A stretch of 64,000 bases of DNA from an uncultured Thalassotalea sp. GTDB lineage: Bacteria; Pseudomonadota; Gammaproteobacteria; Enterobacterales; Alteromonadaceae. The notes under the pieces are model-generated. The model worked only from the letters and a program-made list of their open reading frames with translations. It made no database searches and was not told the origin of the DNA. Below are positions 1 through 64,000 of the stretch, one piece after another (the first letter of the stretch is position 1; each line of letters starts with the position of its first letter). Location of the stretch: assembly GCA_964620605.1 (NCBI GenBank), contig CAZUHQ010000002.1, positions 47,010-111,009 on the forward strand, in the 5' to 3' direction. The position numbers and the translations under genes are program-made.

Positions 1-1080
1 ATTGGCCAACTGGATATCGGCGATTTGCTCGGCTTTTCCGCGATATCTCTCGATGATTTGATCGTCTTTTGCCGACAAATGTATGCCCTGGTGCGCTCCG
101 GTGTCCCCATTTTACGGGCGATACATGGCATGGCGGAATCCAGTAACTCGCCAAAATTAAGGACTGCACTCGAACAGGTGGCGGGTCAACTCGAAGGGGG
201 CTATGCGCTGTCATCGGCGCTTAATCAACATCCGAAACTATTTTCGCCGTTATTTGTTTCCCTTATTCATGTTGGTGAAAATACCGGTCAGCTCGATGGT
301 GCATTTTTAAAACTGGCAAGTTATTTTGAGCGCGAACAGGACACCCGCAAGCGGGTCAAAACTGCGCTGCGTTATCCATCATTTGTCTTGGCGGCGATTG
401 GCATCGCGTTAGTCGTGCTGAATATTTTTGTCATTCCAACCTTTGCCAACATGTTTGCCAAGCTAGGTGCAGATTTACCCTGGGCGACCAAGGCGCTGAT
501 TGCCAGTTCCAATTTTTTCCTCGATTATTGGCCACATATGCTGGTGGCTTCAGTCGGTGGCTTTTTCGCGATACGCGCTTATTTGAAAACACCGCAAGGT
601 TTATATAAATGGGACAGGTTTAAGACCAAACTGCCGATCGTCGGCTCGATTATCGAGCGTTCGATATTGGCGCGTTTTTCCCATAGCTTTGCCATTATTC
701 TAAAGGCCGGTGTCCCTATGACCTCTGGTCTGACGTTGGTCTCAGATGCGGTTGATAATAGCTTTATGGCTAAGAAAATTATCGCGATGCGCACTGCGAT
801 TGAAAGTGGTGAGAGCCTGTTGCGTTCGGCGGTCGCCAGTACCTTGTTTACGCCGTTAGTATTGCAAATGATAGCGGTGGGTGAAGAAACCGGCCGGGTT
901 GATGAGTTATTGGAAGAGGTCGGTGATTATTATGAACGAGAAGTGGATTACGAATTAAGCACCTTAACCGCACGGATTGAGCCGATATTAATCGCCATCG
1001 TTGCCGCTATGGTGCTAATTTTAGCGCTTGGTATCTTCACGCCTATGTGGGATATGATGTCGGCGTTTAAAGGTAAGTAA
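1..1080 (+). CDS. mshG: MSHA biogenesis inner-membrane platform protein (T2SS F / PilC family), 5'-truncated by the window edge
   Basis: Frame is open from base 1. Two GspF-like repeats (LVHVGENTGQLD, MIAVGEETGRVDE), and it lies directly upstream of the msh pilin genes. Confidence 0.93.
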   Translation: MGQLDIGDLLGFSAISLDDLIVFCRQMYALVRSGVPILRAIHGMAESSNSPKLRTALEQVAGQLEGGYALSSALNQHPKLFSPLFVSLIHVGENTGQLDGAFLKLASYFEREQDTRKRVKTALRYPSFVLAAIGIALVVLNIFVIPTFANMFAKLGADLPWATKALIASSNFFLDYWPHMLVASVGGFFAIRAYLKTPQGLYKWDRFKTKLPIVGSIIERSILARFSHSFAIILKAGVPMTSGLTLVSDAVDNSFMAKKIIAMRTAIESGESLLRSAVASTLFTPLVLQMIAVGEETGRVDELLEEVGDYYEREVDYELSTLTARIEPILIAIVAAMVLILALGIFTPMWDMMSAFKGK

Positions 1081-1086
1081 TAGCTG

Positions 1087-1578
1087 ATGACAAAGCAAAG
1101 TGTTGCCAACAATCGCGAAAAAACGCTCGGTGAGAATATTTTGGTGGTGGTACTGGTTGCCTCGTTAATGAGTGCATTTTTGTATTACTTTTTTAAGCAT
1201 CAGCAAACTATCAGCCAGGCGGGCTTTCAGATCGCGGCAACGAATTTTGCCTCGAAGATCACAGCGATCAGGGCACAATGGTTTATGGAGAACCAACCGC
1301 TAAGCTTGATGGTCAAAGAAAAAGATGGCAGCAAATCGGCAATACCGCTTAATAAAAAGGGTTGGGTCGATTTTGCACAAGATGGCGTCAGTTGCCGCAA
1401 AATTTGGCGTGTGATTATGGTAGATGATTTAACTTTTATTAATCAGCCAGTTGCGGTAATGAGTGTCAGTGATGAAGTTGAACCGCTGAATAATCACTGC
1501 CGCTATCGTTTACCAAGCGGTGAGTATTTTGATTATTTTCCTCAAAGTGGCAAGGTAATTTCGTCAGGCAGTAACTAA
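1087..1578 (+). CDS. mshF: MSHA biogenesis protein MshF-like
   Basis: Lies between mshG and mshB. N-terminal TM helix and a WRVIM..C..Y pattern typical of MshF. Confidence 0.7.
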   Translation: MTKQSVANNREKTLGENILVVVLVASLMSAFLYYFFKHQQTISQAGFQIAATNFASKITAIRAQWFMENQPLSLMVKEKDGSKSAIPLNKKGWVDFAQDGVSCRKIWRVIMVDDLTFINQPVAVMSVSDEVEPLNNHCRYRLPSGEYFDYFPQSGKVISSGSN

Positions 1579-1695
1579 TAATGGCAATAAAGTATTGTGA
1601 TCAATCAATAAAAGCGTGTAATGTAGAAAAGTTAAGTGACTTAATTGAGTAAAGCTTGTTAAACTTAACTTTAGGTGTAAAGGTTCGAGGTAGTT

Positions 1696-2310
1696 ATGAA
1701 AAAACAGTCAGGTTTTACCCTTATCGAGCTGGTAATCGTAGTGGTGATTTTAGGCTTTTTAGCGGTCACGGCTATTCCAAAGTTTCTTGATTTAACTGAT
1801 CAGGCAAAACAGGCGAATATTGAGGGCATGGCAGGTGGCTTTGCTACCGGGGTTTCTTTAGTGCGCGCCCAGTGGGAAGCAGAAGGTCGACCTCATGACA
1901 ATAACGCTCGAAATACCGTTAATTACGATGGTACGGATCTGTATCTGACCTCGCCGACAACTAACACCAGTGCATTTCGCCCTGGCTATCCTATGGGCAC
2001 AGGTATCAGTGGGGTAACTTCTGGCGATATGACAGGCGCGACTTGCGTTCAGGTGTGGAATGGTATTTTGAGCCAGCCACCAAAAATTTCCAGTACCGCA
2101 GCAGATTTAACTAATGGTGCCAATATCCAGTATTTTGCCATTAGCATTGCCAATGCCGGTAGCAACTCCAATGATATTTGCGCCTACTTTTTAGTAGAGA
2201 CGCTAAATAAAGTCACTAATGGTTATGCGACGCCAACAGCAACGACGACAGGCAATAATTTTTCCTATGATCCGGCTTCCAGTCAGGTGGCGATCACAAT
2301 CAATAACTAA
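1696..2310 (+). CDS. mshB: MSHA minor pilin MshB
   Basis: Type IV prepilin site (KKQSG|FTLIELVIV); LVRAQWEAEGRP and GYP motifs; operon position; RBS GAGGT. Confidence 0.85.
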   Translation: MKKQSGFTLIELVIVVVILGFLAVTAIPKFLDLTDQAKQANIEGMAGGFATGVSLVRAQWEAEGRPHDNNARNTVNYDGTDLYLTSPTTNTSAFRPGYPMGTGISGVTSGDMTGATCVQVWNGILSQPPKISSTAADLTNGANIQYFAISIANAGSNSNDICAYFLVETLNKVTNGYATPTATTTGNNFSYDPASSQVAITINN

Positions 2311-2341
2311 TAATAATTAAACATATGAAAAGTAAGGTGTA

Positions 2342-2821
2342 ATGATGAAAAATTTATCTCAGGCAAAAGGTTTTACCCTAATTGAGTTAGTGGTGGTAAT
2401 CGTTATCTTAGGCATTTTAGCGGCGACCGCAGCCCCTAAGTTTATTGATTTAACCGGTGATGCGAAAAGTAGTGTTCGAGATGGTGCTGTTGCTGCAATT
2501 AAAGGAGCATTAGCTATGGGACATGCAAAAGCTCTGGTAGCTGATGTTACTGATGGTGAAGTTAGCATCAATGGCAAGCTGGTTAATATAGTGAAAGGTT
2601 ATCCTTCGGTTGCTGCTGATTCGAGTGCTGATGGTACTGCAGGAAAAGCTTATAATATTTACTTTTTATTGGATATCGACAGTGATTTAACAGCCCAAGA
2701 TCAAACAACAACTGCTGGCCCTTTAACTATCACTATCGCTACTGATTGCACAGTAACTTTATCTGATACGGCTGACGCAAATGTTACACCTGTTCCTGGC
2801 GGTACTACTACTTGTTCTTAG
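2342..2821 (+). CDS. mshA: MSHA major pilin MshA
   Basis: G|FTLIELVVVIVILGILAATAAPKF N-terminus, GYP motif, C-terminal Cys pair, followed by a terminator. Confidence 0.85.
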   Translation: MMKNLSQAKGFTLIELVVVIVILGILAATAAPKFIDLTGDAKSSVRDGAVAAIKGALAMGHAKALVADVTDGEVSINGKLVNIVKGYPSVAADSSADGTAGKAYNIYFLLDIDSDLTAQDQTTTAGPLTITIATDCTVTLSDTADANVTPVPGGTTTCS

Positions 2822-2851
2822 TTGGTCATTAATTGATGCATTCGTAGAAGA

Positions 2852-2880
2852 TAAAAGGAGAGCTTGGCTCTCCTTTATTT
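2852..2880 (+). terminator. Rho-independent terminator after mshA
   Basis: AAAGGAGAGC-TTG-GCTCTCCTTT stem followed by ATTT. Confidence 0.75.
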
Positions 2881-2933
2881 GTTTTAGCGAATAAGATAAA
2901 TTAGTTATTTTGGATTGTGAAATAGGTGTTTGC

Positions 2934-3407
2934 TTGAAAACTCAAGGTTTTACGCTAATCGAATTAGTCGTGGTGATTGTGATCTTAGGCATATTGGCGG
3001 CAACCGCTGTGCCTAAGTTTGTTAACCTTCAGGCAGAAGCGAAAACTGCGACCCTGGAGGCGGTGAAAGCTTCAATGGATGGTGCTGCTGCCCTGGTTCA
3101 CGGCAAGTCACTGGTGAAAGGGAATCATAACTCGCCTGAGGGAGACAGCCCTACGGTTGATATTGGCAATGGGGTGACTCTTAGCATCCATTACGGCTAC
3201 CCTAAAACGTCTATCACTGATTGGCGAGATAGTTTACTTGATATTGACACGACTGCTTTTGATTTTACCAAAACAATTGATGGCTCATTGGTGGTCTTTT
3301 TAAAAGGTGCTACAACGCCGGTAAGTACATTACAACCTTGTTTAGCATTCTATAAAGCCGCTGGCGCTTCAAGTAAGCCGGAGATTGGTGTCAACCCCTG
3401 TAGTTGA
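2934..3407 (+). CDS. Second MshA-like pilin (paralog)
   Basis: Probable TTG start at 2934 after AGGTG. KTQG|FTLIELVVVIVILGILAATAVPKF, YGYP, C-terminal Cys pair. The ORF track starts it at 2910. Confidence 0.8.
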   Translation: MKTQGFTLIELVVVIVILGILAATAVPKFVNLQAEAKTATLEAVKASMDGAAALVHGKSLVKGNHNSPEGDSPTVDIGNGVTLSIHYGYPKTSITDWRDSLLDIDTTAFDFTKTIDGSLVVFLKGATTPVSTLQPCLAFYKAAGASSKPEIGVNPCS

Positions 3408-3420
3408 TTAGAATTGATAT

Positions 3421-3936
3421 ATGAACGCACAATGTCAAAAGGCTAAAGGTTTTACTACTATCGAGCTAGTGGTAGTGATTTTGTTACTGGCTATTTTATC
3501 CGCCACTGTGGTGCCGCGTTTTTTCTCGTCCAGTGGCTTTGAAGAATACGCTTATCGTACGGAAGTGATTGCTACGCTGCGCACCATTCAGCTACGTGCG
3601 ATGCAGCAAACCGATGGTTCACAATGTCATCAAATTAAAATAACGGGTGATGGTAAGCAACTTGGGTTGCTCGATAATGATAATTCACCTGGTCCATGTC
3701 ACGTTAGCAACTGGTTTGATGAAAAAGATGGCAAGTATAATTTAGCTACCGAAGATGGCCCGACTCATGTTCAGGTTGATAGCGACCATCAGATCACGTT
3801 CAGCGGCGATAATTTCTCTTTTGATCAAATGGGGCGACCTTTAAATTGTTCTTCACCCTGTAAAATATCGATTAATGGTGGCGAGCAAACGTTAACTGTG
3901 GTTATCGAGTCTGAAGGATATATCCATGCCGGTTAA
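3421..3936 (+). CDS. mshC: MSHA minor pilin MshC
   Basis: G|FTTIELVVV prepilin site; LRTIQLRAMQ and FDQMGRP motifs; C-terminal IESEGYIHA. Confidence 0.85.
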   Translation: MNAQCQKAKGFTTIELVVVILLLAILSATVVPRFFSSSGFEEYAYRTEVIATLRTIQLRAMQQTDGSQCHQIKITGDGKQLGLLDNDNSPGPCHVSNWFDEKDGKYNLATEDGPTHVQVDSDHQITFSGDNFSFDQMGRPLNCSSPCKISINGGEQTLTVVIESEGYIHAG

Positions 3937-4507
3937 AGTCAAGGGCTTTACCCTGATTGAAACTATCGTTGGCATAGTGGTATTGTCGATTGCGTTTTCT
4001 GTTATTACTAGCTTAATTTATCCCATGGTAGAACACAGTGCCGACCAACTGCATCAAATTCGCGCCGCCGAACTGGGCCAGTCGATGCTTAATGAAATTC
4101 AGAATAAGGCGTTTGATGAGAAGTCTGACATGGCTGGTGGTGTCTATCGTTGTGGCGAGGATTATGACAGTAACGGTACTTTAGACAGTGATGAACAATG
4201 TACGGCAAATAATGCCCTGGGAAGTGAAGAAGCCAATAGAATGTTATTTGATGATGTTGATGACTATGACGCGCTTGAGTATGGCGATAAATATAGTGCC
4301 GGTGGCATTGAAGATGCACAGGGTAACAGTCTGGGTCTTTATATCGGCTATGCCATGCAGGTATCGGTATGTAATGATGGTGATTATGATGGTGATTGTT
4401 CTGATACCAGCAGCAGTGATACAAGCTCTGCTAAATTGATCACTGTAACTATTACCACCCCAACCGGTTTTGATCTTGTGTTTTCTACTTACAGAGCGAA
4501 CTTCTGA
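3926..4507 (+). CDS. mshD: MSHA minor pilin MshD
   Basis: G|FTLIETIVGIV; RAAELGQSMLNEI; FDDVDDY; C-terminal YRANF. Confidence 0.88.
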   Translation: MPVKVKGFTLIETIVGIVVLSIAFSVITSLIYPMVEHSADQLHQIRAAELGQSMLNEIQNKAFDEKSDMAGGVYRCGEDYDSNGTLDSDEQCTANNALGSEEANRMLFDDVDDYDALEYGDKYSAGGIEDAQGNSLGLYIGYAMQVSVCNDGDYDGDCSDTSSSDTSSAKLITVTITTPTGFDLVFSTYRANF

Positions 4508-5241
4508 TGGTCAGTAGCCGCAGGCAACAAGGTTTTACCCTGATTGAGCTGGTGACAGTGATCATTATTTTAGGGATATTGGCCGCAGGCGCTAGCAGTT
4601 TTTTACAGTTTAGTGCGCGGATATTTGCCGAAACCAGCGATCGTGACGAACTGATTTCATCGGCGCGCTTTGCCATTGAACGGTTAAATAGAGAAATTCG
4701 AAACGCTGTGCCCAATAGTGCAGAGGTTGCTGGCGGATGTTTAACCTTTACCCCAATATTAGCCAGTACTATTTATATTGATATTCCCGTGGCACCTGAA
4801 GCTGGCGAAGATACTATTTCAGTGATTCCGTTCGATAAAAGTAACTTTGCCAGCGCGACGCGAGTGGTGGTTTATCCGTTAGCAGAATCAGATTTAGATA
4901 ATGCGAGTGATAAAAATCATCCGTTTTTGGCATTAGATGATTCGGCGGGTGACACTAACCCTTGGGCATTATCTTTTGCTTCAGATGTCTTGTTTGAAAC
5001 CGATTCTCCTACTAAACGGATCTATTTTTATAATACTCAGGTAAGTTATTGCATCAATGGTACAGAATTAAACAGAAATAATGTATTAATGGCTCAACAC
5101 CTTGATAATGCTAACAGTGGTTTTGTCGTTGAAGACGCCACGTTACAGCGCAATGCTTATGTTCAGGTAACCTTGGGGTTTGATCTCAACAGCGAGCAGG
5201 TATCTTTTACTAATGAAATTCAAATGCCGAATGTCCCATAA
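4507..5241 (+). CDS. mshO: MSHA biogenesis protein MshO
   Basis: G|FTLIELV prepilin site; RFAIERLNREIRNAVPNS; C-terminal NVP. Confidence 0.88.
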   Translation: MVSSRRQQGFTLIELVTVIIILGILAAGASSFLQFSARIFAETSDRDELISSARFAIERLNREIRNAVPNSAEVAGGCLTFTPILASTIYIDIPVAPEAGEDTISVIPFDKSNFASATRVVVYPLAESDLDNASDKNHPFLALDDSAGDTNPWALSFASDVLFETDSPTKRIYFYNTQVSYCINGTELNRNNVLMAQHLDNANSGFVVEDATLQRNAYVQVTLGFDLNSEQVSFTNEIQMPNVP

Positions 5242-5665
5242 CCTTGACCGAGCAGGTTTATCGCCAAAAACAGTTAAAGGCAGCGCCCTGGTGATTACTA
5301 TTTTTATTATTGTTGTCATGACACTAATAGGTACCGCATTAGTGAAAACATTGAGCACCAGCGCAGAAACCGTTGTTTATGAAGTATTGGGCACCAGGGC
5401 ATTGCAGGCGGCACAAACCGGTTTGCAACAACAATTACAAAGAATATTTCCTTTAAAGCCTGCAACTGGTGCCTGTATAGATATTTCTAATGTTGATTTA
5501 TCAGCGACTAGTGGATTAGAACATTGTAAGATTATAGAAGCTACTTGTGATGATAGTGTAGTAGTATCCGGAAATAAATATTATACCATTACCAGTACCG
5601 GAGAATGTGAAGTGGCTGGCGTTTTTACCTCAAGAAGCGTGGAGGTGCAAGCGCGTGATTTATAA
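5231..5665 (+). CDS. mshP: MSHA biogenesis protein MshP (PilX-like)
   Basis: KG|SALVITIFIIVVM; EVLGTRALQAAQTG. Probable start is ATG 5231, overlapping the mshO end; the ORF track starts at 5180. Confidence 0.85.
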   Translation: MSHNLDRAGLSPKTVKGSALVITIFIIVVMTLIGTALVKTLSTSAETVVYEVLGTRALQAAQTGLQQQLQRIFPLKPATGACIDISNVDLSATSGLEHCKIIEATCDDSVVVSGNKYYTITSTGECEVAGVFTSRSVEVQARDL

Positions 5666-5765
5666 CTGTTTGTTTTTACAACACTGTTAGATAATTTTAC
5701 AGCTGTTTAATAACTTAACGTTGGAATGAATTTTAACCTGATAAAAAATAAGCTGTTTATTATGT

Positions 5766-5781
5766 TGGCTTGTTTTTTGCA
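5766..5781 (+). promoter_or_regulatory. Sigma-54 (-24/-12) promoter upstream of the PEP-CTERM gene, with upstream TTTACA motifs at 5675-5680 and 5696-5701
   Basis: TGGCTTGTTTTTTGCA: GG at 5767-68 and GC at 5779-80, exact GG-N10-GC spacing, ~50 bp before the ATG. Confidence 0.65.
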
Positions 5782-5831
5782 TTGTTTTTGTCTGTGGTAG
5801 AGTTGTCTATTCATTAATATGAGGTTTTTTA

Positions 5832-6446
5832 ATGATTAAGTATGCAGTCAATGTTGTGTTAAGTGTTTGCTTGGTGTTGTCATCAGCCGTGCAGGCGAGT
5901 TTGATCACAGATTCTTCTCTTTTAACATCAGATCATTATGTCACTTATGAAAGTGATGAAGTCACCATAGATTTTGCTTGGGTGTCCCCTATTAATGTTG
6001 AATTTTGGGGGGATCCCGATTTAGCTACTACTAACCAGTTGTTTGCACCTAGCTTACATAGTGGCTGGGAATATGCGAATGATGCAGATCTAGATATTTT
6101 ATTGACAAACTTTTCTCTGGCTGATTTTACCAATACTGATGGCTCATATAAGCATGCGGTAGAGTTTTGGAACAGTGTTTTTAACGATATTGTGATACGT
6201 TTTACTTTAAATAGCATTGAATATGTAGATAAAAGTAACTTAGCTAATTATTCCAATGGTTTAGTTTCTAGTCACTGGGTTTCATCCGGGGAAAATGGCC
6301 AAGATGCTGCGGGCTCTCAATATGAAACCTTCTATGTGCGCAAAACGTTTAATAGCTCACCGACTCCCGTGAATGAACCAACCAGCTTGTTAATTCTCGC
6401 TTTAGCTTTGATGCTGTTATCACTGCGTACCCGTATCAATTATTAA
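5832..6446 (+). CDS. PEP-CTERM sorting-domain exported protein (exosortase substrate)
   Basis: N-terminal signal peptide (VQA|S). C-terminus PTPVNEPTSLLILALALMLLSLRTR is a VPEP-like motif followed by a TM helix and a basic tail. Confidence 0.8.
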   Translation: MIKYAVNVVLSVCLVLSSAVQASLITDSSLLTSDHYVTYESDEVTIDFAWVSPINVEFWGDPDLATTNQLFAPSLHSGWEYANDADLDILLTNFSLADFTNTDGSYKHAVEFWNSVFNDIVIRFTLNSIEYVDKSNLANYSNGLVSSHWVSSGENGQDAAGSQYETFYVRKTFNSSPTPVNEPTSLLILALALMLLSLRTRINY

Positions 6447-6477
6447 TCAATCAAACTCCTTTTCGTTTCATGAAATT

Positions 6478-6505
6478 AAGCCTTGCAGGATGCAGGGCTT
6501 TTTTA
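6478..6505 (+). terminator. Rho-independent terminator after the PEP-CTERM gene
   Basis: AAGCCTTGCA-GGA-TGCAGGGCTT followed by TTTT. Confidence 0.8.
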
Positions 6506-6629
6506 TTGGCCGTAAATTTCCCTGTTAACCCTGCCGGTTAATAGAATAAATTCAAGCCGTTACTTGTGAAAATAACGAGTAAAGAGTAACGTTATACTTA
6601 GTTGGTTATTGTGGTTACGGAACTCCTTG

Positions 6630-9600
6630 ATGCTATTTAGACTGGTCATCATATTTACTTTCTCTATTTTCTCGTTATCTACGGCCAGTGCCGCAGATTG
6701 TAGTGCGATATTTCCTGGGCCGACAACATTTGCTGCTAACGGTAGTGTCTCGATAAACGGTTCAAATACTTGTGACGGTGGCTCATGTTCGCCGGTCAAT
6801 AGTTTTACTACACCTACGATTCCATATGCTTCGCCAAGTGGCGCATTCACGGCTACTTCCATTTCAGATGGTGTGTACCAGCACACTTCATGGGGATTAC
6901 CGAAAGAAAGTACCATAACTTTTAGTGGATCAGGCACCGCAGTAATATATATTAGCGGTAGCGCAATAATTCCAAAAGAAACCAACGTTAATGTAGGTGG
7001 TAATGCGGCTAATGTTCTATTGATTGTCGCAGGTTCTTTGACTATTAATAAAGAATCTAATATTCATGCCCATATCTATGTCGGTGGTAGTATTTCCGTG
7101 AATAAAGAGGCTGAGATCACCGGTTCTATTTCCGCAAATGGCTCCTTAGTGGTCGATAAAGAAGGGTCTTATTTTTATTCATCCGGTGATGCCGATCAAC
7201 TTGATGGTCATGGTTTTTGTAACAATAGTACTTCTGAGCTGATACTACATCTTAATTTTGATGAAGGTAGTGGACAAACAGTCGCTGATGATAGTGGCAA
7301 TGGTCGAACTGCCACATTAGGTAATTCAGCGGGGGTTGATGGCCAAGATGCGACATTTCAGTGTGAAGCGAATAGCGGTTATTCGATGGCATTTGAGCGA
7401 AGTGCAAATCAGCATTTAACAACCAACGCCTTTACTCCGCCACAAGATGGTGCAGTGTCATTTTGGTTACGAGTACCAGCTTCACCCACATCAAGACAAC
7501 GAATCTTTGGTTTTGGTGATGGCTGGGAAGCGCGCTGGGAAGCGGACGGTATTATTTATTGGGATATTAATAAAACCGGCTCTAACAACAGTGTCCGTAC
7601 TGCATCGGCTGTGACTGAAACTGATACTTGGGTGCATTTTGTTTTTGTAACCAGTGTCACTAATGGCACTTGGGCGGTGTACAAAAATGGTGTATTGGAA
7701 AATAGCGGCAGCGAAAGCTTTAGCGCTCAATCAGCATCTTCCTTAACCGTTGGCGGTAGTACCTGGCGTTTAACCAGTGAGCATTTAGACGGTGAGCTGG
7801 AAGATTTTAGAATTTATTCCGGCGTGTTAACTCAAAGTGAAATTACTGCCCTGGCGACCAATCCTCCGCAGGCTTGTGCTGAGGTTGTTGCAAATTATCG
7901 TTTTGATGAATGTCAATATACTGGAGCAAGTAATGAGGTCATTGATCAATTAGGCAACTATCCAGCGAATAGTTTTAATAATGTTAATACTTTCGAGTCC
8001 GGAAAAATTCAACGGGCAGTTGAATTAACACATTACAGTCATCACCTTGAGACATCTATACCTATTAATGGTGACTTTAGCGTATCAACCTGGTTTAAAA
8101 AGCCAACAATCACCAGTGGTAGCCGTTACTACGTGTTAGGTGCAATGCAATCAGGTGGAGATTTGCTGTATTTAGACCGAAATAATAATTGGCGCTGGGG
8201 AGTGTATAATGCGTCTTCTGGCTCCGTTAATGGCACGTTCTCTTTTTCGTCATTAGATAATAACTGGCACCATATGGTGTTGGTATATAAAAATAATCAA
8301 ACGCAGTTATATATTGACGATAATTTAGTTGATACCGTAAATAAAGCACCTACGGGCACTCTTAAGTATATTGGTACCTCATACGATAGTGTTGGTGGTA
8401 ATAATGCTCAAGGATTTAGGGCGCCACTTGATGAATTTATTCTTTATGATGATGTGTTGACCGCAACACAAATTAGCAACCTTTATAATAATCAAAATGC
8501 GGGAAATAACTATGATGGCAGTGTGCGTGATGCTGTTGTGTGTCCCCCATTAATCGATCATTATCAAATCATTCACGATGGTCAGGGGCTGACTTGTGAA
8601 GCGGAAACCGTGACGATAAAGGCTTGTACCAGTGATATCGGTGAAGTATGTGTTGAGTCTTCACAAAGTATCGATATTGAGCTCAGTGCTTCTGGTAACT
8701 CCCACACCGTAACTAATAGTAAGAACTTTACTGGTAATGGAGCTATAGCGTTTAATTACACTGAAGCTGAACCGGTAACTTTGTCAATAACTGATGCTTC
8801 TGTTTCTGCTGAACATGGTTTTATTTGTAACAATAATAATTCTGGTGATTGTCAGATGACTTTTGATGATGCCGGATTTATTTTTACTGGCATTAATTCT
8901 GTTGAAGTTGCCGGTGAAGATAATAATGATGTAACAATTCAGGCGGTGAAAAAAGGGACTAATACACAAAGTTGTGTTCCACTATTTAATGAAGGTGGTG
9001 ATAAAGCAATAGAGTTTGCTCTGGAAACGGTTTATCCAGATAACTTCGGTAGAGACTATACCATAGGCTCATCCGTTATTAATTTAAATAATAACGGTAA
9101 TGTCACTAACTATCAGGCGGTAACACTAAGTTTTGATAGCGATGCTAAGGCAAATTTACCGAACAATATCTATGATGACGCTGGGAATATTACCTTACAT
9201 GCCAGGTACACGGTTGCTGCAACGCCTGATAATCCTGCACTGACTATAACAGGCAATGAAAGTTTTTATGTCAGACCGTTCCAATTTAACATTTACCCTA
9301 AACGTCCTATGGACGGCGGTGAGAATCAAGGTCAGCCGTTAATTGAAACCACAGCCGATGGTGATGTTCACCAAAAAGCTGGTCAGGCGTTTGACCTGAA
9401 AATCGAGGCGGTAAATAAAGATGGCGATATAACAACGAATTATCATGGTTATATTGCAGAACTTGCATTGCAGCGCACGGGCCCGGTTCCTGGAACAAAC
9501 GGTACGTTAAAGTATGGCGGAGGTGTTGGGCAAAGTATGTTATCGTCGAGCAGTGCGGACAATTATATTTGGTGGTCGCCTGAGTTAATTTCATTCTCTA

Positions 9601-10763
9601 ACGGTAGTTATCAATACACAGGGATGACCTATAGCGAAGTCGGTTTGCTCAATTTGACGATGCGCGAGTGGAACTTTAACAGTGATAAAGCGCAGGGCAG
9701 CAGTCCTATTGGACGTTTTACTCCAGATCATTTTGAGCAAACGGTGACTATCCAAGGCGGCATCGTTGCTAAGCATAATGGGCTTGTCAGTTGTACTATG
9801 AAGAACTGGGTATATAGTGGGCAGCAAACTGACAGTAAAGGTACTATCCGCTATGGGATAGAGCCCAAATTAACCATTACCGCAAAAAATGTTGCCGATG
9901 GCACCACAGAAAATTATATCGGTGACTTTGCCAAGTTAGAAGGAATAAAAGCAACACCTGCTGTTGCGGGAAATGAAATTACTCTTAGCACACCAAATAC
10001 ACTCCATGCGAATAGTTTAGCGGTAGGAGGCGATGTTTCTGTGGATGTAAGCCTTTTAGAAGATTTTATTGAAGGGGCTGCAACATTTACTTTATCTGGC
10101 GATAACCATTTTACCTATACCCGTAACAGCGATAGCAAGGTAGCTCCATTTTTCGCTGATTTTGAAATTCCCATCAGTACCATTAAAGACAGTGATGATG
10201 TTAGCGCCGCAGCTTTTGTGAACCCAAGGTTTTCTCAGGCAAATAGCAATAGTTTAACGGTGAAATTTGGCCGCTTAACTATTGACCATGCCTATGGCCC
10301 GGAAACCTCAGATTTACTTGTTGCCATGTTTACCCAGTATTGGGATGGCAGTGAGTTTGTCACTAATACCGATGATAGCTGTACTATTTCACAGCTGTTG
10401 CCAAATGTGGATGATGCGAAAGTAACAACAGGTAATATTCGAACTGGCGGCTTAACCGAGTGGCAATACCGCTTGTTTGATACTAATGGTATTGATGATG
10501 CGATTGGTACAGCTGATACTAAAGCATCGGTGAGTGGCAGTTTTAGTAGTGGTAAACTCGCTTTACCTACTGGCTTATTTAAGTTTTCTGCGCCAAATAA
10601 GCAGGGAACTCTGGAGTTTGAATATCAGGTGCCAACTTGGCTGCAATATGACTGGACAACTCAAGACGGCAGCTTTGATGAAAACCCAACCGCGACTCTT
10701 AGCTTTGGCTTGTTCCGCGGCAATGACCGTATTATTTATTGGCGTGAAGTGGGGAATAACTAA
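6630..10763 (+). CDS. mshQ: MSHA biogenesis protein MshQ (large tip adhesin-like protein with two LamG/ConA-like domains)
   Basis: Signal peptide; two LamG-like units (WVHFVFV...LDGELEDFRIY; WHHMVLVY...LDEFILYD); MshQ C-terminal PTWLQYDW and FGLFRGNDRIIYWRE; last msh gene before mreB. Probable ATG 6630 (track starts at 6609). Confidence 0.88.
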   Translation: MLFRLVIIFTFSIFSLSTASAADCSAIFPGPTTFAANGSVSINGSNTCDGGSCSPVNSFTTPTIPYASPSGAFTATSISDGVYQHTSWGLPKESTITFSGSGTAVIYISGSAIIPKETNVNVGGNAANVLLIVAGSLTINKESNIHAHIYVGGSISVNKEAEITGSISANGSLVVDKEGSYFYSSGDADQLDGHGFCNNSTSELILHLNFDEGSGQTVADDSGNGRTATLGNSAGVDGQDATFQCEANSGYSMAFERSANQHLTTNAFTPPQDGAVSFWLRVPASPTSRQRIFGFGDGWEARWEADGIIYWDINKTGSNNSVRTASAVTETDTWVHFVFVTSVTNGTWAVYKNGVLENSGSESFSAQSASSLTVGGSTWRLTSEHLDGELEDFRIYSGVLTQSEITALATNPPQACAEVVANYRFDECQYTGASNEVIDQLGNYPANSFNNVNTFESGKIQRAVELTHYSHHLETSIPINGDFSVSTWFKKPTITSGSRYYVLGAMQSGGDLLYLDRNNNWRWGVYNASSGSVNGTFSFSSLDNNWHHMVLVYKNNQTQLYIDDNLVDTVNKAPTGTLKYIGTSYDSVGGNNAQGFRAPLDEFILYDDVLTATQISNLYNNQNAGNNYDGSVRDAVVCPPLIDHYQIIHDGQGLTCEAETVTIKACTSDIGEVCVESSQSIDIELSASGNSHTVTNSKNFTGNGAIAFNYTEAEPVTLSITDASVSAEHGFICNNNNSGDCQMTFDDAGFIFTGINSVEVAGEDNNDVTIQAVKKGTNTQSCVPLFNEGGDKAIEFALETVYPDNFGRDYTIGSSVINLNNNGNVTNYQAVTLSFDSDAKANLPNNIYDDAGNITLHARYTVAATPDNPALTITGNESFYVRPFQFNIYPKRPMDGGENQGQPLIETTADGDVHQKAGQAFDLKIEAVNKDGDITTNYHGYIAELALQRTGPVPGTNGTLKYGGGVGQSMLSSSSADNYIWWSPELISFSNGSYQYTGMTYSEVGLLNLTMREWNFNSDKAQGSSPIGRFTPDHFEQTVTIQGGIVAKHNGLVSCTMKNWVYSGQQTDSKGTIRYGIEPKLTITAKNVADGTTENYIGDFAKLEGIKATPAVAGNEITLSTPNTLHANSLAVGGDVSVDVSLLEDFIEGAATFTLSGDNHFTYTRNSDSKVAPFFADFEIPISTIKDSDDVSAAAFVNPRFSQANSNSLTVKFGRLTIDHAYGPETSDLLVAMFTQYWDGSEFVTNTDDSCTISQLLPNVDDAKVTTGNIRTGGLTEWQYRLFDTNGIDDAIGTADTKASVSGSFSSGKLALPTGLFKFSAPNKQGTLEFEYQVPTWLQYDWTTQDGSFDENPTATLSFGLFRGNDRIIYWREVGNN

Positions 10764-10932
10764 CAAACCTTACCAGAAATGCTTAGCTTTTGCCGCTTTA
10801 TGAAAAAAAATCACAAAAAACTGGTATTTTTTGCAAAAACAGGCATCACATCTTGTAAAGTCTGCGGTATGATTAGCGGCAATTACAAAAATAATTTCAT
10901 TACGCTGTAGCATTGTTGCTGTAGTGGAGTAG

Positions 10933-11993
<1,061 letters not shown>

Positions 11994-11994
<1 letters not shown>

Positions 11995-12118
11995 ATTTTC
12001 GTCATAAATAGCATTTATGCGGCATTGTCTGCGTTGCTCACCATAATCACTTATACATATAAGTTCATATGGTTCGCAACTTGACGGCTTTGCCTAAACA
12101 CTATTTATTTAGAAAATT
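11994..12118. repeat. ERIC-like 125-bp palindromic intergenic element
   Basis: Terminal inverted repeat AATTTTC...GAAAATT. Nested stems GTTGC/GCAAC, ACCATA/TATGGT, CTTA/TAAG. Motifs CGTCATA, CTGCGTT.CTCACC, TCACTTA, TTATTTAG resemble the ERIC consensus as I recall it. Confidence 0.6.
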
Positions 12119-12146
12119 AGTGTTTATTAATTTATTAAAAATATTG

Positions 12147-12312
12147 GCTATGTTCCTTTTAATTGTGGTTGTTAAGCTAATCCATTGATAAATAAGGATG
12201 TTGCTATGGTGATAAAAACAAGCATCACCAGCAGGGATGCTGGTGTTGAGCTTCCATGGATGGATTTGTGCGTCTTGTTTGTTTACCTAGCAACAGTTAT
12301 CGGGAACATAGC
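12147..12312 (+). mobile_element. MITE-like dispersed repeat, full-length copy 1 (~166 bp)
   Basis: Terminal inverted repeat GCTATGTTCC...GGAACATAGC; internal CACCAGCA-GGGA-TGCTGGTG hairpin; homologous copies at 42847, 57377 and 59818. Confidence 0.8.
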
Positions 12313-12348
12313 AAAAATATTAAATAACAAAGAGAACCCATATTCTCG

Positions 12349-13239
12349 ATGAATCCCATATTTAAACACGGATCTTCCCCACAGCACCGGCTAGTTCTGG
12401 TGCTGTTTTGTTCTGCGTTATTGATCTTTTTCGACCATAAAATGAATAGCTTTGAGTTTGTTCGCGGCTATTTGCAATCTATGGTCAGCCCGTTGCAGTA
12501 TTTGGCAACCACGCCAAAAATGGCGCTCGACTGGGCGGTGGAAAACCTGGTAACTCGTCAGCGACTGATTGAAGAAAATCAAAAATATAAAACCAATGAA
12601 CTGGTTTATCATGAGCAGGCGATGCAGCTTGATATCATCAAACAAGAAAATGACAGGTTGCGTTCGTTATTGGCATCACCGCTGCGCACTGAAACTAAAA
12701 AGATGGTCGCGGAAATTTTATCTGTGGATAGCGATCCCTATTCGCATCAGGTGGTGATTAATCGCGGTGCTAATGATGGTGTGTTTGAAGGGCAAGCGGT
12801 GATCGACGATCAAGGCATTGTTGGGCAAATTTTACATGTCGGTACTATTTCCAGCCGGGTACTGTTGATCACCGATGTTAGCCATGCGCTGCCGGTGCGT
12901 ATTAAGCGTAACGGTATAAGATTAATCGCCAACGGTACCGGCAATATTGACCGGCTCAGCCATAACCATGTACCGCATAGTACCGATGTAAGGGTTGGTG
13001 ATTTGTTAGTGACTTCCGGGCTTGGCGGTAAATATCCGGAAGGTTATCCGGTGGCAAAAGTTTCTGCGGTTCGTCAGGATGAATCTCAGCCATTTGCCCA
13101 GGTGCAAAGCGAGCCGGTTGCCAGGATTAACCGCTTGCGTTATTTGTTGTTATTGTGGCCGGAAAAACAACATAGTATTTTCTCTTCCAAAGATGATTTG
13201 GCAAAACAGCCGCATAAAGATGCCAGGGAGGCAAACTGA
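12349..13239 (+). CDS. mreC: Rod shape-determining protein MreC
   Basis: N-terminal TM and coiled coil; GDLLVTSGLGGKYPEGYPVAKV. Confidence 0.97.
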   Translation: MNPIFKHGSSPQHRLVLVLFCSALLIFFDHKMNSFEFVRGYLQSMVSPLQYLATTPKMALDWAVENLVTRQRLIEENQKYKTNELVYHEQAMQLDIIKQENDRLRSLLASPLRTETKKMVAEILSVDSDPYSHQVVINRGANDGVFEGQAVIDDQGIVGQILHVGTISSRVLLITDVSHALPVRIKRNGIRLIANGTGNIDRLSHNHVPHSTDVRVGDLLVTSGLGGKYPEGYPVAKVSAVRQDESQPFAQVQSEPVARINRLRYLLLLWPEKQHSIFSSKDDLAKQPHKDAREAN

Positions 13240-13718
13240 TGTTTGCTAAAAACGGCATAATTATTGTGTTTACCTTATTGATTGCGTTAATGGCGAGCAT
13301 AATGCCGCTGCCGATTGGCGCCGATGTTTTTCGTCCTGATTGGGTGCTGGTGGCGCTATTGTACTGGTGTTTGGCTTTACCTAATCGAGTAAACGTTGTC
13401 ACTGCCTGGGTGATGGGATTTTTACTTGATGTATTATTAGGTTCAGTGCTTGGTGTGCATGCGGCGGCAATGGCGCTTGCTGTTTATATTATTGCCGGTA
13501 ATTATCAGAAAATCAGAAACTTTTCCGTATGGCAGCAGGCATTGATTGTTGGCGTACTTTCTGCGCTTTATCACTTGCTGGTGTTCTGGTTTCAGCGCTT
13601 TTTGCTCGATATTGTTTTTCTGCCTAGTTACTTATATCCAGTGCTGACTTCGATTATTTTATGGCCGTGGGCATTTCTGCTGCTACGTAAAATTCGTCGA
13701 CATTTTAAGATCAGTTAA
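13239..13718 (+). CDS. mreD: Rod shape-determining protein MreD
   Basis: FRPDWVLVALLYWCLALP; hydrophobic; follows mreC. Confidence 0.97.
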   Translation: MFAKNGIIIVFTLLIALMASIMPLPIGADVFRPDWVLVALLYWCLALPNRVNVVTAWVMGFLLDVLLGSVLGVHAAAMALAVYIIAGNYQKIRNFSVWQQALIVGVLSALYHLLVFWFQRFLLDIVFLPSYLYPVLTSIILWPWAFLLLRKIRRHFKIS

Positions 13719-13719
13719 T

Positions 13720-14334
13720 ATGTCCTCTCTTATCCTTGCTTCGCAATCCCCCCGTCGGCGTGAATTACTAACTCAGCTTGGTTACCCGTTTAGTTGCTGT
13801 CCGGCAGATATTGATGAAAGTGAATTGCCAGGGGAAACACCAAGCGCCTATGTTGAGCGTCTGGCGCGGCAAAAAGCCCAGTATATTGCGAATAATCAAT
13901 CAGATACTACAATTGTGTTAGGCTCTGATACTTGTGTGGTTTACCAAAACAAGATTCTAGGTAAGCCGGAAAATCAGCTGCAATGCCTGGAATATTTATC
14001 TTTGCTTTCAGGCAATACTCATCAGGTGCTGACAGCGATAGCCGCTGTTCAGGGACAGTTAATCAAGTCTGAGGTAGTCTTAACCCAAGTGACTTTTAAA
14101 ATCTTAAGTGAACCGGAAATGATCAATTACTGGCACAGTGGTGAGCCGCAGGATAAAGCGGGTGCATATGGTATTCAGGGGCTGGGTGGGCAATTTGTCA
14201 GACAAATTAGCGGTAGTTATAGCGCTGTGGTTGGTCTGCCTTTATATCAAACCGCGCAGCTGTTGGCGGAATTTGGCTTGTTAACCGCGCTTCAATTACC
14301 GGTTAGTAACGACAGGAAATCTAATGAGTGGTGA
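13720..14334 (+). CDS. yhdE: Maf family nucleoside triphosphate pyrophosphatase (YhdE)
   Basis: ILASQSPRRRELL; DKAGAYGIQG; GSYSAVVGLPL. Confidence 0.95.
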   Translation: MSSLILASQSPRRRELLTQLGYPFSCCPADIDESELPGETPSAYVERLARQKAQYIANNQSDTTIVLGSDTCVVYQNKILGKPENQLQCLEYLSLLSGNTHQVLTAIAAVQGQLIKSEVVLTQVTFKILSEPEMINYWHSGEPQDKAGAYGIQGLGGQFVRQISGSYSAVVGLPLYQTAQLLAEFGLLTALQLPVSNDRKSNEW

Positions 14335-15790
14335 ATTACTGATTAATGTTACACCGAGTGAAACTCGGGTTGCGTTAATTGAAAATGGCGTATTGCAGGA
14401 AGTGCATGTTGAACGTGAAGCAAAGCGAGGCCTGGTTGGTAATATTTATCTCGGTAAAGTGATCCGGGTATTACCTGGCATGCAGGCAGCGTTTGTTGAT
14501 ATTAACCTCGATAAGGCGGCATTTTTACATGCCTCAGACATTAACTCGAAACTAATTATCAACGAAGAAGACCATCATAAAGAGCAAGTGCCTGATATTC
14601 GTAGCCTAGTGCATGAAGGTCAGCAGATTGTGGTTCAGGTAGTTAAAGATCCGCTTGGTACTAAAGGGGCGCGTCTCACCACTGATATAACTGTTGCAGC
14701 CCGCTATTTAGTGCTTATGCCTAATGCTAGCCACGCCGGGATCTCCCAACGGATTGAAGATGAAAGTGAGCGTAAACGTTTAAGGGATATCGTGACTCCT
14801 TATTGTTCAGACGAACATGGTTTTATTGTTCGCACCGCGGCAGAAGGTGCGGGGGATGAAGAGCTGCGTCACGACGCCGAATTCTTGCGTCGCGTTTGGG
14901 CAAAAGTGCTGGAGCGCAAAAAACGCAAACAAACGAAAACACCAATTTATCAGGATTTATCACTGGCATTTCGAGTACTAAGGGATTTTGTTGGTATCGA
15001 CCTGGAGCGTATTCGCATTGATTCCAAATTGACCTTTGATCAGCTCGGCGAGTTTACTCAAGAGTTTGTCCCTGAGCTGGCTGAAATGATGGAATATTAT
15101 CCCGGTGAGCGGCCGATCTTTGATTTGTTTGATGTCGAGAGTGAAATTCAGCGGGCGTTGCATCGAAAAATTGAATTAAAATCTGGTGGTTATTTGATCA
15201 TAGATCAAACGGAAGCCATGACCACTATCGATATTAATACCGGGGCATTTGTTGGTCATCGTAATTTAGAAGAAACCATATTTAATACCAATATTGAAGC
15301 AACTCAGGCAATTGCCAGACAGTTAAGATTGCGTAATTTAGGCGGCATTATCATCGTTGATTTTATCGATATGCTCAATGAAGATCACCAGCGCCGGGTG
15401 TTACACAGTCTGGATATGGCGATGGCAAAGGACAAGGTGAAATACAGCATCAGCGGCTTTTCGGCATTAGGTTTAGTGGAGATGACCCGCAAGCGTACTC
15501 GGGAAAGTCTGGAACATATTTTATGTGGCGAATGCTCGGTCTGCCATGGGCGTGGTCATTTAAAAACCGTGGAAACCGTGTGTTTTGAGATTTTACGAGA
15601 AATCGTGCGGGTTAATCGCGCCTATGATGCAGACAAGTTTATCGTTTATGCTTCACCTGCGGTCAGTGAATCGTTAATCGATGATGAGTATCATAACCTG
15701 GCGGAGCTAGAAGTATTTATCGGCAAGCAGATCAAGATCCAAACGGAAACCATGTATAACCAGGAACAATTTGATGTGGTAATGGCGTAA
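14324..15790 (+). CDS. rng: Ribonuclease G
   Basis: ELLINVTPSETRVA; S1 domain; DINTGAFVG; LRNLGGIIIVDFIDM. Confidence 0.98.
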   Translation: MSGELLINVTPSETRVALIENGVLQEVHVEREAKRGLVGNIYLGKVIRVLPGMQAAFVDINLDKAAFLHASDINSKLIINEEDHHKEQVPDIRSLVHEGQQIVVQVVKDPLGTKGARLTTDITVAARYLVLMPNASHAGISQRIEDESERKRLRDIVTPYCSDEHGFIVRTAAEGAGDEELRHDAEFLRRVWAKVLERKKRKQTKTPIYQDLSLAFRVLRDFVGIDLERIRIDSKLTFDQLGEFTQEFVPELAEMMEYYPGERPIFDLFDVESEIQRALHRKIELKSGGYLIIDQTEAMTTIDINTGAFVGHRNLEETIFNTNIEATQAIARQLRLRNLGGIIIVDFIDMLNEDHQRRVLHSLDMAMAKDKVKYSISGFSALGLVEMTRKRTRESLEHILCGECSVCHGRGHLKTVETVCFEILREIVRVNRAYDADKFIVYASPAVSESLIDDEYHNLAELEVFIGKQIKIQTETMYNQEQFDVVMA

Positions 15791-15867
15791 CTGGCCACCG
15801 GATATTGTATAATAAGCAGGGAGCAGCGGATTCGTTTTATTAGGTTAACAAGAGATTTTAATATTAG

Positions 15868-18800
15868 ATGGGCATAGGCATTTCAAAAGCGTCAAATCGC
15901 TGGCTGAACAGGGCATACAAGTGCATCGCTATTTTTTTGGTGAGTTTTGCTGTGCTGATCAGTATGCTGCGTCTGTTATTGCCTTATGCTCATAATTACC
16001 GCATTGATTTACAAGATTATATTAACCAGACCTATGACAGCGACATTATTATCGGCGCGCTTGACATGGGCTGGCAAAGTTCTGGACCGACCCTAGTTGC
16101 TTCCAATGTCAGCCTGTTGCAAACCGACGAAGCGGAAGTCTACGTTCAGGCATTCGATCTAAATATTGATTTTTGGCAGAGCCTACAACATAGGCGGCTG
16201 ATCACTAAAGACTTTTCATTAAATGGTGTAAAAGTTTTACTCGATAATACCATGATGTCGGAATCCTCGGTTTCCAGTGATGACAGTTCGCTGTTAGCCA
16301 ACTTGATGGAAATGTTCTTCTCGCAGATCGGCCGTTTCTCGGTCAATGACAGTCAGCTGATTTATCAAACGAAACAGGGAAAACGCACCCTGTTAATCGA
16401 TTCTTTGCATTGGTATAACCAGGGCGATAATCACAGGGCGCGGGGTAATGTTATTGTCGATGGCATTACTTCCAACAATCTACAGATTAACCTGGATGTG
16501 AAAGGTGAGCATATTGAAAATATGCAGGGTACGCTTTATCTCGAAGCGAATCAGCTAAATATTACCCCCTGGCTCGGCAAAGTGTTGGCAATTTCTAATG
16601 AGAATACCCATTCCAGTATCAATTTTAATGCCTGGCTTGCGATAAATAATGGCGAGCTAGATAAACTGCTGGTGGATTTAGGTCATAATCAGATTGCCTG
16701 GCAGCATCAGCAACAAATCAACACCCTAGACATTACCCAGGGGCGGCTGGTTATCGATAACCTCAATAAGCCGGAACAGATTCAGCTTTATAGCTCCGAG
16801 ATTGAAGTTATTTCCAATAAGCAAGCATGGCAACCTTTAGTTGTTGAGATCAAACGTAATCAACAAAAGGTAAATGCTTTTATTTCAGCCATCGATATTT
16901 CAGGAATGGCGGGGATATTACCGTTACTGGTTAAAGATGATAGCACTCGTGAACTCATTGCCCAGTTAGCGCCGCATGGTCAGCTCAGTAATGTTTATCT
17001 GCAACAAAACGATCAACAGTTTTCGGCAGTCGCTAATATCAATGACGTGACGGCGAATTATAGTCAGGGTATTCCGGGTGTTGCCGGGCTAAACGGCCAA
17101 TTGGTGTATCAACCGGGTAAGTTTCATATAAATATCAATGGCCAGGATGGTGCATTGGATTTTGCCCAGCATTTTAATGCCCCTATTGGTTATCAAGATT
17201 TTGCCGCGGCTGTTGATCTCCTGTACTCAGATAACAGCTGGTATTTAACGGCAAAAGATGTGAATTTTGCTTCCGAGCAGTTGAAACTCAAGGCAGAACT
17301 CGCGGTGATTGCCGAGCCGGATCAAGAGTTGGAATTATCCTTATTGGCAACGGCAACAGACGCTAATGTTATTTATGCGCCGTCTTTTTATCCGAATGAA
17401 TTAATGGGACAGGATCTGGTTAACTATTTAAATCGCTCTCTGGAAAAAGGCCGATTAGCACAGGCGGTAGTGATGGTTAACGGGCCGATTAGCGATTTTC
17501 CGTTTAAGCAAGGCAATGGCAGTTTTATCGTTGATGCAGAATTAACTAACAGTACCTTTAAATTTGATCCAAACTGGCCGGCGGTTGAGCATTTTAGTGC
17601 CAACTTGAATTTTACCGACAACAGCATGTTGATCACCGGCCGTGACGGTACCTTGGCGGGCATAGACGTAAAAGGTGTGCAGGCGGCAATCGAAGATTTA
17701 TCCGATCAGCAAATGCTTACCATCGATGCCAAATTTAATAATACTGCTCCGGGGTTAATTGCTAACTTAATGATGAGTAGCCCGCTTAGCGACAGTGTTG
17801 GCGCGGTATTAGAGCAAGTGGTGGTTTCACAGCCGCTTTCCGGAGATTTTAAGCTTAATTTACCACTAGATAATGTGGATAATGCACTGGCACAAGGCAA
17901 TATTTTCTTTAACGATAATCAAATAGCTTTGCGTTCACCTGAGATGAACTTTGCCAAAGTGAACGGACAACTGGCATTTTCCAACAGTGATATTCACACT
18001 CAAGAGCTCAACTTGCTGTGGCGAGATCTGCCACTGAATGTTGAAGTAAACGCTGCTCAGCAGGAATCGTCTTATCAAACCAATATTCGCTTATCAGCCA
18101 GCTGGCCGGAAAAGCTCTGGCAACAGCAGCTGCCTGAACAGCTACTCGCTTATGGCAAGGGGCAATTGGATTGGCAAGCGAAGCTGGTATTAGACAACAG
18201 TGCCGATGGCCAATTTAGCTATCAGCTGGCACTTGATTCCGAGTTGGAAAAGCTGCAGCTGGACTTGCCTGAACCTTATCATAAGCTTGCCGGTGAAACT
18301 TTAACTGCTGATATCAAGGTTTCTGGGGATAATGACCAGTCAACCATAGATGCAAAAGTCGGCTCACAGCTTAATTTTTATGGTAATTTGAATCACCAGC
18401 AAGTAGCGTTTTCTCAGGCACACCTGGTATTAGGTGATGAGGCGATGTATTTACCTATGAGTGGGTTTCATATCACCACTAACTTGGCTCGTGCGGATTT
18501 TCGCCAGTGGCAGCCGTTGATCACAGATATTATTGATAGTGTTAGTGAACATACCGGCTCAGAAGATAGCGTTGCATTACTGGAGCAACCGCAACGGGTG
18601 CGCGGTAACATAGCACAGCTTGATTTCTGGCAAGAATCACTACATGGCGTATCTTTTACCCTGGAAGATCAAATTAGCTGGTGGCAGCTCGCTTTAACCA
18701 GTAAAGAGGCGCGGGCACAGGTGAAGTTTTATCCGAATTGGTATCAACAAGGGCTGGAGCTAAATGCGGATTTTATTCGTTTGTCGCCGGATAAAGCTTT

Positions 18801-19860
18801 GTTTAATAGCGAAGCTAAAGCAGCACAGCAGACAGACGACGTAGCAGCAGTTGAGCCTGCAAAAGAAATAACTATCGATAATGCCTTTAATCGGAAGTTG
18901 TTTAGCCAGATACCACCAATGCGGGTGCGTTGCCAAGATTGTCGTTATGGGAATTTAGATTTAGGTGAAGTGTCATTTAGTCTGGAACGCAGTGAGCCTG
19001 ATCTATTGCGCCTTTATAATTTCGTCGCCAAGCGCAAAGACAACAAGCTGAGTTTTGATCTTAACTGGCAGCAAAACGAACAGCAGTCACTCACTAATCT
19101 TATCGGTGAGTTTTCTTCCAAAGATATTGAACGTGAACTGGAGCGTATTGGCGTACCATCAACGGTTAAAGATAGTGGTTTGAAGTCTCGCTTTGACCTT
19201 AACTGGCTCGGCGGGCCACATGATTTTGCCTTTGCACATTTAAATGGCGATCTGAGCGGCTCACTGGATGAAGGTTATCTCGCCGAAGTGCCGGATCAGG
19301 CGCGGGCGTTTTCGATTTTAAGTTTGCAATCATTAGTGCGGAAACTAAAGTTTGATTTTCGCGATATCTTTAGTGATGGCATGTTCTACAGCAAAGTCAA
19401 AGGGGATTTTCACCTTAAAGATGGTGTGCTCTATACTAAAAATACTTTCTTAAAAGGCAATGCTGGTGACTTATCGGTCAAAGGCAATACTGACTTAAAC
19501 AGCAATACTTTGGACTATAGAATGTCCTATAAGCCGAATGTCACTTCCAGTTTGCCGGCCATCGCCTGGATTGCGACACTAAACCCGGTGACTTTTTTAG
19601 CCGGTATTGCGATTGATGAGGTGATCACTTCGAAAGTAGTTTCTGAATATAAATTTGAAGTGACCGGCAGTATCAGTGAGCCGAATTTTAGGGAAGTGGA
19701 TCGAAAAACTCAAAATATCAGTGTCGGTAGGGACTCTCCACCACAGATTGTTGAAAACCTTCCACAAGAACAGCAGCCTGAGGTTCAGGAAGTCGTCGAT
19801 CCAGAAACCGGTCTGCTTAAACCGGCACCGCAACTGCCTATGGATAATAATGATGGTTAA
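15868..19860 (+). CDS. yhdP: YhdP AsmA-like phospholipid transport protein
   Basis: 1330 aa with a single N-terminal TM; LKFDFRDIFSDGMFY C-terminal AsmA2 motif; located between rng and the nitrilase/tldD genes. Confidence 0.93.
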   Translation: MGIGISKASNRWLNRAYKCIAIFLVSFAVLISMLRLLLPYAHNYRIDLQDYINQTYDSDIIIGALDMGWQSSGPTLVASNVSLLQTDEAEVYVQAFDLNIDFWQSLQHRRLITKDFSLNGVKVLLDNTMMSESSVSSDDSSLLANLMEMFFSQIGRFSVNDSQLIYQTKQGKRTLLIDSLHWYNQGDNHRARGNVIVDGITSNNLQINLDVKGEHIENMQGTLYLEANQLNITPWLGKVLAISNENTHSSINFNAWLAINNGELDKLLVDLGHNQIAWQHQQQINTLDITQGRLVIDNLNKPEQIQLYSSEIEVISNKQAWQPLVVEIKRNQQKVNAFISAIDISGMAGILPLLVKDDSTRELIAQLAPHGQLSNVYLQQNDQQFSAVANINDVTANYSQGIPGVAGLNGQLVYQPGKFHININGQDGALDFAQHFNAPIGYQDFAAAVDLLYSDNSWYLTAKDVNFASEQLKLKAELAVIAEPDQELELSLLATATDANVIYAPSFYPNELMGQDLVNYLNRSLEKGRLAQAVVMVNGPISDFPFKQGNGSFIVDAELTNSTFKFDPNWPAVEHFSANLNFTDNSMLITGRDGTLAGIDVKGVQAAIEDLSDQQMLTIDAKFNNTAPGLIANLMMSSPLSDSVGAVLEQVVVSQPLSGDFKLNLPLDNVDNALAQGNIFFNDNQIALRSPEMNFAKVNGQLAFSNSDIHTQELNLLWRDLPLNVEVNAAQQESSYQTNIRLSASWPEKLWQQQLPEQLLAYGKGQLDWQAKLVLDNSADGQFSYQLALDSELEKLQLDLPEPYHKLAGETLTADIKVSGDNDQSTIDAKVGSQLNFYGNLNHQQVAFSQAHLVLGDEAMYLPMSGFHITTNLARADFRQWQPLITDIIDSVSEHTGSEDSVALLEQPQRVRGNIAQLDFWQESLHGVSFTLEDQISWWQLALTSKEARAQVKFYPNWYQQGLELNADFIRLSPDKALFNSEAKAAQQTDDVAAVEPAKEITIDNAFNRKLFSQIPPMRVRCQDCRYGNLDLGEVSFSLERSEPDLLRLYNFVAKRKDNKLSFDLNWQQNEQQSLTNLIGEFSSKDIERELERIGVPSTVKDSGLKSRFDLNWLGGPHDFAFAHLNGDLSGSLDEGYLAEVPDQARAFSILSLQSLVRKLKFDFRDIFSDGMFYSKVKGDFHLKDGVLYTKNTFLKGNAGDLSVKGNTDLNSNTLDYRMSYKPNVTSSLPAIAWIATLNPVTFLAGIAIDEVITSKVVSEYKFEVTGSISEPNFREVDRKTQNISVGRDSPPQIVENLPQEQQPEVQEVVDPETGLLKPAPQLPMDNNDG

Positions 19861-20689
19861 ACTCACAGCTGTTCAGTTAACTTCAATGCCTGATGTTAAC
19901 GAGAATCTGAACGCTATCCGCCAGCAACTGGATAGCCTAGATAGTGCACCTCAGCATATCGTGGTATTACCTGAGTGCTGCCTGTTTTTTGGCGGCCGCG
20001 ATCAACAGCAGTTAGCGCTGGCAAAAACCACTTATGCCGAGCAATCATTAACACAACAACTGGCGAGTCTGGCAAAGCACTATCAGATCACTTTGGTGGC
20101 GGGTAGCGTGCCGCTTTATCAGCCTGATAGCGATAAATTTACCAATACCTGCATGGTATTTGCGCCAAATGGTGAATTGTTAGCTCAGTACAGCAAAATT
20201 CATTTATTCGATGTTGAAGTGCAGGATAACGAAAAAACTTACCTTGAGTCGCGCTATACCCAGGCGGGTAATAAAGTTCGGGCTCTTGATGCGGCTGGCG
20301 TTACTTTAGGCCTGTCTATCTGTTATGATTTGCGCTTTCCTGAATTGTATCGCGCGCTAACTCAGGCAGGGGCGCAAGTGATCACTGTCCCGAGTGCCTT
20401 TACTAAAGTAACCGGACAAGCACACTGGCAAAGCCTGTTGCAGGCGAGGGCGATAGAAAATCAAGTGTATATTGTGGCTGCCGGTCAGTCTGGTGTTCAT
20501 CAAAATGGCCGTGAAACCTGGGGTCATAGCATGATCATCGATCCCTGGGGAGAAATATTAACCTGTTTGGATACTGGTGTCGGGACGATTAGCGCTGAGC
20601 TTGATTTTACCAAATTAGCAAACGTTCGTCAGGCTATTCCGGTGGCTGAGCATAACCAATTTATTAGCAAGTTGAAAACCTATGAATAA
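19850..20689 (+). CDS. Carbon-nitrogen hydrolase (Nit1-like deaminated glutathione amidase)
   Basis: Catalytic triad motifs [19 protein letters not shown]; [12 protein letters not shown]. Probable ATG 19850/19853; the track start at 19676 overlaps yhdP. Confidence 0.92.
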
Positions 20690-22121
20690 TGTTGAGCGAG
20701 AGCTCCTGGCAGATAGCCAATTAGATAAAAGTTTCTTAAATGAAACCTTAAAAGGAATTTACCAGCGCAATATTGATTTGGCTGATCTGTATTTTCAGGC
20801 AAGCTCACATGAGTCCTGGTTGCTGGAAGACGGTGTTGTTAAAGAAGGCTCTTATAACATAGAACGCGGCGTTGGCGTGCGAGCGATTTCCGGTGAGAAA
20901 ACCGGTTTTGCCTATTCCGATGATATTAGCCCGCAGGCGTTAACTAAAGCGGCAGATGCCGCCAAAGGCATAGCGATTTCAGGCAATAATGGCAGTGTTC
21001 AGGCATTTAAGGCACAAAACCAGCCGCTGATATATCAAGGCATTAATCCGATTGACAGTTTGAGTCAGGAGCAAAAAATTACCATGCTCCACGAAATGGA
21101 AGCTCATGCCAGGGCGCAGGACAGTCGAGTTAAACAAGTGATTGCCAGTTTATCAGGTGTCTTTGAAAAAGTGCTAGTGGCGGCCAGTGATGGCACTTAT
21201 GCTACTGATATTCGCCCGTTAGTGCGCCTGAACTGCTCGGTGTTAGTGGAAGATAATGGCAAGCGCGAGCGCGGCAGTGCCGGTGGTGGTGCCCGTACTG
21301 ATTACAGTTATTTTTTCGAAATAGAAAATAACAAAGCGCGTTACTTAGCCTATGCCGAGGAAGCGGTGCGTCAGGCGTTAGTGAATTTAGTGGCAATTGA
21401 ATCGCCAGCTGGCACTATGCCGGTGGTGTTAGGCTGTGGCTGGCCTGGGGTATTGTTGCATGAAGCAGTCGGTCATGGTTTGGAAGGCGATTTTAACCGC
21501 AAAGGTTCGTCGGCATTTTCCGGTAAAGTCGGGCAGCAGGTCACTTCAGAGCACTGTACTATTGTTGATGACGGCACTATCGCCAATCGTCGTGGTTCAC
21601 TGACCATAGATGATGAAGGCACACCGGGACAATATAATATCTTGATTGAGAAGGGTATTTTAAAAGGCTATATGCAGGATAAGCATAATGCTGCATTAAT
21701 GGGGGCGAAACCGACCGGTAACGGCCGCCGTGAATCTTATGCCCATCTGCCGATGCCACGAATGACTAATACCTATATGCTGGCCGGTGAGCACGATCCG
21801 AAAGATATTATTAAGTCAGTGAAAAAAGGCATTTATGCGCCGCATTTTGCCGGTGGTCAGGTTGATATCACTTCCGGTAAGTTCGTGTTTACCAGCGCTG
21901 AAGCCTATTTGATTGAAAATGGTGAAATTACCTCACCGGTTAAAGGTGCAACCTTAATCGGCAGTGGTCCGGAGGCGATGAAAAAAGTCAGCATGGTCGG
22001 TAACGATCTGGAGTTGGATGCCGGGGTTGGTGTTTGTGGTAAAGACGGTCAAAGCGTGCCGGTCGGTGTCGGTCAACCGACGTTAAAAATCGATGAAATG
22101 ACAGTCGGTGGTACCCAGTAA
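20682..22121 (+). CDS. tldD: Metalloprotease TldD
   Basis: [23 protein letters not shown]; PMPRMTNTY; [17 protein letters not shown]. Confidence 0.98.
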
Positions 22122-22142
22122 TCATTGGATAAATCCAGAGTT

Positions 22143-22167
22143 AAAAGGCGCAGTGAGCGCCTTTTTT
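22143..22167. terminator. Likely bidirectional terminator between convergent tldD and cvfB
   Basis: AAAAGGCGC-AGTGA-GCGCCTTTTTT. Confidence 0.8.
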
Positions 22168-22230
22168 GCTTTCTATATCAGAATGATTATTGGTTATGTA
22201 TCGGGAACATAGTCATTACAAAACCAGAGG

Positions 22231-23061
22231 TTAAGCTAATCGAATGCCGTTATCTTCAATGGTTAATTTCCCTTTTTTCATTAAATTACCGACCGTTGCC
22301 TTAAAGGTTTTTTTACTGACACCGAGTGCACGTTTAATTTCCTCAGGCGAGCTTTTATCATGTAGAGGGCTAAAGCCATTATGCTGCTCTAGGTAAGTAA
22401 GTAGTCGCTCGCTAAAATCAATCACTTTACCTTTACCGGCTCTGCTTAGTGAGAGGTTGATCTTGCCATCGTCACGGATTTGCTTGATATAACCGGTAAC
22501 TTTTTTACCAACCCGCAATGGTTGAAATACCTCACTAGTGAAAAGCAATCCCCAATGTTGATTGTTAACGATGGCCTTAAAGCCTAAATCGGTTTTGGCA
22601 GCTATGGTTAGTTGTACTTCCTGCCCGGTTTGATAATTCGCGGGCCAGATATCGATAAACTTATCGAGTTTACTCGAAGCCACTAAACGCTCTGTTCTCT
22701 GATCGACAAAGACATACACCAGGTAATGTTTGCCAACTTCCATTTTTTTATGCTGCTGATTAAATGGCACTAATAGATCTTTTGGTAGACCCCAATCTAA
22801 AAAGGCGCCGATTTTATTGACCTGCTTAACTTGTAATGAAGCAAATTCGCCCACTTGTACTTTGGGCGTTTCCGTAGTCGCAACTAGTCTGTCAGCCGAA
22901 TCGAGATAAATAAATACGTTGATTTGCTCATCTAGCTGGCAATTTTCTGGTAAGTAACGTTTAGGTAGTAATATTTCACCCAGTTCTCCGGCATCGAGAT
23001 ACGCACCATTTTCGGTAATGGCAATGACAGAAAGGGTATTGAATTGGCCGATATTCGCCAT
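22231..23061 (-). CDS. cvfB: CvfB family S1 RNA-binding protein
   Basis: IGQFNTL; GAFLDWGLPKDLLVP; SKKTFKATVGNL winged-helix tail. Confidence 0.92.
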   Translation of the reverse strand: MANIGQFNTLSVIAITENGAYLDAGELGEILLPKRYLPENCQLDEQINVFIYLDSADRLVATTETPKVQVGEFASLQVKQVNKIGAFLDWGLPKDLLVPFNQQHKKMEVGKHYLVYVFVDQRTERLVASSKLDKFIDIWPANYQTGQEVQLTIAAKTDLGFKAIVNNQHWGLLFTSEVFQPLRVGKKVTGYIKQIRDDGKINLSLSRAGKGKVIDFSERLLTYLEQHNGFSPLHDKSSPEEIKRALGVSKKTFKATVGNLMKKGKLTIEDNGIRLA

Positions 23062-23130
23062 AAAGCACTCTATTAAGCTAGCAGGAATTGTCGTTATTAT
23101 ATCGTATCTCTTGGCGATTAGTGAATAACA

Positions 23131-23580
23131 TCAGGAATTTGATAACAGGGTATTTTTTGCCTGGATATATTCTGCATGGCTTAGGTGCAGTAAGTCGGCA
23201 ATTTTGCGAATTGTATGTTCTTCAATACTGGCGACTTTACCGTCAGCGAGTGCCAGTTGCCATAACAGGGTGACCAGTTTGGTTTTTTCTGCCGCACTAT
23301 AGTGCTGGTTGAGTGTTGAGGTAAATCGATGAAAATCGACAGCATGTTCACTGAGCTCTATCGCCTGGGCAATCAGCTGGTTGACTTCTTGAGAGTTTAA
23401 TGAAAACTGCTCGGCAATTGTTTTACTTAACATTGCCTGTTCATTAGCATCTAACAGACCGTCGGCGCGCATAACTTCGCACAATAAAACTGTACAGGCC
23501 ATTTCTATCGTTAATTCGTCGGGTTCAGTTAACGCATCCTGGTGCAGGTCATTAAAAAATTTAGCAATTTTATTTAACAT
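23131..23580 (-). CDS. TerB family tellurite-resistance / co-chaperone-like protein
   Basis: LLCEVMRADG; LWQLALADGKVASIEEHTIRKIADLL. Confidence 0.85.
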   Translation of the reverse strand: MLNKIAKFFNDLHQDALTEPDELTIEMACTVLLCEVMRADGLLDANEQAMLSKTIAEQFSLNSQEVNQLIAQAIELSEHAVDFHRFTSTLNQHYSAAEKTKLVTLLWQLALADGKVASIEEHTIRKIADLLHLSHAEYIQAKNTLLSNS

Positions 23581-23969
23581 AATGAGTGATTCTCGTAGTG
23601 AAAATAAAGGTATTGTTGATAGTTAATGATAATAACGCAAGTCTAGTTTACATTGGTCATATTGTTGAAAAAATTTTGAAAAAGTTTAATAGTTGGTGAA
23701 ATTCACTAAATTGTGATTTTCATTAACCAGTCAAAGCGAAGAGTTTTTTATTGTCTTGTTTTATTTTATTGGCTGCTAACCCTTATTATTAAAGAAAACT
23801 TGTTTTGCTGTTTTTATTTTTTCCTCTCATTAACAACTCGGCGTGAAATTTGTAGTAATCGTTTACAACTTTTTTGGCATTGTTTTCGTCTTAGATGGTT
23901 ACAATTGAAAAAATGCCTTAGGGCGCGCCCTAGTTTACAATTTAATAAAATTTAGCTGAGGAAATAGCG

Positions 23970-25163
23970 GTGACTAGAAAAAAACAGATCATTGTTCCGA
24001 TCGTGATATTAGTAGCTGGCATTTTGCTTTTTGTGGTCTTTTCAAGCATGAAAAAACCACCTGAAGAAAAAGCAGAAGTAGATAACACACCCATTGTTTC
24101 GGTAGAAGAAGTGACGGTTTCCCCGATGACCCTAAACGTGGCTTCTTATGGTGTGGTCAAACCAAAATATGAAACTGAAATAGTCGCCCAGGTTAGCGGT
24201 CAAATCGTTGAACTCTCTGATACTTTTGTTCGTGGTGGTTTTGTTGCCCAAGGTCAGCTACTGGCACGTATTGACCCAAGTGATTATGAGGCGGCATTAA
24301 TCGACGCCCAGGCTAACTTAGCATCGGCACAAGCGTCGTTAGAACAGGAGCGTGCTCAGGGTAAAGTAGCAGCAAAGGAATGGAAGCGTATTACCGATGC
24401 CTCACCAACCGAGCTTAGTTTGCGTAAACCACAATTAGCGCAGGAACTTGCCCGGGTGAAAGCGGCGCAGGCGGAAGTGCTTAGAGCGCAACGTAATTTA
24501 GAGCGTACTGAATTAAAAGCGCCATATGATGCCATGATTGAAGATCGCACTATCGGCTTAGGTGCCTTTGTTGGTACTGGCAGCCGGGTTGGTAAGTTAC
24601 TGGGAACTGCGATTGCTGAAGTGCGCTTGCCAGTAGCGGATAATCAATTGCAATATTTAGTTGATCAGGGTAAGCAAGCGAAAGTTAATTTAAAAGGGAA
24701 TTTTGCCGGTCAAGAAACCATTTGGCGGGCAACTATTGCCCGAAGCGAAGGGGTGATCGATGATAAAAGCCGGATGAGTTATTTAGTGGCTGAAATCAAA
24801 GACCCTTACTTATTACAGTCTAAGGCGCAGCAAACGCCGTTAAGATTTGGTTCATATGTTAATGCAGAAATCCTTGGTATTGAACTGGCACAGGCAACCA
24901 AGTTTCCACGTTACTTAGTTAATAATGGCCGGGTTGCGATTCTAGATGATGATTCGAAACTCCATTATGTTGAGGTTGATATTGCCCGTCAAGATGGTGG
25001 TGATGTCATAGTTTCAGACGGTCTGGCTAATGGTGATCGCTTGATTGTCTCGGCGCTAGATTACCCGGTGAATGGCATGAAGTTGGCGCTGCCGGGAGAT
25101 AACAATCTAGATCCCGCTGCTACAGAGCATAGTGAAACTCAACTTGCCAGCGTGAAGGAATAG
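23970..25163 (+). CDS. RND efflux periplasmic adaptor (MFP) subunit
   Basis: N-terminal TM; lipoyl/barrel-sandwich AQVSGQI...LARIDPSDY; LKAPYDA. Confidence 0.92.
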   Translation: MTRKKQIIVPIVILVAGILLFVVFSSMKKPPEEKAEVDNTPIVSVEEVTVSPMTLNVASYGVVKPKYETEIVAQVSGQIVELSDTFVRGGFVAQGQLLARIDPSDYEAALIDAQANLASAQASLEQERAQGKVAAKEWKRITDASPTELSLRKPQLAQELARVKAAQAEVLRAQRNLERTELKAPYDAMIEDRTIGLGAFVGTGSRVGKLLGTAIAEVRLPVADNQLQYLVDQGKQAKVNLKGNFAGQETIWRATIARSEGVIDDKSRMSYLVAEIKDPYLLQSKAQQTPLRFGSYVNAEILGIELAQATKFPRYLVNNGRVAILDDDSKLHYVEVDIARQDGGDVIVSDGLANGDRLIVSALDYPVNGMKLALPGDNNLDPAATEHSETQLASVKE

Positions 25164-28100
25164 ATGATGGATGATACCAATAAAGGTTTAATCGCCTGGT
25201 TTGCCCGTAATAGCGTTGCCGCTAATCTGCTGATGATATTTATTTTAGTTGGTGGTTTTTTAACGGCGCAAACTATTAACAAGCAAATGTTCCCGCAGGT
25301 GAAAATCAACTGGATTTCTTATTCTGCGCCTTATCCGGGGGCAGCACCCCAGGAGGTGGAAGAAGGGATCACGATAAAAATTGAAGAAGCGCTGGAGTCG
25401 GTGCAGGGCTTGAAACGGGTCATTACTTATTCAAATCGCGGCTATTCCAACGGCTGGTTTGAAGTGGAACTGGATTATGACCCGCAAGTAGTGCTGGAAG
25501 AAATCAAATCGGCGATAGATTCTATTCCAAGCTTTCCTGATGGTATGGAAAGGATCACTGTCGAACGGGAGAAATTTCGTCAGGAAGTAATGTATATCAG
25601 CCTTTATGGTGATATGAGCTACAAAGAGTTAAAAGAACTTGGCCGAAAAATTCACGATGAAGTGCAGCAGTTGCCATCGATTAATGTCTCAGAATTTTAC
25701 GGCGGACTGAATTATGAAATTTCAGTGGAAGTCTCGAAAGATAAGTTACGTGAATATGGCTTAAGTTTTGGCGATGTTGCACAAGCAGTACGTAGTTATT
25801 CACGTAATATGTCGGCCGGACAAATTCGCGCCGAAAATGGTTATATTAACTTAAGGGTAGAAAATCAGGCGTATCGCGGTCATGAATTTGAGCGTATTCC
25901 GGTGATCACCTTAGCGGATGGTACTAAAATTTTACTCGGTGAAATCGCCACTATTAATGATGGCTTTCAGGAAGGGCTGCAATATTCGAAATTCAATGGT
26001 AAAAATTCTACTACCTTATTTATCGGCGCGGCAGATAACCAAAGCATTACCGATGTCGCTAAGGTAGTGAAAAAATACGTTGAAGATAAGCAAGAAATGT
26101 TGCCGCAAGGGGTCAAGTTAGAAACCTGGGTTGATTTAACTTATTACCTTGAAGGTCGCCTTAACATGATGCTGGATAACATGAAAAGCGGCGCGGTATT
26201 AGTATTCTTGATTTTGGCTCTGTTTTTACGTGTTCGTTTAGCATTTTGGGTAATGATGGGCTTGCCTGTGTGTTTCCTTGGTACCTTGTTAATGATGCCG
26301 GCAGAATTCGTTAACGTGACTATCAATATCACCAGTTTATTCGCCTTTATTTTAGTACTCGGTATCGTGGTAGATGATGCGATAGTGATGGGGGAAAGTG
26401 CCCATGATGAAATTGAACAAAACGGTCAAAGCGTAGAAAGTGTTATCCGCGGCGTTAAGCGGGTCGCGATGCCAGCGACGTTTGGCGTGTTAACTACCAT
26501 TGCCGCGTTCTTCCCTTTTATCTTAGGTGACGGCCCATCGTCGGCTTTTGGTAAGTCGATCGGCTTTGTCGTGATTTTCTGCTTATTATTTTCATTAATT
26601 GAATCTAAATTGATTTTGCCAGCGCATTTGGCGCATATGAAAAAGAAAGTGTTTAATCCGAAAAACCCGTTAGACAGAGTTCGTCGCAGTATCGACAATG
26701 GCTTAAAAACTTTTGTTAATACTTACTATAAAGGTTGGCTGCAAACCTGTATTACCTACAGATACGGGGTGTTGATGTTTTTTATCAGCATCTTGCTGCT
26801 TAGCGCCGGTTTATTTAGTGGCGGAATAGTGCGCTTTGTTGGTCAGCCGAAAATTCCCCATGATTTTCCTCGTATTGCGATTGAAATGAATGTTGATGCG
26901 TCTGAAAACGCGACATTAGATACTATGCTGGTAGTGCAAAATATCTTGAAAGAAGTCGATAATAAGATTGAAGCTGAATACGGTAATAAGATGATTACTG
27001 ATATGCAGGTTGATCTACGTAGCCGTACCAGCGGTCGCATTATGCTTAAGTTGGTAGTGCCAGAGGAAAGAGCGATGAACACCTTTGAGCTGGCGGATTT
27101 ATGGCGTAAAGCGATCCCGACGTTACCGGGCGTGAAATCATTAAGCATAGATGACAACTTGTTTGGTGGTGGCCGTGAAGATGGTGATATCGGCTTTAGA
27201 CTGGAGAGTCAGGACGACGCTCAGCTGTTAGCGGCGGCAAAAGAGTTGAAGGCAAAACTAAATACTTTAAAAGGGGTTGGCGATGTTAACGATAGCCGTC
27301 AAACCAGCACTAAGGAAGTGCAGTTTACTCTAAAACCACTAGCCTATAGTTTAGGGTTAACACTTTCGGATGTTGCTTCGCAGGTAAGCTATAGCTTCTA
27401 TGGTTTGGAAGCACAACGTATTTTACGTGACACCGAAGAAGTCAAGGTAATGATCCGTTATCCGTTAGCTCAGCGCAGCTCGGTAGGCCATGTTGATGAT
27501 GTAATGATTCAGGCACCAAACGGTGCAGAATTACCGTTATCAGAATTAGCAGATATCACTTTGACCGATGGCGTTACCCGTATTCGCCGGGAAAATGGTA
27601 ATCGCACCATTAATGTTTGGGCGAAAGTTGACCAGGAGCAGGTTGAACCATTTGAAATCGCAAAAGATATTCGTGATAACTTTATTCCTCAGCTGTTAAG
27701 ACAGTATCCACTGGTAAAAAGTGAAGTCTCAGGTCGCATTCAGGAAGAAATTGACAGCGCCAATAAGCAGATGCGCGACTTTATTATTTCACTTATGGTG
27801 ATCTTCTCATTGCTGGCGGTACCGTTAAAATCTTACTCACAGCCGCTGATGATCATGACAGTCATTCCTTTTGGTGTTGTTGGTGCGGTGTTTGGTCATA
27901 TGATTTTAGGCATGGATCTGAATACCTTGTCGGTATTTGGTATCATCGCTGCTGCCGGTGTGGTAGTTAACGATTCGTTGGTGATGGTGGATTATGTCAA
28001 TAATGCCCGTAAGCAAGGTATTCCGCTTAATGAAGCTGTGGTGCATTCCGGCAGTAAACGTTTTCGCGCTATTATGCTAACGTCATTAACTACCTTTATT

Positions 28101-28325
28101 GGCCTGGTACCGATAGTGTTTTTTGAAACCAGCATGCAGGCGAAAATCGTTATTCCAATGGCGGTGTCACTATCCTTTGGCGTGTTGTTTGCCACTGTTG
28201 TGACCTTAGTATTAATTCCAAGCTTGTATGTCATTATCGAGGACATCAAACGCCTGGTGAAACGCAAGAAAAAAACGCCAGCACCGGCAATTGAAAATAG
28301 CGGGGATGAAGTGACTTCTCACTAA
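25164..28325 (+). CDS. RND efflux permease (AcrB/AcrD/AcrF family)
   Basis: GIVVDDAIV; VNDSLVMVD; RFRAIMLTSLTTFIGLVP; 1053 aa with 12-TM layout. Confidence 0.95.
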   Translation: MMDDTNKGLIAWFARNSVAANLLMIFILVGGFLTAQTINKQMFPQVKINWISYSAPYPGAAPQEVEEGITIKIEEALESVQGLKRVITYSNRGYSNGWFEVELDYDPQVVLEEIKSAIDSIPSFPDGMERITVEREKFRQEVMYISLYGDMSYKELKELGRKIHDEVQQLPSINVSEFYGGLNYEISVEVSKDKLREYGLSFGDVAQAVRSYSRNMSAGQIRAENGYINLRVENQAYRGHEFERIPVITLADGTKILLGEIATINDGFQEGLQYSKFNGKNSTTLFIGAADNQSITDVAKVVKKYVEDKQEMLPQGVKLETWVDLTYYLEGRLNMMLDNMKSGAVLVFLILALFLRVRLAFWVMMGLPVCFLGTLLMMPAEFVNVTINITSLFAFILVLGIVVDDAIVMGESAHDEIEQNGQSVESVIRGVKRVAMPATFGVLTTIAAFFPFILGDGPSSAFGKSIGFVVIFCLLFSLIESKLILPAHLAHMKKKVFNPKNPLDRVRRSIDNGLKTFVNTYYKGWLQTCITYRYGVLMFFISILLLSAGLFSGGIVRFVGQPKIPHDFPRIAIEMNVDASENATLDTMLVVQNILKEVDNKIEAEYGNKMITDMQVDLRSRTSGRIMLKLVVPEERAMNTFELADLWRKAIPTLPGVKSLSIDDNLFGGGREDGDIGFRLESQDDAQLLAAAKELKAKLNTLKGVGDVNDSRQTSTKEVQFTLKPLAYSLGLTLSDVASQVSYSFYGLEAQRILRDTEEVKVMIRYPLAQRSSVGHVDDVMIQAPNGAELPLSELADITLTDGVTRIRRENGNRTINVWAKVDQEQVEPFEIAKDIRDNFIPQLLRQYPLVKSEVSGRIQEEIDSANKQMRDFIISLMVIFSLLAVPLKSYSQPLMIMTVIPFGVVGAVFGHMILGMDLNTLSVFGIIAAAGVVVNDSLVMVDYVNNARKQGIPLNEAVVHSGSKRFRAIMLTSLTTFIGLVPIVFFETSMQAKIVIPMAVSLSFGVLFATVVTLVLIPSLYVIIEDIKRLVKRKKKTPAPAIENSGDEVTSH

Positions 28326-28347
28326 TTTTCGATATTGATTATTATAT

Positions 28348-28379
28348 AAAAACCAGCACCAAATAAGTGCTGGTTTTTT
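28348..28379 (+). terminator. Rho-independent terminator after the RND permease
   Basis: AAAAACCAGCAC-CAAATAA-GTGCTGGTTTTTT. Confidence 0.85.
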
Positions 28380-28695
28380 GTATTAATCTTCTGAAAACGC
28401 CCGATTTTCGACTTATATTTTGTCATTTCGCTGATAGAAAAATTTATCTAAAGTTTCCCTTAACTTGTGTTAGAAAATTACTGTTAAAAGCTGCTTGCAA
28501 CTGATGGCATAAGCTGTCAAAGTGGTATTGCGTTTTAGTAAAAATGGCTTACGAGAAATACTCAAGGAGGTTATTGCTACAACAATGATAGTGATCATTT
28601 TGTCAGCTTTCACTCTTAGTTAAAGTCGCCAGCTTTAGCGTTAAAAGTTGCCAGATTGATCAATGTATTATGTATTGATAATTAGGGAACTCTAT

Positions 28696-30075
28696 ATGAC
28701 CGAAGAAAAAACCATTTATATTCTAGACACCAATATCCTCCTGCATGAACCCTTCGCATTTTTATCCTTCCAAGAGCACGACGTTGTCGTTCCGATGACA
28801 GTGTTAGAAGAACTGGACTCGATTAAGGATAGACGTAAAGACGTTAGCCGTGATGCCCGTGTGGCGATTCGTGCACTTGAAGATGCCCTGGCAAATGCCA
28901 GCCCGGAACAAGTGCTAGCCGGTGTGCCATTGCCGGCAAAAGATGGTGCGCCCGGTATCGGCTGCCTGTCGATATTTAATGATTACACTTTAGAGCAAAC
29001 CGCCGGTAAATTATCGTTTAACGAAAATGATAACCGCATTATCAATACCGCACTGCATATTCAAAACACCCGTAGTAGCCGTAAAGTGGTGCTGGTGACA
29101 AAAGACATCAATATGCGCTTAAAAGCGAAAGGGGCAGGATTAAAGCATGTAGAAGACTATCGCACTGATCAGCTGATTGATGATATCCAGTTCTTAACCA
29201 AGGGCTATCACAAGTTTGATGGTGATTTTTGGCAGCAAATAAGCGACTGTGAAAGTGAAACGGAAGGGCGCACTACAACTCATTATATTAAAAAAGATAT
29301 TCTGCCCAATGCCTTTATTAATGAATACCTGATTGACGAGGGTGAGCACTTTGCCGGTAAAGTAGTGGGGGTCAGTGAAGATAAGTTGGCGCTTGAAGAT
29401 CTAAGCCGTGAACGTTTAATGGGCAAACAGGCCTGGGGGATACATCCGAAAAATATTTATCAGGGCATGGCGATGGATGCGCTGCTAGATCCAACTATCG
29501 ACTTAGTAATATTAACCGGCCCGGCAGGCTGTGGTAAAACCTTATTAGCACTCGCCTCGGCGCTGGAACAGGTAGTAGAACGTGGTTTATATGACAAAGT
29601 AATAGTCACTCGTAGCACTCCGGAAATTGCCGAATCGATCGGCTTTTTACCTGGCACCGAAGAAGAAAAAATGGCGCCCTGGCTTGCTGCGATCACTGAT
29701 TCATTAGAGGTGTTGCATAAACAGGATGAAAACATGGACGGCAGTCTTAACTATATTATGGATAAGGCAAACATTCAGTTTAAGTCGGTGAATTTTATGC
29801 GGGGTCGTAGTATTCAAAATGCCATTGTCTTGTTAGATGAATGTCAAAACTTAACGGCATCGCAGCTTAAAACCATTATTACTCGCTGTGGTGAAGGTAC
29901 AAAATTGGTGTGCTCGGGTAACCTGGCACAAATCGACAGTAATTACCTAACTGCGTTAACTTCCGGTTTAACCTATATCGTTGAGCGTTTTAAAGATTTC
30001 CCAGGCAGTTCAACCATTAATCTTAATGGTGTGGTACGTAGTCGACTGGCGTCATTTGCCGAAGAAAACTTGTAA
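28696..30075 (+). CDS. PIN domain-PhoH family ATPase (PhoH2/YlaK type)
   Basis: PIN motifs LDTNILLH, EELD, NDNRII, VTKDINMR. Walker A GPAGCGKT, Walker B LLDECQN, MRGRS, GNLAQID. Probable ATG 28696 (track 28663). Confidence 0.92.
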   Translation: MTEEKTIYILDTNILLHEPFAFLSFQEHDVVVPMTVLEELDSIKDRRKDVSRDARVAIRALEDALANASPEQVLAGVPLPAKDGAPGIGCLSIFNDYTLEQTAGKLSFNENDNRIINTALHIQNTRSSRKVVLVTKDINMRLKAKGAGLKHVEDYRTDQLIDDIQFLTKGYHKFDGDFWQQISDCESETEGRTTTHYIKKDILPNAFINEYLIDEGEHFAGKVVGVSEDKLALEDLSRERLMGKQAWGIHPKNIYQGMAMDALLDPTIDLVILTGPAGCGKTLLALASALEQVVERGLYDKVIVTRSTPEIAESIGFLPGTEEEKMAPWLAAITDSLEVLHKQDENMDGSLNYIMDKANIQFKSVNFMRGRSIQNAIVLLDECQNLTASQLKTIITRCGEGTKLVCSGNLAQIDSNYLTALTSGLTYIVERFKDFPGSSTINLNGVVRSRLASFAEENL

Positions 30076-30123
30076 TTTATCATAGGTAAATAATGGGGCT
30101 AGTTAATTGCTGGCCCTTAAATA

Positions 30124-30152
30124 TTTACAATATTGCCAATCCGCATTACTAT
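30124..30152 (+). promoter_or_regulatory. Probable sigma-70 promoter of the copL-like/cusCBA operon
   Basis: TTTACA-N17-TACTAT, about 30 bp before ATG 30181. Confidence 0.45.
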
Positions 30153-30180
30153 GATGTCGTTCGTATTCACTGAGAGTGCT

Positions 30181-30561
30181 ATGTTTAAGCCATTTTCAAA
30201 AGTGCTAGTTGTTGTTGCTTTGCTGATTGCCTTTATCGGGCAGGCATTGGCTTATACTGCTATGCCTTGTGAAATGTCGGCTGGCTCTTATGAGTCGCAC
30301 ATGATGATGGAACATTCCAAAGTGAGCTATCACGAAGGAATGAGCCATAGTGATATCAATAACAGCAGTCATGGCCAATCTGAAGATTGTTGTGATCTGG
30401 ATTGTGTCTGTCCAGCAAACGCATGTACCTCAGTAATATTTTTGAATTCAGATAATGATGAACCTGATGGCTTCGGTCTTGATGAAGCTGTATTGAGTCA
30501 AAACTCTGAACAACCAAAATCAATTTCTACCTCTCTATACCGTCCACCTATTTTTGCCTAA
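30181..30561 (+). CDS. Small exported His/Met/Cys-rich metal-binding protein (CopL-like)
   Basis: Signal peptide; SHMMMEHS...HEGMSHS; DCCDLDCVCPANAC; C-terminal LYRPPI. Typical leader gene of cusCBA clusters. Confidence 0.7.
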   Translation: MFKPFSKVLVVVALLIAFIGQALAYTAMPCEMSAGSYESHMMMEHSKVSYHEGMSHSDINNSSHGQSEDCCDLDCVCPANACTSVIFLNSDNDEPDGFGLDEAVLSQNSEQPKSISTSLYRPPIFA

Positions 30562-30666
30562 CACAGGGTTAGTGCGTCCAAAATTTACGCACAAGTAATA
30601 ACTTTTTCTGTTAACTATTTAAGCGTGATTTGAGCGCTCAATATTTCCAGCTTGGCTGGAGGCAAA

Positions 30667-32094
30667 ATGAACAAAAAATATGTAAAAACAGCAGTAGGCT
30701 TTTTGTTGATTGCAAACTGTGCCTACGCACAACAAACTCTATCGTTACACCAGGCGATCACATTAGCTCAACAAAATGATCCTTGGCTTGATGGTAGCCG
30801 ATTAAAACAACATGCTTTAGAAAATCGAAGTGTTGCGAGTGGCTCTCTACCCGACCCTAAAGTGTCGATAGGAGTGATGAATTTACCTACAGATACTTGG
30901 GATTTTGCTCAAGAAGGTATGACGCAACTTAAGGTTGGTGTCTCTCAAATGTTTCCAAGAGGGGATAGTTTAGAGATTAAACAAAATCAGCTAACAACCG
31001 AATCAACCAAGTTTCCACTGCTTAGAGAAAATCGTAAAGCAAAATTGGCAAGTATGGTTTCTCAGATATGGCTAGATATATATTTGGCTCAACGCACAAT
31101 AGCGCTCATTGAAAAAGACTGGTCATTGTTCGAGCAAATGGCTGAAGTCGCAAAGGCTAGTTATTCAAATGCAGTAGGGAAAACTCGTCAACAAGATGTG
31201 ATCCGTGCTCAACTGGAAATTGTGCAACTTGAAGACAGGCTTACTGTTGAAAAGCAAAAATTGGAGGCTTCATCTGCGCGGTTAAATGAATGGCTCCATA
31301 TCTATGATGGAAGCAATTTAGATCAGACATTTAATTTTGACGCTCAGCCTATGAAATTTAAGGTGTCTAGTGGCTTGCCCATTTTAAGAATCGCGAATCC
31401 AGACGTATTAAAGTCATCTAAATATTCTCGTAATCGTTTAGCAATTGAACTTGCAAACCATCCAGCACTTTTAGCAATTGATGTTAAGCAAAAGGTTTTT
31501 GAGAAAGGTGTGGCATTAGCTAAGCAGCAATATAAGCCTCAGTGGGGAGTCAGCGCCAGTTACGCTTATAGAGATAATATGCCATCAGGTGACTCTGGTT
31601 TATCAACATCACGATCGGATTTATTCTCAATTGGAGTAACCTTTGATTTACCTCTGTTTACTGAAAACAAACAAGATAAACAAGTTGCAGCTTCTATAGC
31701 GGAATCCGAAGCTGTTAAAACTGAGAAGTTATTGCTGACAAAGCAAATGATCAGTGCTGTAGAAAAGGAGCTGAGGCAGCTTAAACGCTTATCTGATAGA
31801 CAATCTATTTATCAAGAAGAACTACTTAAACAAACTCATGACCAAGCGGAAGCGTCTTTGACGGCTTACACCAACGACGATGGTGATTTTGCCGAAGTTG
31901 TTCGAGCAAGAATCGCTGAATTAAATGCCAGAATATCAGCCTTAAGAATTGATGTTGATGCACTTAAAACCGTTGCGCGTATCAACTATTTCTTTGCGCA
32001 TTCTCAATCTAAATCAAATGCTGAACATAAGCCAATGCACAATGCGCAAAAAACTGATCAGCACTTATCCAATCAGCAGTTTGGAGAAAAATAA
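30667..32094 (+). CDS. cusC: TolC-family outer-membrane efflux protein (CusC-like)
   Basis: Signal peptide; LPDPKVSIGVMNLP; upstream of cusB/cusA. Probable ATG 30667. Confidence 0.8.
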   Translation: MNKKYVKTAVGFLLIANCAYAQQTLSLHQAITLAQQNDPWLDGSRLKQHALENRSVASGSLPDPKVSIGVMNLPTDTWDFAQEGMTQLKVGVSQMFPRGDSLEIKQNQLTTESTKFPLLRENRKAKLASMVSQIWLDIYLAQRTIALIEKDWSLFEQMAEVAKASYSNAVGKTRQQDVIRAQLEIVQLEDRLTVEKQKLEASSARLNEWLHIYDGSNLDQTFNFDAQPMKFKVSSGLPILRIANPDVLKSSKYSRNRLAIELANHPALLAIDVKQKVFEKGVALAKQQYKPQWGVSASYAYRDNMPSGDSGLSTSRSDLFSIGVTFDLPLFTENKQDKQVAASIAESEAVKTEKLLLTKQMISAVEKELRQLKRLSDRQSIYQEELLKQTHDQAEASLTAYTNDDGDFAEVVRARIAELNARISALRIDVDALKTVARINYFFAHSQSKSNAEHKPMHNAQKTDQHLSNQQFGEK

Positions 32095-33581
32095 TGTCAA
32101 TTAATACTAAAACAATCATTGCCGTCATCATTGGGGCAGCACTAGGTGCTGGAGCATTAAGCTTATTTCAAGGTACAGGTTCAAGCGGTAATGGCAATGA
32201 AGCTACATCAGCAGAGAAAAAACCGCTGTATTGGGTTGCACCGATGGATGCTAGTTACCGTCGAGACAAGCCCGGTAAGTCGCCGATGGGAATGGATTTA
32301 ATTCCTGTGTATGAGGAAGGGGTATCTGATGATGACTTTGGCTCTGGAGCTGTAAAAATTGCTCCCCACGTCGTTAATAACCTAGGTGTACGCACAGCAC
32401 CTGTAGAGCTGAAACACATGCATACCGAAATCTCAACGGTTGGCTATGTGCAATATGATGAAGATAAGCTTGTGCATATTCATCCTCGTGTTGATGGTTG
32501 GATTGAAAAACTTTATGTCAAAGCGGCGGGAAATCCCGTTAAGAAAGGACAGCCACTTTACACTTTATATTCTCCACAACTCGTTAATGCGCAAGAAGAG
32601 TTGTTGATTGCTTTAAAGCGTAACAATAAATCACTAATAGTCGCGGCAAAAGACCGCTTAAAGGCATTGCAGTTATCACCTACGTTTATTAACGAGCTAG
32701 AAAAAACACGTAAAGTGCAACAGACCGTAACATTCTACTCACCACAAGCCGGTGTGATTGATGGCTTAAAAATAAGAGAAGGCTTTTATGTGAAGCCGGG
32801 TAATACTCTGCTGAGCATAGGTCAATTAGAGCAAGTATGGGTAGAGGCAGAAGTGTTTGAACGTGATGCGGCATTAGTCAAAGAAGGCTTACCTGTATCA
32901 ATGACGCTAGATTATTTACCGGGTAAAGAATGGGTTGGTGTGGTGGATTATGTTTACCCAACGTTGAACAGTAAAACTCGCACACTTAGGGTTCGATTAA
33001 AATTTGATAACACCGACTATCAATTAAAGCCAAATATGTTTGCCCAAGTATCCATTCATGTAAACCAAACACAAAGTACACTACTAGTACCTAAAGAGGC
33101 GGTAATTAGAACAGGTAAACAAGATAGGGTTGTACTTGCTCTTGGTGAAGGTCAATTTAAATCAATTGAAGTCACTATTGGCCGAGTAGACAAAGAGAGT
33201 ATCGAAATTTTGGATGGTTTAACCGAAGACGATGTGATTGTTACCTCTGCCCAATTCCTAATTGATTCAGAATCAAGTAAAAGCTCTGACTTTAAGCGCA
33301 TGACTCATGATGAAATACCTTCAGCAAGGGTCACGGGCTTAATCAATTCGATTGATAAGCAAAATCGTATTTTCAATATTAGCCGAGGCTCAATAGATAA
33401 ATGGGATAGACCTGCTGCGACGATGGACTTTATCGTCGCGGATGAATTAGAAGTCGAAGATTTTAATGTTGGTGATGATGTTGTTTTCACTTTTGAAGTG
33501 AGAGATGACCTAATTATTACTGAAATTTCCTTTAACAGTGGTGATCAGCAAAATAATACTGTTGATCATTCAAATCACTAA
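32094..33581 (+). CDS. cusB: CusB-type heavy-metal RND adaptor with N-terminal metal-binding domain and C-terminal CusF-like domain
   Basis: YWVAPMD..YRRDKPGKSPMGMDLIP; LKPNMFA; SAQFLIDSES; C-terminal NISRGSIDKWDRPAATMDF. Confidence 0.9.
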   Translation: MSINTKTIIAVIIGAALGAGALSLFQGTGSSGNGNEATSAEKKPLYWVAPMDASYRRDKPGKSPMGMDLIPVYEEGVSDDDFGSGAVKIAPHVVNNLGVRTAPVELKHMHTEISTVGYVQYDEDKLVHIHPRVDGWIEKLYVKAAGNPVKKGQPLYTLYSPQLVNAQEELLIALKRNNKSLIVAAKDRLKALQLSPTFINELEKTRKVQQTVTFYSPQAGVIDGLKIREGFYVKPGNTLLSIGQLEQVWVEAEVFERDAALVKEGLPVSMTLDYLPGKEWVGVVDYVYPTLNSKTRTLRVRLKFDNTDYQLKPNMFAQVSIHVNQTQSTLLVPKEAVIRTGKQDRVVLALGEGQFKSIEVTIGRVDKESIEILDGLTEDDVIVTSAQFLIDSESSKSSDFKRMTHDEIPSARVTGLINSIDKQNRIFNISRGSIDKWDRPAATMDFIVADELEVEDFNVGDDVVFTFEVRDDLIITEISFNSGDQQNNTVDHSNH

Positions 33582-33597
33582 CTGAGGAGGTATCAGT

Positions 33598-36500
33598 ATG
33601 ATTGAATCAGTGATTAGATGGTCAATTGGCAATAGGTTTTTTGTTATATTGGCAACATTAATTTTAATCGGCGGTGGACTTTTTTCTCTAAAGCACACGC
33701 CTGTTGATGCTATCCCTGACTTGTCAGACGTTCAGGTAATAATTAAAACTAATTACCCCGGACAAGCGCCACAGGTAGTACAAGATCAGGTGACCTACCC
33801 ATTAACTACCGCCATGCTATCAGTGCCTGGTGCTGTTACCGTGCGTGGTTACTCTTTTTTCGGTGATTCATTTGTTTACGTGATATTCGATGAAGATACT
33901 GATCTATATTGGGCAAGAAGCCGAGTATTAGAATACTTGAGTCAGGTAGCGCCATCTTTGCCTGAAACTGCTCGTCCACAATTAGGTCCTGATGCCACTG
34001 GCGTTGGCTGGGTGTATTTATACTCGTTAATCGATAAAACAGGCAACTTGGATATTAGTCAGCTTCGTAGTCTTCAAGACTGGTTCTTAAAATACGAATT
34101 GCAAACTGTTTCCGGTGTATCTGAAGTCGCCCCTATTGGTGGCATGGTTAAACAGTATCAAGTTCAAGTAGATCCTGACAAATTACGTGCCTACGGTGTG
34201 CCTTTAAGCCATATCCAAACGGCAATAAAAAGAGGCAATCAAGAAACGGGAGCGTCCGTGGTTGAGATGGCGGAAGCCGAATATATGGTCACCGCTTCTG
34301 GCTATATCAAAAGCATGGGCGATATTGAGTCAATACCGCTAGGCATCAATGCACAAGGTACACCACTTACTATTGGCGATGTCGCACAAGTAAACCTTGG
34401 TCCACAGATGAGGCGAGGCATTGCTGAACTCAATGGTGAAGGTGAAGTTGTTGGTGGCGTGGTAGTCATGCGCTTTGGCGAAAATGCACAAAAAACCATT
34501 GATGGTGTAAAAGCTAAGTTAGAAGACTTGAAAAAAGGCTTACCTGAAGGCGTTGAAATCGTCACTGTCTATGATCGTTCAGGGTTAATTGGCGAAGCAG
34601 TTGAAAACCTATGGCACAAGTTGTTGGAAGAGTTTATTGTTGTCGCTTTGGTTTGTGTCGTATTCCTGTTTCATGTTCGCTCGTCTTTGGTGGCTATTGT
34701 TAGTTTACCTGTCGGTATCTTAGCTGCATTTATTGTCATGCACTTGCAAGGTATTAACGCCAATATTATGTCATTAGGTGGTATCGCTATTGCCATCGGC
34801 GCCATGATAGATGGTGCCATTGTCATGATAGAAAATATGCACAAGCACATGGAGAAAACACCACTAACCAAGGGAAACAGATGGCAGATAGTGGCAGAGT
34901 CGGCCAGTGGCCCGGCATTATTCTTTTCCCTGCTGATCATTACTGTCTCTTTTGTCCCAGTGTTTACCCTGGAAGCGCAAGAAGGACGGATGTTCTCGCC
35001 ACTGGCCTTTACCAAAACTTATGCAATGGCAGCATCAGCAGCACTAGCCATTACTTTAGTTCCAGTCCTAATGGGATATTTCATTCGCGGAAAAGTACTT
35101 CCTGAGCATAAGAATCCTGTTAACAGAGTATTGACGGCGATTTATATGCCTGTCTTGAAGCTCGTGTTGGCATTTCCTAAATCTACCGTTTTAGCTGCAA
35201 TTTTAGTCACTATCGTGGGATTTTGGCCGGTTGATAAAATTGGTAGTGAGTTTATTCCACCTTTGGATGAAGGTGATTTAATGTACATGCCAACTACCTA
35301 TCCCGGAATATCCATTGGTAAAGCACGCGAGCTATTACAACAAACCGACAAGTTGATAAAAACTGTGCCTGAAGTCGAGACGGTGTTTGGCAAGGTGGGT
35401 CGAGCTGAAACGGCAACCGATCCTGCACCGCTGACCATGATAGAAACCTTCATTCAGTTAAAACCGAGATCCGAGTGGCGAGATGGCGTAACAACTGAGA
35501 GTTTAAAGCAGGAGTTTGATAAGTTAGTTAAATTTCCGGGATTAACCAATGCTTGGGTGATGCCAATAAAAACTAGGATTGATATGCTAGCAACAGGTAT
35601 CAAAACGCCTGTAGGTATTAAGATTTCAGGCTCAGACCTTTCTGTTATACAAGATATTGGTAAGCAGCTTGAAACTATTATGGTAGATATTCAAGGCACC
35701 GCATCTGTGTACTCAGAACGTGTTGCTGGTGGACGTTACCTGAAAGTTGATATCAAGCGAGAAAAAGCCGCAAGGTATGGGCTTAACATCGCAGATGTTC
35801 AACAAGTAGTTGCCTCGGCTATTGGTGGTATGAATGTTACCCAAACAGTTGAAGGACAAGAGCGTTATCCAGTTAATTTACGTTACCCTCAAGATTATCG
35901 AGACTCACCAGAACAATTAGCTCGACTGCCAATTGTAACCCCTGAGGGCATGCGTATAGCACTTGCCGATGTTGCCTCTGTATATGTTGAAGATGGCCCT
36001 CCGGGTATTAAAAGTGAGAACGCGCGAATCAATGGCTGGGTTTTTGTTGATATTGATGGTGTTGATGTTGGGACTTATGTTCAACAAGCGCAAAAGGTTG
36101 TCGCAGAAAAATTAGTTTTACCTGCTGGGTACTCGATAACTTGGTCAGGGCAATATGAATATATGTTGCGTGCCAAAGAAAAGTTAACCTATGTCGTGCC
36201 ATTAACATTGGCGATCATTATTATTCTGCTTTACCTCAACTTTAGAAACTTTGTCGAAGTGGCGATTATCATGGGAACTTTGCCACTGGCGATGATCGGT
36301 AGCATCTGGCTGATGTATCTACAGGGCTTTAATTTTTCGGTCGCGGTCGGCGTTGGTTTTATCGCCCTTGCCGGGGTTGCGGTGGAAATCGGCGTCATTA
36401 TGCTGGTCTATCTCAATCAGTCATTTAATGAATTAAAGGAGCGTTGCTTGTCAGAAGGGCGAACACCTAGCGCGTCAGATTTACGAGATGCTGTACAGCA

Positions 36501-36738
36501 AGGAGCTGGCATGCGAGTTCGTCCGGTAATGATGACGGCGGCTGCAATAATTGTTGGTTTGCTGCCTATTTTATATGGTACGGGTACAGGCTCTGAGGTG
36601 ATGAGCCGCATTGCTGCTCCTATGGTTGGCGGCATGGCCAGTGCGGTGTTGTTAACCCTGATTGTGCTGCCAGCGATCTATTTTTTAATGCGCGCACCTG
36701 AATTGAAAATTTTAACCAAGGAAAAATCCTTTTCTTAA
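33598..36738 (+). CDS. cusA: CusA/CzcA heavy-metal RND permease, Cu(I)/Ag(I) type
   Basis: PVDAIPDLSDVQV; DEGDLMYMPTT; AWVMPIKTRIDMLATG (CusA Met triad region); RVRPVMMT. Confidence 0.95.
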   Translation: MIESVIRWSIGNRFFVILATLILIGGGLFSLKHTPVDAIPDLSDVQVIIKTNYPGQAPQVVQDQVTYPLTTAMLSVPGAVTVRGYSFFGDSFVYVIFDEDTDLYWARSRVLEYLSQVAPSLPETARPQLGPDATGVGWVYLYSLIDKTGNLDISQLRSLQDWFLKYELQTVSGVSEVAPIGGMVKQYQVQVDPDKLRAYGVPLSHIQTAIKRGNQETGASVVEMAEAEYMVTASGYIKSMGDIESIPLGINAQGTPLTIGDVAQVNLGPQMRRGIAELNGEGEVVGGVVVMRFGENAQKTIDGVKAKLEDLKKGLPEGVEIVTVYDRSGLIGEAVENLWHKLLEEFIVVALVCVVFLFHVRSSLVAIVSLPVGILAAFIVMHLQGINANIMSLGGIAIAIGAMIDGAIVMIENMHKHMEKTPLTKGNRWQIVAESASGPALFFSLLIITVSFVPVFTLEAQEGRMFSPLAFTKTYAMAASAALAITLVPVLMGYFIRGKVLPEHKNPVNRVLTAIYMPVLKLVLAFPKSTVLAAILVTIVGFWPVDKIGSEFIPPLDEGDLMYMPTTYPGISIGKARELLQQTDKLIKTVPEVETVFGKVGRAETATDPAPLTMIETFIQLKPRSEWRDGVTTESLKQEFDKLVKFPGLTNAWVMPIKTRIDMLATGIKTPVGIKISGSDLSVIQDIGKQLETIMVDIQGTASVYSERVAGGRYLKVDIKREKAARYGLNIADVQQVVASAIGGMNVTQTVEGQERYPVNLRYPQDYRDSPEQLARLPIVTPEGMRIALADVASVYVEDGPPGIKSENARINGWVFVDIDGVDVGTYVQQAQKVVAEKLVLPAGYSITWSGQYEYMLRAKEKLTYVVPLTLAIIIILLYLNFRNFVEVAIIMGTLPLAMIGSIWLMYLQGFNFSVAVGVGFIALAGVAVEIGVIMLVYLNQSFNELKERCLSEGRTPSASDLRDAVQQGAGMRVRPVMMTAAAIIVGLLPILYGTGTGSEVMSRIAAPMVGGMASAVLLTLIVLPAIYFLMRAPELKILTKEKSFS

Positions 36739-36752
36739 ATGAGTAAGCGTGC

Positions 36753-36783
36753 TTGACCTGTGTCTAAGACACAGGTTTAAACT
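36753..36783 (+). promoter_or_regulatory. MerR/CueR-type promoter with dyad operator
   Basis: TTGACC-N19-TAAACT, with a perfect inverted repeat ACCTGTGTCT-A-AGACACAGGT (36756-36776) in the spacer. Confidence 0.88.
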
Positions 36784-36840
36784 AGGAGTGAAAGTGTGAA
36801 CTTAGGTGTAATTCCATTGGTATAAAGCAAAGGGGCAAAG

Positions 36841-37275
36841 ATGAAAGTAACTGAGTTGGCAAAAAGCCTTGGCACAACAGCGGATACTGTGAGGTACTAC
36901 ACGCGATTAAAGCTACTTAATCCGAGTAAATCTATTAATGGCTATAAGGACTATTCGGAAAAAGACGTATTCAGACTGAAATTTATCTTAAGTGCCCGTC
37001 AGCTTGGTTTTTCAGTTGCCGATATTCAGCAAATATTGAACGAGGCTGAGCATGGTCACAGTGCCTGCCCGCTAGTGCGAACCTTGATTCAGCAGCGATT
37101 GAATGAAACGGAAAAACAGTTTCGGGCGATGCTGGCATTAAGAGAAAATATGCGCAATGCGATAGCGCAGTGGCAACAAATGGCAGATAAAGCCCCTACA
37201 TCAGATATGGTTTGCCATCTAATCGAAGGTTTTGCACAACTAAATTTAGCGGGTGAAAAAAATGACAGCAAATGA
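36841..37275 (+). CDS. MerR family metal-responsive regulator (CueR/ZntR-like)
   Basis: [19 protein letters not shown]; LGFSVADI; ACP and CHLIE Cys ligands. Confidence 0.9.
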
Positions 37276-39511
37276 TATTCAATTAACTCAACAACTCATT
37301 ATTGAAGGTGCAGGTTGTGCCAGTTGTGTTGGCAAAATAGAAACGGCACTAAAGAACACCCAAGGTGTTGTCAGCGCCGAAATGAACTTTGCTGACCGAA
37401 CCGTGCTGGTTACTGGCACTGCAAAAACGCCTGAACTGATCAGCGCGGTCGAGTCGGTTGGTTATAACGCCAAAGCGTTTGACGACAGTGCTGCGACTGA
37501 TGCATTGGATGAAAAAGAAGCGGCAGACTGGGCATATTATAAAAAGTTACTTAGAGATACCGTTATTGCCCTATCGCTGGGGGTGCCGCTGATGGTTTAT
37601 GGCCTGTTTATTGGCGAGATGACGGTAGAAACCAACACCGAAAGGCTGTCATGGTTAGTGGTTGGGCTATTAACGCTAAGCGTGATGTATTTCTCTGGCA
37701 AACATTTTTATCTTGGTGCCTGGAAAAGCTTTAAAAATCATTCCGCTAATATGGATACCCTGATTGCGTTAGGCACAGGTACTGCGTGGCTCTATTCAAT
37801 GGTTGTTGTATTTGCACCAGAAGCGGTACCTATGATGGCGCGGCATGTTTATTTTGAAGCTACGGCGATGATCATCGGTTTAATTAACCTTGGTCTGGCA
37901 CTGGAACTTAAAGCCAGAGGCAAAACCTCAGAAGCGATTAAGCGCCTGATTGGCTTACAGGCAAAAACTGCAACCGTAATCCGCGATAATAAAGAAGTCG
38001 CTATCAGCATAAAACAAGTGCTGTTGGGTGATGTAGTTAAAGTAAGACCAGGTGAAAAAATACCTGTTGATGGTGTTGTTGTTGAAGGTCATACCTCGAT
38101 TGATGAATCTATGTTAACAGGTGAACCCATGCCTGTTAAGAAATCTGAACAAGATGAAATCGTTGCAGGTACGCTGAATAAATTGGGGTTAATTCAATTT
38201 CGAGCTACCCGCGTGGGAAAAGATACTGCACTTGCTCAAATTATCAACATGGTGAAACGGGCGCAAAACTCTAAACCTCCTATTGGTCGCTTGGCCGATG
38301 TGATATCCGCTTACTTTGTGCCTGTGGTGATGATCATTTCGATAGTCAGTGCGTTAACATGGCTTAACTTTGGCCCAGATCCGGCAGTCGCCTTTGCTAT
38401 TGTGTCAGCAACTACCGTACTCATTATCGCTTGTCCATGCGCATTAGGCTTAGCAACACCAATGTCCGTTATGGTGGGAGTTGGAAAAGCTGCTGAGGCA
38501 GGGGTGCTTATTCGTAATGGTGAAGCGTTACAAACAGCGTCAAAAATTACCACCATGATATTAGATAAAACCGGCACCATCACAGAAGGCGCACCCAAAG
38601 TTACAGACATCGTTTTAGCTAATGCAACGAGTGAAAAATCGGTACTGCAATTAGCAGCAAGTTTAGAGAGCGGTTCAGAGCATCCGTTAGCTCAAGCAAT
38701 TGTAGAAAGTGCATTAGAAAAGGACATAGATTTACTCAAAATTGAATCGTTTAACGCCATTACTGGTTTTGGTGTTGAAGCAAAATGTGACAATAAAACT
38801 TTGCTTTTTGGCAACGAGAAATTAATGAAGGAAAAAGACATTGGTGTTGTCGGTTTTGATGGCAAAGTCAAACGGCTAGCTAAAGCAGCAAAAACACCTA
38901 TGTACTTTGCTGTTGATGGTGAGCTAGCAGCCATTATTGCTGTTGCAGATCCCATTAAGTCAGACTCAATTTCGGCGATCAAACGTCTGAAAACAAACGG
39001 CATCCGCGTCATTATGCTAACAGGTGACAACAAGGAAACAGCCGCGGCTGTAGCAGCTAAAGCTGGGATAGCCGAATTTTTCGCAGAAGTTTTACCTAAA
39101 GATAAAGTCAACAAAGTACAAGAATTGCAAGATAGCGAAGAAATTGTTGGTATGACTGGCGACGGTATCAATGATGCGCCAGCTCTTGCATTGGCCGATG
39201 TTGGCTTTGCCATTGGCACCGGCACAGATGTTGCCATTGAAAGTGCTGATATCACACTTATGCGAGGTTCTCTTCATGGTTTAGCTGATGCCATTGCGGT
39301 GAGCAAAGCGACCTTAAGAAATATTAAGCAAAATCTATTTGGTGCTTTTGTTTATAACGTGGCTGGAGTTCCTTTTGCTGCGGGAGTGCTCTATCCCTTC
39401 TTCGGTATTTTATTAAGCCCTGTAATCGCAGGAGCGGCGATGGCGTTCTCGTCATTAACCGTAGTATCTAATGCTAATCGTCTTCGCTTATTTAAAGCCC
39501 AAAAGTATTAA
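37262..39511 (+). CDS. copA: Copper-translocating P1B-type ATPase
   Basis: HMA GAGCASC; TGEP; CPC in TM6; DKTGT; SEHPL; GDGINDAP; YN and MAFSS Cu(I) ligands. Confidence 0.96.
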
Positions 39512-39535
39512 ATGAGCCGCATTAAGGAGAAGAAA

Positions 39536-39889
39536 ATGATGATAATAAATATCTTAGGGTTTGGACTAATAGCTGCCATAGTTTGGTGGTTTTGGCTATA
39601 CAAACCCAATGAAACTATTGTTCAAGATAATGAAGTATTCATTGAAGTCAAAGATGGTGTGTATTCACCAGCATCTATTCAGGTGTCTGCCAATAAGCCA
39701 ATTGCATTGAAGTTTATGCGCACGGATGAATCTCCCTGTTCAGAAACCTTGCTTATTCCAAGATTGGAAGTCAGTAAGCAATTGAAATTGAATGAAGTAA
39801 CTCAAATAAACCTAACCAATCTCTTGCCGGGTGAGTATGAGTTTCACTGCCAAATGCAAATGTATCGTGGCGTACTCAAAGTCGTTTAG
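39536..39889 (+). CDS. Cupredoxin-domain membrane protein (CupA-like copper chaperone)
   Basis: N-terminal TM; SPCSE; GEYEFHCQMQMYRG; RBS AAGGAG before ATG 39536. Confidence 0.85.
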   Translation: MMIINILGFGLIAAIVWWFWLYKPNETIVQDNEVFIEVKDGVYSPASIQVSANKPIALKFMRTDESPCSETLLIPRLEVSKQLKLNEVTQINLTNLLPGEYEFHCQMQMYRGVLKVV

Positions 39890-40058
39890 CACGACAGCCA
39901 GATGTTGCAGATGCTTGTGGAATGTTAAGAGTTAAATAATTAATATCACTGATACAGTTATATTATGCGAGATTGAATTAGGAGAGAATGCTTGATACGA
40001 ACTAAAATTTAAGTATTTCACTTTTTATCATCTGAAAAACAGTGTCTAGGAGTTGTTT

Positions 40059-40460
40059 ATGAGCAAAGAAGTTAACAAATTTATTGCCAGTGTTGATAAC
40101 GACAGCCGACGGGAAGATGCCAAAATTTTAGTAGATTTGATGACCAAAGCCTCAGGTTATCAGGCTTATCTCTCTGGCAGCATGATAGGTTTTGGCCATT
40201 ATCATTATCAATACGACAGTGGTCGTGAAGGGGATGCCTTTGTTACTGGGTTTTCGCCGCGCAAACAAAATACCGCCATTTATATTATGCCGGGTTTTTC
40301 ACAATACCAGGCATTACTGAATAGGTTGGGAAAACATAAACTGGGAAAATCTTGCCTGTATATCAATAAGCTTGCTGATGTCGACCTTAAGGTATTAGCT
40401 AAACTGGTGACGGCATCGGTCAAGAAGATGCAGCAAAAATATCAGTGTAAAGCTAGCTAA
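40059..40460 (+). CDS. DUF1801 (YdhG-like) domain protein
   Basis: MIGFGHYHYQYDSGREG; GFSPRK; LGKHKLGKSCLYINKL. Confidence 0.85.
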   Translation: MSKEVNKFIASVDNDSRREDAKILVDLMTKASGYQAYLSGSMIGFGHYHYQYDSGREGDAFVTGFSPRKQNTAIYIMPGFSQYQALLNRLGKHKLGKSCLYINKLADVDLKVLAKLVTASVKKMQQKYQCKAS

Positions 40461-40488
40461 TACCAATTGAAATAAATATTTAACCAGT

Positions 40489-41493
40489 TCAGAGCTGTAT
40501 CTTGCTCACTGACTCGCGGGTAATAAGCTTCGGGGAGAAAAGGTTGGAAATCTCTAACTCTTTTTGTTTATAAACGTTTTTTAATATCCATTGCCCCGCC
40601 ATTTTTGCCATTTCTTTTATCGGGAAGTTTATCGTTGATAATTGCGGATACAGGTATTTCGTGAAAAAGGAATTATCAAAACCGATAATAGAATAATTTT
40701 CAGGAATACTAAATCCCTGGTCACGTATTGCTTTCATCGCACCTGCTGCCATATCGTCATTGGCGCAGGCAACAGCGGTAAACTTTACATCTTGCTCTAA
40801 TAACCGCGCCATGCCAGTTTGATCACTTTCGGTTAGGTAATCTCCCTCAAAAAACAGCGAATCATCATAACTTAAACCGGCTTCTTCTAACGCCCTTTGA
40901 TGACCTTGTAAGCGTTCGGTGGCATCTTGCTTAGATAACGAGCCAGAAATATAGGCAATCTCAGTATGACCGTTATCGATCAAATGCTTAGTGGCGAGAT
41001 ACCCGCCTTGTTCGTTATCGAGATAAAAACAGTTGTCTTTAATTTCAGGGATCTGGCGGTTAAGAATGGTAAACGGCGTTTTACCACTGCTGAGCTTGAT
41101 AAAGTAGTCGTTGGGCAGGGCATCAATCAGCATGATCAGGGCGTCACAATTACGGTCGATTAAAAAGTCGATGCCGTCTTGTTTACTTTGCTCATTCGAG
41201 TGGCCGGCGGCAACTATTGCGTGTTTACCGGCTTTACGCAATTCCGTTTCAATTGCACTTAGCATGGCACCATAGAAAGAGCCATGTAGCTCAGAGACTA
41301 GAATACCGATGCAGTTAGAACGGTTAGAGGCCAGCGAACGGGCTACCGAATTGGGCCGAAATCCGAGTTAATTCATCGCATCCATGACTTTCTTTTTAGT
41401 TTTTTCGCTGACGTGCTGATGATCGTTTAATACTCTTGATACCGAAGATAGCGAAACCCCTGCCAGTGCCGAAACCTCATAAATAGTCGCCAT
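40489..41493 (-). pseudogene. LacI family sugar-utilisation repressor interrupted by an in-frame TAA at codon 42
   Basis: ATG 41493 gives MATIYEVSALAGVSLSSVSRVLN (LacI HTH). The stop TAA lies at 41368-41370 in MN*LGFRPNSVARSLA, and the same frame continues into the 258-aa ORF (ligand domain, ACANDDMAAG, IIGFDN). Confidence 0.88.
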
Positions 41494-41603
41494 GTTGTTC
41501 TAACATTCCTTAATGGTAAAATCGCTTAACTGTAGCACGAATAAAATGCGCGGCACTAGTGTGTGTCTATTCCGTGCTTACTATCGCATATTGTACTAGC
41601 TTA

Positions 41604-41615
41604 GAAAGCGCTTCC
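41604..41615. promoter_or_regulatory. LacI-type operator candidate
   Basis: GAAAGCGCTTCC, a near-palindrome with central CG, ~110 bp upstream of the lacI start. Confidence 0.45.
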
Positions 41616-41725
41616 AGGTTTGGTTTGCTTTGCATTAGGCTGTTGTTGAGCCGAAATAAATCGCTCGCTATTACAACAAACTTAGTCATTAAACGAGAAC
41701 TGCGGTTAAACCTTGTATTGTTTTG

Positions 41726-42751
41726 TTAACTCAGTCCGTTGCTATAAATAAAGCGAAACACATGATTGAGTATTTGCTGTTGCATTGCCTTGCGATCTAC
41801 GCCTGCTCTATCCTTACATAAAGCTACCCCTTTTACTTCCCGGTCAGAGTCGCATTGGTCGATATAGACAAAATGTCCTGCGCCTTGTTCGATTCCGACT
41901 AAACTTGCACCATTAATATGCTCTGCATAATACTTGGCATGTGCGCTGAATGGCAGAAAGTCATTATCCACTGAACCAAGCACTAGTGTTGGAATCTCGA
42001 TACTCGCCAAACTTTGCTCATTAACGGTATGACCCAAGGCTGGATCTAACGCAATGACTGCGGCAATTCGCTGGTCGTGCATTTGTTCTTGCAATGCACT
42101 GATGTTATTTAACATCTCCTTATTCATAGGTTTACGCTGACTCTGCTTACCATAATCACAGCCTTTATCATTTTTTGCTTTTTCTGATGCGCAATAGGCT
42201 GTTGACTTTCCTGCTGCCAACTTAGCTCCCGCCATTGCCAATGATGTGAAACCACCGGCAGAATGTCCTAGCATGATAACCTTGTCGGTTGTCAGTGGTG
42301 TATTAAACAACCCTTTTTCAGACAAGGAGTCGATGGCAAAGCTGACATCTTGTGGGCGTTGCCAGAAACGCATAACCGAACTTGGATCGATATTTTCGGT
42401 GCCATAAACCCAGGATTCACCAAAGTGAGCTACTCCGGCAACTAGCCAACCTTGTGAGGCCAGGGCATAACCTAGCCAGTTCATTTCACGTGGAGAGCCA
42501 AATGCTCCATGAGAAATAATCGCGACTCTGTGACTGTTTTGTTTATCCGATAAGCAAATTTTTGCTGAGCAAGGCTCGGCGCCACTTTGGTACCAGAATT
42601 TTATTTTAGCAGGTCGATTCTCCTGTTGATTGATAAAATCAACTTCAGTGCTCTTGAGTGCCATTTTGTCATTCGATAAGGCTTGGTCAGTGTTGCAAAG
42701 CGCAAGCAACATAAGACCCGTAGCGTATAATTTAGTTTTTTTAAGGTTCAT
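41726..42751 (-). CDS. Secreted alpha/beta hydrolase (COG4188/PAF-AH-like)
   Basis: Signal peptide; IISHGAFGS; nucleophile elbow GHSAGG; DNDFL Asp; GAGHFVY His. Confidence 0.82.
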   Translation of the reverse strand: MNLKKTKLYATGLMLLALCNTDQALSNDKMALKSTEVDFINQQENRPAKIKFWYQSGAEPCSAKICLSDKQNSHRVAIISHGAFGSPREMNWLGYALASQGWLVAGVAHFGESWVYGTENIDPSSVMRFWQRPQDVSFAIDSLSEKGLFNTPLTTDKVIMLGHSAGGFTSLAMAGAKLAAGKSTAYCASEKAKNDKGCDYGKQSQRKPMNKEMLNNISALQEQMHDQRIAAVIALDPALGHTVNEQSLASIEIPTLVLGSVDNDFLPFSAHAKYYAEHINGASLVGIEQGAGHFVYIDQCDSDREVKGVALCKDRAGVDRKAMQQQILNHVFRFIYSNGLS

Positions 42752-42846
42752 GGTTATCTCTATTTATTCTTCTTTTTAGAGGTTATGTCTGTACTATATC
42801 TGGGTTATCAAACTTGCGCTGTGCAGAAAGTGCGTTTTAATAAAAT

Positions 42847-43009
42847 GCTATGTTCCCGATAACTGTTGCTAGGTAAACAAACAAGACGCGCAAGTCTGTC
42901 CATGGAAGTTCAACACCAGCACATCAGCTGGTGATGATTATTTTTATTAGCAATAAAAGTTTTTATTTATCAATTAGTTATATTGAATGTTGTAATTAAA
43001 AGGAACAGC
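42847..43009 (-). mobile_element. MITE-like dispersed repeat, full-length copy 2 (inverted relative to copy 1)
   Basis: GCTATGTTCCCGATAACTGTTGCTAGGTAAACAAACAAGACG is the reverse complement of the copy 1 right end. The other end, AATTAAAAGGAACAGC, matches the copy 1 left end. Confidence 0.8.
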
Positions 43010-43027
43010 CCCTAGTAAAAAAGAATC

Positions 43028-43903
43028 TTACGTCTTATCTTCTACAGCAAAATACAATTCTGTTTTTAATAATTCTGGCGCGGTATCCATCGGATTATTG
43101 CGATAGAGCTGTATAATTTGTTGGTCTTTAAGTTTGATGTTATTTGGTAAAACCCATTGTGCATAGACCTGAGAAATGGTTTGCCACATATAACTATGAT
43201 GACCTGTATGGGTGAAACAGGCCCATTGACCGGCTTGCCAGGTAAAGGTTTCCAGTTTGTCATGGTGTGCGGATAAACCCTTGATAAAGCCTGCGAAAAA
43301 ACGACTTTCAGTTTGTTCACCCGCCCAGGGATTATCAATGGCAACGCCAATAGGTTGCTGCTCGGCATAACTTAATGGCTCGGCGATAGCGGACAGGCGG
43401 CTGTATAACTCTGCTGCCACTTTGGAAAAAGATTGTTCGCTAAAGCCCTTGCCATAGAAACCGTAAACTGTTCGCTCAGCTAGTGTTTGCCAAACCGGCT
43501 CTAATTTTGGCTCGGTCAGTAATTTTTTAGGTGTTAAGCTGCCTGCACGTTCATTGGGGGGAAAATTGTCTTGAATGACATCGCTTGGCGTCACGGAAAA
43601 GTTCTTTTTAAAGGCCCGAGAAAATGACGATGGCGAGTCATAGCCGACGCTAATGGCAACATCAATAATATTGTGGTTGCCCTGTTTAATTAACTGTAGT
43701 GCCTTTTCCAGTTTATGACGTTGTATAAACTCGCCGAGCTGGTAGCCGGTTGCCACAAAAAATATACGATTAAAATGATACTTGGAAAACCCGGTATAAC
43801 TTGCCAATAGATCCAGGCTAATAGTTTGATCACTATGATCATAAATATACTGGCCGACCTGACTGATTATCTTTGCATTTTTACTGGTTAAGGTATCTAC
43901 CAC
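43028..43903 (-). CDS. AraC family regulator with C-terminal GyrI-like effector domain
   Basis: GFSKYHFNRIF; VGYDSPSSFSRAFKK; GQWACFTHTG...W..IYAQWVL GyrI-like domain. Confidence 0.9.
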   Translation of the reverse strand: MVDTLTSKNAKIISQVGQYIYDHSDQTISLDLLASYTGFSKYHFNRIFFVATGYQLGEFIQRHKLEKALQLIKQGNHNIIDVAISVGYDSPSSFSRAFKKNFSVTPSDVIQDNFPPNERAGSLTPKKLLTEPKLEPVWQTLAERTVYGFYGKGFSEQSFSKVAAELYSRLSAIAEPLSYAEQQPIGVAIDNPWAGEQTESRFFAGFIKGLSAHHDKLETFTWQAGQWACFTHTGHHSYMWQTISQVYAQWVLPNNIKLKDQQIIQLYRNNPMDTAPELLKTELYFAVEDKT

Positions 43904-43998
43904 ATTGTTACCTTATTTTTTTGTAGAATTATTAACATAATTAATAGCTTACTGCCAGTGTTAGTTGTTCATAGTTCAGTGTATTTTCATTTTGCCAT

Positions 43999-44025
43999 AA
44001 AAAAGCCGCTGGGAGCTAGCGGCTT
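43999..44025 (-). terminator. Terminator downstream of the TonB-receptor remnant
   Basis: AAGCCGCT/AGCGGCTT stem, followed by a T-run on the minus strand. Confidence 0.7.
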
Positions 44026-44059
44026 AAAAACCCGTTAATGTTTTTCTTACATTAGGCTA

Positions 44060-45193
44060 TTAAAAAACGTAACGAGCACCGAGGTTAAAGCGAGCACCGT
44101 ACTGGTTAGCACGTAGCAGCTGTTCGCTGTAACGCACGTAAGTACGCTGCGTTTCTTCTGTCAGGTTCAAGGCTTCAGCAAATACCGAGAAGTTTTCCGT
44201 CACTGAATAGCTGATGTTGGCATCAATTTGTGAATAGGCTTCGGTATAGTTTGGTGAGCCATGCTGGTCAAAACCAGATAAGAACTCATCACGCCAGTTA
44301 TAAGAAACCCGTGCCGATAAATTTTCATTCTCATAAAGTACCGAGAAGTTCGCCGAATCACTCATGCCTGGCAGGGCAAAGTCTTGCTCAATAGCGTCGC
44401 GATCCGCCTCAACGTCACCACTAACAAAGGTCGCATTGACCATAATACCAAAACCGGTATCGGCAAATAGGTGCTGTGCTGCCAGTTCCCAACCATAAAG
44501 GTTAGCCTGTTCACCATTCGCTGTGCTAGTTTCATCAAATTCTGCCAGTGGATCGTCACTGTTAGGGGCAATTGGTGTTGTTAAGTCTGCCAGACCCATA
44601 TTGAGGTTAATGCGTTCAAACACGTTAACGTCGGTGGCCTGTATGCCTTCGGCAACTAACTGGGCGCGTGCTTCTTCGGCGCGTGGCCCGTTATAAACAT
44701 CGCGAATTCCCGGCACTGTGGTGGTGCTAATAGAATCGATCAGGAAGTTATCAACCATTTTCTTGAAATAACCAATTGAGGCGTAGTTGCCTTCGCCGTA
44801 GTAGTATTCAAGCGAGAAATCCAGGTTATCCGAGATATACGGGTTTAACCCTGGGTTACCTGAGATGATTTTACGCTGGCCGATTTTTGGCGTACCGACA
44901 AAGTCTCGTGTCGAACGCATCGCACCTATATCAGGTCGCGCCAATGAACGAGTATAAGAAAAACGCGTGATGATATCATCAGTGACTTCCAGGTTAATGC
45001 TGCCATCCTGATGGAGTACCCGACCCCAGGCAATAGACAAACGGTAAGCATCGACGCCTAATGCTTTAATCATTTCAATATCTTGTTGCCATAAATGAAA
45101 ATGGTCACAGGCAATAGCACCGTTTGAGCTGTCGGCAATTGCTTCTGGTTGGGATACCGCTTTCAATTTGGCTGGGTTTAACATTAATGGCAA
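44060..45193 (-). pseudogene. Chimeric remnant: GH1 beta-glucosidase N-terminal fragment fused in frame to the C-terminal part of a TonB-dependent receptor
   Basis: AIADSSNGAIACDHFHLWQQDIEMIKALGVDAYRLSIAWGRV is a GH1 motif. From LEVTDD onward the sequence is a TBDR barrel (GNPGLNPY..DNLDFSLEYY, YNWRDEF, C-terminal LGARYVF). No signal peptide, plug domain or GH1 catalytic Glu residues. Confidence 0.85.
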
Positions 45194-45327
45194 GGATTTA
45201 TTGTTTCTTGATAGAAGCCCTTCTATTTAAATAGCTAAGCTCAGCTAGTTTAGCACGATGATTTTTTCTTTGATTCGGTATATCATCGACGGCAACTAAG
45301 ATAATAATAAATGAGCTTTGAACTTCT

Positions 45328-48300
45328 GTGGTATTTAAATTTTCAGGGGAAAATCAGTTAGTAGCCACATACAAACTTGCTATTGTTGGCGTATTTGTTG
45401 CGATTATGCTGGCGGCGCTACTGATCTCCAGTTATCGCTATCACCAGGAGTTAGAGCAGTTTGAGCAGCAGGAATTCACTCAGTTAACAACAAAAGCACA
45501 AAAGTTGGAAGATGCATTGTTTCAGGCGGTGCAGTCTTTAGAAGCGATTAAGCGTTTTGCCGATCATAGTTTAAGTTTTCCTCAGGAGCTTGCCCCAACA
45601 CCTAACTTTCAGCAAAATAAAAGCCGTTTTCTGTTAAAAAAGATGGCGTATCAGGGGAACAGCCATCGCCAGCATTTAAGCGTTAATATCAGTGGTATTG
45701 GTAAAGTTAGCGAATTTGACGCTGATATTAAGCATGAATTGGCAATGTCGACCATGTTAACTCCGGCATTTACCACAGCACAGAATACGGTTGGCATAGC
45801 TGACTGGTTTGCTTATGTCTCGTTACAAGGCTTTAGCGCTACTTACCCCTGGATAGGCCGGAAAAACTGGTTCTATCAGCAAGGTTTGCTCGCCGGTGAG
45901 TACCTTGAACAAATTCGTGCTTCCTCTCCTCATATTTATACTCCGCTGTGGTCACAGCCTTATTTGGCTGATGACAGCAAAGGACTATACCTTTATTTGG
46001 CTGCCGGGGTATTTCGCCAGCAAAATTTGGCCGGGGCGATAATGTTTAATATTAACCTGGCTTATTTACGACAGTTGCTCGCGAGCGATAGTGATGATGG
46101 ATTTAGTTATGCGTTAATCAATAAAGCGGATCAATTATTAATACATTTAGACGCCGAGCAAGAAAATATTTCGACACCGAGTCGCTGGCAATCGGTATTA
46201 CCAATAAAACTACAACAATTAACGTATGAGGCGTTAGATATTCGAAGCTCGTCATTTCAGTATCGACCGGAACTGACTCAAAGTGAAAGCTGGCTGTTTC
46301 AACACCATAAGCTTGCGATTAATGACTGGATGTTAGTGAAATATAAGCCTTATCAGCACTTTGCTGCCCCGATTTTTCAGCGCTTTACCTGGGTGTTTAT
46401 CGGGTTGTTTTTTGGTCAGCTGGCATTATTGGCGGTGGTTTATCTGGTGACTTATAAAACCTTTATCAAACCGGCACAAAGCTTTATCAGCCATATTTCT
46501 CATAGTGCGAAAGGGGATCATGGTAAGGTGAGCCCACCCAAAGGCTGGCAATACTGGTTTGATGTTGTTGGCGATATTTTTAGCCAGAACCGCAGTTTAT
46601 TACAGCAGTTGAAAGATCAGAATAATGTGCTTGATATGCGGGTGCATGAGAAAACTCAGGCGTTAATGGAAAAAAGTCAGCAGCATCAGCATGATTACGC
46701 GATATTGCGCTCTGTGATGGATGCGATCCCGGACTATCTGATTTTTAACGATCCGGATGGTCAGGCAATTGGTTGTAATTTGGCATTTGAGCAGTACCTG
46801 GGCAAATCTGAGCGTGAAATATTAGGCTGCAATGTCGGGAATTTGATCAGTAATGAACTCGGCAGGGCGCTGGCGAGCTGTGGAAAAGAGCAATATCAAA
46901 AACAAAGCCATTGCGGTATCTTCCAGGTGGTAGAAACTGCAGAAAATACTTATGAGCTTTTTAGCTCTGAGTTTTATGATCAACAGCAGCAGGTGCTGGG
47001 TTCCATTATTATTATTCGCGATGTCACCAAACAATATGAAGTGAATGCAGCATTGGCCAGTGCCAAGGAGCAGGCGGAATTTGCCAATCAGGCGAAGAGT
47101 CAGTTTCTGGCGAATATGAGTCATGAGATCAGAACGCCGATCAATGCCATTTCAGGGATGCAGTTTTTATTAAAACAAACGACATTAACCAACCAGCAAT
47201 TACAGCACTTAAACCATGCTCAGCAGGCGGCAGACGTTCTACTGCATTTGGTCGATGAATTGCTCGATTTCGCGAAAATTGAATCTGGCAATATGACGAT
47301 ATTTAAAAAAGACTGTTATATAGATGCGATAGTAAACCAGGCGGTGCGGTTAAACATTAGCAATATCAATGCTCAGCAGGTGGCATTTGAGGTAAAGATC
47401 GCCCCTGATGTGCCATGTCAGATTTTCAGCGATGAAATGCGTTTGGTACAAGTGTTGAGTAATTTGCTCAATAATGCGGTGAAGTTTACCCATCACGGAA
47501 AAATTACACTCTCGGTTGATGCTATCGAAGTGAATGACCAGCAGGCGCTAGTGAATTTTTCTGTAGAAGATACCGGCATAGGCATCGAAAAGAGTAAACA
47601 GGCGGATTTATTTAAGGCGTTTGCCCAGGCGGATGAGTCTATGACCCGAGAATACGGTGGTTCTGGGCTCGGATTGTCAATTTGCCAGCGTATCGTAAAC
47701 TTATTGGGCGGTGAGATTAAACTCACCAGCGAGTTTGGCCAGGGTGCCAGATTTAGTTTTAGTGTACCGCTGCAAGCACAGCTGCCGGGCTTTTCATTTC
47801 AACCTGCGCCTTCGGTTAATGTTTTCACTCAAGGATATTCGTTCCCCGCTGATTTTCAGTGTTTACTGACTGCTTATGGTTATCAGTGTCATCCGCTGAC
47901 AGCCTGCATCGATAATGAAAAATTGGCTCCTCAGGCGATTAATTTATTGTTTTTGACGGTGGAAGAAATTGAGCAGGAACTATGTCAGTTACTTGCACAA
48001 CAACTGGCTGCTAAGCTAGAGAGCAAGCAGTGGCTGGTGGCTGTCTATCAGGCGCAGCAAAATGAAGAAGAAAATGCCAAGTATCAGCTGTTAGAGCGCT
48101 ATCAAATTCCTTATGTTATTTGCTTTGCGCCTTTATACCGGTATAGTTTATTTACCTTATTTAAGACCTTGGCAAGTAATGTCTCATTGGCGCACCCGAC
48201 TAAAACCATAGAACCGGCAAGCGAAAATAAAAAAACGGCAGAGCAAGAGCCTTTGTCCGGCGTAACTGTGCTGTTGGTGGAGGATAATTTAGTTAATCAG

Positions 48301-48624
48301 CTGGTGGCGAAAGAGTTGTTAAAAGCGATGGCGGCTAAAGTTATTATTGCCGAAAATGGTCAACAGGCGCTGGATTTTTTGGCAAAGCAAAGCGTTGATC
48401 TGGTATTGATGGACATTCAAATGCCAGTGATGGATGGCCTTACTGCCTGTCGACTGATCCGCCAGCAAGAAAAATTTAAGCATTTGCCGATAATTGCGAT
48501 GACCGCCCACGCCCGTGAGGAAGATAAAGAAAACAGCTTTGCCGCCGGAATGAATTTGCATATTGCCAAGCCGATTAAATCTGAAGTGCTATTATCGAGC
48601 ATTCAGTCGGTGATGCAAACCTAG
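45328..48624 (+). CDS. Hybrid sensor histidine kinase (periplasmic Cache-like, PAS, HisKA, HATPase, receiver)
   Basis: FLANMSHEIRTPINAI; QVLSNLLNNAVKFT; DTGIG; GGSGLGL; LVLMDIQMP receiver. Confidence 0.93.
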   Translation: MVFKFSGENQLVATYKLAIVGVFVAIMLAALLISSYRYHQELEQFEQQEFTQLTTKAQKLEDALFQAVQSLEAIKRFADHSLSFPQELAPTPNFQQNKSRFLLKKMAYQGNSHRQHLSVNISGIGKVSEFDADIKHELAMSTMLTPAFTTAQNTVGIADWFAYVSLQGFSATYPWIGRKNWFYQQGLLAGEYLEQIRASSPHIYTPLWSQPYLADDSKGLYLYLAAGVFRQQNLAGAIMFNINLAYLRQLLASDSDDGFSYALINKADQLLIHLDAEQENISTPSRWQSVLPIKLQQLTYEALDIRSSSFQYRPELTQSESWLFQHHKLAINDWMLVKYKPYQHFAAPIFQRFTWVFIGLFFGQLALLAVVYLVTYKTFIKPAQSFISHISHSAKGDHGKVSPPKGWQYWFDVVGDIFSQNRSLLQQLKDQNNVLDMRVHEKTQALMEKSQQHQHDYAILRSVMDAIPDYLIFNDPDGQAIGCNLAFEQYLGKSEREILGCNVGNLISNELGRALASCGKEQYQKQSHCGIFQVVETAENTYELFSSEFYDQQQQVLGSIIIIRDVTKQYEVNAALASAKEQAEFANQAKSQFLANMSHEIRTPINAISGMQFLLKQTTLTNQQLQHLNHAQQAADVLLHLVDELLDFAKIESGNMTIFKKDCYIDAIVNQAVRLNISNINAQQVAFEVKIAPDVPCQIFSDEMRLVQVLSNLLNNAVKFTHHGKITLSVDAIEVNDQQALVNFSVEDTGIGIEKSKQADLFKAFAQADESMTREYGGSGLGLSICQRIVNLLGGEIKLTSEFGQGARFSFSVPLQAQLPGFSFQPAPSVNVFTQGYSFPADFQCLLTAYGYQCHPLTACIDNEKLAPQAINLLFLTVEEIEQELCQLLAQQLAAKLESKQWLVAVYQAQQNEEENAKYQLLERYQIPYVICFAPLYRYSLFTLFKTLASNVSLAHPTKTIEPASENKKTAEQEPLSGVTVLLVEDNLVNQLVAKELLKAMAAKVIIAENGQQALDFLAKQSVDLVLMDIQMPVMDGLTACRLIRQQEKFKHLPIIAMTAHAREEDKENSFAAGMNLHIAKPIKSEVLLSSIQSVMQT

Positions 48625-48634
48625 GGTTAATAAA

Positions 48635-49084
48635 CTACTTAATCTTTGATGACTTATGTTGCAGTTTTGCCATGATCTGACTGAGTGCTTGCTGCTCATC
48701 CGTGGTTAACGCCGATAATAGTTGTGCTTCCCGTTGTAATACTAAAGGTTCCAGCTGTTGATAAAGCTGCCGTCCTTTAGCTGTCAGTTCAAGCAAAAAT
48801 GAGCGCTTGTCCCTGGTATTTTCAATGCGTTTGATTAACTGTTTGCTCAGCATGCGTTGAATGGCTCTGCTGGCAGGCATTTTGTCCAGATTAGCATCAC
48901 TACCTATTTGTTTGGCATTTTGCGGCGCGTGATTTGCTAAAATTGCCAATATGCGCCATTCCTGACGGCTAAGGTTAAATTTTCCGGTATATATCTGCGC
49001 AATACTTTCGCTGATACTCGCTTGCAATTTGGTGAGCTGATAAGGGAAAAAATGCGCTAGTGTCAGTGTCGGCTTATTGGTCAT
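48635..49084 (-). CDS. MarR family transcriptional regulator
   Basis: FFPYQL; EWRILAIL; LDKMPASRA; DKRSFLLELTAKG. Confidence 0.9.
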   Translation of the reverse strand: MTNKPTLTLAHFFPYQLTKLQASISESIAQIYTGKFNLSRQEWRILAILANHAPQNAKQIGSDANLDKMPASRAIQRMLSKQLIKRIENTRDKRSFLLELTAKGRQLYQQLEPLVLQREAQLLSALTTDEQQALSQIMAKLQHKSSKIK

Positions 49085-49145
49085 ATTATTGTTAACTGGG
49101 ACGTGATGGCCTGATTATAAACCGATGTTGCAACAAGAGAAAGGA

Positions 49146-49174
49146 GGCAAGCCTAGGGGAGAGCTAGGCTTGCC
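49146..49174 (-). terminator. Strong hairpin, terminator-like on the minus strand
   Basis: GGCAAGCCTAG-GGGAGAG-CTAGGCTTGCC, a perfect 11-bp stem with a pyrimidine tail on the minus strand. Confidence 0.6.
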
Positions 49175-49277
49175 AGCAATAATTTCGCTATTAATACTGA
49201 TTCTTGATAGCGCACCAACACCCCTGTAACTGCACCGCGGTCATATTAATCAAGCGAATTATTAGTTTTTGCTTCAT
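49146..49277 (-). ncRNA. Candidate structured small RNA / 28-aa sORF unit
   Basis: Long imperfect hairpin 49178-49263 next to the terminator hairpin; ORF 49277-49191 MKQKLIIRLINMTAVQLQGCWCAIKNQY; lies in a 417-bp intergenic gap. Strand uncertain. Confidence 0.3.
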
Positions 49278-49501
49278 TGGTCTGTGAAGCACAGTAAGAG
49301 TAGCAAACTTATGCTTAAAAAAAAGTCATCTCGATAAATTAATATTGCATTTGCAGTAATAATACTAGTGGTTTTGTAAAAAAAGTGTTACATAAATAAC
49401 TTCATCTGTTAACTGTAGCTTTTGTTTTGAAATTTTTGTCGTTAAAAGCTTATGTTTCGAACGAAGTTTAGCAACCCATGCTATCGGCTTTGGTGATATT
49501 T

Positions 49502-50593
49502 TTAATTGGGATCAATTGCGCTGACAATAGCGCTGAGCTCTGCTTCGATATCGTGTAACTGCTGGAAAAAGTGCAGCTGGTTTTTTGCCCGTTCCAAATT
49601 GTGTAACGGGTGATTGGTGTGAAAGTAGTTATCGCCGTCGATAAAGTCTGTTAAGAAGCGAACCCCTATCATAAAGGGCAGTAATTGTGCGCCGATAACT
49701 AAACTTTGTTGTTCTAACTGACTCATTTTACCGGAAAAACTGTCGACATAGCCTCGGGCTAACGCGCTAAAAATATCAAGGCGAACTGTCATTTTTGCAA
49801 GTTCAGTGCCATCTTCCGGTAAGTTGGAACAACAGGTCCTAACCATGTCGCCAAAGTCATGCATAATAAAGCCTGGCATACAGGTATCGAGATCGATTAC
49901 CGCAACCGGAGAGTGAGTGGTGCTACTAAATAGTAAATTGTTGATTTTAGTATCATTATGGGTCACTTGCAGCGGTAAGCTTTGTTCAAGTTCAGCAACC
50001 TGCTTGATAAAGTCCTGCTGGGCAAAACAAAAATCCACTAAGTTTTGACAAAGTGATAAACGCGCTTTTGCATCTTTTTCCACAGCCGCCTGTAATTGCG
50101 CCAGTCTGAAATCCAGGTGATGAAATTGCGGAATGATTTCTGTAAGTTCGCTGGCCGGAAAATCACTCAACGTTGAGGTAAACTGACCAAAGGCCTGTGC
50201 AACCTGACACGCTTGCTCAGCTGTTTCAACGGCCTCAACGGTATAACAGTTACCGATAAACTCTAGTGCCCGCCAGGTATTTTCACCTTCAGTCACTTTA
50301 ACCGCACCGTGATTGGCGCTGATTTGCCACATCGGCTCCAATGAATATTGAGCCTGTTCTTTTTTCTGCTGCAAATACTGGTTGATTAACTCAGCGTTAT
50401 TGATGACATCTTCCGGACGCTTAAAGACATGATGATTAATGCGCTGTAAGACAAAGTTAGTTTTTTCACTACGTACCAGGTAAGTACAGTTAATTAAGCC
50501 ATTGCCAAGCGGTGCAATTTTGCTATTGCTTAGCGAACAATCATAAAAGGCTAACACCTTGTTGAACTGTTCTTGATTGATGACTTCGTTCAT
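49502..50593 (-). CDS. APH-family phosphotransferase, N-acetylhexosamine 1-kinase-like
   Basis: LGNGLINCTY; LQRINHHVF; THNDTKINNLLF; VIDLDTCMPG; DFGDMVR. Confidence 0.8.
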   Translation of the reverse strand: MNEVINQEQFNKVLAFYDCSLSNSKIAPLGNGLINCTYLVRSEKTNFVLQRINHHVFKRPEDVINNAELINQYLQQKKEQAQYSLEPMWQISANHGAVKVTEGENTWRALEFIGNCYTVEAVETAEQACQVAQAFGQFTSTLSDFPASELTEIIPQFHHLDFRLAQLQAAVEKDAKARLSLCQNLVDFCFAQQDFIKQVAELEQSLPLQVTHNDTKINNLLFSSTTHSPVAVIDLDTCMPGFIMHDFGDMVRTCCSNLPEDGTELAKMTVRLDIFSALARGYVDSFSGKMSQLEQQSLVIGAQLLPFMIGVRFLTDFIDGDNYFHTNHPLHNLERAKNQLHFFQQLHDIEAELSAIVSAIDPN

Positions 50594-50667
50594 GGGAAAA
50601 CATCCATTGCTTATCTTATACCAAATTGACTAATAATTTAGTTAAATTAATGGTATTAACTGCTTAA

Positions 50668-51561
50668 TTATTTAGATAAGGAAGGAAAATGTCCTTTATC
50701 TATCAGTGTTGTTAATGCCTGGTTGACCGAGATTGAATCGGCCGCATATGTTACGCCAAACCATTGATCATGTGAAGTTAAAACATCAACTTCGGCGGAT
50801 TGCTCGATTAATGTCATCACCGCATCGGGTAAATAACACTCAATGCCGTCTGGACAAAACTGGCTAAACGTTTGGCGCAGCAATTGCTCAATGACCGGGA
50901 AAATAGTGGTATTAAAACACCAGAAATTCATCGATATCAAGGCATCTGATTCTAGAGGCACAACTTGTTGCTGATGAAAGCCAACTAACTGCTCAGTTGC
51001 TTGGTAGTGAATATTAGTGATTTCGGTAATGGCCAGCAGTTTGCTATCGCCTGAAAGCTGGCATAAACCGCGATTGACGCCGCCATGAGCCGATAAGGTT
51101 TGTTTTAACTGATAACAGACTAAAGTTGCAGCATTTGCTAAGCCGTGTTGCTGCACCAGTTGAAATGCCTGCTTGCCGTAATAATCGTCTGCATTGATCA
51201 CCGCGAAGTTGCCCGTGAGGTAGTGTCTTGCACACCAGAGTGCGTGGCTAGTACCTAAGGGCTTAGTGCGTTGGCTGTCTATGATGCAGCCGCTGGGTAG
51301 GTCGCGCTTGTCCTGATAAACTATGTCGCAGCGAATATTTTCCGGTAAATACGCGAGTATTTGCTCGCTGAGAGTTTGTTTGTGCTGCGGTTGAGTAATA
51401 AAAACCAGGTGGTCAAAGCCATGCGCTAATGCATCGGCAATATTGTATTCCATTAAGGTTTTTTGTAAGCGGCCAAACTGAGCAAACTGTTTGGCACCAC
51501 CGAACCTGGAGCCCCGGCCAGCAGCCAGAATCACTAATGTGTTAACAGGGCTGGAACTCAC
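50668..51561 (-). CDS. Sugar-1-phosphate nucleotidyltransferase family protein
   Basis: VILAAGRGSRFGGAKQ; PLGTSHA; FAVINADDYYG; WFGVTY. Confidence 0.85.
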   Translation of the reverse strand: MSSSPVNTLVILAAGRGSRFGGAKQFAQFGRLQKTLMEYNIADALAHGFDHLVFITQPQHKQTLSEQILAYLPENIRCDIVYQDKRDLPSGCIIDSQRTKPLGTSHALWCARHYLTGNFAVINADDYYGKQAFQLVQQHGLANAATLVCYQLKQTLSAHGGVNRGLCQLSGDSKLLAITEITNIHYQATEQLVGFHQQQVVPLESDALISMNFWCFNTTIFPVIEQLLRQTFSQFCPDGIECYLPDAVMTLIEQSAEVDVLTSHDQWFGVTYAADSISVNQALTTLIDKGHFPSLSK

Positions 51562-51606
51562 TATAACGCCTTGTATCTGTTATTATTTATTAAAGCTTAA
51601 CATGTG

Positions 51607-52905
51607 TTAAGCGTTTTTCGGCAAGATAATATCAAAACAGGCGCCAGATAGTTGTTTGGCATGTGTTGCCTGGATCTTGCCTTTATGCCAATGGATCACC
51701 TTCTGGCATATTGCCAGCCCTAAGCCAAAGTGCCCCTGCTCGCGTGATCTGGCACTATCGAGTTTAACAAAGGGATCAAAGACCACAGCCAGTTTATCAT
51801 CGGCGATCCCTTGGCCATCGTCTTCTATCGAGATTTCTATGGTCTTACTGGTTTGCGCCAACTTGATTTGTACCTGGCTGTTGGCGTATTGAATGGCATT
51901 ACTGATCAAGTTTTGCAGTGCGCGATAAAACCAGTGGGCATCCAATCGATAGTGTTGATCCTGTGGCAATAATTCGCAGCTCAATGTTACTTGATGTTGC
52001 TGGGCCAGTGCTTGAAAATCCTGGCAAAATACTTTGATAAATTCGTTAATATTGACAACTTCCAGTTTTAGGTTGACTCCTTGGCGTTCCATGCCAGCAT
52101 AGGATAAAAATGCCGCAGTCATTTCTTCCATCCGGGTTAACTCTGCTTCCATGCGATTGAGATAATTATTCTTCTTTTCGAGACTATCAGTGTCTAATGC
52201 TGCTTCTACGCCAAAACGCAGACAAGACATCGGCGTTCGGATATCGTGTGACAGGCTGCGAGCGAGCAATTTGTTATCTGCCATTAACTTTTCAATTTGT
52301 GCCGCCATATGGTTGAAGCTCTTTTCCAGCGGATGAATATAGGAAAATTTATTTAACGGTACTCTAACATTCACGTCACCTTTGCCGATCTTGGCAGCGG
52401 CATTGGTTAACATATATAAACGCCGAGCCAGTGGAAACAACCATAACATTAAAATGGCACAAACCCCGATATATAAAACAGTGGTCAGTAAGAGGTTACG
52501 TTGATGATCTTCTTCCGGTACAGGGGGAAGCGCCAAACGGATCGAATAGGCTGGATGGTCACTGAGTTTTCTCAACAGATAAGCTTGTTGATCACTGGCT
52601 AATAATAAACCACCTGAAATGGTAAGCTGCTGAGTTAACGAACTTGGCAGCGCGATATTGGTATTTTCTTCTAGGCTCAGTGTCATCTGATAAGTGACGG
52701 CAAGTTCTGCCACTTGGGCAATTAGCTTATCGGCTGGAGTATGATTAAGCTGCTGACTAAAACCTTCGATAAGTTTTTTGTAGGCGATAATATCTGAGCT
52801 TTCGCTGAGATCACTATCGCTGACCACTAATTTATCCAATCCCCAACCGATAAGAAACAAGGAGCCCAGTACTGCGATAATAATACTGACAAATAACCGG
52901 GTCAC
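51607..52905 (-). CDS. Sensor histidine kinase (HAMP-HisKA-HATPase, RstB-like)
   Basis: Two TMs; LSHDIRTPM; NLISNA; EDDGQGI; GHFGLGL. Confidence 0.92.
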   Translation of the reverse strand: MTRLFVSIIIAVLGSLFLIGWGLDKLVVSDSDLSESSDIIAYKKLIEGFSQQLNHTPADKLIAQVAELAVTYQMTLSLEENTNIALPSSLTQQLTISGGLLLASDQQAYLLRKLSDHPAYSIRLALPPVPEEDHQRNLLLTTVLYIGVCAILMLWLFPLARRLYMLTNAAAKIGKGDVNVRVPLNKFSYIHPLEKSFNHMAAQIEKLMADNKLLARSLSHDIRTPMSCLRFGVEAALDTDSLEKKNNYLNRMEAELTRMEEMTAAFLSYAGMERQGVNLKLEVVNINEFIKVFCQDFQALAQQHQVTLSCELLPQDQHYRLDAHWFYRALQNLISNAIQYANSQVQIKLAQTSKTIEISIEDDGQGIADDKLAVVFDPFVKLDSARSREQGHFGLGLAICQKVIHWHKGKIQATHAKQLSGACFDIILPKNA

Positions 52906-52907
52906 TG

Positions 52908-53609
52908 CTAGTCGTTCCAGGCGTCAGCAACAAACAAATAGCCTTTACCCCACACGGTTTTGAATTTTTTCGGGCTTTGTGGATCGTCATTAAATATTTT
53001 TCGTAAGTTCGATAGCATGACATCGAAACGACGATCTTGCCCGTCATATTCGCGGTTTTTCAGCGCTTTAAATACGGTATCACGGTCAACCACTTCGCCT
53101 GCATGGCTGGCAAGAAACCATAAAAAGGCAAACAGACTGGTAGAGAGTTCAATTTCTTTGCCTTGATAGGTCACCCTGTTTGCTTCTTCGTTAATACTTA
53201 GGTTACCTAAGTTGATTTCATTGTTTTTTACTTCAGCTATATTTTGGTTTTTCAACGCGCTGTTGATCCGCGCTAATAATGCTCTGGGTCTGACCGGTTT
53301 GATAACGTAATCATTGGCTCCGGCTTCCAAGCCTATCACTTCATCGAATTCATCGGCTCGGGCGGTGAGCATGATAATAGGTAAGTTGGAGTTTTGTCGG
53401 ATCAACCGGCACACTTCAATGCCGTTAAGTCCGGGTAGCATGACATCCAGCAATACTAATTCAGGATTAAAGTCGTTGAGTTTTGGTTCAACCAGATCAC
53501 CGCGGTCAACATGCTCCACCAGAAAGTTCTGCTCCTGCAAATACTCGATCACCCAATCTGCGAGTGTTAAGTCGTCTTCTACTAATAAAATGCGATGTTG
53601 TTTATTCAT
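52908..53609 (-). CDS. OmpR family response regulator (RstA-like)
   Basis: LLVEDD; LLDVMLPG; DYVIKP; winged helix KTVWGKGY. Confidence 0.95.
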   Translation of the reverse strand: MNKQHRILLVEDDLTLADWVIEYLQEQNFLVEHVDRGDLVEPKLNDFNPELVLLDVMLPGLNGIEVCRLIRQNSNLPIIMLTARADEFDEVIGLEAGANDYVIKPVRPRALLARINSALKNQNIAEVKNNEINLGNLSINEEANRVTYQGKEIELSTSLFAFLWFLASHAGEVVDRDTVFKALKNREYDGQDRRFDVMLSNLRKIFNDDPQSPKKFKTVWGKGYLFVADAWND

Positions 53610-53635
53610 TGGTTAATCCCATTTTTACAGATAAT

Positions 53636-54064
53636 TTAAAACAAACGCCAGCGTCTTTTTCTCGGCGCTGCTTTATGTACCCAGCTTACATCAACTATGG
53701 CTTCGGCAAGCGTAATATTTTGTTCGCTCGATCTAAGCTGATATGCCACTTTTTCACTGGACTCGAATTCAAATATTAAAGTGTTGCCCCGACTGTTTTG
53801 CCAGCACTGCATCAGCTTATTGCTGGCTTTTTCATAAATACAAAAGTTGCCATGCTTAGCACTATGCCAGGATAAAGAAACCTGAGCAAAGCAGGTACGC
53901 CCCTGACGAAGTGCGACACAATTGGCCGGTTTAGCCTGAAAACTCACGTTAGTCTTGAGTGCCTGGGGTGGGATGGCTTGAGCACCAGCAAATGCCGAAC
54001 TCGGTATTATCCATAGTACCAGAGTAAAAAACCACGCAATTCCCTTGCCTAGCTTAGAATACAT
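53636..54064 (-). CDS. DUF3019 domain exported protein
   Basis: KPANCVALRQGRTC..V.LSW...FC....L..CW; C-terminal RKRRWRLF; located between mipA and the response regulator. Confidence 0.75.
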   Translation of the reverse strand: MYSKLGKGIAWFFTLVLWIIPSSAFAGAQAIPPQALKTNVSFQAKPANCVALRQGRTCFAQVSLSWHSAKHGNFCIYEKASNKLMQCWQNSRGNTLIFEFESSEKVAYQLRSSEQNITLAEAIVDVSWVHKAAPRKRRWRLF

Positions 54065-54911
54065 AAATTACCCCCGCCATTAACTGAGTCGCGCCCTGAG
54101 AGTCGACAATTGGGCTTCTGGCGATATTACTGCTGTAAAAGCTTTGGCTAAACCCGAGGTTAAAGGTCCAGGATTCAGAAATCGGGTGCTGGGCATACAA
54201 TTCAAACTGGATTTTTCCACTGCTGCCAGCCTGGTAATGTGGACGAATCTCTGATACTTCGCTGTGGTCGATGCCGACATAATAGTTAGTGACATCATTT
54301 GAATAGATACTTAACCCGGTATTTAAATAAATATCCCAGTTTCTATAAGGGATCAGGTGGCTGTAAAAAGCATCCAATACCCATCCCTTAGCGTCACTTA
54401 ACGGTGCCAGATTGGCAATATCGACGGAAAAATAACTGTCTTGAAAGTAACGGCTATAGCGAATGCCCAGGCCATCACCAAGATCTCTGGTTTTTAGTCC
54501 TCTAAGGCGCGGTAACTCTTTATCAGATTCTTCTATTATTTCTCCTGGATTAAAGCCTCCGATATAGGTTTTGTTGATAATGTCGAGTTCCCATTGATCA
54601 TTGTTGATCAATTGATAACCTACTTCGGCGCCGAGTATATGGGTATCGAGGCGGCGATAATTGGTCTGGATAAAAAAGCCTTTGTAGTAGAAATCGAACA
54701 ATAATGAGATATTGATATAATCGCCAAGGTAGCTTTGTTCCAGTCCTTCAATAATGGTGTCGTAGTAATGTAGCGAAAACCCCATTTGCGCTTGCCAGCT
54801 AAAGGTTTCGTTAAATACTGTGCTTTCTTTGCTCGGCTTTTTATCATTCGCGAGCACAAAGCCGCTGAAGCTAAACCATAACAAGAGGCAATAGCTTAAT
54901 TTTTTAAGCAT
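54054..54911 (-). CDS. MipA/OmpV family outer-membrane beta-barrel
   Basis: Signal peptide; amphipathic beta strands; NYYVGI; IARSPIVD; C-terminal Phe (YVF). Confidence 0.8.
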   Translation of the reverse strand: MLKKLSYCLLLWFSFSGFVLANDKKPSKESTVFNETFSWQAQMGFSLHYYDTIIEGLEQSYLGDYINISLLFDFYYKGFFIQTNYRRLDTHILGAEVGYQLINNDQWELDIINKTYIGGFNPGEIIEESDKELPRLRGLKTRDLGDGLGIRYSRYFQDSYFSVDIANLAPLSDAKGWVLDAFYSHLIPYRNWDIYLNTGLSIYSNDVTNYYVGIDHSEVSEIRPHYQAGSSGKIQFELYAQHPISESWTFNLGFSQSFYSSNIARSPIVDSQGATQLMAGVIYVF

Positions 54912-55130
54912 AGCTGTTATTTCCCATACCGCTTCGGTTGCAGTAGCTGATGATTAGTTATTATTTGGTCTGGAAAGCGAGCTGCCAGCCAATTGCAACC
55001 GTATACTAACAAATGTCATGGTCGTTGGGCAGCGTTGGACAAAAGAGAAATGTATAAAAATTGTAAAGATGTAAAAAGTAGCCCGCTTCCTTGCGCTGCT
55101 ACTATAAACGAAAGGTTATCTTCTTCTCCG

Positions 55131-55157
55131 CTGTTGCTTGTTTACCTAGCAACAGTT
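55131..55157 (+). repeat. Fragment or internally collapsed copy of the MITE-like repeat
   Basis: CTGTTGCT-TGTTTACCT-AGCAACAG-TT matches the element's right part (TTGCTTGTTTACCTAGCAACAGTT). Confidence 0.55.
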
Positions 55158-55193
55158 TTTGTACACCATTAATGAAAAATTTAGTACGCCTGA

Positions 55194-57245
55194 TTAAAAC
55201 TGAATTTTCAAGCCTATCGATGGAAACATTCCCATGCCTTCTTCGCCTTCGATCTTATAATCGGTTAAAGTTTCATTGCCATCAGGCGCAAAATAGTAAC
55301 CTGAGATGTTGTCGCTATTGGTGGCATTTAATATCGCAAACGACCACTGGGCGTCATAGCCCCAGTATTGAGTTTTATAGTTCGCCTGTAAGTCTAAGCG
55401 GTAATAGGTTGGTAAGGTTTTGCTGTTAAGCTCGCCATAAACCGGTAAGAAGTGCTCTTGATAATCCGGGTTTTCCTTTAACGCGATTATCGGCGTATAT
55501 TTCTGACCACTACGCACCGTTAAGCGCACGCCAAAATCCCAGCGTTCATTTAATTGATAGTTGGCCACCAGATTGGCTAACAGTGGCGTATCAAGATAAT
55601 ATTCAGTGGTTTGTTTGGTCAATTCATCGGTTCTGTCACTTTTTGACCAGCTTAGTGATGCCCAGCCGTACCAGCCATCAGCCAGTTCGCGCTCAATCAC
55701 CCATTCGATGCCTTTCGCGGTTCCTGACATATCGTTGCTGTAATGCAATTCGGCATTAATATCATCGTCATCTAGCGAGCGTGGTAGATCACCTAAATCT
55801 TTATAGTAAAGATCGATAGAGCTTTGCCACAAGTCGTTGATCTGATACTCAAAGCCGACCGAGTAATGCTGCGCCTTAGGCGAGTTTAATTTAGGGTTGC
55901 CAATTTTTCTCAGCACGGTTGCAACATCCGGAAAACGACTGTAGGAGCCTTGTTTAACCGTCATTTGCAAATCGTCATTAATCTGCCAGTTTAATGCCAA
56001 CCTGTGATGTAAAAATGATTGTTCGGTATAGCTATTGCGCTCGGCTCTAAGCCCCAGGGTAAATTGCCAGTCATTGCTGAGCTGCCATATATCATCAGCA
56101 TATAAAGCGACGGTGTTGCTATCTAGGGTATCGCTATCTTGAATACGTTCGCCTTTTTTACTTTCGCAATCCTGATCGTGATCGGTGCAGTAATAGGGAA
56201 TGGCATCAAAGCTGTAGTCGGTTTGTTGATTTTGCAAATCACTGCCCAGAACTAAAGTATGATGATTAAACCAGTCGATTTGGTATTGAAAACGCAAATT
56301 ATACTGCTCTTGGTCGATATCGATATATTGCCCTTGGCCGTAGAATTCTTTTGACTGCTCTCGGGTGTGACCGAACACCAGTTGCATGATTTTTCCGCCA
56401 TCGCCAAAGTATTGCCAGGAAATGCCCTGGTTATCAAATTGCGTGTTAACTTTTAAATCGCCAATCGAATCCGGATCAACCCGGCCTTGTTCCGATGCCT
56501 CTGAAATATTAATGCCGCCAGAATCGCTGGCACCACTTAAGGTAAAAGTCAGTTTGTGACTATCACCGATTAGCCACTGATATTTACCCTGATAATCGTC
56601 ACTGACCGGTGCTTTAAAAATGGTATAGCCGTCTTCTTCTTCACCTTCAGGTAAAAACAGGTGGATTAAACTGCGGCGGTAGGAAAAATAAAACGCCTGA
56701 TCTTCGGTGACTCCACCTTCAACCATGACGCCGGTTTTTAATAAACTGGCATCTAAGGTGGTCGTTATCTCCTGGTTTTTTGGATCCCTAAGCTGAACAT
56801 CGAATACCCCGCCGGTAGCATCACCGTAACGGCTACCGAATGCTGCCGGGTGGAGCTGAAAATCACGAACGACATTTTCATTAAAAATACTGTCGCCAAA
56901 CAAGTGAAAAATATAACCCACCGGCATGTCATCGATGTAAAACGCGTTATCATCCGGCGAAGATCCGCGAATTGCCGGGGCGCCGCCATCATCACCGCCA
57001 GCATACACTACCCCTGGCATACTAAATACCGAATTAAGCGGGTCGTGATCTAAGCCGGCAATGGCGAGTAATTTCTCAGTTTCAACACTGACGTCAGTAT
57101 AGGCTTGGTTACGTCGACCCTGTACTTCGATTTTTTCAATCGCATCATCAGCGGAAGTATTGAGTTCATCCGCAAAGGTTGCCGAGGACGAAAGCTGGCA
57201 GCAAATAGCGACAGCAACAGAGGTTAAAGTAAATTTATTGTTCAT
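55194..57245 (-). CDS. TonB-dependent receptor
   Basis: Signal peptide; TonB box-like IEKIEVQG; plug AIRGSSPDDN.FYID; FGSRYGDATGG; C-terminal IGLKIQF. Confidence 0.92.
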   Translation of the reverse strand: MNNKFTLTSVAVAICCQLSSSATFADELNTSADDAIEKIEVQGRRNQAYTDVSVETEKLLAIAGLDHDPLNSVFSMPGVVYAGGDDGGAPAIRGSSPDDNAFYIDDMPVGYIFHLFGDSIFNENVVRDFQLHPAAFGSRYGDATGGVFDVQLRDPKNQEITTTLDASLLKTGVMVEGGVTEDQAFYFSYRRSLIHLFLPEGEEEDGYTIFKAPVSDDYQGKYQWLIGDSHKLTFTLSGASDSGGINISEASEQGRVDPDSIGDLKVNTQFDNQGISWQYFGDGGKIMQLVFGHTREQSKEFYGQGQYIDIDQEQYNLRFQYQIDWFNHHTLVLGSDLQNQQTDYSFDAIPYYCTDHDQDCESKKGERIQDSDTLDSNTVALYADDIWQLSNDWQFTLGLRAERNSYTEQSFLHHRLALNWQINDDLQMTVKQGSYSRFPDVATVLRKIGNPKLNSPKAQHYSVGFEYQINDLWQSSIDLYYKDLGDLPRSLDDDDINAELHYSNDMSGTAKGIEWVIERELADGWYGWASLSWSKSDRTDELTKQTTEYYLDTPLLANLVANYQLNERWDFGVRLTVRSGQKYTPIIALKENPDYQEHFLPVYGELNSKTLPTYYRLDLQANYKTQYWGYDAQWSFAILNATNSDNISGYYFAPDGNETLTDYKIEGEEGMGMFPSIGLKIQF

Positions 57246-57323
57246 GTTTTTGGATAAAGTAGTTTTATTTGACGCTATTATCCATTGGCAGCTTGTATGA
57301 ATCTTGCGGCTAATTGTTGGGAA

Positions 57324-57349
57324 AATGTAGTGGAATGTGAGTTAATGTA
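57324..57349 (-). promoter_or_regulatory. 10-bp-period direct repeats upstream of the TonB receptor (OmpR-type binding site candidate)
   Basis: AATGT at 57324, 57334 and 57344. Confidence 0.4.
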
Positions 57350-57376
57350 AGCGTTAGCTCATTGCTGCGCCAGCTC

Positions 57377-57506
57377 GTTGATAACTAAGGATGTTGCTTT
57401 GGTAATAAAAGCAAGCATCACCAGCAGGGATGCTGGTGTTGAGCTTCCATGGACGGACTTGCAGCATCTTGCTTGTTTACCTAATAACAGCCATGATAAA
57501 CACAGC
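57377..57506 (+). mobile_element. MITE-like repeat copy 3 (left arm missing)
   Basis: GTTGATAACTAAGGATGTTGC...CATCACCAGCAGGGATGCTGGTGTTGAGCTTCCATGG...TTGTTTACCTAATAACAG. Confidence 0.8.
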
Positions 57507-57511
57507 CTAAA

Positions 57512-57588
57512 CGCCAGCTAATTTTCTGCGCTAGCTAATTTTCTGCGCCAGCTAATTCTCTGGGTTAGCTCATCTTTGCGCCAGCTAA
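57512..57588 (+). repeat. 17-bp tandem repeat array (consensus CGCCAGCTAATTTTCTG)
   Basis: Units at 57512, 57529 and 57546, a degenerate unit at 57563 and a partial unit at 57579 overlapping the lysR stop. Related units lie at 57352-57376. Confidence 0.85.
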
Positions 57589-58418
57589 AGCGGATTGAGG
57601 TTATCTATGAGTTTGCTCAGTTTCACCACTAACGGTGTTTGCTCCTGATAGGCAAGTACGATTTCACGGGTCAGTTGCATGCCGTTAATCGGGCGAAATG
57701 CCAGATCATTTTGCTCGATAATTTCTTTATGAGCAGGCACTAAGGCGCAGCCGAGTCCGGCTCTCACCAAGCCTAAGGCATAATCTATGGTTTGAATTTT
57801 CGCTCGAATATCCAGTTGAATGCCGGTTAAAGTAAAAGTATCTATTAAGGTTTGTAACGCGCTACAAGGCGTGCGCTGGATAAACGCCAGCTGGTCAAAA
57901 TCATGGAGCTCAATGGCATCCTTTAGCGATAGCGGGTGATTATGTCCCATGGCAACCAGGTAATCTTCCTGCCAGATTGCCTGATAGGTTTCACCGTCTT
58001 TTAATTCTTCTTTAATGATAATGCGGGCATCACAGGGTTCGTATTGCGGCACTAAAGTTAGCTCAATGTCGGGAGCTGCAGTGGTAAAGTCTTTTAACAA
58101 TACGCTCATGCGTTTAACCCCTAAGCCTTTAGTGACGCCGAGATTAAAGTTTTGCTTATTCGCTGAGGTTGCAAATGACGACTTGATTGCATCTGCCTGG
58201 CCGAGTAACTGCTTGGCGAGCGGGTAGAGTTTTTCACCTTGATCTGTTGCGGTAACGCCACGCGCATGACGGATAAATAACGCCTGATTGATTTCTCCTT
58301 CCAGTTGGGCGACCGCAGCTGAGATTGACGGCTGAGCGATAAAACAGGCCTTAGCTGCGGCGCTAAAGCTTTGCTGCTCATAAACGTTAATAAAATATTT
58401 TAGATGTTTCAGATCCAT
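57585..58418 (-). CDS. LysR family regulator divergent from gcdH (GcdR-like position)
   Basis: MDLKHLKYF..SFSAAAKACFIAQPSISAAVAQLE HTH. Probable ATG 58418 (track 58448). Confidence 0.92.
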   Translation of the reverse strand: MDLKHLKYFINVYEQQSFSAAAKACFIAQPSISAAVAQLEGEINQALFIRHARGVTATDQGEKLYPLAKQLLGQADAIKSSFATSANKQNFNLGVTKGLGVKRMSVLLKDFTTAAPDIELTLVPQYEPCDARIIIKEELKDGETYQAIWQEDYLVAMGHNHPLSLKDAIELHDFDQLAFIQRTPCSALQTLIDTFTLTGIQLDIRAKIQTIDYALGLVRAGLGCALVPAHKEIIEQNDLAFRPINGMQLTREIVLAYQEQTPLVVKLSKLIDNLNPL

Positions 58419-58450
58419 ATCAGGATTATTTCCTAATTTATTTGTCATGG

Positions 58451-58469
58451 CTATAGTTTTTTTCTATAG
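58451..58469. promoter_or_regulatory. LysR T-N11-A dyad binding site
   Basis: CTATAG-TTTTTTT-CTATAG (ATAG-N7-CTAT) in the lysR/gcdH divergent spacer. Confidence 0.65.
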
Positions 58470-58620
58470 AAACTAAAGAAAAACTATATTTTAACTTTAT
58501 TAGTGAATTGCTTAACCTTTAGCCCACTTGGTAAAACCACTTAATTTAGCGCGTGTTGAGCTTTTAACCTGGTGTTGGTAGTAAAGATCAATATGCATAC
58601 TGCAATAATCAGGAAATATT

Positions 58621-59808
58621 ATGTCAAACGTATCATCAAAACCTAGTTTTAACTGGCAAGACCCATTACTACTTGATTCTTTATTATCGGAAGAGGAGCG
58701 GATGATCCGTGATAGTGCTCATCAGTACTGTCAGGAGAAATTAATGCCGCGGGTGCTAGAAGCGAATCGCAATGAAACGTTTGACCCTGAGATCATGCGT
58801 GAGCTTGGCGAACTTGGTTTACTCGGTTGTACTATCGAAGAAAAATACGGCTGCGCGAACGTTAACTATGTGACTTATGGCCTGATTGCCCGTGAAGTTG
58901 AGCGGGTTGACAGCGGCTACCGCAGTGCGATGAGTGTTCAGTCATCATTAGTGATGCATCCGATTTATGCCTATGGCACCGAAGAGCAAAAAATGAAGTA
59001 TTTGCCTAAGCTGGCAACCGGTGAATTGATTGGCTGTTTTGGTTTAACCGAGCCAAATTCCGGTTCAGATCCAGCGAGCTTATCGACCCGTGCGGTAAAA
59101 GTAGATGGCGGCTATCGCTTAACTGGTAACAAAATGTGGATCACTAACTCACCAATTGCCGATGTCTTTATCATCTGGGCCAAGTTAGATGGCGTGATCA
59201 AGGGCTTTATTCTCGAAAAAGGCATAGAAGGACTGTCGGCACCGAAAATTGAAGGTAAGTTTTCATTGCGTGCTTCGATCACAGGTGAAGTGGTAATGGA
59301 TAATGTTTTCGTTCCGGAAGAAAATTTATTGCCGCATGTTCAAGGGCTATCCGGGCCATTTGGCTGCTTGAACAAAGCACGTTACGGCATTTCCTGGGGC
59401 GCTTTAGGCGCTGCTGAATATTGCTGGCATGCCGCCAGACAATACACTCTTGATCGTGAACAGTTTGGTCGTCCATTAGCGGCAACTCAGCTGGTACAGA
59501 AAAAACTGGCGGATATGCAAACTGAAATCACCACGGCACTTTTTGCCAGTTTGCAGGTCGGGCGGTTAATGGATGCCGGCACTTTAGCGCCGGAAGCGAT
59601 TTCTCTGGTTAAACGTAACTCTTGTGGCAAGGCACTGGAAATTGCTCGTATCGCTCGTGATATGCACGGTGGCAATGGTATTGCAGATGAGTTCCACGTT
59701 ATTCGCCATATGATTAACCTCGAAGCGGTTAATACCTATGAAGGCACACATGATATTCATGCGCTGATCTTGGGTCGTGCTCAAACTGGCATTCAGGCAT
59801 TTTTCTAA
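58621..59808 (+). CDS. gcdH: Glutaryl-CoA dehydrogenase
   Basis: [22 protein letters not shown]; [18 protein letters not shown]; [12 protein letters not shown]; [15 protein letters not shown], the GCDH signature with catalytic Glu. Confidence 0.93.
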
Positions 59809-59817
59809 CGGCTGCTT

Positions 59818-59944
59818 GTTGATAACTAAGGATGTTGATTGGCTAATAAAAGCAAGCATCACCAGCAGGGATGCTGGTGTTGAGCTTCCAAGGATGGACT
59901 TTCAGCGTCTTGCTTGTTTACCTAACAACAGTTCTTGGGACATA
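59818..59944 (+). mobile_element. MITE-like repeat copy 4 (left arm missing)
   Basis: Same core as copy 3, with an identical run TAATAAAAGCAAGCATCACCAGCAGGGATGCTGGTGTTGAGCTTCCA; inserted between gcdH and the E1 gene. Confidence 0.8.
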
Positions 59945-59982
59945 AACAAAAGCAATAATTAGCAACTAGTAGGTAAAGTGCC

Positions 59983-62235
59983 ATGTCTGATCGCAATCAG
60001 AGTTTAAAAGAAAACTTTATTCGTTGTGTCGAGCAACAGCAACTGCCAGCGCTTAGCGTCAATTTAATCCCGGAGCAAGTGGGGCTGTCGGCGGCTGAGT
60101 TGGTGGATTTATTCGAAACTCAGGTCATCAGTCGCCATCTCGATTTACACTCGCGGGTGATGCAAAAAAATGGTCAAAGCTTTTATACCATCGGCAGTTC
60201 AGGGCATGAAGGCAATGCTGCCAGTGCAAAAGCATTTCGGCCAAGCGATATGGCATTTTTGCATTATCGCAGTGGCGCTTTTGCCATACAGCGCGCAAAG
60301 CAAGTTGATGGTCAAACTTCGATTTACGACATGCTATTGTCGTTTGCCGCCTCAAAAGACGATCCTATCTCAGGGGGGCGTCATAAGGTCTTAGGCAGTA
60401 AAGCATTAGCGATCCCACCGCAAACCAGCACCATAGCGTCGCATTTACCAAAAGCTATGGGAGCGGCGTTTTCTGTCGGCCTGGCAAAGCGCTTAAACCA
60501 TCAGGGGGAATTACCGAACGATAGTGTGGTGGTTTGCAGTTTTGGCGATGCTTCGTCGAACCATTCTACTGCCCAAGGGGCGATTAACAGTGCGGCCTGG
60601 GCGTCTTATCAATCGGTTCCTATGCCGATCGTCTTTGTCTGTGAAGATAACGGTATCGGCATTTCAACCTCAACGCCTAATGGCTGGGTTGAGGCCAACT
60701 ATAAAAATCGCGCCGGATTAGTGTATCTCAGCTGTGATGGTTTGAATGTTTTAGATACTTATCAAACAACGTTGCAGGCGGCGAAAATAGCGCGTGAGAA
60801 AAAAGTACCGGTATTTTTACACGTTAAATTGATTCGCTTATTAGGCCATGCCGGGTCGGATGCCGAGTTTGTTTATCGCAAAGAACAGCAAATTGATGAT
60901 AATGAACGCAATGATCCACTGCTGCATACTGCCCGTATTTTACTCGATAATGAAATTTTAACTCAAAAGCAAATTGTCGATATTTATCAAAATGTTGCCG
61001 AGAGAGTGGTCAGTGTTGCCGAACAGGTAGTCACTAAACCAAGACTAGAAAGTGCCGAGCAGGTGATGGCAAGTCTTGCGCCTACTATTGAAAATGCTGC
61101 GCAATCATGCTCCCCGGTGGATGAGCAGCAGCGCATGAAATTATTTGCTCATGACAAGCATAATTTAGCGAAAAAGCAGCATCTGGCGAAAATTATTAAC
61201 TGGACGCTGATTGATGTCATGGCAGAGTACAGCAATGTTGTGCTGCTTGGTGAAGACATTGCCCGCAAAGGCGGGGTTTATAATGTTACGACCAAGTTAG
61301 TTGACCGTTTTGGTAAAAACCGGGTGATAAATACCTTGCTTGATGAACAATCGATTCTTGGCGGCGCGATTGGCCTGGCGCATAACGGTTTTGTGCCGAT
61401 CCCTGAAATTCAATTTCTCGCATATGTTCATAACGCGGAAGATCAGATTCGCGGCGAAGCGGCGACCTTATCTTTCTTTAGTAAAGGGCAATATACCAAC
61501 CCTATGGTGATCCGCATTGCCGGTCTTGCCTATCAAAAAGGCTTTGGCGGCCATTTTCATAATGATAATTCTTTTGCGGTATTTCGTGATATTCCAGGGG
61601 TTATTCTGGCTTGCCCATCTAATGGCGAAGATGCCCAGCAGATGCTAAGAACTTGTGTTCGTCTGGCACAGGAACAGCAAAGGGTGGTAGTTTTTCTTGA
61701 GCCCATCGCCTTGTATATGACTAAAGATTTGCATCAGGAAGGGGATGGTTTGTGGACCTTTGATTATCAAGTGCCAACTAAAGAAAGCCGCAGCGAAGAA
61801 TTATCACAGCAGATGTCGGTTAAGGTTGCCGGTGATGGTGATGAGTTATGTATTTTAACTTACGGTAATGGTTATTACCTGTCGCGTCAGGCACAAAAAG
61901 AATTGCAGCAGCAAGGTATCAAGTCACGAGTCGTTGATCTGCGCTGGCTGGCACCGCTCGATGAAACCGGCATCATTAATCAGGTTAACGGCTGTGACAA
62001 GGTATTAATTGTTGATGAATGTCGGCAAACCGGTTCATTGAGTGAAGCCTTGATGGCGTTAATTGCTGAGCATTGCCCGGATAAAGCGTCTGGCAATATA
62101 GAGCGACTATGCGCACAGGACAGTTTTATTCCGTTAGGCAGCGCCGCTTACCATGTCTTACCGTCAAAAGGTGACATTATTAACCGTGCATTGGCTTTGT
62201 GTCAGCATGAAAAAATAACAAGGAAAGCGATATGA
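59983..62235 (+). CDS. Fused E1 alpha+beta ThDP-dependent 2-oxoacid dehydrogenase component
   Basis: Alpha part: SGHEG, HYRS, ThDP motif GDASSNH-X-EDNG, RLLGHAGSD. Beta part: GEDIARKGGVY, NTLLDEQ, EIQFLAY, GGHFHND, VVDLRWLAPLD. Confidence 0.9.
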   Translation: MSDRNQSLKENFIRCVEQQQLPALSVNLIPEQVGLSAAELVDLFETQVISRHLDLHSRVMQKNGQSFYTIGSSGHEGNAASAKAFRPSDMAFLHYRSGAFAIQRAKQVDGQTSIYDMLLSFAASKDDPISGGRHKVLGSKALAIPPQTSTIASHLPKAMGAAFSVGLAKRLNHQGELPNDSVVVCSFGDASSNHSTAQGAINSAAWASYQSVPMPIVFVCEDNGIGISTSTPNGWVEANYKNRAGLVYLSCDGLNVLDTYQTTLQAAKIAREKKVPVFLHVKLIRLLGHAGSDAEFVYRKEQQIDDNERNDPLLHTARILLDNEILTQKQIVDIYQNVAERVVSVAEQVVTKPRLESAEQVMASLAPTIENAAQSCSPVDEQQRMKLFAHDKHNLAKKQHLAKIINWTLIDVMAEYSNVVLLGEDIARKGGVYNVTTKLVDRFGKNRVINTLLDEQSILGGAIGLAHNGFVPIPEIQFLAYVHNAEDQIRGEAATLSFFSKGQYTNPMVIRIAGLAYQKGFGGHFHNDNSFAVFRDIPGVILACPSNGEDAQQMLRTCVRLAQEQQRVVVFLEPIALYMTKDLHQEGDGLWTFDYQVPTKESRSEELSQQMSVKVAGDGDELCILTYGNGYYLSRQAQKELQQQGIKSRVVDLRWLAPLDETGIINQVNGCDKVLIVDECRQTGSLSEALMALIAEHCPDKASGNIERLCAQDSFIPLGSAAYHVLPSKGDIINRALALCQHEKITRKAI

Positions 62236-63302
62236 CCAAGAGTAAAAATAAAACTAACAGTGCCGTGAAGAAACAGCGAGCGGTGGTGATTTGCCCTGGT
62301 CGCGGTACTTATAATAAGGAAGAATTAGGTTATTTATCGCGTTTTCACAGTGATAAGTCATCCTTTATCCAGCATATCGACCAATATCGGGCGCAGCAAA
62401 ATCAGGTGGCGATTGCCGAGCTCGATGCCATGGATAAATACAGCATGCGGGTGCATACCGCCGGCGAAAATGCTTCGGCGCTGATTTATGCCTGTGCCCA
62501 TGGTGATTTTCAGTCAATCGATACCGAACATTACGAGATAGTAGCGGTAACCGGTAATTCCATGGGCTGGTATATCGCGCTGGCGGTGGCGGGAGCGTTA
62601 AAAGCCTATGGCGCAATTGAGCTGATCAACACCATGGGTTCTATGATGAAAAATGGTGTCATTGGCGGTCAGTTGATTTACCCGTTGGTAGATCAAAACT
62701 GGCAGCGAGATCAACAGCGCGAGCAGCAGGTATTGGCACTGGTAAATGAAGTAAACCAGCGGTCTGATTGTCAGGTACATGTTTCCATTCATCTAGGTGG
62801 CTACCTGGTGTTGGGTGGCGATAAAAATGGTTTGCAGGCGATGCAAGACGCCTTGCCGGTGATCGATGACAGATATCCGATGAACCTGTTTAACCATGCC
62901 GCGTTCCATACTCCTTTGCTTAATGATATTTCAGCGCAGGCCAAACAAGTGTTATCGCCGAGTATTTTTCATGCGCCAACGGTTCCGCTAATCGATGGCT
63001 TGGGCAATATCTGGCAGCCGTACTCAACCGATTGCCAAAAACTTTATGATTATACTTTAGGCACTCAGGTAGTGGCACCTTATAATTTTAGTAAGGCAAT
63101 TGAGGTTGCTGTGAAAGAATATGCCCCGGATAAGCTGATTATTTTAGGGCCGGGGGCAACCTTGGGCGGCTCGGTGGCGCAATGTTTAATCGAGCATAAC
63201 TGGCAAGGTTTATCCTGTAAATCAGACTTTATTGAGCGCCAGAAGCAAGATCCGTTTATATTATCTATGGGGATTGCCGAGCAGCGGGCGTTAGTGATTT
63301 AA
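62232..63302 (+). CDS. FabD/ACP S-malonyltransferase-fold acyltransferase with atypical active site
   Basis: CPGRGT (FabD FPGQGS); GNSMG nucleophile (GHSLG); AFHTPLL; LGPG. Its ATG overlaps the E1 stop (ATGA). Confidence 0.82.
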   Translation: MTKSKNKTNSAVKKQRAVVICPGRGTYNKEELGYLSRFHSDKSSFIQHIDQYRAQQNQVAIAELDAMDKYSMRVHTAGENASALIYACAHGDFQSIDTEHYEIVAVTGNSMGWYIALAVAGALKAYGAIELINTMGSMMKNGVIGGQLIYPLVDQNWQRDQQREQQVLALVNEVNQRSDCQVHVSIHLGGYLVLGGDKNGLQAMQDALPVIDDRYPMNLFNHAAFHTPLLNDISAQAKQVLSPSIFHAPTVPLIDGLGNIWQPYSTDCQKLYDYTLGTQVVAPYNFSKAIEVAVKEYAPDKLIILGPGATLGGSVAQCLIEHNWQGLSCKSDFIERQKQDPFILSMGIAEQRALVI

Positions 63303-63493
63303 CGTCTGCGGTTGTTATTTATGAAGTGGAGTTAAGGATAAATATTCAATTAAAAGTTATAAATATAGTCGATATTTAGCTTAGTCCCGGTTATTATTGA
63401 AAATTGCTGACATTTAAACTGAATAAAAAAGTAGGATTTGTCAGGGAAACTAGCTAAAATATCTGTTATTAATTGTTAGTTTTTAGGACGATA

Positions 63494-63964
63494 ATGACAT
63501 CAGAGCGTAAGAAAAATGAGGCCGAATTAGTATTGGCGTTTAAAGCCTTGTTAAATGAACAATGTTACGGTTCTCAAAGTCAGTTGGCGGATGCCTTGGC
63601 TGAGCAAGGCTTTAAAAACATGTCGCAGGCTAAGATTTCCCGTTTGCTGTCAAAATTAGGCGCGGTAAAGATGCGCAACGCCAGCAATCAGGTGGTGTAT
63701 ATTTTACCGGATGAGCTGGCAATTCCTAAATCTCGTCAGGCGATTCAGTCTGTGGTTGTCAGTGTTAAGCACAATAATATGCAGATCATCGTTAAAACCG
63801 GTATTGGCGGTGCACCATTAATTTCCCGAATGCTGGATAGCATGGGAGAATCCGCTGGTATTCTAGGTACCTTAGCCGGCGATGATACTATTTTTATCGC
63901 GCCGGTGGATGTCGCTAAAATTGACCAGATCACTGAAGATGTTAAACGTTTATTGGATGTTTAG
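63494..63964 (+). CDS. argR: Arginine repressor
   Basis: SQSQLADAL; SQAKISR; KMRNA...VY.LP; ILGTLAGDDTIFIAP. Probable ATG 63494 (track 63473). Confidence 0.96.
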   Translation: MTSERKKNEAELVLAFKALLNEQCYGSQSQLADALAEQGFKNMSQAKISRLLSKLGAVKMRNASNQVVYILPDELAIPKSRQAIQSVVVSVKHNNMQIIVKTGIGGAPLISRMLDSMGESAGILGTLAGDDTIFIAPVDVAKIDQITEDVKRLLDV

Positions 63965-64000
63965 TGCTTACTATCAATAGTTAGTGGAAAAGGAAGTGTT

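Follow-up and report, generated by a model that had tools for sequence, protein, structure and literature searches.

We describe here a conserved gene pair, encoding a single-chain 2-oxoacid dehydrogenase E1 and a divergent acyltransferase with the FabD fold, which lies beside a glutaryl-CoA dehydrogenase gene (gcdH) in an uncultured Thalassotalea sp. and whose association is far beyond chance. The explanation that we favor, tentatively and at rather less than an even chance, is that gcdH, E1 and the FabD-like gene form an operon under a GcdR-like LysR regulator and convert 2-oxoadipate to glutaryl-CoA and on to crotonyl-CoA in an OdhA-like manner, with lipoyl arms and E3 borrowed from elsewhere in the cell.

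Genes of the locus

The window is the whole 64,000-nucleotide stretch of DNA that was analyzed. A sequence-only reading had claimed four genes near its end, and all four were found as open reading frames with exactly those coordinates and strands (Table 1). The candidate LysR box sits inside a 172-bp divergent promoter region, and a divergent LysR ortholog is present at approximately 50 gammaproteobacterial loci and at none of the Bdellovibrionota loci. By inspection, the acyltransferase start overlaps the E1 stop in an ATGA (62232-62235) with AAGGAAA upstream, in agreement with the translational coupling that had been proposed. The candidate hairpin probably marks the end of the operon. The first suggestion that gcdH, E1 and the FabD-like gene belong to one unit is supported, and this functional unit is conserved.

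Table 1. Genes and candidate regulatory elements of the gcdH/E1/FabD-like locus, in window coordinates
Feature	Coordinates	Strand	Basis and remarks
LysR-family regulator	57585..58448	-	HTH_1 + LysR_substrate domains; divergent from gcdH, GcdR-like arrangement
Candidate LysR box, dyad CTATAG-T7-CTATAG (ATAG-N7-CTAT, T-N11-A type)	58451..58469		Sequence inspection
gcdH, glutaryl-CoA dehydrogenase	58621..59808	+	Three ACAD domains; similarity to solved GcdH
Single-chain E1 (alpha-beta fusion), proposed 2-oxoadipate E1	59983..62235	+	PF00676 + PF02779 + PF02780
Divergent FabD-fold Ser-His acyltransferase	62232..63302	+	AF2 + Foldseek; translationally coupled to E1
Terminator-like hairpin, candidate	63284..63309	+	Consensus scan: 11-bp stem, weak T tail; overlaps acyltransferase stop codon

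On sequence grounds, the identity of the ACAD gene product as a glutaryl-CoA dehydrogenase of the decarboxylating type is firm. Its similarity to solved GcdH enzymes is full-length, spanning residues 8-395, with E values from 1e-191 to 1e-182 (2.6e-191 for Burkholderia GcdH, 3gnc; 5.6e-182 for human GCDH, 1siq), compared with only 8.7e-49 for the non-decarboxylating Desulfococcus type, and the original assignment to gcdH is therefore retained. The E1 is one 750-residue chain holding the E1_dh, Transket_pyr and Transketolase_C domains, all above Pfam cut-offs. Its ThDP motif (GDAS..NH...EDNG), alpha-His (GHAGSD), beta-His (GGHFHNDN) and beta-Glu (LDEQ) are each at least 98% conserved among 75 family members, which agrees with the earlier description of a single-chain E1alpha-beta with intact ThDP and His motifs. 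The two His and the beta-Glu were assigned by motif and by alignment to 1qs0_B, the alpha-His from what we take to be its GH(H/A)xSD motif. In enzymes of this kind the alpha-His and beta-His serve the reductive acylation of lipoamide and the beta-Glu serves ThDP activation. The nearest solved relatives are the E1 beta and alpha subunits of PDH and BCKDH, and the protein scores well under all NCBIfam equivalog cut-offs, those for PDH and BCKDH included (e.g., 146 versus 321).

The 356-residue partner is predicted to adopt the FabD fold (AF2 pLDDT 96.4), with Foldseek TM scores of 0.7-0.85 against many FabD structures (for 3k89, E 5.6e-18, TM 0.73/0.83). It has no Pfam match at default thresholds, Acyl_transf_1 included. 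The family invariants are PGRGxY, GNSxGWY and H222/H226, and the catalytic dyad, Ser110 (GNSMG) and His226, is invariant, so that the initial view of a FabD-fold Ser-His acyltransferase holds. Arg117 of FabD binds the malonyl carboxylate, and Gln11 lies in the oxyanion loop. The position of the former is occupied by Met, with no conserved Arg there in the family, and that of the latter by an Arg invariant in the family (PGRG for PGQG). A role as the housekeeping malonyl transacylase was rejected on the basis of the Arg117 to Met change, a weak match to the NCBIfam fabD equivalog (TIGR00128; 51 bits, cut-off 260.9) and the presence of a canonical fabD on another contig (C122; 398 bits). The structural relatives of the protein all transfer acyl groups between thiol arms, which speaks for the explanation that we favor. 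Counting against it, FabD-fold enzymes are known to act on phosphopantetheine arms, not lipoyl.

Distribution of the E1/FabD-like pair

The pair is conserved together, as the neighborhood survey called for by the sequence-only reading established: of the loci fetched, 80 have a contig long enough to show what precedes the FabD-like gene, and in every one of them the gene immediately upstream is E1. Wherever enough contig is present, the two genes neighbor or overlap each other; this holds for Alteromonadaceae, Shewanella, Hahellaceae, Saccharospirillaceae, Sedimenticola, sphingomonads and Bdellovibrionota, a range that takes in gammaproteobacterial, alphaproteobacterial and Bdellovibrionota genomes. 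In the metagenomic ORF P0223 an E1-beta C-terminus is fused to a FabD-like domain through a Pro/Ser/Ala linker. No E2 or E3 gene was found beside the pair in approximately 90 neighborhoods. The gcdH gene adjoins E1 in 65 of the 80 loci, including Bdellovibrionota, where it is divergent. Two observations count against our explanation: the pair lies away from gcdH in many lineages, including sphingomonads and Sedimenticola, and no GcdH ortholog was found in one small MAG that carries the pair. In its favor, Sedimenticola and one sphingomonad have GcdH orthologs unlinked to the pair.

Gene occurrence is nested, FabD-like inside E1 inside GcdH. GcdH is encoded by 96, E1 by 68 and the FabD-like protein by 61 of the 121 same-family genomes surveyed, counts that come from related genomes and are non-independent; E1 is found in every genome positive for the FabD-like gene. 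The co-occurrence with gcdH that had been anticipated is evident, GcdH being present in 67 of these 68 E1-positive genomes. Among 151 Bdellovibrionota genomes, 10 have E1 and nine the FabD-like gene, with E1 adjoining all nine. The FabD-like gene is absent from eight of 78 E1-positive genomes, in each of which E1 is intact; the loss has occurred in three genera of the same family and in one Bdellovibrionota genome. Where the FabD-like gene is missing in Alteromonadaceae, in seven genomes, E1 adjoins gcdH. Within-genus E1 dN is 0.09-0.23, with dS saturated, in the two such genera tested (g329 and g350), and E1 is under purifying selection in both. From the nested distribution, we predict that E1 depends on lipoyl arms and E3 supplied in trans, with the acyltransferase acting as a rate-enhancing accessory.

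Proposed reaction and alternatives

The window contains no E2 gene, as originally observed, and the PF00198 catalytic domain is absent from its whole contig. The genome has three E2s, of the PDH, OGDH and BCKDH types (contigs C29, C113 and C126), with one Lpd adjoining the PDH E2 on C29; neither a fourth E2 in this genome nor an extra E2 tracking with E1 across the same family was found. The earlier proposal that the acyltransferase replaces E2 outright is not upheld. The retention of both lipoamide-related His in E1, the resident lipoyl-E2s and the E1-only lineages instead indicate an E1-dependent accessory, not an indispensable E2 substitute. The portion of the proposal in which glutaryl comes from a lipoylated carrier encoded elsewhere survives, and the acyltransferase has the look of a supplement to E2/E3 machinery taken from elsewhere in the cell rather than of its full replacement.

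In the mechanism that we propose, 2-oxoadipate would first be decarboxylated on ThDP by E1. In the second step, E1 would reductively glutarylate the lipoyl-lysine arm of an ordinary resident E2, which would then be reoxidized by the resident E3; the lipoyl donor is a guess, the likeliest being the BCKDH E2 because alpha-beta type E1s dock to it. In the third, the FabD-like enzyme, produced in 1:1 coupling with E1, would accept glutaryl from the dihydrolipoyl thiol on its active-site Ser and pass it to CoA, so that a protein of unrelated fold would do the work of an E2 catalytic core. In lineages without the FabD-like gene, the transfer would fall to the resident E2 core. We infer both the direction of acyl transfer and its partners, and we give slightly less than an even chance to the FabD-fold serine transacylase being a non-homologous E2-core replacement that makes glutaryl-CoA, whether by reading a dihydrolipoyl rather than a phosphopantetheine arm or by taking the acyl group straight from E1.

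A less likely possibility, to which we nevertheless give some weight, is that the resident E2 and E3 serve E1 entirely, the E2 core making glutaryl-CoA as DLST and DLD do for human DHTKD1. The FabD-like enzyme would then play a secondary part, perhaps as a proofreading hydrolase freeing glutaryl-blocked lipoyl arms, the released glutarate being re-activated by a CoA-transferase, or perhaps as a glutaryl-CoA:carrier transacylase. The persistence of E1 under selection without the FabD-like gene fits such a role, FabD-fold acyl hydrolases that clear carrier arms are known from trans-AT polyketide systems, PksD being one of the weak matches of the protein, and this genome has a stand-alone family III CoA-transferase. 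However, hydrolysis would waste the thioester, and the retention of the pair, with translational coupling, in 90% of E1-positive genomes across phyla, together with at least one known fusion, fits an on-pathway step better than occasional repair.

The substrate 2-oxoadipate and the product glutaryl-CoA are what we infer from the adjacency and co-occurrence of gcdH and from a kynurenine/3-hydroxyanthranilate/2-aminomuconate cluster on contig C13, which is complete from kynurenine to 2-aminomuconate and is a plausible source of 2-oxoadipate. The link to glutaryl-CoA and hence to 2-oxoadipate that was drawn at the outset is still the most economical reading, and the trio probably consumes 2-oxoadipate from tryptophan or lysine breakdown. 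3-HAO is present in 42 of the 121 same-family genomes, all 42 of which have GcdH and 36 of which have E1. Against our explanation, 3-HAO is absent from 32 of the 68 E1-positive genomes, and one genus has 3-HAO and GcdH and lacks E1. Also against it, searches of this genome for genes that would take lysine to 2-aminoadipate (LAT, saccharopine or LKR types) found none. It is improbable, in our estimation, that E1 acts on another 2-oxoacid, be it branched-chain (the annotation given in databases), 2-oxoglutarate, 2-oxopimelate or an N-acylated oxo-lysine derivative, with gcdH adjacency reflecting shared regulation and not consecutive steps. The PDH and BCKDH relatives of E1, the lineages with the pair away from gcdH and the pair-carrying MAG without a GcdH ortholog would suit this explanation, though it must contend with a complete canonical BCKDH operon elsewhere in the genome, with E1 scores under the PDH and BCKDH cut-offs, with near-universal GcdH in E1-positive genomes and with gcdH adjacency that recurs in two phyla in differing gene orientation. 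Least probable of all is a truly E2-less, lipoyl-independent reaction in which acyl-ThDP is oxidized by an unknown acceptor and attacked directly by the FabD-like Ser before CoA is acylated, as this, while compatible with the tight coupling or fusion of the two proteins and with neighborhoods that never contain E2 or E3, involves proteins neither of which has a redox cofactor domain, leaves the selection-maintained E1 without a partner inexplicable, and has against it the conserved lipoamide-related His and the lipoyl-E2s in every genome examined.

Significance and relation to known systems

The conversion of 2-oxoadipate to glutaryl-CoA is carried out in animals by DHTKD1 and is bypassed in Pseudomonas via HglS. 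In the literature searched, we found no bacterial gene assigned to this step and, as the sequence-only reading had supposed, no characterization of an E1-FabD pairing. If our explanation is true, a widely conserved, gcdH-tied pair fills the gap of the missing bacterial (possibly algal) 2-oxoadipate dehydrogenase, and thousands of database entries named "ACP S-malonyltransferase" or "branched-chain E1" need correcting. It would also mean that a fold of fatty-acid and polyketide synthesis can carry out acyl transfer to CoA in a 2-oxoacid dehydrogenase, and that a FabD-fold E2-core replacement represents a new 2-oxoacid dehydrogenase architecture.

The E1 has the domains, ThDP motif, both His and beta-Glu of the heterotetramer-type E1s (PDH, BCKDH, acetoin), whereas those are encoded by separate alpha and beta genes in operons with E2 (and E3) and this one is a single chain. 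With FabD and the trans-AT polyketide acyltransferases and acyl hydrolases, the acyltransferase shares its fold, GxSxG nucleophile elbow and catalytic His; in contrast to FabD, it is approximately 45 residues longer and its gene was never found without E1. In the Pseudomonas gcdR-gcdH-gcoT glutarate operon, a divergent LysR and gcdH precede the gene for a family III CoA-transferase whose substrate is glutarate. The arrangement here is similar, a divergent LysR and gcdH followed by genes for glutaryl-CoA supply, except that the supplier would be the E1/FabD-like pair, which therefore implies a 2-oxoacid precursor. The animal 2-oxoadipate dehydrogenase (DHTKD1 E1a with shared DLST E2o and DLD E3) carries out the reaction feeding GCDH that we propose here, and in both systems, by our proposal, an E1 without its own E2 or E3 plugs into another complex. 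DHTKD1, however, is an OGDH-like homodimeric E1 with no private acyltransferase, while the present E1 is of the alpha-beta class and usually has a FabD-like partner; assignment to the DHTKD1 type was rejected on domain order and best relatives, which are of the alpha-beta type.

A close parallel in organization is the actinobacterial OdhA/KGD "two-in-one" 2-oxoglutarate dehydrogenase, whose E1 is joined to a dedicated acyltransferase lacking a lipoyl domain, the acyl group travelling on lipoyl arms that are supplied in trans by the E2 of another complex and reoxidized by a shared E3 (PMC10415282). In both systems E1 has a lipoyl-less acyltransferase of its own, and dedicated E2 or E3 genes are absent. 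The acyltransferase of OdhA is a CAT-like E2 core (PF00198) N-terminal to a homodimeric OGDH-type E1, whereas here it has the FabD fold and a Ser-His dyad and is encoded downstream of an alpha-beta E1 or, rarely, fused to its C-terminus. Lipoyl dependence is demonstrated for OdhA; in the present system, the conserved His and the E1-only lineages suggest it.

The four-gene unit and its conservation

The four open reading frames of the window lie exactly where the sequence-only reading had placed them, and the translational coupling it described is evident in the overlap of the FabD-like start codon with the E1 stop (ATGA), with an AAGGAAA ribosome-binding site in front. The gene read as gcdH matches solved glutaryl-CoA dehydrogenases from Burkholderia (E 1e-191) and human (E 1e-182), and by these matches its product is a true GcdH. 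The proposed single-chain E1 indeed holds E1_dh, Transket_pyr and Transketolase_C within one 750-aa protein; among solved structures, the E1s of PDH and BCKDH come closest to it through their beta and alpha subunits, and it scores under the cut-off for every NCBIfam equivalog. Its ThDP and His motifs, described as intact, hold across the family, with at least 98% conservation in 75 aligned members: GDAS..NH...EDNG (ThDP), GHAGSD (alpha-subunit His), GGHFHNDN (beta-subunit His) and LDEQ (ThDP-activating Glu). The stem-loop between gcdH and E1 might set the ratio of their expression through transcript processing or attenuation. A promoter scan gave matches no better than chance level. Upstream in the window, a MipA/DUF3019/response regulator/kinase module occupies the same place beside LysR-gcdH-E1-acyltransferase as in Shewanella eurypsychrophilus, and synteny of the larger block therefore extends across families.

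Features of the window, of its own genome (contigs C13 and C25) and of loci from relatives (L049 and L105)
Feature	Location	Description
LysR gene	window 57585-58448 (-)	HTH_1 and LysR_substrate domains
gcdH	window 58621-59808 (+)	
E1 gene	window 59983-62235 (+)	
FabD-like gene	window 62232-63302 (+)	
Module plus unit	window 51607-63302	
Module plus unit, S. eurypsychrophilus	L105:985-10104	
Hairpin	window 59860-59879	8-bp perfect stem, 4-nt loop (CACCAGCA-GGGA-TGCTGGTG), no T tail; in 174-bp gcdH-E1 gap
Hairpin		on stop codon of FabD-like gene; sequence scan
Truncated gcdH, Pseudoalteromonadaceae MAG	L049:988-1956	between LysR and E1; 322 aa
Kynurenine-branch cluster	C13:11847-24300	under LysR gene
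C13 cluster gene		tryptophan 2,3-dioxygenase (TDO)
C13 cluster gene		KMO-like monooxygenase
C13 cluster gene		kynureninase; TIGR01814, above cut-off
C13 cluster gene		ACMSD-like amidohydrolase
C13 cluster gene		3-hydroxyanthranilate dioxygenase; TIGR03037, above cut-off
C13 cluster gene		Rid-family deaminase
C13 cluster gene		2-hydroxy/aminomuconate semialdehyde dehydrogenase; TIGR03216, above cut-off
Family III CoA-transferase	C25:17661-18878	stand-alone, 405 aa, SUGCT/GcoT-like; neighbours uninformative
PDH context		E1p of 891 aa, E2, Lpd
OGDH context		sucA, E2, sucCD
BCKDH context		separate E1 alpha and beta, then E2

A neighbourhood survey covered 80 loci of species-representative genomes; in these the FabD-like gene directly follows the E1 gene wherever the contig is long enough, and the two are conserved as a pair. 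The loci include Colwellia, Thalassotalea, Glaciecola, Alteromonas, Hahellaceae, Saccharospirillaceae, an Acidiferrobacterales MAG and many Bdellovibrionota and Oligoflexales; such conservation across phyla rules out chance adjacency. Adjacent gcdH is found at 65 of the 80 loci, co-oriented and with a divergent LysR gene in gammaproteobacteria, and divergent (~55% identity) in Bdellovibrionota; the layout in Shewanella is that of the window. Clustering of all ORFs in these loci returned only LysR, GcdH and ArgR, besides unrelated genes, as recurrent neighbours, and the flanks of the unit are not conserved at the Bdellovibrionota loci. In more distant members, from Sedimenticola, sphingomonads and other MAGs, the two genes of the pair still overlap but gcdH is not next to them; unlinked GcdH orthologs occur in Sedimenticola (79% identity) and a sphingomonad (72%), and none was found in one 2-Mb MAG carrying the pair. 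In a partial metagenomic ORF (P0223), a Pro/Ser/Ala-rich linker connects a FabD-like domain to the C-terminal half of an E1 beta part, with the beta part aligning to residues 508-719 of the window E1 (E 2e-12) and the FabD-like domain aligning at E 1e-48. This is the sole fusion seen, and a concatenated query scored on its FabD-like part returned no long E1-FabD-like fusions. The metagenomic protein P0175 (391 aa), in which the N-terminal part of the E1 beta region runs directly into the middle of the FabD-like domain, is probably a deletion or chimeric assembly product rather than a functional fusion.

The FabD-like family and its nested distribution

The FabD fold assigned to the acyltransferase from its sequence is borne out by an AlphaFold2 model built on a 72-sequence alignment (pLDDT 96.4, against 33 from the single sequence), which Foldseek places firmly in the FabD/acyltransferase fold (3k89, E 5.6e-18, TM 0.73/0.83; identity 14-20%). 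Acyl transfer between CoA and swinging arms that carry a thiol is common to all of its structural relatives. Invariant in the family are the nucleophile elbow GNSMG, the catalytic His (NHAAFHTP) and an Arg (PGRGxY) in place of the oxyanion-loop Gln of FabD. The Arg with which FabD binds the malonyl carboxylate aligns with a Met, and no Arg is conserved at this position among family members. The 356-aa protein has no Pfam match and scores weakly against NCBIfam fabD (51 bits; cut-off 260.9), compared with 398 bits for the canonical fabD on another contig of the same genome. Among 1.84 billion representative proteins, the family comprises 135 clusters at E <= 1e-30 and only 715 at E <= 1e-3, and by these sequence measures it is compact and separate from FabD. 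Public names of its members, such as 'ACP S-malonyltransferase', 'malonyl CoA-acyl carrier protein transacylase' and even 'acyl carrier protein', are misannotations, because family members score under the cut-off for fabD and are without the malonyl-binding Arg.

Across 121 genomes drawn evenly from the GTDB family of the window, GcdH is present in 96, E1 in 68 and the FabD-like protein in 61, counts which come from related genomes and describe a pattern rather than a statistical test. Every FabD-like-positive genome has E1, and 67 of the 68 E1-positive genomes have GcdH. The lone exception is an 88%-complete uncultured Pseudoalteromonadaceae MAG whose only gcdH bears an internal deletion that removes almost the whole ACAD middle domain, and is either a decaying gene or an assembly error. 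In seven genomes from three genera, gcdH and E1 stand side by side and the FabD-like gene is absent genome-wide, with no remnant downstream and a local gene order that is constant in each genus. The E1 of these genomes is intact (737-750 aa) and retains every catalytic motif. Between species of two such genera, its dN is 0.09-0.23 with synonymous sites saturated; E1 has therefore long been kept by selection without its FabD-like partner. In an independent sample of 151 Bdellovibrionota, E1 occurs in 10 genomes, in nine of them with an adjacent FabD-like gene (9/9) and in one alone, and the pair is rare in Gammaproteobacteria overall (2/400).

Possible sources of 2-oxoadipate

GcdH acts on glutaryl-CoA alone, and this thioester is formed from the 2-oxoacid 2-oxoadipate. 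Because the substrate of GcdH derives from 2-oxoadipate, and given the link of the unit to gcdH, we infer that 2-oxoadipate is the substrate of E1. As a complete BCKDH operon lies elsewhere in the genome, we reject a role in branched-chain metabolism as the main reading. The genome of the window has no LAT above cut-off, no convincing saccharopine dehydrogenase and no LKR; a full HglS was not found, only a short DUF1338 protein, and two genes of the ornithine-cyclodeaminase/mu-crystallin family are present. Outside the window, this genome contains a complete kynurenine-branch cluster within which there are no lower meta-cleavage genes. The animal-type kynurenine route leads from 2-aminomuconate to 2-oxoadipate, and the gene content of the cluster is consistent with this route, making it a plausible source of 2-oxoadipate.

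In the family sample, 3-HAO is found in 42 of 121 genomes, all 42 with GcdH and 36 with E1, or in 36 of 68 E1-positive versus 6 of 53 E1-negative genomes; one genus has 3-HAO and GcdH and no E1. The link between 3-HAO and E1 is real, though not exclusive, and another source of 2-oxoadipate must exist in half of the genomes with E1. Through the stand-alone CoA-transferase, glutarate could offer a second way to glutaryl-CoA alongside the E1 route.

Proposed borrowing of lipoyl arms, and known systems

The sequence-only reading put forward a candidate E2-less system, with the FabD-like acyltransferase in place of E2. The E2-less form is not supported, given the asymmetric dependence between the two proteins, in which the FabD-like protein never occurs without E1 and E1 sometimes occurs without it, a pattern unexpected for the sole route from E1 to CoA. 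E1 lacks a redox domain and keeps both lipoamide-related His residues, which in its relatives serve the reductive acylation of lipoamide. Exactly three E2s are encoded in the genome of the window, all in ordinary contexts. No extra E2 tracks with E1 across the family sample, where each well-assembled genome with E1 encodes at least three E2s; the pair-carrying Bdellovibrionota have E2o and a second, BkdB/AceF-like E2 with Lpd. In the simplest model, E1 would borrow lipoyl arms and E3, the FabD-like enzyme would be its private transferase, analogous to that of OdhA in a different fold, and the resident E2 core would step in after loss of the FabD-like gene. The FabD-like enzyme would then act on a dihydrolipoyl arm, for which we know of no precedent.

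A full-text search of the literature found no paper characterizing the E1/FabD-like pair. New here are the nested distribution, with its evidence for the dispensability of the acyltransferase, the tryptophan-branch source proposed for 2-oxoadipate, the analogy to OdhA and the E2 inventory of the genome. A precedent for trans-acting lipoyl arms is described in a published study of OdhA, an E1 with a private transferase (PMC10415282). The pair-based system resembles OdhA in build and the animal 2-oxoadipate dehydrogenase in proposed function, but differs from both in that its E1 is of the alpha-beta class and its transferase has a FabD fold; judged on these features, it is a member of neither.

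Follow-up and report, generated by a model that had tools for sequence, protein, structure and literature searches.

A FabD-fold acyltransferase family linked to a fused ThDP-dependent E1, and its possible part in bacterial glutaryl-CoA formation

The window analyzed here, a 64,000-nucleotide stretch from an uncultured Thalassotalea sp., carries a FabD-fold acyltransferase homolog (P0001; ORF at 62232..63302, + strand, 356 aa) that belongs to an undescribed subfamily of the FabD/acyltransferase superfamily. We propose, at roughly even odds (about 0.5), that it works with the fused E1 encoded upstream and with gcdH as a three-gene catabolic module that takes 2-oxoadipate to glutaryl-CoA and on to crotonyl-CoA, with Arg24 as the best candidate for contact with the acyl group's distal carboxylate. 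The literature searched contained no description of the family or of the E1-acyltransferase pair. Its members are widely annotated in public sources as "ACP S-malonyltransferase", a label that, should our reading be true, wrongly places the family in fatty-acid synthesis.

Active site and conservation of the FabD-like protein

Identity to FabD is only 15-18%; the relationship was recovered by structure and by alignment. The AlphaFold2 model (pLDDT 93.8) found its best Foldseek matches in the PDB among FabD/MCAT structures (E 1e-16 to 1e-13, TM 0.7-0.8), so that the predicted fold is that of FabD, an alpha/beta-hydrolase-like core plus a ferredoxin-like subdomain. When P0001 was aligned by HMMER with FabD proteins of solved structure (3hjv, 3h0p, 3k89 and 2g1h/1mla), the segment GNSMG paired with GHSLG, NTMGS with EMRGK and AFHTPLL with the motif of the catalytic His, and hhalign agreed with this placement. 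Specifically, Ser110, in the nucleophile elbow G108-N-S110-M-G112 (62553..62567, + strand), corresponds to FabD Ser92; His226, in NHAAFHTPL (62907..62909, +), corresponds to the catalytic His201; and Met135 (62634..62636, +) occupies the Arg117 position in the HMMER, hhalign and MAFFT alignments alike. The phmmer-to-PDB and hhalign alignments are local, and the N-terminus lies outside their span, so the equivalence of Arg24 and FabD Gln11 was taken from a global MAFFT alignment with the FabD of the same genome (AVVICPGRGTY paired with AFIFPGQGSQ) and from the strand-loop pattern; this places G23-R24-G25 (codons ggt cgc ggt, 62298..62306, +) on the oxyanion-loop G-Q11-G. The initial annotation, made from the letters alone, had described a retained catalytic Ser and His, a GQG loop that reads GRG and a Met in place of the malonyl-binding Arg117; its coordinates and residues proved exact when the ORF, strand and codons were checked, and the three substitution and retention calls held in proper alignments. 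The elbow differs as well, with Asn for the His of GHSxG throughout the family, a change that the initial annotation had not stressed.

These features recur across the family. Among 79 orthologs from two phyla (52-79% identity), the segments PGRG[TS]Y, TGNSMGW, NTMGSMM and NHAAFHTPL are invariant, with Arg in the oxyanion loop and Met at site 117 in 79/79, as the initial annotation would have had it. Further, PGRG extends to almost every full-length representative, at identities as low as 28%, while site 117 in the distant representatives (n=48) has Met as its commonest residue and Leu, Val, Ala or Thr less frequently, with Arg in none. Such conservation is far beyond chance, and the three changes (Arg117 to Met, Gln11 to Arg, GHS to GNS) are hallmarks of the family. 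We defined the E1-associated FabD-like family by the motifs P-G-R-G-[ST]-[YF], G-N-S-[ML]-G-W and [AS]-F-H-T-P, by the lack of Arg at site 117 and by a gene position directly downstream of a fused E1 alpha-beta; P0001 carries all three motifs, has no Arg at that site and is encoded in that position. Of 8000 candidates that were scored, 6156 clusters matched the family at E <= 0.001.

The housekeeping enzyme is encoded elsewhere in the same genome, where a canonical fabD in a plsX-fabD-fabG-acpP cluster scores 398 bits against TIGR00128. P0001 reaches 51.2 bits against the cut-off of 260.9 and gave no match to Pfam Acyl_transf_1 at E<0.01. Together with the family-wide absence of Arg117, these results bear out the earlier suggestion that P0001 is probably not a malonyltransferase, which we consider well supported.

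Linkage to E1, gcdH and the lysine pathway

The acyltransferase gene begins within an ATGA overlap, in which its start ATG is joined to the stop of the fused E1 gene; AAGGAAAG sits 7 nt upstream of that ATG. The E1 gene (59983..62235, +) encodes a 750-aa alpha-beta ThDP-dependent 2-oxoacid dehydrogenase component, with Pfam domains E1_dh, Transket_pyr and Transketolase_C, that retains both the ThDP motif (GDAS...EDNG) and the His equivalent to His291-alpha of human BCKDH E1 (RLLGHAGSD). Upstream of it lies gcdH (58621..59808, +), whose phmmer matches to solved glutaryl-CoA dehydrogenases (E about 1e-191 to the bacterial 3gnc, 3eom and 3d6b, and 1e-183 to the human 1sir) mark it as a bona fide glutaryl-CoA dehydrogenase gene. 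A LysR-family regulator (57585..58448, - strand; Pfam HTH_1 and LysR_substrate) is divergently oriented in a GcdR-like position, an arrangement seen upstream of gcdH in 50/80 related loci. At the other end, a terminator-like hairpin (63284..63309, +), identified by consensus scan purely as a pattern match, carries a T-rich tail after its 11-bp stem and overlaps the acyltransferase stop codon, which likely marks the end of the operon.

The acyltransferase is obligately linked to the E1 gene. Wherever a related locus extends far enough upstream (75/80 genome and 74/80 metagenome loci), E1 is the gene directly before the acyltransferase, in Gammaproteobacteria, Bdellovibrionota and other lineages. 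Across the 151 genomes of the window's GTDB family, 74 carry the acyltransferase and 83 the E1, and the acyltransferase never occurs without E1. One fragment (P0235) joins the C-terminus of E1-beta and the acyltransferase in a single chain; a second apparent fusion, P0181, in which Transket_pyr is followed by the C-terminal half of the acyltransferase, appeared to be an artefact of assembly or gene calling, and we left it out of the fusion evidence. The gcdH gene is adjacent in 66/80 genome and 47/80 metagenome loci, with 82-98% identity for the gcdH neighbors in related loci. Across the roughly 170 loci that we examined there were no E2, E3 or PKS genes; the genome itself encodes three E2 proteins, possible lenders of lipoyl domains. 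In Bdellovibrionota and several proteobacterial loci the neighbors are PhoU, CAP, YchF, a BCCT transporter, a DUF427-cyclase and an M14 peptidase, which are uninformative on the pathway.

Other loci supply genes for the steps that precede 2-oxoadipate. In locus L121 the operon runs aminotransferase, E1, acyltransferase, L-piperideine-6-carboxylate dehydrogenase (817 bits, cut-off 730) and a pipecolate-oxidase-like gene; AmaB lies above cut-off near the E1-acyltransferase pair in loci L219 and L229, and in the window's genome AmaB adjoins a hydroxylysine kinase/phospholyase-like fusion. Profiling of the window's GTDB family showed AmaB to be enriched with the pair, in that 9/11 AmaB genomes carry it, while a recognizable AmaB occurs in only 9/74 acyltransferase carriers; none of five Bdellovibrionota MAGs had AmaB above cut-off. 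This co-occurrence ties the pair, if weakly, to the aminoadipate route, and the many carriers that lack AmaB count against the reading proposed below. The conversion of 2-oxoadipate to glutaryl-CoA is thus bracketed by gcdH here and by piperideine-6-carboxylate dehydrogenase and aminotransferase genes elsewhere, and a glutaryl substrate is therefore well supported by context. The glutaryl group suggested in the initial annotation accordingly gains from the genes around it (the fused E1 and gcdH, and AmaB and the aminotransferase in other lineages), and draws nothing from the active site.

A proposed route and competing roles

In the route that we propose, breakdown of lysine, hydroxylysine or pipecolate would yield 2-oxoadipate by way of 2-aminoadipate. 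E1 would decarboxylate the 2-oxoadipate and load glutaryl onto a thiol carrier, most plausibly a lipoyl arm lent by a resident 2-oxoacid dehydrogenase complex; the His that E1 retains is used in the reductive acylation of lipoyl groups and so counts in favor of such a carrier. Ser110, activated by His226, would then accept the glutaryl group, the acyltransferase would hand it to CoA as the presumed acceptor, and GcdH would convert glutaryl-CoA to crotonyl-CoA. With the malonyl-clamping Arg117 lost to Met, Arg24 at the Gln11 position would be the best candidate for the distal carboxylate of a longer acyl chain. Residue 11 contributes to the oxyanion hole through its backbone NH alone, which leaves the side chain free to vary (bioRxiv 10.1101/2020.05.15.098798), and Gln or His is otherwise strictly conserved at this position in PKS acyltransferases and acyl hydrolases (PMC11775670). 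We infer that Arg24 may hold the distal carboxylate. This is not a necessary inference, because the trans-AT EtnB loads succinyl and glutaryl with its canonical Arg kept (PMC13386636), and the other invariant basic residues of the acyltransferase (R53, H75, H222, K295 and K330) are alternative candidate anchors.

If this reading is true, the module provides a gene for the bacterial conversion of 2-oxoadipate to glutaryl-CoA, a step for which the literature searched offered none outside the animal-type DHTKD1 system. Further, the relocation of an Arg from position 117, on a helix, into the oxyanion loop would show clearly how the FabD scaffold can retune its acyl specificity, of interest for engineering acyltransferases that load dicarboxylic units. 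A bolder form, possible but in our view doubtful, is that these genes represent a new 2-oxoacid dehydrogenase architecture, in which a Ser-His acyltransferase rather than a CAT-fold E2 core gives glutaryl to CoA and Arg24 is the relocated anchor that sets chain length. An enzyme that replaces the E2 core would change the accepted view of a single transacylase type in all lipoate-dependent 2-oxoacid dehydrogenases.

The genomes without the acyltransferase bear directly on this point. Nine genomes of the window's GTDB family have an intact gcdH-E1 and no acyltransferase; neither a remnant nor a replacement gene was found downstream of gcdH-E1 in these nine, and the E1 C-termini are alike in genomes with and without the acyltransferase. 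The acyltransferase is therefore dispensable at least in those lineages, which weakened our first reading of it as an obligatory E2 substitute. The same genomes favor a role in which E1 alone makes glutaryl-CoA, drawing on a resident complex for the lipoyl-E2 core and E3 in the way that human DHTKD1 draws on DLST and DLD. The FabD-like protein would then serve as an accessory hydrolase or proofreader and free stalled lipoyl arms, CoA or ACP of glutaryl or of wrong acyl groups, like the acyl hydrolases of trans-AT PKS. The three E2 proteins of the genome would suit such a role, and those hydrolases are FabD-fold enzymes that likewise lack Arg117, with Gln in its place (PMC11775670). However, they retain the oxyanion Gln/His where the acyltransferase family has an invariant Arg, a gcdH operon without a CoA-transferase would waste glutaryl thioesters by hydrolyzing them to glutarate, and the tight translational coupling and the E1 fusion suggest a stoichiometric partner rather than an occasional editor. 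On balance we judge an editing role unlikely.

A lipoyl-independent pair, in which the acyltransferase docks on E1 and takes the acyl group from oxidized acyl-ThDP while another oxidant replaces lipoamide, could draw on the fusion in P0235 and on the lack of E2 and E3 genes in the loci. We give it little credence, as Pfam shows no candidate oxidant (an FAD domain or Fe-S motif) in E1 or the acyltransferase, the E1 His associated with reductive acylation is retained, and lipoyl proteins are present in the carrier genomes. Least credible of all, and very improbable, is a malonyl-CoA:ACP transacylase paralog of the ordinary kind, though divergent, in which Arg24 stands in for Arg117 in malonate binding: the public name, the FabD-like fold and Ser-His dyad and an Arg beside the acyl pocket that could in principle bind the malonyl carboxylate would all fit, but the profile scores and the canonical fabD tell against it, as do a module without an ACP gene and a position that, in the loci examined, is always next to E1 and never in a fab or PKS setting.

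Comparison with known systems

FabD itself (E. coli 1MLA/2G2Z; TIGR00128) shares with the acyltransferase the two-subdomain fold, an equivalently placed GxSxG nucleophile and catalytic His, and probably the ping-pong acyl-serine chemistry between two thiol carriers. It differs in that the acyltransferase is about 45 residues longer, has Met for Arg117, Arg for Gln11 and GNS for GHS, and is encoded in a catabolic operon with E1 and gcdH instead of a fab cluster. Elsewhere in the FabD/lysophospholipase-like superfamily, enzymes of the patatin/cPLA2 branch have an oxyanion loop with a basic residue (G-G-x-R/K-G), which we take to be equivalent in position to Arg24 and which, in cPLA2, is a proposed binding site for an anionic substrate group. 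These enzymes are lipid hydrolases with a Ser-Asp dyad; P0001, whose PGRG loop resembles theirs, has a Ser-His dyad and no Pfam Patatin match, and we rejected an assignment to the patatin-like phospholipases (PF01734).

The acyl hydrolases of the PksD and PedC type, the trans-ATs and the succinyl-loading trans-ATs EtnB and GbnB are likewise stand-alone FabD-fold enzymes with altered acyl specificity. The acyl hydrolases have also lost Arg117, but they carry Gln (rarely another residue) at that site and Gln/His at the oxyanion position (PMC11775670), whereas P0001 has Met and Arg. EtnB resembles the proposed activity in that the succinyl and glutaryl groups it transfers keep their distal carboxylate (PMC13386636), yet it has the canonical Arg (Arg114). 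All of these belong to PKS clusters and act on ACPs, and none is paired with a ThDP E1. Specifically, P0001 departs from the trans-AT PKS acyl hydrolases in the Met at 117, the oxyanion Arg and the lack of PKS genes in the roughly 170 loci.

A parallel in overall reaction is the animal 2-oxoadipate dehydrogenase complex, which consists of DHTKD1 (E1a), DLST (E2o) and DLD (E3). In lysine catabolism it converts 2-oxoadipate to glutaryl-CoA, the conversion that we propose here, and its E1, lacking a dedicated E2, uses a borrowed one (PMC9367764, PMC8146983). In contrast to the fused heterotetramer-type alpha-beta E1 of the window, DHTKD1 is a homodimeric OGDH-type E1, and the animal complex transfers the acyl group through its CAT-fold E2o core, with nothing FabD-like among its components. 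P0001 has a FabD-like fold and no Pfam 2-oxoacid_dh or Biotin_lipoyl match, which sets it apart from the E2 dihydrolipoamide acyltransferases (PF00198 plus a lipoyl domain); it is at most a functional analog of E2, and not a member of that family.

Fold and identity of the acyltransferase

P0001 is an acyltransferase of FabD fold whose anion site is remodelled and whose partner, a fused ThDP-dependent 2-oxoacid dehydrogenase E1, is unprecedented; a full-text literature search found no description of either the E1-acyltransferase pair or the P0001 family. Its ORF is intact (356 aa; 62232-63302, +), and its start, preceded by a Shine-Dalgarno-like AAGGAAAG, shares an ATGA with the stop of the 750-aa E1 alpha-beta gene (59983-62235, +). 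Upstream of the E1 lies gcdH (58621-59808, +), from which a LysR regulator diverges (57585-58448, -), and a terminator-like hairpin lies across the P0001 stop, followed by argR. The gcdH product matches GCDH structures at E ~1e-191 (bacterial) and 1e-183 (human), which marks this acyl-CoA dehydrogenase, judged from its sequence, as a true glutaryl-CoA dehydrogenase.

A Pfam search of P0001 gave no match at E<0.01, and its only NCBIfam matches were sub-threshold, to fabD (51 bits, cut-off 261), mdcH, and PKS AT domains. Among solved structures, phmmer found FabD/MCAT and PKS acyltransferases only (best E 1.6e-7). AlphaFold2, run on the family alignment, gave a high-confidence model (pLDDT 93.8, pTM 0.91), whose top structural matches are bacterial FabD proteins, then trans-ATs and VinK (TM 0.7-0.8), at only 15-18% identity. 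A second, weak match in the same genome lies on another contig, scores 398 bits for TIGR00128, and sits within a plsX-fabD-fabG-acpP cluster. P0001 is other than the cell's housekeeping FabD, and the proposal of the initial annotation that it is not a malonyltransferase is well supported by its low fabD score and by this canonical fabD in a separate cluster. The public names for the family, namely 'ACP S-malonyltransferase', 'malonyl CoA-acyl carrier protein transacylase', and, once, 'acyl carrier protein', probably represent systematic misannotation.

Active-site residues

In phmmer alignments to structures, GNSMG of P0001 fell on GHSLG and NTMGS on EMRGK, with the His of AFHTPLL opposite the FabD catalytic His, and hhalign comparison of a 39-sequence family profile with the FabD of the same genome gave the same register. 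Both local methods stop short of the P0001 N-terminus, where a global MAFFT alignment placed AVVICPGRGTY opposite FabD AFIFPGQGSQ. Together, these alignments therefore equate Ser110 with FabD Ser92, Met135 with Arg117, His226 with His201, and, from the global alignment, Arg24 with Gln11. The initial annotation had described a Met at the malonyl-binding R117 site, GRG in place of GQG, and retention of the catalytic Ser (GNSMG) and His (AFH); each of these stands, with Met135, and not an Arg, at the 117-equivalent site in all three alignments, and its codon positions are exact against the window sequence.

In 79 orthologs that share 52-79% identity with P0001, taken from genome loci of Colwelliaceae/Alteromonadaceae, Hahellaceae, Saccharospirillaceae, Bdellovibrionota, and Oligoflexales, P22-G-R-G25, Y27, T107-G-N-S-M-G-W113, N133-T-M-G-S-M-M139, and N221-H-A-A-F-H226 hardly vary, if at all, including the GRG and the Met whose family conservation had been left to be checked. 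Searching 1.8 billion representatives with a profile recovered 196 clusters at E<=1e-30. Across 48 full-length representatives (to 28% identity), P-G-R-G-[ST]-[YF] is retained, a few degenerate or chimeric sequences excepted, and the 117 site is occupied by Met or, in fewer cases, Leu, Val, Ala, or Thr, and in none by Arg. The canonical GHSxG His is Asn across the whole family, and R53, H75, H222, K295, and K330 are further invariant basic residues.

In FabD, Arg117 forms a bidentate salt bridge with the malonyl carboxylate, and the oxyanion hole is built from the backbone NH of Gln11 and Leu93, so that the side chain at position 11 can vary (bioRxiv 10.1101/2020.05.15.098798). PKS ATs and acyl hydrolases show strict conservation of Gln/His at the oxyanion position, and in acyl hydrolases residue 117 is Gln (PMC11775670); among relatives that have been characterised, an oxyanion-position Arg is therefore unusual.

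Gene neighbourhood and distribution

The fused E1 lies directly upstream of the acyltransferase wherever sequence suffices (75 of 80 genome loci and 74 of 80 metagenome loci, all gathered via the acyltransferase), and gcdH is adjacent in 66/80 and 47/80, respectively; these loci revealed no further conserved neighbour. In Bdellovibrionota, gcdH diverges from the pair, and other proteobacterial families have the pair without gcdH nearby. In one divergent lineage (L125, G418:C6), the gene that directly follows the acyltransferase (7637-9286, -) encodes another ThDP enzyme, of the acetolactate-synthase/benzoylformate-decarboxylase type (TPP_enzyme_N/M/C).

Locus L121, one of these proteobacterial loci where gcdH is not close by, encodes, in operon order, a class I/II aminotransferase, E1, the acyltransferase, an L-piperideine-6-carboxylate dehydrogenase (AmaB; 817 bits, cut-off 730), and a pipecolate-oxidase-like flavoprotein, with an ornithine-cyclodeaminase/mu-crystallin gene in the vicinity. 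AmaB above cut-off also lies 2-3 kb from the pair at metagenome loci L219 and L229, and L169 has, ~6 kb downstream, a homolog of the window genome's kinase/aminotransferase fusion (see below). Such neighbours yield 2-aminoadipate and, through transamination, 2-oxoadipate, and gcdH consumes glutaryl-CoA, thus bracketing the pair at the step from 2-oxoadipate to glutaryl-CoA. A recognisable AmaB is absent from most acyltransferase carriers, so that 2-oxoadipate serves all of them is inferred from the minority of loci with such neighbours, together with gcdH.

In the window's own genome (contig C64, L132), AmaB (814 bits; 9247-10779, -) directly follows the gene for a 775-aa fusion (10857-13184, -) that joins an APH-type kinase to a class-III aminotransferase-fold enzyme, an architecture we take to be that of hydroxylysine kinase with phosphohydroxylysine phospho-lyase. 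On that reading, hydroxylysine could be converted to 2-aminoadipate semialdehyde, which would open a collagen-hydroxylysine path to 2-aminoadipate in this marine bacterium. A reverse-transcriptase ORF (RVT_1; 7764-9041, +), which may belong to a group II intron or a retron-type element, adjoins this AmaB locus.

Distribution of the acyltransferase family is patchy: sampling found it in 2 of 400 genomes for the class, 16 of 301 for the order, and 74 of 151 for the window's GTDB family, and it also occurs in other families of the phylum. Within those 151 genomes, gcdH is present in 117 and the fused E1 in 83, among them every acyltransferase carrier, while E1 occurs without the acyltransferase in nine genomes (three genera), plus single genomes of three other genera, one 78% complete; the acyltransferase thus depends on E1, which these lineages retain in its absence. 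At L140 (G185:C46), L143 (G408:C1), and L150 (G429:C4), an intact gcdH-E1 is followed directly by unrelated genes (for a beta-propeller/CCP-like protein, a GGDEF-EAL protein, and NnrS), which makes these loci natural acyltransferase 'knock-outs' useful for comparison. The E1 proteins of acyltransferase-less genomes belong to the same orthologous group as the rest, and comparison of their C-termini found none distinctive. At L151 (G442:C1; 4763-7158), where E1 and the acyltransferase are both absent, gcdH is translationally coupled to a GcoT-like family III CoA-transferase, the Pseudomonas-type supply of gcdH from glutarate, which suggests two alternative ways to feed gcdH inside one bacterial family. 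Finally, P0235, a 595-aa fragment from the representative library, joins an E1-beta C-terminal region to the acyltransferase in one Ala-rich chain (motifs CPGRGSY, GNSLGW, and HAAFHTPLM), a Rosetta-stone argument for direct cooperation of the two.

Proposed mechanism and known systems

We propose that E1 would decarboxylate 2-oxoadipate and reductively glutarylate a lipoyl arm encoded elsewhere, not by E1 itself; the window's genome encodes three E2 proteins. The FabD-like enzyme would then move glutaryl from the lipoyl thioester to CoA via a glutaryl-Ser110 intermediate, sidestepping an E2 core adapted to different acyl groups, and in acyltransferase-less lineages the resident E2 core would take over the transfer, like DLST in animals. 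Loss of Arg117 would remove a clamp one methylene from the serine ester, and Arg24, predicted to jut from the oxyanion loop, is on sequence grounds the obvious candidate for a new anion binder, with R53, H75, H222, K295, and K330 as alternatives.

P0001 could instead be an accessory hydrolase or proofreader, which we consider unlikely; acyl hydrolases, which have likewise lost Arg117, keep Gln/His at the oxyanion position, whereas P0001 has Arg24. More doubtful still is a lipoyl-independent E1-acyltransferase system, as the window E1, whose ThDP motif is intact, retains a His equivalent to His291-alpha of human BCKDH E1, a residue associated with reductive acylation of lipoyl groups. An ordinary malonyltransferase, as the public names would have it, is hardly credible in a family in which the malonyl-binding Arg is replaced.

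A relocated Arg is not a prerequisite for handling such acyl groups, since in EtnB the canonical Arg also serves succinyl and glutaryl (PMC13386636). In animals, the same step from 2-oxoadipate to glutaryl-CoA that the pair appears to occupy is carried out by DHTKD1, which borrows its E2o and E3 (PMC9367764, PMC8146983).
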